Below, one piece after another: positions 1 to 64,000 of a stretch of 64,000 bases of DNA. Where the stretch lies: contig OZ024744.1 in assembly GCA_964016885.1 (NCBI GenBank), positions 66,464,001-66,528,000 on the forward strand, written 5' to 3'. Numbering within the stretch: position 1 is the stretch's first letter; every line of letters starts with the position of its first letter. The notes under the pieces were generated by a model. The model did not search any database. It had not been told where the DNA came from and worked only from the letters and a program-made list of their open reading frames with translations. Origin of the DNA: Eledone cirrhosa. Taxonomy: Eukaryota. Made by a program: the position numbers and the translations under genes.

Positions 1-275
1 GCCTATGTCAGAAATTCTTTTTATCTATGAAAGCAACATGTACATCACTATTTCTGGCCTTCTAAGACTCAGAAGATTGATCTCAGTGTAAAATATGTCA
101 TAAGAAGAAGAATGCCCCTGAACAGAAAATAAAATAAGTAAATTTTCTAATAAAATTTGGAGCATCTTTCTCAATTTTGAAAATGTTGAGTACATAAAAT
201 ACAGTGTTTAAAAAGATAAAAATAAAACCAAACCATCAACTTAAAAATTTTGTTACTAATAATATTTTTTTATTT

Positions 276-476
276 AGGTACAAGGCCAACAATTTTGAGG
301 GAGAGGAAATTTGATTAAATCAATCCATGTGCCTTACTGATACTTTATTTTATCGAACCCATAAGGATGAAAAGCAAAGCTAACCTCAGTAAGATTTGAA
401 CTTAGAACATAAAAGGACTTAACTATATGCCTCAAAGCATGTCTGACACTCTACTGATACTGCCAAAACACTGCCA
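276..476 (-). mobile_element. tRNA-derived SINE, family 2 (diverged copy)
   Basis: Reverse complement of the recurring motif gagttcaaat..gaggttagctttgcctttcatccttacggggtcgataaaataaagtaccag..ggccttgtgcctaaa, which occurs more than 15 times in the window. Confidence 0.75.
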
Positions 477-698
477 TTTGCTTCGAACATAGTAAAGTAA
501 AATCAGTAGTAATTTATCATACATTTAAATATGATAAATCTCATGCATTGTGATAGTCATCCTGTAATGATTTAGCAGAAAATTGTGATAAACATCCTGA
601 AATGATTTAGCCAAAAATGTCTAAAAACAAGAAAGCTTAATTCAAATGTTTTTAGTATATTTACTATCTTATATTATCTTATTCATCATCTTTAGGCG

Positions 699-936
699 AG
701 ACAGCAAAGCACAACTTCATGACAACAATCTCAGTTTCCCATCAAGGTTTGTAGGTCATCCTTGTCAATTCCAGTGTCTCTTGCTATGGTATCTTAGTAT
801 CTAAGCTTTCTGGCAGGGGATATATCCCAGGCAAGACAGCAAGCATAACTTCACACCAATAGTCTCTGTTTCCCCATCAAAATTTGTAGTTCATCCTTGT
901 TAATTCCAGTCTCTGTTGCTATAGTATCCTGTTATC
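699..936. repeat. Diverged direct duplication, two ~105-bp units
   Basis: agacagcaaagcacaacttca...tcatccttgtcaattccagt...gtatct at ~699-802 is repeated at ~834-936. Confidence 0.7.
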
Positions 937-1387
937 TGTCCAACTAGAGCTCTGAAACCAACTCATTTTTTGTGTGGAATTGGTGACCAGCAAAGCTTTA
1001 GTAGTAGACAGATTATTGTGAAAACTTGCAGTAAACTAAAGTAAAGCTAATTTTTGATATGATGCAGTCATTGTGTGTGTGTGTGTATTTTTTTCTTTTA
1101 ACTTGCTAATGTGGTTTAATGCATTACAGGACTTTAAGAGTTAAGACATAACAGATTCATTCAAGCAGTTCTCTCCCTCTCTCTCTCTCTCTCCCTCTTT
1201 GCTCCCTCTCTCTCTCTGCTCTCTCTTCTCTCACACACACATACATACATATAATTAGCATAATCAGCATAATTTTTATATTTGCTTTCTCATGCTGGCA
1301 TGGGTTGGACAAGACATTATGAGGCAGTAATTTATAGCAAGACGTCCTAAAGCTTCCTAAAGCCAACCCTTATTCTACTGATCTCTC

Positions 1388-1434
<47 letters not shown>

Positions 1435-1479
1435 TACACTCACTCATGCACTCAAATATACATAGATATAATTTAAAAC

Positions 1480-2030
1480 TGTTCTGAACTGAAAGTTAGA
1501 TTGTTCATGGCTATAGTAGAATCTATTTTGCTTTATGGAGCAGAAACATGGACACTTATAAAAGCCTTAAAGAAACAATTAAATGAATGCTACACCAAAA
1601 TACTTAGAATGGCACTCATAACAGACTTGTCAACTCTCCCAATCTGATGGGGAGGTTTGCATTAGCCTTTGGGTGGGTGAGGGATGTCTTCTCTTGTGAA
1701 AATGGGTAAAGCTTTCATTATGTAAAATCTCCGCATTTTGGGGAACTTTTTTTCCATGGTACTCCCTGTTTGGGTTTTTAGAGGTTGGCAGATCTGTATG
1801 GAAGAAATGCTGATCTTTATGATGATCTTCCAAAAATCTCACTAACAGTTCAACAAAGAAGGATGTGACACACAGGCCACTGCATCAGACACAATGATGA
1901 GGTTGCAAACAAGTTAATGCTCTGGTAACCTACTGAGAGAAGAACTTCTAGAGGAAGGAGAAACATCACCTGCTACAAGACACAGAGATGGAGCCTGTAG
2001 AGGAGCTCAAAACCAACATGAAAGGTCTGT
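1480..2030 (+). pseudogene. RTE/RTE-X-like LINE C-terminal remnant, interrupted by a MITE
   Basis: Translates as KVRLFMAIVESILLYGAETWTL..CYTKILRMAL and, after the insert, PKIS..QQRRM*HTGHCIRH..KLMLW*PTERRTSRGRR, typical of an RTE-group C-terminus. Confidence 0.7.
1622..1796. mobile_element. MITE with CAGACCTGCCAAC-like TIRs
   Basis: Ends cagacttgtcaac / gttggcagatctg. A reversed homolog lies at 37931-38107 and a fragment at ~41000-41042. No clear TSD. Confidence 0.6.
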
Positions 2031-2130
2031 GGCTTAGAGAGTTGGATTCGCAATTGTGAGGTTGAGTTCAATTCTTGGACCTGGCGATTTGTTATGTCCT
2101 TGAGCAAGACACTTTATTTCACGTTGCTCC
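2020..2130 (+). mobile_element. SINE family 1 head fragment
   Basis: gtggcttagagagttgg..gagttcaattct..ccttgagcaagacactttatttcacgttgctcc matches 27603-27720. Confidence 0.6.
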
Positions 2131-2279
2131 TTCTGCCAGGAGTTACAACCGGTAGATAGTATCAGCAATGGAACGACCAATGGAAACATTGTTTCCTTGG
2201 TCTGCTTTGACGGGGTCCACCCCACTCGGCAAGTGAATGAGGTCTGGGATCTTGTTGATTGATCAGAGTGAATGGAAGT

Positions 2280-2400
2280 GATGTGTAGAAAGAGTGGGTC
2301 ATGCCACTGGATGACAGAGGACAGGAAGTATGAACTTTGGTATAGCAGTGAGGTCGACATTTACTGGTTCCTGAATATCAGCCACTGTGGTGGTGGAACA
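2280..2400 (-). pseudogene. Possible CR1/L2-type LINE ORF2 C-terminal remnant
   Basis: STSLLYQSSYFLSSVIQWHDP resembles the conserved ...YxxSFFPxxxxxWNxLP end of CR1-group ORF2. Confidence 0.3.
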
Positions 2401-2559
2401 GTGAAAAGAGTATAGTAGCATACAATAAGTACTATATAGTATTTAATCTTGCCTATATAACATGCAATTGGAGTTTAATGTTCACCACAATGCCACCAGC
2501 ACACTCTCTCTTTCTCTTCATATATGCATATATAGACACACATATATTTACTGCTATTG

Positions 2560-2623
<64 letters not shown>

Positions 2624-3080
2624 ATATATGTGATTGTGTGTGTATATATATATGTGTGTGTGTGTGTGTATATATGTGTGTGTGTATATGTGTGTGTGTG
2701 TGTTTATATGTGATTGTGTGTGTATATATATATATGTGTGTGTGTGTATATATGTGTGTGTGTATGTGTGTGTGTCTGTTTATATGTGTGTGTGTGTATA
2801 TATATATATGATTGTGTATATATATATGTGTGTGTGTATATATATATGTGATTGTGTATATATATATGTGTGTGTGTGTGTATATATATTTATATATATA
2901 TATATATATATATAAATATATATGTGTGTGTGAGTATTTATATATATATGCACACATATATATATATTATATATATAGAGAGAGTGATGCATGTGTGTGT
3001 ATGTGGGCATACACATGCATACACACACTGCACACATAAATACATACACACACTGCACACATACATACATCCATCCATGC
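2560..3080. repeat. Compound (TG)n/(TA)n microsatellite
   Basis: Directly visible. Confidence 0.95.
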
Positions 3081-3487
3081 ATATATTAATTAGGATATGA
3101 TTACTAATTAATTAATAGACTTTGGTTACACAGATATTAACCAGTTTGTATTAATTAACTAATAATGGTTTTAAATTTGCCCAATTAATATCAATTACAC
3201 ATAAAATCAATATGGAATGATTAATTTTTCTATTGTACTTTTCTGATTATTAGACAAGACAGTTCAGCATAACAAAGAACAATGAATCGCAGCTGTTAAA
3301 TGCTACCACTAATGTGGTTCAAATAGAGCATAACTAAGTCTGTGTCTCAGTGATGGGATTTAATATTCCTTTAATTCTTAACGTCTTGTACCGCATGAAA
3401 CAGCATTAGCAAGAATTTATTGAAAACCTAGTATAAAGCATATCATAATGACTGCATCGCATTACATTAACAATTGACGTTTTACTT

Positions 3488-3697
3488 TCAGTATTGGTAG
3501 AGTGTTGGACAACATGCTTCGGCCTGGAATAGAGTTACGGCCCTTTAGGTTCTGAATTCAAATCCTTCTGAGGTTAGCTTTGCCTTTCTTCCTTTCAGGA
3601 TTGATGAAATAAAGTACCGGTAATGCACCGGGTTGATTTAATTGAATTTCCTCTCCTCTAAAATTGTAGGCCTTGTGCCTAAATCAGAAACCATTAT
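3488..3697 (+). mobile_element. SINE family 2
   Basis: cagtattggtagagtg..ctgaattcaaat..gaggttagctttgcctttcttcc..gtaccg..ggccttgtgcctaaatcagaaacc. Confidence 0.75.
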
Positions 3698-3899
3698 TAC
3701 AAATTTATGTTTACGACAACCAGTCCACTAGTATAGATATGAAAAACATTTGAAATAACAAAAAATGTTTATTGATATTTTCTAATAAATCATTACAGGG
3801 TGTTAAGAGTTAATGTAAAAGATGACTACCAAAGCTGTGATTTGTAAATTTAAGACAACAGGGTAGAAAGTCACTCCAGATAGATCTACGATATCTGAA

Positions 3900-4251
3900 T
3901 TGAGAGATCATAGCTCTTATACTATGGGTGTGTGGTTAGAATGTCTGGACAGATTTTACAGGCAAAACCAACTGGCAGGAGACCCAGGGGTAGACCATGA
4001 GGAAGATGGTTGGATAACATCCATGAGCTGGGCTGGTCTTGCTTGGGATCCAGCCAGATCGGTTGAAGATGGTTGCTTCTGATAGGACCCGTTATAGGGA
4101 GTGTTTGAGGACTCAGCCCCCATGACCCTCTCAAGAAGAAGAAGAAGAAGAAGAAGAAGAAGAAGAAGAAGAAGAAGAAGAAGAAGAAGAAGAAGAAGAA
4201 GAAGAAGAAGAAGAAGAAGAAGAAGAAGAAGAAGAAGAAGAAGAAGAAGAA
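3900..4251 (+). mobile_element. 3' end of an RTE-type LINE with a long perfect (GAA)n tail
   Basis: ILQAKPTGRRPRGRP*GRWLDNI is an RTE C-terminal motif, followed by about 39 GAA units (4134-4251). Related copy at ~36555-36730. Confidence 0.7.
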
Positions 4252-4502
4252 GGGTAGAGTTTGTTTGTGGTGCACTTGAAAATATGGATGACTACAAGAT
4301 AAGGCAATATTTTGAATAATAATAATAAAGCTTTATGTTTAAAACATTAACTATTCAATCATTCAATCAATCAGATTCCCGCCACTGGTACAGCCAGTCA
4401 CTGGGGACCCATTCAAGTTGCTTTACATTGTCAGCAATTGACACTGATTTCAATCATATAATGGAGAAAATATTTCAAAAAACGTGGAAAATGAAAAATA
4501 TC

Positions 4503-5183
4503 TGGAGGCACGACAAGAGCCCAGCCTACACTGTAGTGGTCATGTAGCTGTCATGACAAAAGCGAATGCCCAATACAAACTGTAAAGTGGTCATGTAGGT
4601 GTCATGACAAAAAGCACCCAGCCCACACTGTAAAGTGGTCGTGTAGGTGTTATGACAAAGAGTAGCCAGCCCACACTGTAAAGTGGTCATGTAGGTGTTA
4701 TGACAAAAAGGAGCCAGTACACACTGTAAAGTGGTCGTGTAGGAGTCACGACAAAAACACCCAGTCTACTCTATAAAGTGGTCATGTAGGTGTCATGACA
4801 AAAAGCAGCCAGCTACACTGTAAAGTGGTCGTGTAGGTGTCATGACAAAAAGCAGCCAGCCCACAATGTATAGTAGTCGTGTAGCTGTCACAACAAAAAG
4901 TACTCAGCCCACACTGTCATGACAAAAAAACATCCAGTCTACATTATAAAGTGGTCATGTAGGTGTCATGACAAAAACCACAGGACACACACTGTAAAGT
5001 GGTCATGTAGGTGACATGACAAAAAGCACCCAGCCCACACTGTATAGTGGTCGTGTAGCTGTCACAACAAAAAGTACCCAGCCCACACTGTAAAGTGGTC
5101 ATGAAGGTGTTATGACAAAAAGCAACCAATACACACAGTATAGTGGTCATGTAGCAGTCACAACAAAAAGGAGCCAGTCTACA
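4503..5183 (+). repeat. 48-bp minisatellite (~13-14 units) derived from an RTE/SINE module
   Basis: Unit cacactgtaaagtggtcgtgtaggtgtcatgacaaaaagcacccagcc. The same module occurs 1-3 times in RTE-B 3' regions and in SINE family 1. Confidence 0.9.
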
Positions 5184-5413
5184 GTTTCCTGTATAGGAGC
5201 GATCAATGGCCGGCTTTGCCACATTCAAATATTAAAAAAATTTGGCCAGTCTGCTGATATGCAAATCTAGCTGATCAGTGGATCTGTTAATATGCAGATC
5301 TGACTGATTAGCTAGTCTCCTAATGTGCAAATGAGACCGATCAGTCCCTGTATATTTTAGAAAATAGCATATGTTTTCACTAGCTCTGACAGTTGGCAGG
5401 TGAACAGTGAGCT

Positions 5414-5453
5414 GTACTGATGAAGGGTGATACCCAGAAACATTAGTGTCTGC
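5414..5453 (+). ncRNA. Minimal type-I hammerhead ribozyme motif (GUC)
   Basis: gta-CTGATGA-a-GGGT gat ACCC-a-GAAA-CAT ta GTG-TC-tgc. Core intact, stem I only ~3 bp. Confidence 0.6.
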
Positions 5454-5635
5454 CATTCTGTTTATATGCCAACATAAGAGCAAGAATGAGGGGCTCATTC
5501 TACTGACATTGCTTTAAAAATGAGGCTTGTTTGCATAATTGCGAACGAATCGAATATTATTATTAATATTCGAAAAACTCAGATTACATTTATTGTATTC
5601 AGCTATGTAGAAATTTTTTATAAAAAATTATATAA

Positions 5636-6183
5636 ATATCAAAATTGATGGAAGTTATGGAGTAGGCAGACCCAGAAAAACCTGGGATGATTTGATAAAT
5701 TCCGACCTCACACACTTACACCTCTCCAAGACAATGTCACTGGACCGATATCTTTGGCGCTATGCAGTGATACAGAAGACCCGCCTTGCCTAATTACAAA
5801 GCGAAACCTACAGTCAGTAGGCACCTCTTAACCAAATATACACCCCCATCCCACTACCCCTACTCTCACCCCCATCAATACTACCCCTTTCTCTGTAAAG
5901 TTATGTTGGTACCACAACATCCAGTCCTAAATAAATGAGGTTGTGTAGGTGTCACAACAAAAAACACATAGTCCACGCTGTAATGTGGCCATGTAGGTAA
6001 CACAGTAAAAACCTCCCAGCCCACACTGTAAACGTGGTTGGTGTTAGGACGGGCATCCAGCCATAGAAAAGCTACCAGACAGTCCTGAGCAAGACAACTA
6101 ATCTTGCCTCAAGTGGGACAATTCCCGTCTAAACCCATGCTAGCGTGGAAGATAGACGTTAAACGATGATGATGATGATGATA
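5636..6183 (+). mobile_element. RTE LINE family B, 5'-truncated 3' end
   Basis: [24 protein letters not shown], then a long 3' region ending cccatgctagcgtggaagatagacgttaaac(gat)n. Confidence 0.85.
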
Positions 6184-6197
6184 TATATATGATGATG

Positions 6198-6235
<38 letters not shown>

Positions 6236-6237
6236 TC

Positions 6238-7101
6238 GATATATATAAAACTCTGATTCCGTCAGGGAAATGGCCATGTTCATTATGCAGAAAAGGAACT
6301 GGCATAAATTCTATAAAATGCACACAATGCAGATCCTGGGTACACAAGAGATATAGCGGGATAGCAGGCAAACTAACAGGTAGGGAGAAATATGTATGCA
6401 GTAGATGTACAGGGAAATTAGACAGCATAAGTCGCATTGATAAACACATTTTTCAAATGCAGGGGGGTGCTATAGAAGTGATGGATAGCTTCTGGTACCT
6501 AGGAGATCAGATTAGCATGGGAGGGGGTGTTCCGAAGCCATAGTATCTAGAATAAGGACGGGTTGTAAGAAGTTTAGGGAACTGCTTCCTCTGCTGACGA
6601 AGAAGGGTTTCTCCCTGTGTACGAAAGGCCGGTTATATGATGCCTGTGTGAGGAGCGCGATGCTGTATGGTAGTGAGACATGGGCAGCAACTGCAGAGGT
6701 TATGCAATGGCTGGAGAGAAATGAGGCAAGCATGGTCTGTTGGATGTGCAGTGTCAATGTGCGTGAACGACCCAGCATGACTGTGTTGAGAGAGAAACTG
6801 TGTCTGAGAGGGATAGAATGTAGTGTACGGGAGAGGAGACTGAGGTGGTATGGTCATGTGATGCGCATGGAGGATGACCGATGGGTGAAGAAGTGACAGG
6901 AAATGCCAGTTGAAGGAAGACGTGGTAGAGGTAGACCACGAAAAACATGGGCGGAGGTGGTGAGAACAGACCTCAGATCGCTGGGGCTCACGGTGGAGAT
7001 GACGAAGAACTGTGACAAGTGGAGAGATGCTGTGCTGAATAAGACCCGTCCCACCCTTGCAAGCAGGGAAAAGCGGACGTAAAATGATGATGATGATGAT
7101 G
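6238..7101 (+). mobile_element. RTE LINE family A, 5'-truncated, frameshifted
   Basis: GKWPCSLCRKG..C..C..WVHKR zinc-finger-like segment, [30 protein letters not shown]. Ends cccacccttgcaagcagggaaaagcggacgtaaaa(tga)n. Confidence 0.9.
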
Positions 7102-7132
7102 TTATACATATATATATATACATGTATATATA

Positions 7133-7182
<50 letters not shown>

Positions 7183-7185
<3 letters not shown>

Positions 7186-10100
7186 TCATCATCATCATTT
7201 TTGTTTAATGTCCATCTTCCACGCTAGCATGGGTTAGACGGGAATTGTCCCACTTGAGGCAAGGTTGGTCGGGTGACCGTGTCTCGCTCATATAGGACTA
7301 TCTGGCAGGTTTTCTACGGCTGGATGCCCTTCCTAACACCAACCACATTTACAGTGTGGAACTGGGAACTTTTTACTGTGTTACCTACACGGCCACATTG
7401 TGGACTGTGTTTTTTTTTGTCGTGACACCTACATGATCTCGATCTCATTATCTCATTTATTTGGACTGGATATTGTGGTACCAACTTTACAGAGAGAGGG
7501 TGGTGTTGGTGGGAGTGGGAGGATAGGGTAGGGGTAGTGGAGTGGAGTGTGTATTTGGTTAAGTGCTGCCTACTGAATGTAGGTTTCGCTTTGTACATAG
7601 GCAAGGCGGGTCTTCTGTATTACTGCGTAGCGCCAAAGATCTCGGTCCAGTGACATTGTCTTAGAGAGGTGCAAGTGTGTAAGGTTGGAATTTATCAAGC
7701 AGGGAAAAGCGGACGTAAAATGAAGATGATGATGATGATGATGACGTCCCAGGTTTTTCTGGGTCTACCTACTCTGTAACTACCATCAATTTTGATCGCC
7801 CTGCACTCTTTTATAAGGCTGTCGTCTTTCATGCGCATCACGTGACCATACCAACGTAGTCTTCTCTCAAGTAAACAGCATCTGATCCCTCTTATTCCTA
7901 ATTTCTTTACTTAGTTCATTTATGCTTTGCCGTTCATGTATATTACTATTACACACCCAACGGAGCATGCATGCTTCATTCCTTTCCAGTCTACACAGGT
8001 CCTCTGCACGTAATGCCCATGTCTCACTGCCATGTAGCATTGCTGTTCGTATACAGGCATCATACAATCTGCCTTTCATATTTAGAGAGAAACCTTTTGT
8101 GGCCAACAGCGGTATAAGCTCTCTGAACTTTTTCCATCCTGTTCTGACTCTAGCTACTGTACTTTCAGAACACCCTCCACCACTGCTGATTTCGTCACCC
8201 AGGTAACAGAAAGTGTCCACTATTTCTATAGAACCATCTGGGCAATAGAAGGAGCTAGTATCCTGTGGACACTTGCTACTTATTGCACCTGAGCATCGGC
8301 CATATATAAAGTCCATGTTCTTAGATAGTTTACCTGTGATCCCACTACATCTTTTATGTACTTTGCATTTGGGACATAAAATGGAATTTCTGCCTACTCC
8401 TTTCCTACACACTGAGCATGGCCATTTCCCAGAGGAGACCTGTGCCCTATTTTCCTTTCTACATACTAGAACTTTAATCTTAGACAAGTTAACTTTAACG
8501 CCTTTTGATTCTAGGCCATGCTTCCATGTTTGGAATTTCTTCTCTAGTTCAGCCATAGATTCAGCTATGAGAGTTAGATCATCTGCGTATAAGTGTTCCC
8601 ATGGGCAGCCAGTCTTGAACTCCTCTGTTATAGCCTGAAGGGCAATAATAAATAGGAGGGGGCTAAGGACATAGCCTTGATGAACACCAACTTTTACACT
8701 AAATTCTTCACAATATTCATTGTTAATTCTAACCTTACTGACTGTTTCTTTATACATAGCTTGTATAGCTCTCACAAGCCGTTCATCTGCACCTAGTTTT
8801 CTAAGAGCCCACCAGATAATGGAGCGGAGGACTCGGGTCTACAAAAGCTAAGTTGAGGGGTTTACTTTTAGCTAGGTACTTTTACCTGACACAAAACCAA
8901 ACTGCATTTCATCTAGATCAATTCACTCTCTGATTAGTTGCACTTTAACTCTTTCTGTGACCTTCATTACCTGGTCAACTAACTTAATGCCTCTATAGTT
9001 TCCCCTATCTAGAGCATCCCCTTTACCCTTGTAACAGTTAATGATGATGCTGCTAAACCATTCTGTATTACTTGGTTAACTATCCGGGTGACCATACTAT
9101 GCCCCACCATTCCAGATGCCTTCAACATCTCAGCAACTATCACCGAAGGCCCAGCTGCCTTGCCTGTCTTCATATCTTTGATTGCCTTACTTATTATACT
9201 ACCTTTAACTTGCACCGCTGGTCCCTCTATTGGATCGATTTGGGGCAGACTATCTTTTTCCCATTTATTCTCCTCATTTAATAATCTCTCGTAGTGACAC
9301 TTCCAGGCTATCTTCTTATCAGTATCAGTGAGGGCAAGTACACTGTTGTCATTACGGACACACTTCTCTCCGACAATATCACGGTTTTCCTTGACACATT
9401 GTCTAGCAATCCTGAACACCTCACGTAAAACATACTTTCTATCCTCTGCTTCCCTTTTTGCAAGGTACACTTGTCTCCTAGCTTCCCTCCTGGCCACTTG
9501 ATAGTGTTCTCTACTTCCCCCATCCCCCCATACTTTCCAAGCCTGTTTTTTGGCCTTGATTGTCTCCTCCACCTTACTGTTCTACCACCAAGTTACTCTC
9601 CTCCTGCCAATAGGTTTGCTCCAGCCACAGATTTCATCTGTCGCCTTCAGCAGGTTAACTTTCAAGAATTGCCACTGTTCCTCTATATTGCACGTCTCTA
9701 ATTGCTCTTCCTTATTGTCAAAGGCATCAAGTAATAAGCTTTTAAACTTGTCACTGGCTATGGGGTCCTTCAACTTCCATATTCTTCTCCTCAAGATAGG
9801 CCTCCTTAGTCATCGAGTACGTCTATTCCTGCCTATGAGGTCACTAACTATTAAGCTATGTTGGGAGGTGCATTCTTCATGGGGGAGGCATTTAGTGTTT
9901 ACAATAGACACTTTGTCACGTCTTCTAGTAAGGATATAATCTATCTGGCTGGCGTGTTCCCCTGATCTATAGGTGATCAAGTGGTTTTCTCGTTTTTTGA
10001 AGTTAGGTTATTAGCGTCACCGAATTCCAGGATTCTGAAGTCCTCCTCATTTCTATTTCCAACTCCATAGCCTCCATGGATTCCATCATAGCCATCACTA

Positions 10101-11280
10101 CGTTGTCCAATGTGATCGTTTAGATCGCCAGCAATAATTAAGTAGTCACTGTCAGTTATTTGGGAGATAGTGTGCATTAGCATCTCATAGAACCTGTCCT
10201 TTATAACGTCAGGTACACTAGATTGGGGTGCATAAGCGGATATTATTGTCACAGTAGTTCTATTTAGAACTAGTATTATTTTAATTATTCTAATTATTTA
10301 ATTATAAGGGCGGTGGATTGGCAGTATCAGTGGAGGGTCGGATGCCATGCTTTCCAGCATAGTTACGTCCCTTTACGATCTGAGTTCAAATCTCGCCGAG
10401 GTTGACTTTGCCTTTCATCCTTACAGGGTCGATAAAATAAAGTACCAGTAATAATAATAATAATGAAATTATTGTGTACAGTGCTCAGGTGCACTACAAC
10501 TCATCAAAGGTGCATGTATAGTACATAGAATAATGTACAAATGTCAGGAAAATAAACAGTGTATGAGTCATGATATAATAACAATAACAATAATGAAATA
10601 TTGTGCACAGTGCCCAGGTGCACCACAACCCATCAAAAAAGTGCATGTACAGTACATAGGGCAATGCACAAACATCAGTAAAATGAACAGTGCACTGGTG
10701 AAATGCTGGCCTTGTGACTAAAGTAGAAACAATTATTTTAATTATTCTGTCATTCACTCTATTTACATCAATTACCTTATCTACCCATTTTCCAGCTAAC
10801 ATAATTCCTACAACACCCAGTCCGTTGTCATTTCCCACCCAGAAAAGTTTATAGCATCGTTTTTTACCCACGATGGATCTGGCAGACCCACCTCTTCACC
10901 TAGTCTCTTGAATACAACAAACATCAATTTCTTTACGTTCAAGCATCTCTACAACCTCATTTGAGCGACCTTTCAATGTGCCTATGTTCATGGTACCAAC
11001 TCTGAAGTTGGGCGGGTGGGATGGATGGGTTGGGGGGCAGGGAGGGGTGTGTGAGACGGAATTATGTTAGTCATCCGTGTCTGAAATAAAGAGGGGTCCT
11101 TGTATTCTCGTCTTGCAGCGGGAGGTGAATTTATCTTTATCTGTGACATGGACATTGAGTGCTTAGACTTTCCAAATTCCGCAGCCCACCCATCAAACAG
11201 GTCTAAACTTAAGGAGTAGTAACCGAGGTGGTAGCTTTGCTATACTGATTTGTTAGAGAACTTACTATAAGCCGCTGAGT
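7183..11280 (-). mobile_element. Near full-length decayed RTE LINE family B (APE endonuclease + RT)
   Basis: EN motifs (VGTMNIGTL, ISAYAPQ, IAGDLNDHIG) and RT motifs (VGVHQG..LSPLLF, LYADDL, FCYLGD) across broken ORFs 7867-8775, 9009-9572 and 9977-10252. (CAT)n tail at 7183. 5' boundary approximate. Confidence 0.92.
10308..10730 (+). mobile_element. SINE family 2 inserted in the LINE, with a 17-bp TSD, itself interrupted
   Basis: TSD attattttaattattct at 10275-10291 and 10732-10748. SINE split at ~10450-10690 by a two-unit insert (aataatgaaat..tgtgtacagtgctcaggtgcac). Confidence 0.8.
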
Positions 11281-11340
11281 TATGATTGGACCATATAGCA
11301 ATGGTGGTGAGTGGGAGGGCGGGAAATGGGTAACTTTAGG

Positions 11341-11950
11341 AGAAGATTAGTTTTTAGGAAGGGTCCAACAGAATGAGACATATTATTAAAAACATGTAAA
11401 ATATTAATTGAAAATCCGAGAGAAAAACGGAGAATTTGAATTCTAGACTGGCATAAATAGAAGTTTAAAACTCTGCTTATTGAGTCGACTACAGGTAAAA
11501 GGAAAGACAAGTAGTTTGCTTACATTCTCAAAATCGACAGATCATCCGTAAGATAGATTAGATGGATAGATAAATTCTGTCCTTGGGAACACAGCAAGGT
11601 TTATTTTATACTTGCGATCAGACGGGGGGGGGGGAGGTATGAGAGAAGGAGCAAAGTGTTTACAAAGTTAGCAAGCGAGATGCAGGAAGGTTCTAGAATA
11701 ATTAATTAATAATAATACTAGAAGGTTAGTTTTTAGGAAGGGTCCATCCAACAGAATGAGACATATTATTAAAAACATGTGAAATATTAATTGAAAATCC
11801 GAGAGAAAATCAGAGAATTTGAATTCTAGACTGGCATAAATAGAAGTTTAAAACTCTGCTTATTGAGTCAACTATAGGTAAAAGGAAAGACAAGTATTTT
11901 GCTTACATTCTCAAAATCGACAGTTCATCCGTAAGATAGATTAGATAGAT
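11341..11950. repeat. Direct duplication of ~225 bp (period ~380 bp)
   Basis: gaagattagtttttaggaagggtcc...tcatccgtaagatagattagat at 11341-11565 and 11721-11950, nearly identical. Confidence 0.85.
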
Positions 11951-12332
11951 AAATTTATATATATATAAATATAGGATTTTACAAAACTTGAAAGCCTGAA
12001 CTCAAAGACCGAGATCTTCAGATGTTGTCCTCACCTGAAATCACATCTGATCTGTAACTGGATTGACATTCCTACGATAACTCAACCACCTTGAACTCCT
12101 TCTCTGCTCTTTACTTCCACTACGGTTTTTTTACCTGCTGAATCCACGTTCTGTACTCTCGTATTCTCTTTCTCCCTTATCTCCCCTTATATTTAAACCT
12201 TTTCCTATGTCATTTATTTTCCTTATTTTCCCCCCTACTTTCTGCCTTACCCTTCACATACCAAGTTTTTTTATTTTTAGATATTTAGTTTTGTGTGTGT
12301 GCGTGTGTTGCGTATATGTGTGTATATGTGTA

Positions 12333-12409
<77 letters not shown>

Positions 12410-29973: not shown

Positions 29974-30089
29974 CTTTAAAACAATAGATTGGATGGCCAC
30001 AACTGGAATGCCTTTGATCATAATAGGTCTACTACACAGTGCTGACTTGGGGTTAAACAATAACATAATTGAGTGGGTCTATTATTAGT

Positions 30090-30270
30090 AGTTTGGCAAA
30101 TATAGGTAGAGCGTCAGACACCATGCTTTGCAGCATAGAGTTATGGCCCTTTGTGTTATGAGTTCAAATCCGCCGAGATTAACTTTGCCTTTCATCCTTA
30201 CAGAGTCGATAAAATAAAGTACCAGTGATGCACTGGGGTAATCGTTGGCCTTGTGCCAAAAGTAGAAACT
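30090..30270 (+). mobile_element. SINE family 2
   Basis: Matches the family motif. Confidence 0.8.
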
Positions 30271-30583
30271 CTATTATTAGTAATTTAACCAGCTAGAAAT
30301 AACAGCTTAGCCTTCCTCCCTACCCATTTAAAATCTGCTTAAAAGGAAGGACACATTGGATTATATAATCCTAAAAACACATTTGAAAAATAAAAGAGAA
30401 AAGAGAAGGATAGAATACCATGGCTCAAATGCTATTGGTCATATATCTGTATAAGAAGACTAACCTGGGCTTAAATAACACCTGCAGTAGTTAAGCCCAG
30501 CTAGGGAGTTTTCTACTATATCGGTTTCTTGCTGTGATAGAAACAACAATTCTTTCTCATTCTCATATCACACCCACCAGTTT

Positions 30584-30614
30584 TTGTTATTGTTGTTGGT
30601 AGTTGCTGTTGTTG

Positions 30615-30652
<38 letters not shown>

Positions 30653-31360
30653 AGTGGTGGTGTTGTTGGTGGGGGTGGTAGTGGTGGTGGTGGTAGTGGT
30701 GGTGGTGATGTTGGTGGTAGTGGTGTTGGTGGTGGTGGTGGTGGTGATGATGTTGGTGGTAGTGGTGGTATTGGTGGTAGTGGTGATGTTGGTGGTAGTG
30801 GTGGTATTGGTGGTAGTGGTGGTGGTGGTGGTGGTGGTGGTGGTGATGATGTTGGTGGTAGTGGTGGTATTGGTGGTAGTGGTGGTGGTGGTGGTCTTGT
30901 TGTTGGTCGTAGTGGTGGTGGAAGTGGTGGTATTGTTGTATATTTCTAAGTCAAACCTGACAGTTATGTTGTTCAAGGCCATTTCTAACTAACTGAACAT
31001 ACTTGCCACAGCACATTGTTGTTGTGCTTGAATAACCCCCCCCCCCCCCAAAAAAAAATGGAATGGTCATGACTGGAATACCTTTAATCACAGGTCTGCT
31101 CAATCATCATCAACAACACCTACTACCACCACATCCACCATTACCACCACCACCACCACCACTGCCACTACTGCCACCACCACTACCACCACCACCACCA
31201 CCGCCACTACCTCCACCACCACCACCACCACTACCACTACCACTACCATCACCACCACTACCACTACCACCATCGCCACCACCACTACCACCACCATCAC
31301 TACCACAACCACTACCACCACCATCACCACCACCACTTCCACCACCGCCACCAACACTGC
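30584..31360. repeat. (GTT/GGT)n tract followed by an opposite-sense (CCA)n tract
   Basis: 30584-30940 and 31103-31360. Confidence 0.9.
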
Positions 31361-31782
31361 AATGACCATGAAGGTGATGAAAGATCTTTGTTCAATGGTA
31401 TCAATTACTGCATCATTCACTTCAGTTTAGTTCAGAAAAAAAAAAAATGCTAAAAGCGAGGTGGGTTGGGGTGGGTGAGGGGCGAATGGGGGTTTGGGGT
31501 TATTACTACATAAAGTTAACAGCTGTTTCTATTTTGTTAGCTTTTATTTTTTTTTTTTTCTTATGTTTCTTGATTGTTTTTTTTTTCTCTGTATTGTTGT
31601 TTTTGTAGTATTATATTCAACAAATATCTGGCAATGAGGAAGTCACCACATGATCAGTTCAGTCTGAATATCTCCCTCAAATCAAGCAAAACGGAATGAA
31701 AAACTGATATTCACACCCCACAAACACCAACGGCATATATTGTGTCATGTATTACATTAATTCTCTCATTATTTACATAGGA

Positions 31783-32925
31783 CGGAGGGCGGTGGATTGG
31801 CAGTATCGGGAGAGAGTCGGACACCATGCTTTGAAGCATAGAGTTACATCCCTTTATGATCTGAGTTCAAATCCTGCCGAGGTTAACTTTGCCTTTCATC
31901 CTTACGGGGTCGATAAAATAAAGTACCAGTAATGTACTGGGTAATTGCTGGCCTTGTGCCTAAAATAGAAACAATTATTTACATAGGTCGGACGCCATGC
32001 TTTCTAGTATAGTTACGTCTCTTTACATTCTGAGTTCAAATCCCGCCAAGGTTAACTTTGCCTTTCATCCTTACAGGATCGATAAAATAAAGTACCAATA
32101 ATGCACTGGGTAATTGCTGGCCTTGTGCCAAAAAGTAGAAACAATTATTTACATTGGCAGTATTGGTAAAGTGTCGGACAACATGCTGTGCAGCATAGAG
32201 TTATGGCCCTTTGCGTTCTGATTTCAAATACTGCCAAGGTTAGCTTTGCCTTTCATCCTTACAGGGTCAAAAAAATAAAGTACCAGTAATGCACAGGGGT
32301 CGATTTAATCGACTTCACCCTCCCCGTAAATTGTTGGCCTTGTGCCTGCCTGTATGAGAAATCATTATTTACTGAAGTTAATCTGAGTTCAAATCCCGCC
32401 GAGGTTAACTTTGCCTTTCATCCTTTTATCACGGGGTCGATAAAATAAAGTACCAGTAATGTACTGAATAATTGCTGGCCTTGTGCCTAAAGTAGAAACA
32501 ATTATTTACTTAAGTTAATTTAATCGACTCCCCCCCCCCCCTCTAGAATTGTTAGCCTTATGCCTAAATCAGAAACCATTATTTAATTTAATTATAAACT
32601 ACCTTAATTATTGGTTCTAACACAGGCACAAGTCCTGAGCATTTTTGGGGGGATAGTCAGAGGAAGTTTTATTATATCGGTCCCAGTACTGTATTGATCG
32701 ACCTTGAAAGGGTGAAAAGCAAAGCTTGGCCGCAGTGGGATTTGAACTACTCTAACAACACTGTTAATCCACCACCATTTTTTGGGGGGTTGATCAGAGG
32801 AAGTTGATTATATCAGTGCCAGTACTTGACCAGTACGTTATTGATCGACCTTGAAAGAATAAAAGGCAAAGGTTGACCGCAGTGGGATTTGAACTACTCT
32901 AACAACACTGTTAATCCACCACCTT
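31783..32925. mobile_element. Cluster of SINE family 2: ~4 tandem plus copies, then 2 diverged minus copies
   Basis: gcctttcatcct..gataaaataaagtacc recurs at ~31890, 32060, 32248 and 32413; reverse copies at ~32610-32925. Confidence 0.85.
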
Positions 32926-33331
32926 AAACAACTTTGATTATTAACCACAAACACCTTCATGTTTTATTTCTCAATGTTCATCATCTTCATTATGTTGTAT
33001 GTTGAACATCATCTATATATATAGATAACCATACTTGCTATAAATTTCAAGGTACTGTTGATATATTACTTGTGCATCAAAAGTAATGGATATTGTATTT
33101 ACAAGTACCGCTCTTTCAGTTATCATTAAAGAGTGGTCTTTGATCTTATGCAGATGAAGACGTTATCGATAAATAATTTTCTATTAAGATGCATATTTGA
33201 GTTTCACAAATACTCAACATTAATCTAATCAGCTAGACATATGGGCGGCTACATTTTAAAATCCTCGAGCATCAAAGAGAAGTTTCTTTACATCTATAGT
33301 ATAAGAACATATATAACCAATATCTGACTCT

Positions 33332-33375
<44 letters not shown>

Positions 33376-33620
33376 ATGTGCATGTGTGTGTGTGTGCATG
33401 CATGTGGGTGTGTGTTTGTGTGTGCATGTGTTTGTGTGTGTGTGTGTGTGTGTGTATGAGTGTGTGTGCATATATATATGTTTTTCAGCAATACATAAAC
33501 ATATTTACATATAAATATATAACCATGTATGTTTGTGTGTGTATATATATATATAAATTTATGTACATATATATATATATTATCATCATCACCATTTTAC
33601 ATCTATTTTCCACATCCATA

Positions 33621-33659
<39 letters not shown>

Positions 33660-33860
33660 TATGTACACGTACATACATATATGTATACAGACGTACAGTA
33701 GTATGTATATATACATACATGCACACATATATATATATGTACGTATGGATTCACCGAACATTTATTATAATGCTCGGTGTGTTTGTAAACAAACATCCCG
33801 TATTAAGCCGTAGTGTCCAGCAACCATCGTTGCTCATTTGTTCAACACTGACAAAGGAAG

Positions 33861-33899
33861 GCTGTACTAGTTTCAAGCTTGTTAGCTATCGTCAGCAAC
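33861..33899 (-). ncRNA. Minimal type-I hammerhead ribozyme motif (GUA)
   Basis: GTTG-CTGACGA-t AGCT aaca AGCT t-GAAA-CT AG-TA-CAGC. Confidence 0.75.
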
Positions 33900-34390
33900 G
33901 TATACCTTCCTGCCAGATTGTTGAACGTATATACTTACCTTATGCATATTAGTGGCTGAGTAGCCCAATTTGCATATCGAGTGGGTTAATCGGCCGGGTG
34001 CACCGAAAGCGATAAACGGAAAAAATGAAACGAAATTTCATTTCCCACTCTTAGTACGGCTGTTAATTAAATATAAGTATGTACACGTACATACATATAT
34101 GTTTGGTGAATCCATACGTACATATATATATGTGTGTGCATGTATGTATATATATATACATACTACTGTACGTCTGTATACATATATGTATGTACGTGTA
34201 CATACTTATATTTAAGTAACAGCCGTACTAAGAGTGGGAAATGAAATTTTGTTTCATTTTTTCCGTTTATCGCTTTCGGTGCACCCGGCTGATTAACCCA
34301 CTCGATATGCAAATTGGGCTGCTCAGCCGTTAATATGCATAAGGAAAGTATATACTTTCAGACGTTCAATCATCTGGCAGGAAGAAATAC

Positions 34391-34429
34391 GTTGCTGACG
34401 ATAGCTAATAAGCTTGAAACTAGTACAGC
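34391..34429 (+). ncRNA. Minimal type-I hammerhead ribozyme motif (GUA)
   Basis: GTTG-CTGACGA-t AGCT aata AGCT t-GAAA-CT AG-TA-CAGC; stem I extends via ggaag/cttcc. Confidence 0.75.
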
Positions 34430-34688
34430 CTTCCTTTGTCAGTGTTGAACAAACGAGCAACGATGGTTGCTGGACACTACGGCTTAATACGGGATGTTTG
34501 TTTACAAACACATCGAGCATTATAATAAATGTTCGGTGAATCCATACATACATATATATATATGTGTGCATGTATATATATACATACTACTGTATGTCTG
34601 TATACATATATGTATGTACGTGTACATACTTATATTTAAGTAACAGCCGTACTAAGAGTGGGAAATGAAATTTTGTTTCATTTTTTCC

Positions 34689-34724
<36 letters not shown>

Positions 34725-35164
34725 TCCCACCCTTGCAAGCAGGGAAAAGCAGACGTAAAAGGATGATGATGATATGAAGAGTGTAATGGATGGATAGATA
34801 GAGATATAAATAGGTAACTAATTAGACAGATAGATAGATAAATAGATAGAGATATAAATAGGTAACTAATTAGACAGATAGATAGATAAATAGATAGAGA
34901 TATAAATAGGTAACTAATTAGACAGATAGATAGATAAATAGATAGAGAAGTTTTAAAAAAAAATGGATAAGTTGAAATCAATATTTATAAAAATTTTTAG
35001 TTTCGCATTTAACGTTTTTTATGGAAATGCATGTGACCTACTCAATCAGGCCTAAAATGATAGGCATTCCATTTATGGCCATCTCAATTTTTTTTTTTTT
35101 TTAGAGGAGCTATCTGGGAAGCATATAAATAGATAGATAGGCAGACAGACAGGTAGGTAGATAG

Positions 35165-35340
35165 ATATCTTTCTGTATTTGCCACAGGGGGGTACAAAAA
35201 TGGGACATTACAAGACGTGACGGCGGGGGTTTTACATAAAAATCATATAACTTTAACATTAATAAATAACAATAATCTATATAAAGTAAAATAACAATTG
35301 AAGTCCACAATAGGGGGGAACGTTACTGCAGGGTTGTTTT
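35165..35340 (-). mobile_element. Tx1-like LINE 3' UTR fragment at (GATA)n
   Basis: tatttgccacaggg..gggaca..caataggggggaa is homologous to 53760-53895; both flanks are GATA-rich. Confidence 0.6.
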
Positions 35341-35924
35341 AGATAGATCAATAGATAGAGAGATGGAGAGATAGAGAGATAGAATGATAGATAAATCATT
35401 AAAAAGACAGAGAGGAAGGAATAAAGCATTTAATGATTGACAAACAGACAGATAGATAAAGTAGAATGCAGTTATTACAGAGATGATGAATTATGCATTC
35501 TGTGACGTAGGAATGGCCATAAAATGTAAAATCCTAGAAAGGAGTTTATCAACATATTTTATGAGTTAAAAGATTTAAAGATTAAAGACTATATGAACCT
35601 AAGTGAAGTCAATATTTTAGATATAACTTTGGCTTAAAGAGCGCAGCATACAGTATAGTGGTAGTATTCTTTCTTCATTCAATTAACTTTCAAAACTTGA
35701 TTCGGTGGAATGATACGTAATGGCCGCCCCCCACCCCACACACATCCCCGGCGGACAGAATGGAGGAGGCGTTCCGCCGGAGAACGACAAGGGAGACACG
35801 CCGGAAAAGCCACTCCAACTCGCGGAGCTCACACCTGCGGCTGGCCAGTTAGGTACTGGTTAATACGGCCTTTCTATAATTCAAATGAGAAACTGCAGCA
35901 TAAAAGTATAAATTCCAAATAATT

Positions 35925-37148
35925 ATTTCTAATTTAGGCACAAGGCCAGCAATAACCCAGTACATTACTGGTACTTTATTTTATCGACCCCCGTAGGGAT
36001 GAAAGGCAAAGTTAACCTCGGCGGGATTTGAAATCAGAACGCAAAGGGCCATAACTCTATGCTGCACAACATGTTGTCCGACACTTTGCCAATACTGCCA
36101 ATGTAAATAATTGTTTCTACTTTAGGCACAAGGCCAGCAATTACCCAGTGCATTACTGGTACAACGACGCTACTTTTTTCCTAAAATATGTCCCAAAAAT
36201 CTACCATGCGTCCTGGAGACCGAAGGTTGTTTATTATTTTTTTTCAAATTTTTGGATGTCAAAATTAGGGTGTGTCCTCGAGGGTGAAGCGTCTTCGGTG
36301 CCAGGAAATACGGTACTTATTTACATAAACATATGCATATCCCATGTATCTTTGAATGTTGAATATTTTTAGCTGCTGCTTAAAAGGATTGATACCCTAT
36401 GCCTCTAAGAATCTGGTTGAGCGCACTAAGCACACTGAGCCAAACGACCACTGACAACAGCTACCATCTAAATAACAGCTTGGAAGTAAACAATATTTTG
36501 AAAATAAACTATTGGTTAGAATGTGGTTAGATTGTCTCATGAAAGAATTGCTGAACAGATTATACGGGCAAAGTCAACCAGCAGGAGATCCACATAATCA
36601 ACAAGATGGTTGAATAACATTCATGAGCTTGGATTGTCTTGCTTAGGGATCCAGCTGGATCAATGGAAGACTGTTGCTTCTGACTGAACTTCATGGAATC
36701 TAAAACTGGGGACTCTGTTTCCATGACCCCCCCCCCCCCATCCGAAATAAGTGGGTGAATAATAATTGTTTCTACTTTAGGCACAAGGTCAGCAATTATC
36801 CAGTGCATTACTGGTACTTTATTTTATCGACCCCGTAAGGATGAAAGGCAAAGTCAACCTCGGAGGGATTTGAACTCAGATCGTAAAGGGACGTAATTAT
36901 GCTGGAAAGCATGGCGTCCGACCCTCTACTGATACTGCCAATGGTTTCTTATATAGGCATAAGGCCAGTAATTTTTTGGGGGGCAGGGCAAAGTCGATTA
37001 AATCAACACTAGTACATTACTGGGGCTTTATTTTATCAACCCCCATAAGGATGAAAGACAAAGCTAACCTCGGCAGGATTTGAACTCAGATCATAAAGGG
37101 CCGTAACTCTATGTTGCAAAGCATGGCATCCAACCCTCTACTGATACT
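35925..37148 (-). mobile_element. Several SINE2 copies with a pogo/Tigger-like end and an RTE 3' fragment between them
   Basis: SINE2 at ~35925-36160 and 36763-37148; gcgtctt..ggaaatacggta at ~36290-36315; RTE end at ~36555-36730. Confidence 0.6.
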
Positions 37149-37930
37149 GTGAATAATAATAACAATAATATAAATATACATGTATGTATTTGTAATTCTA
37201 ATTGCAGCACGTTTGTATAAATTCCAACTAACCTCAAATAATTGTAAAAAAAAAAATGACTTAGTTACATAAATATACACATATCCCATGTATACTCAAA
37301 TGTTGAATGTTTTATCTGTGTTACTCATTATAACAAGCATACATTAAATAACAGTGACCTTAATGATAGGATACATTGCATGTAGAACAAGACTAATATT
37401 AATAAATGGAAAAATAGAAAATGAAATGGTATAACCCTCCGTATAATTTGGGATGTAAAACTTTTGTATAATTATTTTCCTGTACAAATAGAGATCATAA
37501 GATCTTCCATAATAAAATAAAGTCAAGGTGAGTCATAGCTAGGACAAAACCTTTGCAGCTTCTATAGTCAATATAGATAGAAGAAACCATTCTAACACAA
37601 ATATGCAAAATCTTTGTGTAATGGTAACAACCCTAAGCTCTGGCCTCTCAAAGCATAAGTGTATTGAATTAAGGCTTCTTTTGCAAATTGCAGCAACAAA
37701 ACAATTTATAGGGGTCACTAAAAATCCTTGAAAAGATATTCTGTCAGTATATGTATGCATTCAGACACTCAGATAGACACTTTTTACTACTTTACTATCA
37801 AAATATAACTGGGTTCTAAAGGAGACTGATAATAACAATTATAAGATCAATTAGACCATTATAGAACATGTAAATCTTTACAGTGTTGATTCTAGAACGT
37901 GGAATCTTTGCTTCTCAGTAGATTAAATCA

Positions 37931-38107
37931 CAGACCTACCAACCGCTAAAAACCCAATGAGGAGTACCATGAAAAAAAGTGCCTCAAAATGGGGAGAAAT
38001 GAGGCAAAATAGGAAGATTTTACCAATTTTCACAAAAGAAGACATCTCTCACCCACACCAAAGTGGGTGGGAGATCTCCCCGTCTGACGGGGAGAGTTGA
38101 CAGGTCT
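37931..38107. mobile_element. MITE (same family as 1622-1796)
   Basis: TIRs cagacctaccaac / gttgacaggtctg. Confidence 0.65.
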
Positions 38108-38253
38108 GAAAACATTCTATTACAGACTTTTGCAAACTTTGACAAAAAATATCTGAATTGGAGAATTCTTGTAGGTGGTCATACGATCTGACTTGTCTCA
38201 CAGCAGGACAGCTCATCTAACCTATGCTAGCATGGGAAATGGAGGTTAAACGG

Positions 38254-38268
38254 TGATGATGATGATAG

Positions 38269-38313
<45 letters not shown>

Positions 38314-38321
38314 GGATCACA

Positions 38322-38373
<52 letters not shown>

Positions 38374-38400
38374 GGATCACGATGATGATGATGATGATGA
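38254..38400. repeat. (GAT)n expansion of an RTE-type tail
   Basis: Follows cctatgctagcatggg..gttaaac. Confidence 0.85.
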
Positions 38401-39008
38401 CATTTCATCATTTATTTATTGAGGAATTTCCAACTACCAAGAAGCTAGATATTGTTATTTCTTAGATAATACATCAGCAGTACATGAAATATACAAATGC
38501 ATTCATATATTCATTAAGGACATTAAGATATCTTTTAACAAGAGTCTTTTTCCCCAGCACACTTTTTTTTATTTTATTTTTTTTTACATAAATTGTACTG
38601 TCTATTTGAATATGGCAATGAATAAAGAAACATATGATGAATGTTCTGACAAATTATCTAGCAATCAAACAAATCCCAATATGTAGGCAGACAATCATCT
38701 CTTAATGTATTTTTAATATTCCTACATCTATATTGTCACACTGATATCATTTCTCAATCATTTTGAACATCACAACACGAAACTGAATTATTCTTTAAGA
38801 AGGTGCAAATTAAGTATGTTCATTTCAGAATAATATCAAGAGTGAATGGGCTTAACAGCCTATCAAATACGTGTTTCCTTGTGGCTGTTTGGATAATATG
38901 CATGTCTTCTGATGAGAGCCCAACTAGGTCCAAAAAAATCGATCAGTTTATATATATACTCATTCAACTTTAAGAAATACAAAAGTAGTTGAAAATTGTG
39001 AAGTTTAA

Positions 39009-39218
39009 CCCTTTAACATTTAAACCGGCTGTATCTGGCCAGAATTCTCTCACCTCTTTCTGTTATAACTGGCTGTAACTAGCCACTCATACTGATGTTA
39101 AGGTATTGTTCTCAAAATAAATAATATCAAAATCTCATTATTATGTGATATTATGTGAGGTAAAGACTTTACCATGAAAATACAATAGTAAATATAGAGT
39201 AATGTAAATGCTAAAGGG
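39009..39218. mobile_element. piggyBac-type MITE
   Basis: TTAA on both sides; TIRs ccctttaacattta / taaatgctaaaggg. Confidence 0.85.
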
Positions 39219-39263
39219 TTAAAGGTATTTATCACTCTTTCAACATACCCACACACATGTATA

Positions 39264-39295
<32 letters not shown>

Positions 39296-39379
39296 AAACG
39301 TAAACAGAAATAACAACAGAATCGGTACAGTATATGGAAGGGATATATTAGGTTAACGCTTGATATAGCAGGTAGAGGG

Positions 39380-39418
39380 TCTTAACGTTTCGGACACCAG
39401 TCCTTCATCAGAAATAAG
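39380..39418 (-). ncRNA. Minimal hammerhead motif (GUU), Penelope pLTR type
   Basis: ttt-CTGATGA-aGGAC tggt GTCC-GAAA-CG-TT-aag; loopless palindromic stem III (AACGTT). Confidence 0.65.
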
Positions 39419-39666
39419 ATAGATTGAGGGGACGGGCGGGATGGAATTGGAAAAAATGTCTTTTATATATATCTTTCATTTGAACGTGAACCTAATAACA
39501 TTGTTTTGTATATATGTGTTTGCCTTTTGTTAATATATATATATACACACACACACGCGTACGCACACACACATACATACAAACATACATACGTATATAT
39601 ACATGCAAGTGAGGAAAAACAGATGTAAAAATAAGGAGCCTAACCCATAATGTAACTATAGTTTTG

Positions 39667-39697
<31 letters not shown>

Positions 39698-40241
39698 CTG
39701 GATGACACCGCTATGAGGAAGGACAGGTGTGAAACCACAGTTTTCGAACCTGACTCATAACAGAAACACAGTTATAGATCCAGGTACTGGATGGCACCAC
39801 TATGAGGAGTGACAGGCGAATTTGGCTGTGCTGAGCCCTTCTCAATACAAAATCGCATTTTGCGAGCCTGGGACTGGATGCACCACTATGAGGAGGGACA
39901 GGCCTGTTGACCGCACCAAACTCTTCACACAGCGGAGCTTCAGTTCAGGTATTGTATACCACGTGACTCCACTATGACAAAGGACAGGCCAGTTGGTTGC
40001 ACCAAACCTATTCTCTGCCATATGACTGAGGTACACTATTGCACCAATGTCTCACTCAAGTAATGCATATATTCCCCAATCCTTAAATCAATTTTATACA
40101 TATATATACATTTGTGTATATACATGTATACATATGTCCATATGCAGATAAACATGTGTGTGCATACAAACATTCATATATGTAGGGTTTATATTATTTC
40201 AAAATCTATTATTTGCTGCTTTTTTCTCATTATACCATTAA

Positions 40242-40461
40242 CTATTTAATGTTCAAACCGGCCAAAACTGGCCAGAATTCTCTACCTTTTTCTGTTGAAA
40301 CTGGCTGTAACTGGTCGCTCAAACTGATGTTAAGGTATTGTTCTCAAAATAAATACTTTCAAAATCTCATAGATTCGATGTTATGTGAGATAATGATACA
40401 AGGTAAAGCTTTTACCATGAAAATATAATAGTATATATGGAGTAATGTGAATGCTAAAGGG
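40242..40461. mobile_element. piggyBac-type MITE
   Basis: TTAA flanks; homologous to 39009-39218. Confidence 0.8.
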
Positions 40462-40557
40462 TTAAATTTAAATCAATTTACAAAGAATCAAATATCTATA
40501 AATTGGTACCATAAGAAGATATTTGAAAACATTCTATATATATATATATATAAAAGA

Positions 40558-40669
40558 AGAGTCAGGACCTCGACAGCTGAGCTCTGGCCGTTTCGACAGC
40601 TAGATCTGAACTATAGTTCGGATCTAGCTTTCAAAAGGGCTGGAGCTCAGCTGTCGGGGTCCTGACTCT
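40558..40669 (+). repeat. 112-nt loopless GC-rich imperfect palindrome
   Basis: 56-bp arms centred on gaacta|tagttc, with 4 G-U wobbles and 3 mismatches on the plus strand. Confidence 0.85.
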
Positions 40670-40924
40670 TTTCCTATAAACCACCTCTATTAACCCTAAG
40701 TATTTCATATTAACCCTAAGTATTGAGTACTCTAGTGTGTTATGGTCCACCTGGTATCTTACCACACCCTCTTTTTTGTTGTATATATATATATTTGTCA
40801 ATTTTTTCTTCATACTTATAATTTACATTTAGCTCTGATTAATTGATTATTTATTTAGTTTATTTCTCTAGGCTATAAAGAAAAGTTAGGTTAAATTTTG
40901 TCCGTCTGTTCTTCAAACTTATAA

Positions 40925-40975
<51 letters not shown>

Positions 40976-41957
40976 TATGAACGATGTCCTCATACACAGG
41001 GAAAGGCACTTTTTTTCATGGTTTTAGAGGTTGGCAGGTCTGATATATATATATATTATATATATATATTTATTTATTTGTATATATATTTAGGACACTG
41101 TGTGTTTATATATATATATATATATATACAGTGTAAACGATGTTCTCATACACTTAAAACCAGCCATCAATACAAAATAAATAGTTAAATAAATAAATAG
41201 TTAAATAAATATATAAAGAGAGAAAAAGTGGAATGATGGTAATGTTATTTACAAGTTTATAAGTTTATAAACAAACAGAAGTGTTGGATATAAAAAGTGC
41301 CTAATGATAGCCTGTGTCAAGGGATTGTTAAATAACTGCATAAACAGTTAGGGGAGAGAGGGGGAAAGAGGCGAGGGAGGGAGGAAGGGAGGGAGAGAGG
41401 TCACTCATTACCTGCATAACAGTTCAACAGAAAGAGAGATGGAGCGATGAAGTGAGGAGAATAAAAAAAAGAAAGAGAGAGAGCAAGAGCAAGAGAGAGA
41501 ACGTGTGAGAGAGAGAGTGAGGAAGAGAGTAGAGAGTGTGGAAGAGCAAGAGGGAGAAAGAAAGAGAGGAGAAGACTATGTTATCCAAGATAATCCGAGT
41601 GTATGGTGTTTGAAAGAAGGTTTAGCTTCTATTTCTAGCAAAATCAGGAGAGGCTTTCGAACCTACCTCATTGACAACATACACTGAGTAACTCAGTAAA
41701 TTGGTGTATAGCTGGCATTGCAGCGAGCACTGGTGACAGGGTGAAAACTGGTGAACCTTCATCCAATATCCTATTAATTTGGACAGCTGAAATAATCCAC
41801 GCCTTCCCTTACACACACACCTACACACACCTAGACTCACATATACACACAGACACATATACATATACACATACAGATGTGCAGATGCATTCATGTTAGA
41901 ATACAATAAATTAACCATCTGGTAAATCAAGAACCTGATAACTGAAACACTGTGCAT

Positions 41958-44900
41958 TAAAACCAAGACTACAATGACCAGCAAAGGTAGGTAAAACCAA
42001 GACTACAATGACTAGCAAAGGTGGGTAAAACTAAGACTACAATCACTAGCAAAGGTGGGTAAAACCAAGACTACAATGACTAGCAAAGGTGGGTAAAACC
42101 AAGACTACAATGACTAGCAAAGGTGGGTAAAACTAAGACTACAATGACTAGCAAAGGTGAGTAAAACCAAGACTACAATGACCAGCAAGGTGGGTAAAAC
42201 CAAGACTACAATGACTAGCAAATATGGGTAAAACCAAGACTACAATGACCAACAAAGGTAGGTAAAACCAAGACTACAATGACCAGCAAAGGTGGGTAAA
42301 ACCAAGACTACAATGACCAGCAGGTGGGTAAAACCAAGACTACAATGACCAGCAAAGGTGGATAAAACCAAGACTACAATGACCAGCAAAGGTAGGTAAA
42401 ACCAAGACTACAATGACTAGCAAATGTGGGTAAAACCAAGACTACAATGACCAGCAAAAGTAGGTAAAACCAAGACTACAATGACTAGCAAAGGTGGGTA
42501 AAACTAAGACTACAATGACCAGCAAAGGTGGATAAAACCAAGACTACAATGACCAGCAAAGGTGGGCAAAACCAAGACTACAATGACCAGCAAAGTTAGG
42601 TAAAACCAAGACTACAATGACCAGCAAAGTTAGGTAAAACCAAGACTACAATGACGAGCAAAGGTGGGTAAAACCAAGACTACAATGACTTGCAAAGGTG
42701 GGTAAAACCAAGACTACAATGACCAACAAAGGTAGGTAAAACCAAGACTACAATGACTAGCAAAGGTGAGTAAAACCAAGACTACAATGACCAGCAAAGG
42801 TGGGTAAAACCAAGACTACAATGACCAGCAAAGGTGGGTAAAACCAAGACTACAATGACCAGCAAAGGTGGGTAAAACCAAGACTACAATGACTAGCAAA
42901 GGTGGGTAAAACTAAGACTACAATGACTAGCAAAGGTGGGTAAAACCAATACTACAATGACTAGCAAAGGTGGGTAAAACTAAGACTACAATCACTAGCA
43001 AAGGTGGGTAAAACCAAGACTACAATGACTAGCAAAGGTGAGTAAAACCAAGACTACAATGACCAGCAAAGGTGGGTAAAACCAAGACTACAATGACCAG
43101 CAAAGGTGGGTAAAACCAAGACTACAATGACTAGCAAAGGTGGGTAAAACTAAGACTACAATGACTAGCAAAGGTGGGTAAAACCAAGACTACAATGACT
43201 AGCAAAGGTGGGTAAAACTAAGACTACAATGACCAGCAAAGGTGGGTAAAACCAAGACTACAATCACTAGCAAAGGTGGGTAAAACCAAGACTACAATGA
43301 CCAACAAAAGTAGGTAAAACCAAGACTACAATGACTAGCAAAGGTGGGTAAAACTAAGACTACAATGACCAGCAAAGGTGGATAAAACCAAGACTACAAT
43401 GACCATCAAAGGTGGGTAAAACCAAGACTACAATGACTAGAAAATGTGGGTAAAACCAAGACTACAATGACCAGCAAAGGTGGGTAAAACTAAGACTATG
43501 ATGACCAGCAAAGGTAGGTAAAACCAAGACTACAATGACTAGCAAATGTTGGTAAAACCAAGACTACAATGACCAGCAAAGGTGGGTAAAACCAAGACTA
43601 CAATGACCAGCAGAGGTAGGTAAAAGCAAGACTACAATGACTAGCAAAGGTAGGTAAAACTAAGACTACAGTGACCAGCAAAGGTGGGTAAAACCAAGAC
43701 TACAATGACTAGCAAAGGTGGGCAAAACCAAGACTACAATGACCAGCAAAGTTAGGTAAAACCAAGACTACAATGATCAGCAAAGTTAGGTAAAACCAAG
43801 ACTACAATGACCAGCAAAGGTGGGTAAAACCAAGACTACAATGACTAGCAAAGGTGGGTAAAACCAAGACTACAATGACCAACAAAGGTAGGTAAAACCA
43901 AGACTACAATGACTAGCAAAGGTGAGTAAAACCAAGACTACAATGACCAGCAAAGGTGGGTAAAACCAAGACTACAATGACCAGCAAAGGTGGGTAAAAC
44001 CAAGACTACAATGACCAGCAAAGGTGGGTAAAACCAAGACTACAATGACCAGCAAAGGTAGGTAAAACCAAGACTACAATGATGAGCAAATGTGGGTAAA
44101 ACCAAGACTACAATGACCAGCAAAGGTGGGTAAAACCAAGACTACAATGACCAGCAAAGGTAGGTAAAACCAAGACTACAATGACTAGCAAAGGTGGGTA
44201 AAACTAAGACTACAATGACCAGCAAAGGTAGGTAAAACCAAGACTACAATGACCAGCAAAGGTGAGTAAAACTAAGACTACAATGACCAGCAAAGGTGGA
44301 TAAAACCAAGACTACAATGACCAGCAAAGGTGGGTAAAACCAAGACTACAATGACCAGCAAAGGTAGGTAAAACCAAGACTACAATGACTAGCAAAGGTG
44401 GGTAAAACTAAGACTACAATGACCAGCAAAGGTGGATAAAACCAAGACTACAATGACCAGCAAAGGTGGGTAAAACCAAGACTACAATGACTAGCAAATG
44501 TGGGTAAAACCAAGACTACAATGACCAGCAAATTGGGTAAAACCAAGACTACAATGACCAGCAAAGGTAGGTAAAACCAAGACTACAATGACTAGCAAAG
44601 GTGGGTAAAACCAAGACTACAATGACCAGCAAAGGTGGGTAAAACCAAGACTACAATGACTAGCAAAGGTGGGTAAAATCAAGACTACAATGACCAGCAA
44701 AGGTGGGTAAAACCAAGAGTACAATGACTAACAAATGTGGGTAAAACCAAGACTACAATGACCAACAAAGGTAGGTAAAATCAAGACTACAATGACCAGC
44801 AAAGGTGGGTAAAACCAAGACTACAATGACTAGCAAATGTGGGTAAAACCAAGACTACAATCACTAGCAAAGGTGGGTAAAACCAAGACTACAATGACTA

Positions 44901-45004
44901 ACAAAGGTGAGTAAAACTAAGACTACAATGACTAGCAAAGGTGGGTAAAACCAAGACTACAATGACTAACAAAGGTGGGTAAAACTAAGACTACAATGAC
45001 AAGC
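41958..45004. repeat. 34-bp minisatellite, ~90 copies
   Basis: Unit aaaaccaagactacaatgaccagcaaaggtgggt with recurring point variants and no spacers. Confidence 0.97.
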
Positions 45005-45629
45005 GAAGTTGGGGCGAATGGACAAAGTTGTTGGGATGTCGGATAGACTGCTTTGCAGTATTTATTCAAATCCGGTCGAATTTATCTTTCATCCATTTAA
45101 GGTTGATAAAAACGTAAGTACCAGTCTAGTGCTCAGAGGTGGTGGGATGGGGGAGGGGGTACAGGGGCACCCTGACCTTTCCAATAAATATATTTTTCTC
45201 CCAAAACTACCATAAAACATATCTATTTATATATACGACTATTTATGTACATGTTATGTTTATCACATATCAAAGTTTTTTTGTTTTTTTTAATATCTTG
45301 GTTGATATTTGTTAATAAGAGCTAAAGTAACCACTACAACTAAAGTGACCAAATTTACACCACCACCCCCAATTCAGAAATGCTTCCACCCCACCTCACC
45401 CTTGGTACTGGGGTCAATTCTTATTCTTCTACTATATCATCTTTCTCACCCTCAACCCATCTCTGTAGAAGAAATATCTGCCATGTTCAGACCTGGAGAA
45501 GAGATGAGAATCATCCTGATTTTAAAATGTTCAAGAAACACCGTATGTCGATATAACGTCCCCTACAACTCCATCTGGAGTTACGGGTCAAAAGATACAT
45601 ACAAATCAGGAGCAAGATAATTGAAACAA

Positions 45630-45872
45630 GAGTTTCTTTCTTTCGTTGTCACTCTCTCTCTCCTGTTTTCTCTCTCTCTCTCTCCTTTCTTTCTTTCGTT
45701 GTCTCTCTTTCTTTCTTTCTTTCTTTCTTTGTCTCTCTTTTCTTTCTTTGTCTCTCTTTCTCTCTCTCTTTCTTTCTTTCTCTCTCTCTCCCTCTCTTTC
45801 TCTCTCTCTCCCTCTCTCTCTCTCCCCCTCTCTTTCTTTCTTTCTATGTTTCTCTCTTTCATTCTTTCTCTC
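45630..45872. repeat. (CT)n/(CTTT)n polypyrimidine tract
   Basis: Directly visible. Confidence 0.9.
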
Positions 45873-46114
45873 ACTGATTGCTACAGTGGCTTCTTGGTAC
45901 TCTAAATTGGCAGGCTGTATTACAGTGATGAGACAAGAATAATATAATATAAAAAATATTATATAATAATCATACATTCTAAACCCATGCTAGCGTGGAA
46001 GATAGACGTTAAACGATGATGATCATGATGATGTTGATGATATCAGCATATCAGCACAGAAGCCCCCAACCGAATGCAGCCTTCACCGTTTCTTTCACCA
46101 TCACATATGTGTAT

Positions 46115-48330
46115 TCATCATCATTTTACGTCTGCTTTTCCATGCTTGCATGGTGGGATGGGTCTTATTCAGCACAGCATCTCTCCACTTGTCACAATCC
46201 TTCGTCATCTCCACCGTGAGCTTCAGTGATCTGAGGTCTGTTCTCACCACCTCCGCCCATGTTTTTCGTGGTCTACCTCTACCACGTCTTCCTTCAACTG
46301 CCATTTCCTGGCACGTCTTCACCCATCGGTCATCCTCCATGTGCATCACATGTCCATACCCTCTCAGTCTCCTCTCTCACACACTACATTCTATCCCTCT
46401 CAGACACAGTTTCTCTCTCAACACATTCATGCTGGGTTGTTCACGCACATTGACATTGCACATCCAACAGAGCATGCTTACCTCATTTCTCTCCAGCCGT
46501 TGCATATCCTCTGCAGTTGCTGCCCATGTCTCACTACCATGCAGCATCCCGCTCCTCACACAGGCATATAACCGGCCTTTCGTATGCAGGGAGAAACCCT
46601 TCTTCGTCAGCAGAGGAAGCAGCTCCCTAAACTTCTTCCAACCCGTCCTTATTCTAGATACTATGGCCTCGAACCCCCCCCCCTCCTATGCTAATCTGAT
46701 CTCCTAGGTACCGGAAGCTATCCACCACTTCTATAGCACCCCCCTGCATTTGAAAAATGTGTCTATCAATGCGACTTCTACTGTCTAATTTCCCTGTACA
46801 TCTACAGCATACGTATTTCTCCCTACCTGTTAGTTTGCCTGCTATCCCACTACATCTCTTGTTTACCCAGGATCTGGATTGTGTGCATTTTATAGAGTTT
46901 ATGCCAGTTCCTTTTCTGCATATCAAACATGGCCATTTCCCTGACGGAATCAGGGTTTTGTCCTCTTTTTTACTCATCAACACTTTTGTCTTAGCTAGGT
47001 TCACTCTCAGTCCTCTTGCTTCCAACTGCTGTTTCCATAACCAGAATTTATTCTCTAGCTCCTCTACTGATTCTGCTATAAGAACCAGATCATCAGCATA
47101 GAGAAGTTCCCATGGACAGCCAGTCTTAAACTCCTCTGTTATGGCTTGGAGGACTATAATGAACAATAGACTTTTGTCTCTAATGGCCCTATCTACTGTG
47201 CTGTTCCACCACCAGGTCACTCTCCGTCTGTTTCATCAATAGCCTGCAGTAAGTTGTCACGTAAGAAATTCCAGTTATTATCTATGTTATACGTCTCTAA
47301 ATCGTCTTCTTTTTCGTCATACACATCTTGAAGGGATTTCCTAAATTTGTATTTTAGTGAAAGCTCTTTTAGCTTCCAGACCTTTCTTCTCCACACCTTC
47401 CTGTATGTCTCATTCCATCTCTTGCTTACTGAGATATCACTAATGACTAACCTATGCTGTGGGGTACATTCTTCCCCAGGGTATGCCTTGGTATTTGACA
47501 CCATCTGCCTAACTAGTAAGAAGTTAATCTGGCTTATGTGCTCGGCTGATTTGTAGGTTATTAGGTGATTGGTAGGTTTCTGGACTTAGTGTTGCAAATA
47601 GTCAGTGTACTTGCATCACGAAATTCAAGAAGTCTCACTCCTTCTTCATTTCTTGAGCCATAACCGTGCCCACATGTACCCCAGTGTAACCATCCTGGAG
47701 CTGTCCAACATGACCATTGAAGTCCCCTGCTAGCATAACAATGTCTCCGTCCTCTGTCATTGCGGCTGTTTGTAAAAGTTGCTCGTAAAAGCAGTTTTTC
47801 TCTTCTTTGACTAGGCCTGCTTGGGGAGCATAGGCAGAGATGATTGTCAGTAGTCTCCTGCCAACAACTAATCTAAGCTTAATTATTCGATTATTAACTC
47901 GAACTACCTCTATTGTCTTATTGACCCATTTCTCAGCCAGGAAAATGCCTACTCCCCCTAACCCATCATCCTTACCTACCCAGAAATGCTTATAGCTAAG
48001 ACTAGTCTCGCAGAGGCACCTCTCCATTTCACCTCTTGCACGCAGCACACATCCAACATGCCTTCTCTCCAGCATCTCCGCTATTTCAGCAGATCTACCT
48101 GTGAGAGTGCCAACATTAAGTGTTGCAACTCTGAGATGCGACGTCTTCATATTTTTGTTATTCCTATCTATTTGTTGGTGTGCTGATAAGCGTTTTGGCA
48201 TTGATACACTGGTTGGATGCCCTTCCTAAAACCAGTGCCACTTTACAGCATGGACTGGGTGCTTTTATTCGTGCCACCAGCACTAGAGAGGATGTCTTAC
48301 TGGACTCATGGGCCCTCTCTACCCTTGCAT
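46115..48330 (-). mobile_element. RTE LINE family A with 5' end and a large internal deletion
   Basis: EN (VATLNVGTL, ISAYAPQ, LAGDFNGHVG). TWWWNSTVDRAIRDK is fused directly to SLLFIIVLQAITEEFKTGCPWELLYADD at ~47170, ~1 kb shorter than the copy at 61393-63560. Confidence 0.92.
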
Positions 48331-48533
48331 TTTACAGCTTGGTCATAACAAAAAAAAAAAAAACCCACTTATTGACATTCACAGCACACACACACTCACT
48401 CACTGACCAACACTCATGCATACAAACACACACACCACTCACACACCAACACTCATGCATACAAACACACACATATATACACATATATATATATATATAC
48501 ATATATGTATATATATACATATATACATACACC

Positions 48534-48575
<42 letters not shown>

Positions 48576-48590
48576 AACACACACATATAC

Positions 48591-48628
<38 letters not shown>

Positions 48629-48630
48629 AT

Positions 48631-48688
<58 letters not shown>

Positions 48689-48743
48689 TATATACATATA
48701 TATATACATATATATATACATATATATATACATATATATATAC

Positions 48744-48775
<32 letters not shown>

Positions 48776-48813
48776 GAAATATAAGAATCAAAGAACTGTT
48801 CAAAACATTATTG

Positions 48814-48860
48814 TGCTTACAGCTGTTTCCTCCAAACCGAGGTTTGGATTCTTCGGAGCA
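48814..48860 (-). ncRNA. Hammerhead motif, CCGAAGA core variant (GUA)
   Basis: Mirror of 49181-49227. Confidence 0.62.
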
Positions 48861-49180
48861 ATTTATTAATGCATGGACAGTTATATGACCTCCTTTTCAG
48901 CCGAGAGACATACCAATACATATTCAAACATTGATACATATTCAAACATTGTGGGTCAACATTCATTACAAAATTTAGAGTGGCAGTACACACTTCGAGA
49001 TTACATTTATATTAATAGGTACCTATTAATATAAATGTAATCTCGAAGTGTGTACTGCCACTCTAAATTTTGTAATGAATGTTGACCCACAATGTTTGAA
49101 TATGTATCAATGTTTGAATATGTATTGGTATGTCTCTCGGCTGAAAAGGAGGTCATATAACTGTCCATGCATTAATAAAT

Positions 49181-49227
49181 TGCTCCGAAGAATCCAAACC
49201 TCGGTTTGGAGGAAACAGCTGTAAGCA
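49181..49227 (+). ncRNA. Hammerhead motif, CCGAAGA core variant (GUA)
   Basis: TGCT-CCGAAGA-a TCCAAACC tc GGTTTGGA g-GAAA-CAG CTG-TA-AGCA. Confidence 0.62.
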
Positions 49228-49437
49228 CAATAATGTTTTGAACAGTTCTTTGATTCTTATATTTCATATATTTCATATAACTGCTCTGTAAATCATCTGA
49301 TGTTTTTACATTGAGCTACTTAACTTACTGGTAATAAGGTAGTAATACATTACTGCCTACCACTATTTAGGGTGTGTGTAAAATACTTACAACTGCTTAA
49401 GGTTTTGTGTTTACATAACCATAAATAGTATAACTAA

Positions 49438-49489
<52 letters not shown>

Positions 49490-49955
49490 GTATATCTTAG
49501 ATGAATTACTTTTCTCAGTCATTTCCTCCCTCTTAACAGAACTACAGCCATTTTAGACCTATCTGACATTGCAAAACAAGCATTTCCTGCAAATGTAAGT
49601 AATACAGAAATATCCAGTTCAACTTAAACCATATAAAACTTAACAGTATGGGACATCTGCACATATTCTATAGTGGTTATATATACATACATGATAGCTT
49701 CCCCCTCGTTATCGACTATGGCCATTGCACGATATACCATTATTAATAATTATTAATTAATTCTATCGTGCAATGCCTGTGCGTGAAGATATTTTGTAAA
49801 GTGAGGAAAGACTGTGCACTGAGCCAATCCCACTCTCTGAGCGACAGTAGCTATAACCCAAAAAGAAGAAAAGATCAACATCATCGGTTACTACTGAGCC
49901 GCAGGTTTTATGTCGGAGTTATCACATCAGTTTCTTGAGTTGCCTTCTCCTAGAA

Positions 49956-51017
49956 CACAGGTTCTCAACCCATTTAGGCCAAACGCCCCCTTTTGTCCCT
50001 CGAAATCACGAAACGCCCCCCCCCCCTTTTTTTTTCCCATTTTTCAATATACTACTGATTTTTATATCAGTAGATTACTAAAAAATTGATTAACAATATT
50101 CCAAAGATGTGTGTATTATCTGATTATGTGTTGTATGTGGTCCTAGATGTGTGTATTATCTGATTATGTGTTGTATGTGGTCCTAGATGTGTGTATTATC
50201 TGATTATGTGTTGTATGTGGTCCTAGATGTGTGTATTATCTGATTATGTGTTGTATGTGGTCCTAGATGTGTGTATTATCTGATTATGTGTTGTATGTGG
50301 TCCTAGATGTGTGTATTATCTGATTATGTGTTGTATGTGGTCCTAGATGTGTGTATTATCTGATTATGTGTTGTATGTGGTCCTAGATGTGTGTATTATC
50401 TGATTATGTGTTGTATGTGGTCCTAGATGTGTGTATTATCTGATTATGTGTTGTATGTGGTCCTAGATGTGTGTATTATCTGATTATGTGTTGTATGTGG
50501 TCCTAGATGTGTGTATTATCTGATTATGTGTTGTATGTGGTCCTAGATGTGTGTATTATCTGATTATGTGTTGTATGTGGTCCTAGATGTGTGTGCTACT
50601 CGCTATTATTCCCTATTATTTATACAATAGGGAATAAAATAGATCTACATAGTGTTAACTCGTTGCGGTTGAGTCAATAATTTCAGACATGAAATACATT
50701 GTTATCGGTGAAGGAAAGATAAGATTCTAATTAGCTGCGCTCAAAGTGTCCTTGACCCAGTTGACTGCGGGCTTTTTCATTTTTAGGATCTCAATTACCG
50801 GTTAACGTCTCAATTACCAGACATGCCTGCACACCTGCTCACAGCTGTGGTCAGACTATAGTTATGCTGTCTGCAAGCTCAGTCAAATGCATTCACACTG
50901 GCTGTCTCAAAGACATACAAATATGGCTTATAAAACTTACCAAAATAAAGACCCTTTCAGCCCCCCTACCCCAGCTCCCCCCCCCCGGTGCATATGCCCC
51001 CCCTTTGAGAACCTTTG
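49956..51017. mobile_element. hAT-type non-autonomous element with perfect 8-bp TSD
   Basis: TSD TCCTAGAA at 49948-49955 and 51018-51025; TIRs cacaggttctcaa / ttgagaacctttg. Confidence 0.88.
50105..50594. repeat. Perfect 40-bp minisatellite, 12.25 copies
   Basis: Unit agatgtgtgtattatctgattatgtgttgtatgtggtcct, invariant. Confidence 0.97.
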
Positions 51018-52059
51018 TCCTAGAAGAATGCCGTGACATAGGCTAGGGGTCCTTCACTCCTAGTGGTTTAACCGCGCAATTGCGTGTCCAGCCCGACTTT
51101 CTCTATGTCCCCGGGCATATACATACACATGCACTCATGTATATACTCATATACATATACATACATATGTACATATGTATATATGTATGCATACATATAT
51201 AAATGTATGTATGTGTGTATGTATATACATACATACATATGTATACAAATACATACATACATTCATACATACATACATCCATTCATACATACATATGTAC
51301 ATACATGCATACCTACCTACCTATATACATACATTCTTACATACATACATAGAGGCATGCCTGCATGCATTCTTACATACACACATGCCTCATGCATACA
51401 TGCATGTCTACATACATACATATACGTACATACATACGTATATGTATACGTACATATATTCATGCAGATACATACATACATACATGCATACATACACACA
51501 CACATGCACATACTTACGTACACACACACACACCCATAGATGTTTATAAATATATATATATATAATGGCTGCAACTCGATTTTGAGTAATGCCATTGCTC
51601 GACACTTAAGCATGATGTGGCTTTTTAATCCTGCTAGAGACTTGCCTATGGCCAGCAATACCATATATAGCAATAAATGTCACATATCGAGCGATGCCTG
51701 TGCTTGAAGCTTTTTTTAAGTGAGGAAAGGCTTTGCATGGAGTCAATCCCACTCTCTGAACTTTAAATGCTTTTGCCCAAAAGAAAAACTGGTCTACATC
51801 ATTGGATACAAACGAAGTCGCAGGTTTTATATGAGAGTGACCTATATGAGATGTCTTAATGAAAACTCGGAATCTCTCGCTCCACATCTTTGTGTGTGTG
51901 TTATATTTAAAACATGACTCTCTCCCCAGTTTTATCATATATTTACCTCAGCCTATTCATTTATAACCCTGCTTACTCTCTTATATTTAATTCATGAGAA
52001 ACCAGTTTTATACGATTACTGTACTGTCACACTTTACTTATCTCCCCTACTAACCTTAA

Positions 52060-52270
52060 CCCTTTAGTATTTAAACCGGCCATAATTTTCTCACCTCTTT
52101 CTGTTCAAACTGGCTGTAACCATCGACTCATACTTATGTTAAGGTATTGTTCTCAAAATAAATAACATCAAAATCTCGTAGATTCCATACTAAGTGAGAT
52201 AATTCTGTAAAATAAAACCTTTACTGTGAAAATACAATCATATATATAGAGTAATGTAAGGGCTAAAGGG
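52060..52270. mobile_element. piggyBac-type MITE
   Basis: ttaa|ccctttag...ctaaaggg|ttaa; a partial further copy lies at ~56860-57010. Confidence 0.85.
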
Positions 52271-52312
52271 TTAAGATGTTTGTTTTTTGTATTTATTATT
52301 AGTATTATCACT

Positions 52313-52725
52313 AGGGGGGTGTATTGGCAGTATCGGTAGAGCGTCAGACAACATACTTTGTGGATTATATTTACGGCCCTATACATTCTGAGTTCAAATC
52401 CTTCGAAGGTTAGCTTTGCCTTTCATCCTTATAGGGTTGATAAAATAAAGTACCAGTCACACACTGGGGTCGATTTGATTGACTTTCCCCTTCCCCAAAA
52501 TTGCTGGCTTTGTGCCTAAATCAGAAACCATTACTATTATTATTACTAGGACATGGGATTGACAGAATCAGTAGAACGTCATACAATATGCTGAGCGGCA
52601 CAGAGTTACGACCCTTTACGTTCTGAGTTCAACTCCCTCTTTGCCTTTCATCCTTACGAGGTTGATAAAATAAAGTACCAGTAACGTACTGAGATCGATA
52701 TAATCAACTTTCCCCTCCCCCCAAA
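52313..52725 (+). mobile_element. Two tandem SINE family 2 copies
   Basis: Family motif at ~52418 and ~52642. Confidence 0.8.
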
Positions 52726-53022
52726 TCATTTTTAGGTATTTTTTGATTACTCAAAATTAGTTTAAGTATGTAACCTAATCCACCTCAAACTACCCCGGGT
52801 GTTATGAAACAAAACCACCTATTTTAAAAGATTCCTATGTAAGTTAAAAAAAATCCCCTAACAATTTGATATAAGAACTTTTTGATGTTGTTACATCACT
52901 CCCTCACCCTCTCCTTTCCTTTCGTTGCTTAGTTCCTTTTTTTTTACTCTTTTTCTTTTCTTATAGCCATCTATATTGTAGTTTGTGCTAACTTTCAGAG
53001 GCAAATAGTAATTTGATATCTA

Positions 53023-53067
<45 letters not shown>

Positions 53068-53689
53068 TTTGGCAAGCAGGTTAGTGGTCACCTGATCAAT
53101 CCTTCATCCATCCATCCACATAACATAAATAGGAAATTTTTTTCACAAAGTTGGCTTAAAAACCATTCATGATTACATAAATATGAAAAAAAAAGATAAA
53201 AGCAAAATTAAATAATTAGAAAAGAGGGGAGGGATAAAGAAGGGTAGATCTGGCTGTATGGGAAAGTAGAGGAAAGGACTATAAAGGCCATGAATGAGAG
53301 GGGAAAGATGGGAAAAAGCAAGGACTCTAGAGCCACAGAAGAAAAGGAAGGATAAGGGGACAGGATGATGGGCTCTGGGCCTAGGGCGCTGCAGTGTTGG
53401 GGTTGTGCCCCGTGGACAAAACTGCAAAGGCACATCATGGTCTATCTAGCTACATAACTGTCTAACTATAAACCCACTTAACTGTCAATCTATCTAGCTA
53501 TTAACCCATCTCATCTGTCTGTCTGTTTGTCTGTCTGCCTGACTGTCTATAGTGAACGATATTTGTGTATATTTACCAATGTATTTATTTTGGGGTAAGA
53601 ATAACAACAACAAACCACAAATTCCAATAGCTGTCATAAGACAGATAGCTAGAAAGACAGATAGATAGATAGAGAGAGAGAGAAAGAGA

Positions 53690-55541
53690 TTTCTTTATTT
53701 GCCACAAGGGCACACAAGAAATGAGACATTATAGGATGTGATGACAGCGGTAGATAGATAGATTTCTTTATTTGCCACAAGGGCACAGAAGAAAAGGGGA
53801 CAATACAAAGACATGCCGAGGATTTTACATACAGTCATGTAAAAAATATAAAACAAACAATTATAACAATCGAAATCCCCAATAGGGGGGAAGTGCCACA
53901 AATGGGTTCTTTAATACCCCGTCGATAGAACAACCCTCAACTTCAGGAGCATGTTGTGCAAGTGCTCCCTTCTTCCTTTTGCTATCTTCTTTAACCTACA
54001 GGCTTATAAACAGAGAAGGCCCAATCACTTGGGCCATTTTTGCCACATTCACCCACCTTTCAGTAAATTTACTGGGGTGCAGTGCCTCTCTCTCCACCGT
54101 GATTCTCCTTCTAAAGTGACACTTAACGAAGGGAATCAATTGTTGTCTGGAGAGAAAGGCATCTGTCCTCAGTCCTCTCAATCTTGTCCACCATATAACC
54201 TCTTTCACCATAGCCACTGTACAGAGGAAAACCACCTCTCTTTCTTTTTTGAAAGAGGCTGGCGGTTTGATCCTTACTATGGACTTGGCAGTCAACTGGA
54301 TTTGTTCCATACGCGACAGCAGATGTTCTGCATAGTTCCATAGGTCGGTTACGCCCGGGCAGGACGGTTTCAATGTCCTGCACGCATCTTAGACACATCC
54401 TTTTCGAAGGATCCCTGCCGGGGCGTCCGTGCCTGTAGATCTTGTCACAAACTGGTAGAGCTCTTCGGTAGCACTGCCAGGCCAGGTGCCCATCATTTTC
54501 GGTCTTTTCTTGACCCAGGACTGCAGCTCCATCAGTGAGACGAGCTGTGGGAAAGCCTGTCTCACAAACGGTTCCCACACCGGTTGGGGGTCGGTGAGGA
54601 ATGCCTGGAGATGCCGCAGCCTCAGCGCATGTTTGCGCATCATCAGCCACGGCATTCCCAGCCCTCCGTTGGAAGGGTGCTGACAGCAGATGGATCTCCT
54701 CACCAGCGGAGCCTGCTTCTTCCACAGAAACCGGAAGAGCATGTGTTCCATCTTTCAAGGCAGTTTGCACTCTGCCCACTTCTGGGTGAGTGCAAACACC
54801 TTGGCTGTGACCTCGTTCCAGTTTTTTTCCACCTGGAGGTCTGAACCGAACCAGACCCCGAGCAATTTCACCGGTCCGTCCGTCCAGCGTCCGATGACGC
54901 TTTCGGACATCATCGGTTTGCCTCTCCAGGTACCGAGTTGCAAACCGACAGACTTGTCCGGGTTTAGTTTTGCTCCTGTCAGCATTTCGTATTCTTTCAG
55001 TAAGTTGCCGATCACCCCTATTTCCGAGGTGCTCGACACCATTACTGTCACGTCGTCGGCATAAGCCGATGCCACTTTGCGCAGTCCCGGTTCTAGGGGG
55101 ATGCCCTGCAACAGCTCCAATTTCCGCAGTAGTGGATTTAGAGTCAATACATTCAGAATGGAGGAGTAAGGGCATCCCTGTCGAATGGAACACGTGATTA
55201 CAAATGGCTCCGATAGGTAGCCGTTCACCTTGACCCTCGAGCAGATGCTGGTGTGCATCGCCTCGATCCAGCCTCTGAACACGGGACCGAAACCGGCCGC
55301 CTTGAGAACCGCTTCCAAGTATCGATGGTCGACCCTTTCGAATGCCTTAGACTGATCCAAATTGATCAGAGCCCCACCGAAGCCGGGTTTACTACCCACC
55401 CTCTCTATGATGTATCGCATGAGGTGGAGGTTGTCGAGTATGGACCTGGTCGGGATTGCACACGTTTGCGCTTTCCCTACCAGGTTCTCGATGACAAGCG
55501 CCAACCTCGTCACTAGCACCTTGGCCAAAATCTTTAACTCT
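53690..55541 (-). mobile_element. Tx1/L1-clade LINE, 5'-truncated, internally deleted RT pseudogene
   Basis: KILAKVL..RL, LDQSKAFERVDHRYL, IRQGCPYS, AYADDV, LLGVWFG and HPSNGGLGMP are L1/Tx1 RT signatures. Both ends abut (GATA)n; the 3' terminus is duplicated at 53690 and 53762. Confidence 0.9.
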
Positions 55542-56166
55542 GATAGATAGATAGATAGATAGATAGACATATATATATATATATATAATGAGAGAGAGAG
55601 ATAAGTAGAACAAAGTCATTGTAATTCGGTGGATATATGTTCGATAATGATTGAAGAAAATATGGAAGAAAATTATTGTAATTGATTTAAATTAATGTAA
55701 AATGGTCAGAATGACAAGAGGATAAAAGTCAAGGAAAATTGAGAATTCAAGTATCTTTACATAGAATGTAATGGAATTCTCATATTAATTATGTTTTACT
55801 ATAAACCCCATTATTTTTTATGGGTACTATACAAGTAATTTTAGTAATTCCCTCGGGTTCTTCATTACTTCATTAAAATACAGTGTATTTTATCAATAAT
55901 ATGGTAATGTAAAAGTTTTTTTAAGTTTTTACAGATACCATTCGCATAATTTTAAAACAATATCTTTGAAACATTTTTCAAGTCAGACATGACTGTGTAA
56001 TTATGTTACCACATGGTTGAAGGTTTTCGTTTAATGAGTAGGACATTCAGCATTTGTTTTCTACTACAGCCTAATGTCAAACAAATTATGCCTTGAGAGT
56101 GAAATTCAGAAGGCTGAAACAGTGCAGAAGTCCATCACGTTTATGTATGTGTGCATTATATGTATG

Positions 56167-56340
56167 CATCATCATCATTTAATGTCTATTTTCCATACTA
56201 GCATGGGTTAGACAGGTTATCCCATTAGAGGTTTCTGGCTAGATTTCTACAGCTGGATGCCCTTCTTAACATCAACCACATTTACAGTGTGTGCTGGGTG
56301 CTTTTTGTTGTGACGCCTATATGACCACTTTACAGTGTGT
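56167..56340 (-). mobile_element. RTE-related SINE or 3' module fragment
   Basis: (cat)n, ctagcatgggttagac, ctggatgcccttc, ctgggtgcttttt. Confidence 0.7.
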
Positions 56341-56584
56341 GCATATATATGTTTATGTGCCATAACCTAGCAGTTCAACAAAAAGGTTTGATAAAATAAG
56401 TGCATGCATGGTCCTGTAACTCCTGAAAGAGTTGTTGCGGCACTGTATTGACATATGGCATTTCTAGGGCATTTTTAAAATTGGCCGATCCCATCCCTCT
56501 CTATGTCTATATATAGCAGATGCCTTCCAGAGAAGGATAGAGGGAGTGAGAGAAAGGAAGTGAGAAAGAGATATAGAGGAAAAA

Positions 56585-56735
56585 ATCAACCCCTGTACTT
56601 GACTGGTACATTTTTTATTGACCGTGAATGGTTGAAAGGCAAAGTTGACCTTGGCGGGATTTGAACTCAGAGAGTTGAAACGAATACTGCAAGGCATTTT
56701 AGCCGACGTTCTAATGACTTTGCCAATTCGCCGCC
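56585..56735 (-). mobile_element. SINE family 2
   Basis: gaaaggcaaagttgaccttggcgggatttgaactcag..tgccaattcgccgcc. Confidence 0.75.
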
Positions 56736-57772
56736 TAAGATAAAATAAGTACCAGACTTCAAAAAATAAATGTTTTTTTTAAAAATAAATAGTGGGATCA
56801 ATATGTTGAATCTGTTGAAACTGTCTGTAACTGTGGGATCAATAGTGGGATCTGTTGAAACTGTCTGTAACTGGTCACTCATACTGATGTTAAGGTATTG
56901 TTCTCAAAATAAATAGATTCGATATTATGTGAGATAATTATGCGAGGTAAAGCATTTACCATGAAAATATAATAGTATATATAGAGTAATGTGAATACTA
57001 AAGGATTAAGATGGTGCTCCAGCATGGCCACAGTCTAAATGACAGAACCCAGTAAAATAAAAGAATACATGTAGTTAGTTAACCACTGACCTTGTATGAG
57101 TGTGTGTGTTACAACATACCCATTCCCTTCCTTCATCTCCCTTTTTCTTTTCTTTTTCAGTTGACACATCTTACATGTCCCATCGCCCATTATTGAATCG
57201 CACTTCCTCATTATCACTCTTCACTTAATAATCCACCCTCATCCATACCGGTCCTCACCTTCACCCCGACCCAACCCAAGTGACCCTCTTTTCTTTTTAC
57301 AGCTTATCTCCCCCCCCTCCGTTCCTCACTCGCTCCCCTTCCCTCCGCTCCATTCTTTCTTACTATATATCATCCATTCCCTCTATCTCTCTTCTATGAA
57401 ATCTTCTAATCTCTCCTCCTTCTCTTCTTCTTCTTCTTCTTCTCCATCCCTCCTCTCCTCCTCTTCTTCTCCCCCCTTCCCCCTCCTCTTCTTCCACTTC
57501 TTCCTCCCTCCCCCTCCCCCACTCAGTGCATAACAACTTTCTCTTTACTTCACCATCCTCTTTTCCACTTTTCTCCTATTTATTACTTTCGGTTCCTCCC
57601 CCTCCCTATTCACCTCCACTCTTACCTCCACCCAGGTATTATGCAAGCATGTAAAATAGCAATTAAATAATGATGCTGACCATGATATGTATGTGCAAGT
57701 TTGAGTATAAATGTGAGTAGTTGTGAGCACGTGTGTGTGTGTGTGTGTATGTGAGTTTGAGTGTGTCTACAT

Positions 57773-57948
57773 ATCATCATCATCATCATCATTATCATCA
57801 TTTTACGTCCGCTTTTCCCTGCTTGCAAGGGTGGGACGGGAACTGATTCTGGCTTGATTTCTACAGTTGGATGCCCTTCCTAACACCAATCTCATTTACA
57901 GTGAGTGCTGGGTGCTTTTTTCCCGTGGCACCTACACGCCCACTTTGC
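57773..57948 (-). mobile_element. SINE family 1, 3' half
   Basis: Matches 19098-19265. Confidence 0.85.
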
Positions 57949-58023
57949 ATTAATTATATTAAAACTCGCCCTATAGAAATGAGTTGCTCTATACCTTGGA
58001 TGTTTCTACCAAGTTATTACCAC

Positions 58024-58103
<80 letters not shown>

Positions 58104-58289
58104 CATGCACATATATATATATAAAGTAGAAATATAAGCTTACACAGTAAGCCTGATAGTGGGGATTTTTTAAAAACCCTCTGAATGGAAAAGGATGAGT
58201 ATTTCTACTTAATTTCAAATTTCAAACTTCACTTGCTGTCTTCAAAACAAACTTGCTTTGTCATTAAATATATATATATATATATATAG

Positions 58290-58475
58290 AAGGCATGCCA
58301 TATTTTTAATATGGTATCCCTGAAATATGTATAATGAAATAAATATGGTTTTATAAATATAGTTTCCATTTGTTTAATATCGTATATCTACTCCAAAACT
58401 TGTTGAGTGCTTTATATCAGTTATAAAATATTTACTTGTTGTAACCCAACAATTTTAAATAAAACTTTTGCATAT
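58290..58475 (+). mobile_element. 5'-truncated copy of the AUA-hammerhead element
   Basis: Starts within stem II (..ggtatccct-GAAA-tatgt-ATA-atgaaa); tail matches 59600-59745. Confidence 0.6.
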
Positions 58476-58605
58476 ATATATATATATATATATTTATATA
58501 AATGAAGTAATTCCGTCGGAAAGGTCCAGGAAAAAAGAGTGCTCTATGCAGGTTACAGAGCGTATTAGTTATGTAATAAACAACAAAACAACATAAGATA
58601 ATTAT

Positions 58606-58664
58606 TTCACTTACCAGTGGTTTCTTGAAAGCAAACAAAATTTGCTTTCAGTCATCAGAATGAA
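58606..58664 (-). ncRNA. Type-I hammerhead ribozyme motif (GUA)
   Basis: Mirror of 58712-58770. Confidence 0.8.
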
Positions 58665-58711
58665 AAAATCCTGGTGTATTTATTGACAGTCAATAAATAC
58701 ACCAGGATTTT

Positions 58712-58770
58712 TTCATTCTGATGACTGAAAGCAAATTTTGTTTGCTTTCAAGAAACCACTGGTAAGTGAA
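58712..58770 (+). ncRNA. Type-I hammerhead ribozyme motif (GUA)
   Basis: TTCATT-CTGATGA-c TGAAAGCAAA ttttg TTTGCTTTCA a-GAAA-CCA c TGG-TA-AGTGAA. Confidence 0.8.
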
Positions 58771-58818
58771 ATAATTATCTTATGTTGTTTTGTTGTTTAT
58801 TACATAACTATATATATA

Positions 58819-58874
<56 letters not shown>

Positions 58875-59049
58875 CACACATACACATAGTGGCGAGGTTT
58901 AGTGCTTAATTTGTTCATTGTTTTATATACATACAAACATACATACCAAAAATACACACATGAATATATGTGATACCACTCGGCACACTTTTGTCTCTCT
59001 GACATCATTACTTCAATAAGAAAAAGAAATATCAGATGTTTTTACTACA

Positions 59050-59265
59050 GACCTGCCAGAGTTCAGAGGAATATTATCAAGAACACTACTGATGTCTTTG
59101 TGATGCAGTTCTTTACAAGAGACCAATTCTGTGGGCTTCAAATAACTAGCAGCTGCATCATGACAATGCTCTCCATCTCATTTGTCGCAGCTGGTTCAGG
59201 GTTTCTTGCTAAACAAAGCCATTTTGGTCATTTGCCAGGCTCTCTATTCTCAAGACATTGTCTTA
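59050..59265 (+). pseudogene. mariner transposase remnant
   Basis: With frameshifts reads ..LWASNN*QLHHDNA..SHLSQLVQGFLAK..QALYSQDI, matching the mariner LHHDNAPAH..YSPDLAP motifs. Confidence 0.65.
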
Positions 59266-59545
59266 AGAATAAATTAACGTAAATACAAGATCTTCTTTCG
59301 TTCTTTCTCTTTCTTCTTCCTACACATACATATATATATCCTAATAATTATTTAAATCTACCTAGCGTCTAAAAATAAGTTTTTTTTTCAGCCCTATACC
59401 TCAACCTCATTTGCATACTCATCTTAATAATTTGAAACATTTAACTTTTCTTCTCTTTCCCTTCTTTCCTTTACTATCCAGGAATAACTTGAACCGTTAA
59501 GATCCTATTCCTGGTTATGTCAATATTTTTAAAACAAACTTTGTA

Positions 59546-59602
59546 TTTTATCTGAAGAGAGTGTACCAAGGTTTTGGTACCCTTGAAATATATATAACAG
59601 AA
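59546..59602 (+). ncRNA. Type-I hammerhead ribozyme motif (AUA)
   Basis: TTTTAT-CTGAAGA-GAG t GTACCAA ggtt TTGGTAC c CTT-GAAA-tatat-ATA-acagaa. Confidence 0.68.
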
Positions 59603-59829
59603 TAAATATGGTTTTATAAATATAGTTTCCATTTATTTAATATCATTGGATATTATACTCCAGAAAATCTGTTGAGTGCTTTGAATCAGTTATAAACATT
59701 TATATTTGTTGAATTACCAACAAATTAAATATCCCTTTTGCCTATATATATATACACATATATATTCATATATATAAATTCACATATATATATATGTGTG
59801 TGTGTGTATACATACATATATATATATAC

Positions 59830-60580
59830 AAGCTTTTCCCTCAAGATGAAAGGCACACTGTATGATGCGTGTATATGAACAGCAATATTACATGGTAGTG
59901 AGACCTGGGCGCTGTCTGGAGAAGACTTACGTAGATTAGAAAGAAATGAAGCTTGCATGCTCCGATCGATCTGTAATAGTAATATACACGAACGGCAAAG
60001 CATAAACAAACTGAGAGAGAGATTGAGCATAACAGGAATCAAATGCAAGAGAGGAAGATGCGTTGGTATGGACATGTGATGTGTATGAAGGATGGCAGCT
60101 GCATAAAAAGAGGGCAGACCACAAGTCGATGGAAGCCGCGGAGTGGGGAGACCCAAGAAGATCTGGGATGAGATGATAAAAGCCGACCTTACCCAATTAC
60201 ACCTCTCAAGGGTGATGACACACGACCGTGACCTCTGGCGTCACAGAGTAATACAAAACACCTGACTTCACATGGGAACAAGCCGAAGCTGAAGCATATA
60301 GACAATATGCCTCCACGCCCTCCCACTGCAAATGGTTGTGTAGGTGCCACGGCAAAAAAGCACCCAGCCCACACTGTAAAGTTGATGTGTAGGCGCCATG
60401 GAAAAAAAGCACCCAGCACTCACAGTAAATGAGGTTGGTGTTAGGAAGGGCATCCAGCTGTAGAAATCAAGCCAGAATCAGTTCCTGTATGAGCAAGACA
60501 AGGTCAGCCGACTGGACACTGCTCACAACAGGACAACCAGTGGAAGAACGGACGTAAACCGGTGATGATGATGATAATGA
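59830..60580 (+). mobile_element. RTE LINE (B-related subfamily), 3' part
   Basis: FSLKMKG.LYDACI..LHGSETWAL..RLERNEACML. 3' region contains 48-bp modules and ttaggaagggcatccagc; (GAT)n tail. Confidence 0.85.
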
Positions 60581-60739
60581 TATATACATATATATGTATA
60601 TACATATATATATATACTGTATATATGTGTATAAATATATATATATATAATGGCAAAATTTGAACAGGGACAAAACAGAGAGGCAGTACAATAAATGTTT
60701 ATTAATTTCACGCTCAGGAGAGTGGGGGGTAGGTGGGGG

Positions 60740-60771
60740 ACGACGTTTCGGGCATAAGCCCTTCCTCAGGT
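60740..60771 (-). ncRNA. Minimal hammerhead motif (GUC), Penelope pLTR type
   Basis: ac-CTGAGGA-aGGGC ttat GCCC-GAAA-CG-TC-gt; core and stem II perfect, stem I only 2 bp. Confidence 0.65.
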
Positions 60772-61392
60772 GAGAAGTGTGTGGGAACAGAGTTCAAAAG
60801 GTGTGTAAGGGAGTGGTGGAGAGACATATAGCGAAAGGAAACGGTGCGAATGAAAAATTAACAAATAAAGATAAAAAATAAAAGTAAAGCATGATCAAAA
60901 TACAAGGAATGGGAAAATTTAAAAATAAAGGCATGATCAAAATAAACTGAAATTAAAAGGGGGGTAAACAGGTGGTGGAAGGGTGTGGGGGAGTAGGGGT
61001 GGTGGCGGGTGGAGTAGGGAGAGGGAGACGGGGTGTCCGAGCGGGGAGGGCTGAAGGTGGTGTGTGTGTGTAGGTGTGCATGTGTGTGTGTGTATGTGAA
61101 AGTAAGGGTTGGGGGAAGAACGGGGTTGCATGTTCAGGAAGAGGTGTGTGTGGGGGGTGTTTTTGTGGGTCGGAGTGTCTGTGCGTGTGTGGATAGGGGG
61201 TGGGGGGGAGAGGAATCAGGAGGCTGAGGGTGTAAATATGTGGTGGGAAGCACGTGTGTGTGGGGTTTAAGCGTGTTGTGGGTGTGGGTGGCGTGTGGAG
61301 AAAAAAAATTGTTTGGGGTGTGTGTGTGGGTGAGTTATATAGGTGATGACGTAAGAGGTGTGTGTATATATATATATATATAGATTTCTTAC

Positions 61393-63560
61393 ATGACAAC
61401 TGAATTTCTTACGTGACAACTTACTGAAGGCTACTGATGGAACTTGTGGCTGTAGCAGAGCTCCAACCAGACAGAGAGTGACCTGGTGGTGGAACAGCAC
61501 AGTAGATAAGGCCATTAGAGACAAAAGACTAGCATCGAAGGCTTGGAAAAAGGGTGGGAGTAGAGAAGGATATACAGCTGCTAAGAGAGATGCTAGACGT
61601 CAGGTGTACTTAGCCTGCAGGGAGGCTGAGAGTAGGAGGTTTGCCAATGTTCTGCGACGGGAAGATCAGAGGCGTGCGGTGTTCCACATTGCAAGGCAGT
61701 GTGTCAATGCAAATCAGGATGTTGTTGGAGATAAATGTGTCCAGAATGATGCCGGTGTACTTAGTGTCACGAATGATCAGAAAAAGGGAGGCCTGGAAAT
61801 GTCATTATGAGAGACTGATGAAAGTAGAGAACGAATGGGAGAGAGAGAAATTACCCTCAGTAGATCCGACAGAGGGACCAACTATTGAGATTGATGAATA
61901 TAGGGTCCAAGATGCGATTAAGGAAATGAAAAATGGTAAGGCTGCTGGACCGTCGGGGATAGTTGCTGAGATGCAGAAGGCATCAGGGGACGTAGGCACT
62001 AAACAGGTTGCACACATCATCAATCAGGCTATATATGGTGGTGTCATACCCAAAGACTGGTGCAGCAGTATTCTCATAAATTGCTACAAAGGGGATGCTC
62101 TGGAGAGGAGCAATTATAGGGATATAAAACTGATGTATCAGGTTATGAATGTGGCAGAAAGGATATTAGCACAACTAATTAGAGAAAGGATCAAACTAGA
62201 TGAGATGCAGTTTGGTTTTGTGCCTGGGAAAAGTACAACAGATGCCCTCTTCTTGGTGAGACAAGAGAGGTTCTTAGAAAAGAATAAGCCACTATACTTA
62301 GCCTTTGTTGACCTAGAGAAGGCCTTTGATAGGGTACCCTGATCTGTCATCTGGTGGTCCCTAAGGAAACTAGGTGTTGAGGAATGGCTTGTGAGGATAG
62401 TACAAACATTGTACAGAGGTGCTGTCAGTAAGGTCAGGGTAGGAATGGAGTTTAGTGAGGAATTCCAGATACAAGTAGGAGTACATCAAGGTTCGGTCCT
62501 CAGCCCTCTCTTGTTCATTATAGTCCACCAAGCCATAACAGAGGAGTTTAAGACTGGCTGTCCATGGGAACTTCTCTATGCTGATGATCTGGTTCTTATA
62601 GCAGAATCAGTAGAGGAGCTAGAGAATAAATTCTGGCTATGGAAACAGCAGTTGGAAGCCAGAGGACAGAGTGAACCTAGCTAAGACAAAAGTGTTGATG
62701 AGTAGAAAAGAGGACAAAACTCTGATTCCATCAGCGAAATGGCCATGTTCGATATGCAGAAAAGGAACTGGCATAAATTCTATAAAATGCACACAATGCA
62801 GATCCTGGGAACACAAGAGATGTAGTGGGATAGCAGGCAAACTAACAGGTAGGGAGAAATACGTATGCTGTAGATGTGCAGGGAAATTAGACAGTAGAAG
62901 TCGCATTGATAGACACATTTTTCAAATGCAGGCGGGTGCTATAGAAGTGGTGGATAGCTTCCGGTACCTAGGAGATCAGATTAGCATGGAGGGGGGTGTT
63001 CCGAGGCCATAGTATCTTGAATAAGGATGGCTTGGAAGAAGTTTAGGGAGCTGCTTCCTCTGCTGACGAGAAGGGTTTCTCCCTGCGTACGAAAGGCCAG
63101 TTATGATGCCTGTGTGAGGAGCGCGACGCTGCATGGTAGTGAGACTTGGGCAGCAACTGCAGAGGATATCCGACGGTTGGAGAGAAATGAGGCAAGCATG
63201 CTCTGTTGGATGTGCAATGTCAATGAACGACCCAGCATGGATGTGTTGAGAGAGAAACTGTGTCTGAGAGGGATAGAATGTAGTGTGCGAGAGAGGAGAC
63301 TGAGGTGGTATGGACATGTGATGCGCTTGGAGGATGACTGATGGGGGAAGAAGTGCCAGGAAATGCCAGTTGAAGGAAGACGTGGTAGAGATAGACCACG
63401 AAAAACATGGGCGGAGGTGGTGTGAACAGACCTCAGATCACTGAAGCTCACGGTGGAGATGACGAAGGACCGTGACAAGTGGAGAGATGTTGTGCTGAAT
63501 AAGACCCGTCCCACCCTTGGAAGCAAGGAAAAGAGGACGTAAAATGATGATGATGATGAT
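61393..63560 (+). mobile_element. RTE LINE family A, 5'-truncated, frameshifted RT
   Basis: MQFGFVPGKSTTDA, AFVDLEKAFDRVP, VGVHQGSVLSPLLF, LLYADDLV, FRYLG, RRLRWYGHV; (GAT)n tail. Confidence 0.93.
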
Positions 63561-63592
63561 ATATATATGAATGACCATAGGTGAAACTCCAT

Positions 63593-63840
63593 TCATCATC
63601 ATCATCATCGTTTAAAGTCTATCTTCCACGCTAGCATGGGTTTAGACGGGAATTGTCCCACTTTAGGCAAGATTGGTTATCTTGCTTGTGTAGGACTGTC
63701 TGGCAGGTTTTCTACGGCTGGATGCCCTCCCCAACACCAACCACATTTACAGTGTGGACTGGGAAGTTTTTACTGTGTTACCTACACGGCCACATTACAG
63801 CGTGGACTGTGTGTTTTTTTTATGTGACACCTACACAACG
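63593..63840 (-). mobile_element. RTE family B 3' region
   Basis: Reverse complement of 5940-6180. Confidence 0.85.
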
Positions 63841-63914
63841 GCCAAGTAGTGAGTCTTGTTACTCTGGAGTTTCACATGTGCACTTGCAGGATCATCCTTT
63901 GTATATATAGAATG

Positions 63915-64000
63915 TGAAGGCATGAGATTTAGTGGTTAGAGAATTGGATTCACAATCGTGAGGTTATGAGTTCAATTCTCCAACTGAATGGTGCATTGTG
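63915..64000 (+). mobile_element. SINE family 1 head (runs off the window)
   Basis: ttagtggttagagaattgg..gagttcaattctc. Confidence 0.6.

Follow-up and report, generated by a model that had tools for sequence, protein, structure and literature searches.

A hammerhead-bearing inverted pair between (TA)n tracts: probably an ORF-less, retrozyme-like element mobilised by a PLE

Anatomy of the locus and of its unit

The window, i.e., the whole stretch of 64 kb that was analysed, is animal DNA with many (TA)n tracts, LINE fragments and SINE-like repeats; in general look it would suit an octopod. An earlier note had placed an inverted pair at 33656..34692, and its position and make-up were borne out. 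Two arms lie head-to-head between (TA)17 and (TA)15:

33624-33657, no strand: (TA)17 target microsatellite on the left, 100% matches in the tandem repeat
33658-34102, minus strand (34102->33658): left arm, 445 nt, unit of 416 nt, 1.07 units, no tail, the haplotype shorter by 8 nt
33859-33901, minus strand: type I hammerhead motif of the left arm by our own descriptor, core 33895-33865, predicted cleavage 3' of 33865
34099-34102, no strand: exact microhomology of 4 nt, the head-to-head (5'-5') junction, where the arms overlap
34099-34694, plus strand: right arm, 596 nt including the bases in common with the flank, unit of 424 nt, 1.40 units, no ORF
34099-34270, plus strand: first pass of the terminal redundancy of the right arm (a miniature pLTR), repeated at 34523-34694
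34389-34431, plus strand: type I hammerhead motif of the right arm by our own descriptor, core 34395-34401 and 34416-34419, predicted cleavage after 34425
34535-34633, plus strand: TA/CA-rich low-complexity segment inside the unit, with further copies at 34111-34209 and 33658-33755
34634-34694, plus strand: one-sided "tail" of ~60 nt with a predicted 12-bp hairpin, between two 3' end points
34692-34722, no strand: (TA)15 target microsatellite on the right, tandem repeat

The unit length of the right arm was taken from the repeat spacing 34220/34644. Both arms are longer than one unit, and the measured lengths agree with the ~1.06 and ~1.4 units claimed before. The proposed hammerhead monomer of ~420 nt holds as well: the units have no ORF and close on themselves. 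"One hammerhead per unit" is correct in so far as each arm has one; the arms, however, are on opposite strands, and neither strand carries two.

The 3' ends of both arms point outward into (TA)n, with which they have 5 nt (left) and 3 nt (right) in common. The head-to-head junction is asymmetric, with 77 nt between the arms and no perfect palindrome. The left arm maps entirely inside the span of the right one (34180-34633), from which it differs by 16 substitutions, one 8-nt indel (34354-34361) and one 2-nt indel in a microsatellite. Within the right arm, the two passes (34099-34270 versus 34523-34694) are distinguished by four substitutions, three at CpG and one in a microsatellite, and by a slippage of 6 nt; their last 76 nt are identical.

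In the doubled unit the longest stop-free sense stretch is 51 codons, and Pfam returned no match for four frames from the arm region. The ORF-less closure across the low-complexity segment is present in two different haplotypes. The GC content is 0.37. Folded as circles, the two arm units reach z values of -7.5 and -6.7 (0/60 shuffles each), and of -4.9 and -5.5 without the low-complexity part; the antisense strand folds well, too (z -4.1). Predicted pairs are broken by 12 of 40 listed family variants, as against 18.0 expected (P = 0.016), while the enrichment of variants at unpaired sites (17/39) is not significant (P = 0.10). A short non-coding unit, low GC and high self-pairing are the traits of non-LTR retrozymes. 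An autonomous PLE has an ORF for RT and GIY-YIG between its pLTRs; here the unit has none, and the locus is not an autonomous PLE.

Rfam detected no hammerhead in the window, neither at the gathering score nor at E<=10, and the hammerhead call therefore rests on our own descriptor for type I. None of 20,000 dinucleotide shuffles of the unit matched it; 30 shuffles of the window gave no match either, versus six core matches in the real window. The right-arm motif has a helix II of 4 bp with U.U at its base, a palindromic helix III of 6 nt (34419-34424) and a helix I of 4 bp. The left-arm motif is built in the same way (helix II 4 bp with the U.U base, 6-nt palindromic helix III, helix I 4 bp). 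This is the shape of the "canonical metazoan" type I hammerhead, which needs dimers for activity (PMC4209133); the U.U base of helix II is also found in HHR_Amex2 of the axolotl (PMC7229834). The 108 weak Rfam matches at E<=10, mostly to hairpin models of miRNAs and sRNAs, were dismissed as chance: all are below gathering, none is a hammerhead, and nearly all lie on inverted or low-complexity parts.

Both window copies have a C at 34430, which breaks one pair of helix I. In a related sample 94-99% of the reads have G at this position, and helix I would then reach 6 bp. In the monomer fold, helix II forms (p 0.88-0.97), helix I barely (pairing probability 0.05-0.11). Since helix I does not form there, the hammerheads of both window copies are predicted to be weak. 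Across 34393-34427, the variants among those listed (40 of 74) fall only on the free core position N7 (34399) and on loop 2 (34409), a pattern that would fit a conserved ribozyme; the absence of variants from the 12 fixed core positions, among the same 40 of 74, is not significant by itself (P = 0.19).

The family in sequencing reads

One unit (34230-34653) was compared with four of 23 sequencing runs, X1, X21, X4 and X5, leaving out the repeat stretch 34535-34653, in which the unit-to-unit joints and the 3' end of the left arm lie. In X1, 7,576 contigs match the unit; in X21, 35,907 of 12.47 million RAD reads do so (0.29%). X4 and X5, which have other organism codes, yielded 12 and 10 low-depth contigs. 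Among the listed runs with the unit none is recorded as RNA, which has no bearing on whether the family is expressed. From the counts in X1 and X21 it follows that the variants of the family number in the thousands; its copies likely number in the tens of thousands, a rough estimate, as RAD sampling is biased. The summed contig depth (0.5-2.1 million) was set aside as a measure of copy number. Pattern scans found nothing in metagenome contigs and nothing in viral contigs.

The 3' end of the right arm is recurrent, because 33 X1 contigs pass into (AT)n at 34270, which corresponds to the right-arm end 34694. This is the distal end of the one-sided extension; its proximal end lies inside the stretch skipped in the read comparison. 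Strand inversions account for 11 of the 15 joints listed. They occur at different places, and two were found in X1 as well as in X21; it is, therefore, a trait of the family to form inverted pairs whose 5' joints vary. Of the circular permutation claimed for the arms, the variable 5' joints thus stand, but the permutation is not free, as the right-arm 3' end recurs. The reads are continuous over 34230-34534, and among the loose ends listed (17 of 446) only (AT)n and the sequence of a diverged subfamily are major. Read depth is also unbroken over 34270/34271, the place at which a pLTR tail would give way to an ORF. The earlier note had named fixed ends joined to a PLE ORF as the finding that would speak against a retrozyme; these two arms do not display them.

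The diverged subfamily keeps the hammerhead region and departs from the unit at 34453 (11,047 X21 reads); another departure is at 34478. In the reads, variants at 34392 and 34428 would together turn the U.G of helix I into G.U. Pile-ups of X21 read ends at 34245, 34312 and 34315 are on AATT sites and were read as RAD restriction cuts, the enzyme being deduced, and not as RNA ends.

The differences between the arms recur in the reads. For at least 10 of the 13 arm substitutions in the read-covered part the letter of the left arm was found. At no fewer than five substitution sites, four of them non-CpG, both letters are common (13-75%). The 8-nt deletion is present in 2,744 of 15,638 X21 reads, and 19 X1 contigs link the 8-nt indel to the left-arm letter at 34345. 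Two letters are common to both passes of the right arm and absent from the left arm (34216/34640 and 34250/34674). The arm differences are, thus, variants at the level of the family, and the arms likely came from two templates, which supports the previous claim of different template molecules. Since genuine haplotypes of the family distinguish the arms, a fold-back artefact of the reads was ruled out. Different as they are at the common variant sites, the arms agree in two letters of low frequency in organism A (0.2-6%), 34273 C and 34430 C. These could reflect a common source or a difference of species or sub-lineage.

Mode of insertion and rival explanations

The locus is probably an ORF-less, likely non-autonomous retrozyme-like element with a predicted type I hammerhead that was mobilised in trans by a PLE into (AT)n. 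PLE insertions comprise partial tandems, an adjacent inverted 5'-truncated copy and an optional tail of 30-40 nt at one end; a (TA)n bias is seen in the Naiad and Neptune clades, and ORF-less PLE derivatives exist (PMC8557442). The head-to-head arrangement is the commonest inverted form, junctions show microhomology, and self-priming has been proposed for PLE palindromes (PMC3846280). A purified Poseidon PLE, for which a dimer is predicted, nicks both strands of AT-rich DNA and extends them. In vitro, two internal start sites bound its tail, its template is mainly unprocessed RNA, and hammerhead cleavage is dispensable (PMC11167929).

Of these insertion features, the partial tandem with its inverted, 5'-truncated head-to-head copy is present here, and so is the (TA)n target, seen in the (TA)17 and (TA)15 flanks and in the (AT)n loose ends of the reads. 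Insertion by reverse transcription into (AT)n, as formerly suggested, is thereby supported. The insertions of Penelope/Poseidon, Neptune and Naiad are alike in the pLTR-forming partial tandem and in the adjacent truncated copy (PMC8557442, PMC3846280, PMC11167929). With endonuclease-bearing PLEs the element further has in common the microhomology junction, the (TA)n bias (Naiad, Neptune), a hammerhead upstream of the start sites of reverse transcription and, perhaps, the optional tail at one end. Unlike them, it has no ORF for RT/GIY-YIG. Its tail is ~60 nt long, as opposed to the published 30-40 nt (PMC8557442), and both its 3' ends have 3-5 nt in common with the (TA)n target, whereas the PLE studied in vitro started without homology (PMC11167929). 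In 192 filtered frames of the window Pfam found no GIY-YIG; the five RVT_1 matches are more than 11 kb away from the locus and LINE-like in look. Since Naiads are without canonical hammerheads, the partner PLE is more likely of the Neptune or Poseidon type.

The following sequence of events may be envisaged. An RNA longer than the unit, be it an uncleaved tandem transcript or a circle, would originate from a source elsewhere in the genome and be bound by a PLE protein. The GIY-YIG domain of the latter would nick both (TA)n strands, and each nick would serve as primer for reverse transcription from one of two internal start sites. Counted from the predicted cut site, these would lie 210 and 269 nt in the 3' direction, with ~60 nt between them. 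Two different RNA molecules likely would serve as templates. Both copies would run across the hammerhead site, end at a length of 1.07 and 1.40 units, respectively, and be joined head-to-head via the 4-nt microhomology. A transcript reading through the whole locus would fold into one long hairpin. As each strand has a single hammerhead, the locus itself cannot release a monomer or circle and is likely a dead end.

Two further groups of known elements invite comparison. Non-LTR retrozymes (PMC7229834; 10.64898/2026.07.22.740005) are alike in many respects: a non-coding unit of a few hundred nt with GC below 50%, a type I hammerhead with a weak palindromic helix III, a self-paired fold, high copy number, indel variants of the monomer and, as proposed, mobilisation by PLEs. 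They differ in being tandems with at least two hammerheads, whereas the arms described here, of 1.07 and 1.40 units, form a dispersed inverted pair in which each strand has a single hammerhead. The (AT)n target and the one-sided tail are likewise unlike retrozymes. The word "inverted" does not occur in the main text of PMC7229834. More recently, animal retrozymes have been described as non-autonomous PLE derivatives, in one continuum with the PLEs, the active ones being defined by two consecutive hammerhead units (10.64898/2026.07.22.740005). The present locus has a single one on each strand; it falls outside this definition and would there count as a monomer-type derivative. The non-autonomous Chlamys elements (MRC1, Chlamydomonas) are also ORF-less PLE derivatives with pLTRs and form multicopy head-to-tail insertions at microsatellites. 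They reside, however, in a green alga, use (CA)n or (C)n targets and mostly lack a canonical hammerhead; their autonomous partner is known by 3' similarity, while none is identified for the element in the window (PMC8557442).

That we are dealing with a true non-LTR retrozyme, whose tandem arrays yield abundant circular RNA of ~420 nt around which the arms were reverse-transcribed, is possible but doubtful. The closed ORF-less unit falls within the reported 150-450 bp (PMC7229834), has 37% GC and is strongly self-paired. The family hammerhead, with 34430 G, is canonical metazoan (helix I 6 bp, helix II 4 bp, palindromic helix III; PMC4209133), and its cut site is crossed by both arms. Most of what separates the two right-arm passes is CpG decay and slippage, as if one template had been read twice: in unique sequence there are 0/76 differences between them (P about 0.04 at the arm-to-arm rate). 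A circular template has, moreover, been proposed in PMC4209133 and PMC7229834. An uncleaved multimeric transcript, however, explains the DNA equally well, since DNA cannot separate a circle from a homogeneous tandem that stayed uncleaved. There are no two hammerheads on the same strand in the window, unprocessed RNA was the main template in vitro, with cleavage dispensable (PMC11167929), and one of nine retrozyme dimers was cleaved in vitro (10.64898/2026.07.22.740005). A bolder version, which we regard as unlikely, is that the family is propagated from self-cleaved and re-ligated circles of ~420 nt and that a single insertion captures two of them, one per nicked (TA)n strand, by a dimeric PLE enzyme with two fixed starts 60 nt apart. 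Differing haplotypes would find a simple account in two separate insertions, one copy entering (TA)n and a second one, reversed, arriving later at the TA-rich 5' edge of the first. This agrees with the high abundance of the family, its targeting of (AT)n and a junction set in TA-rich surroundings; also, more rare letters are on record for the right arm (34290, 34385, 34386, 34513) than for the left one. Yet no (TA)n remnant is left between the arms, head-to-head arms with a one-sided tail are the common form of single PLE insertions (PMC3846280), the same layout recurs in other elements of the window and in many read joints, and the asymmetry in CpG loss is small (about 4 versus 2). Such a succession therefore appears improbable.

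Self-priming would have copied the left arm from the cDNA of the right one by fold-back, with one arm later overwritten by gene conversion. This idea has been put forward for PLE palindromes (PMC3846280) and agrees with a left arm that lies wholly inside the right-arm span, with the two letters rare in organism A that both arms carry, and with window palindromes (58566-58810 and 48763-49279) that are >99% identical. It needs, however, a conversion tract of ~300 nt that supplies five common variant sites and the haplotype of the 8-nt indel, and it meets an asymmetric junction. The discordant arms, together with right-arm passes that share alleles, favour two templates rather than fold-back at this locus, where we consider the latter very improbable. 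Quite unlikely, finally, is that the arms are truncated pLTR ends of an autonomous PLE, that most copies are attached to an ORF, and that the ORF-less closure is a local accident. Hammerhead-bearing PLE ends of high copy number, single or as opposite-strand pairs 100-700 bp apart, are common (PMC4209133); an ORF attached to other copies could fall within 34535-34653, outside the read coverage, and the diverged subfamily does leave the alignment at 34453 in 11,047 X21 reads. Against this, two haplotypes both close the unit on itself across 34535-34653, and the reads run on through 34230-34534 with (AT)n and the diverged subfamily as the only major loose ends among the 17 of 446 listed.

The locus alone is not surprising, because its class, its hammerhead type and its insertion layout have all been described. 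In the literature on octopus and cephalopod hammerheads and on octopus Penelope, supplements and repeat libraries aside, no such family is described. The available text of the repeat paper on Octopus vulgaris contains none of the words hammerhead, retrozyme and ribozyme; it reports recently active Penelope-like families (PMC13282606). In a squid genome 235 Rfam hammerheads were counted (PMC6962438). The value of the locus lies in its haplotype-discordant arms and in the size of the family, which make number and topology of the templates testable. How PLEs are templated is debated: circles (PMC4209133), self-priming (PMC3846280) and unprocessed RNA with two-strand priming in vitro (PMC11167929) compete, and circles have been proposed for PLEs and retrozymes but not demonstrated as templates in PMC4209133 and PMC7229834. 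On twin priming in PLEs the literature listings contained nothing relevant. A short, ORF-less and very abundant family with distinguishable haplotypes is a handy test set for such models. If two circles were indeed captured per insertion, each young inverted pair would record both topology and number of its templates, and the circular-template and two-template models of PLEs would become testable from one genome.

Other elements in the window

Inverted pairs that lie at (TA)n and are longer on one side also occur at 58500-58810, 26771-27362 and 24138-24415; the layout is less clear at 48775-49279 and 40549-40678. That other families in the window have the same layout points to a shared machinery active in this genome.

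The element at 58500-58810 belongs to a second hammerhead family. It is a palindrome of 245 nt (99.6%) between (TA)n tracts, with a one-sided tail of 66 nt and a type I motif in both arms (58718 on the plus and 58658 on the minus strand; helix I 7, helix II 11, helix III 3 bp). A solo copy at 13418-13597 is 88% alike, has its motif at 13448 on the plus strand and terminates at (CA)n(TA)n. In a family diverged by 12%, arms so nearly identical would fit fold-back or a single template. This palindrome and the one at 48763-49279, both with 99% identical arms, fit fold-back rather than two templates.

The pair at 26771-27362 is older (80%) and lies between (AT)n tracts; its tail of ~60 nt is 70% related to the 58500 family, and it contains hammerhead-like core words at 26867 (minus) and 27203 (plus) that remain below the descriptor. 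Further palindromes adjoin (TA)n at 24138-24415 (92%), 48775-49440 (99%) and 40549-40678 (85%), the first two being longer on one side by about 83 and 160 nt; the descriptor detected no hammerhead in these three. Tails of ~60-68 nt with predicted hairpins are found at 13531-13598, 27300-27362, 34634-34694 and 58499-58566, as compared with the published 30-40 nt.

A lone type I motif is located at 15130-15180 on the plus strand (core 15136), about 135 nt upstream of (TA)n at 15308. Core words with a good helix II at 39411 (minus), 60769 (minus), 5417 (plus) and 59552 (plus) failed the descriptor for helix I/III; they are possible minimal motifs of the PLE type.

A SINE-like repeat of ~170-190 nt flanks the locus on both strands (31796-32515, 35917-36180 and 36761-37162), in part as partial tandems. 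Broken LINE-like reverse transcriptase frames (RVT_1) lie at 7870-8838, 46657-47232, 54758-55615 and 61614-62681, and related frames at 6199, 25456 and 62623 gave weak PHD-finger matches. Further repeats are a 34-bp satellite at 41958-45013 (90 copies), a perfect 40-bp array at 50105-50594 (12 copies) and 4.3 kb of degenerate (TA)n at 19482-23779.
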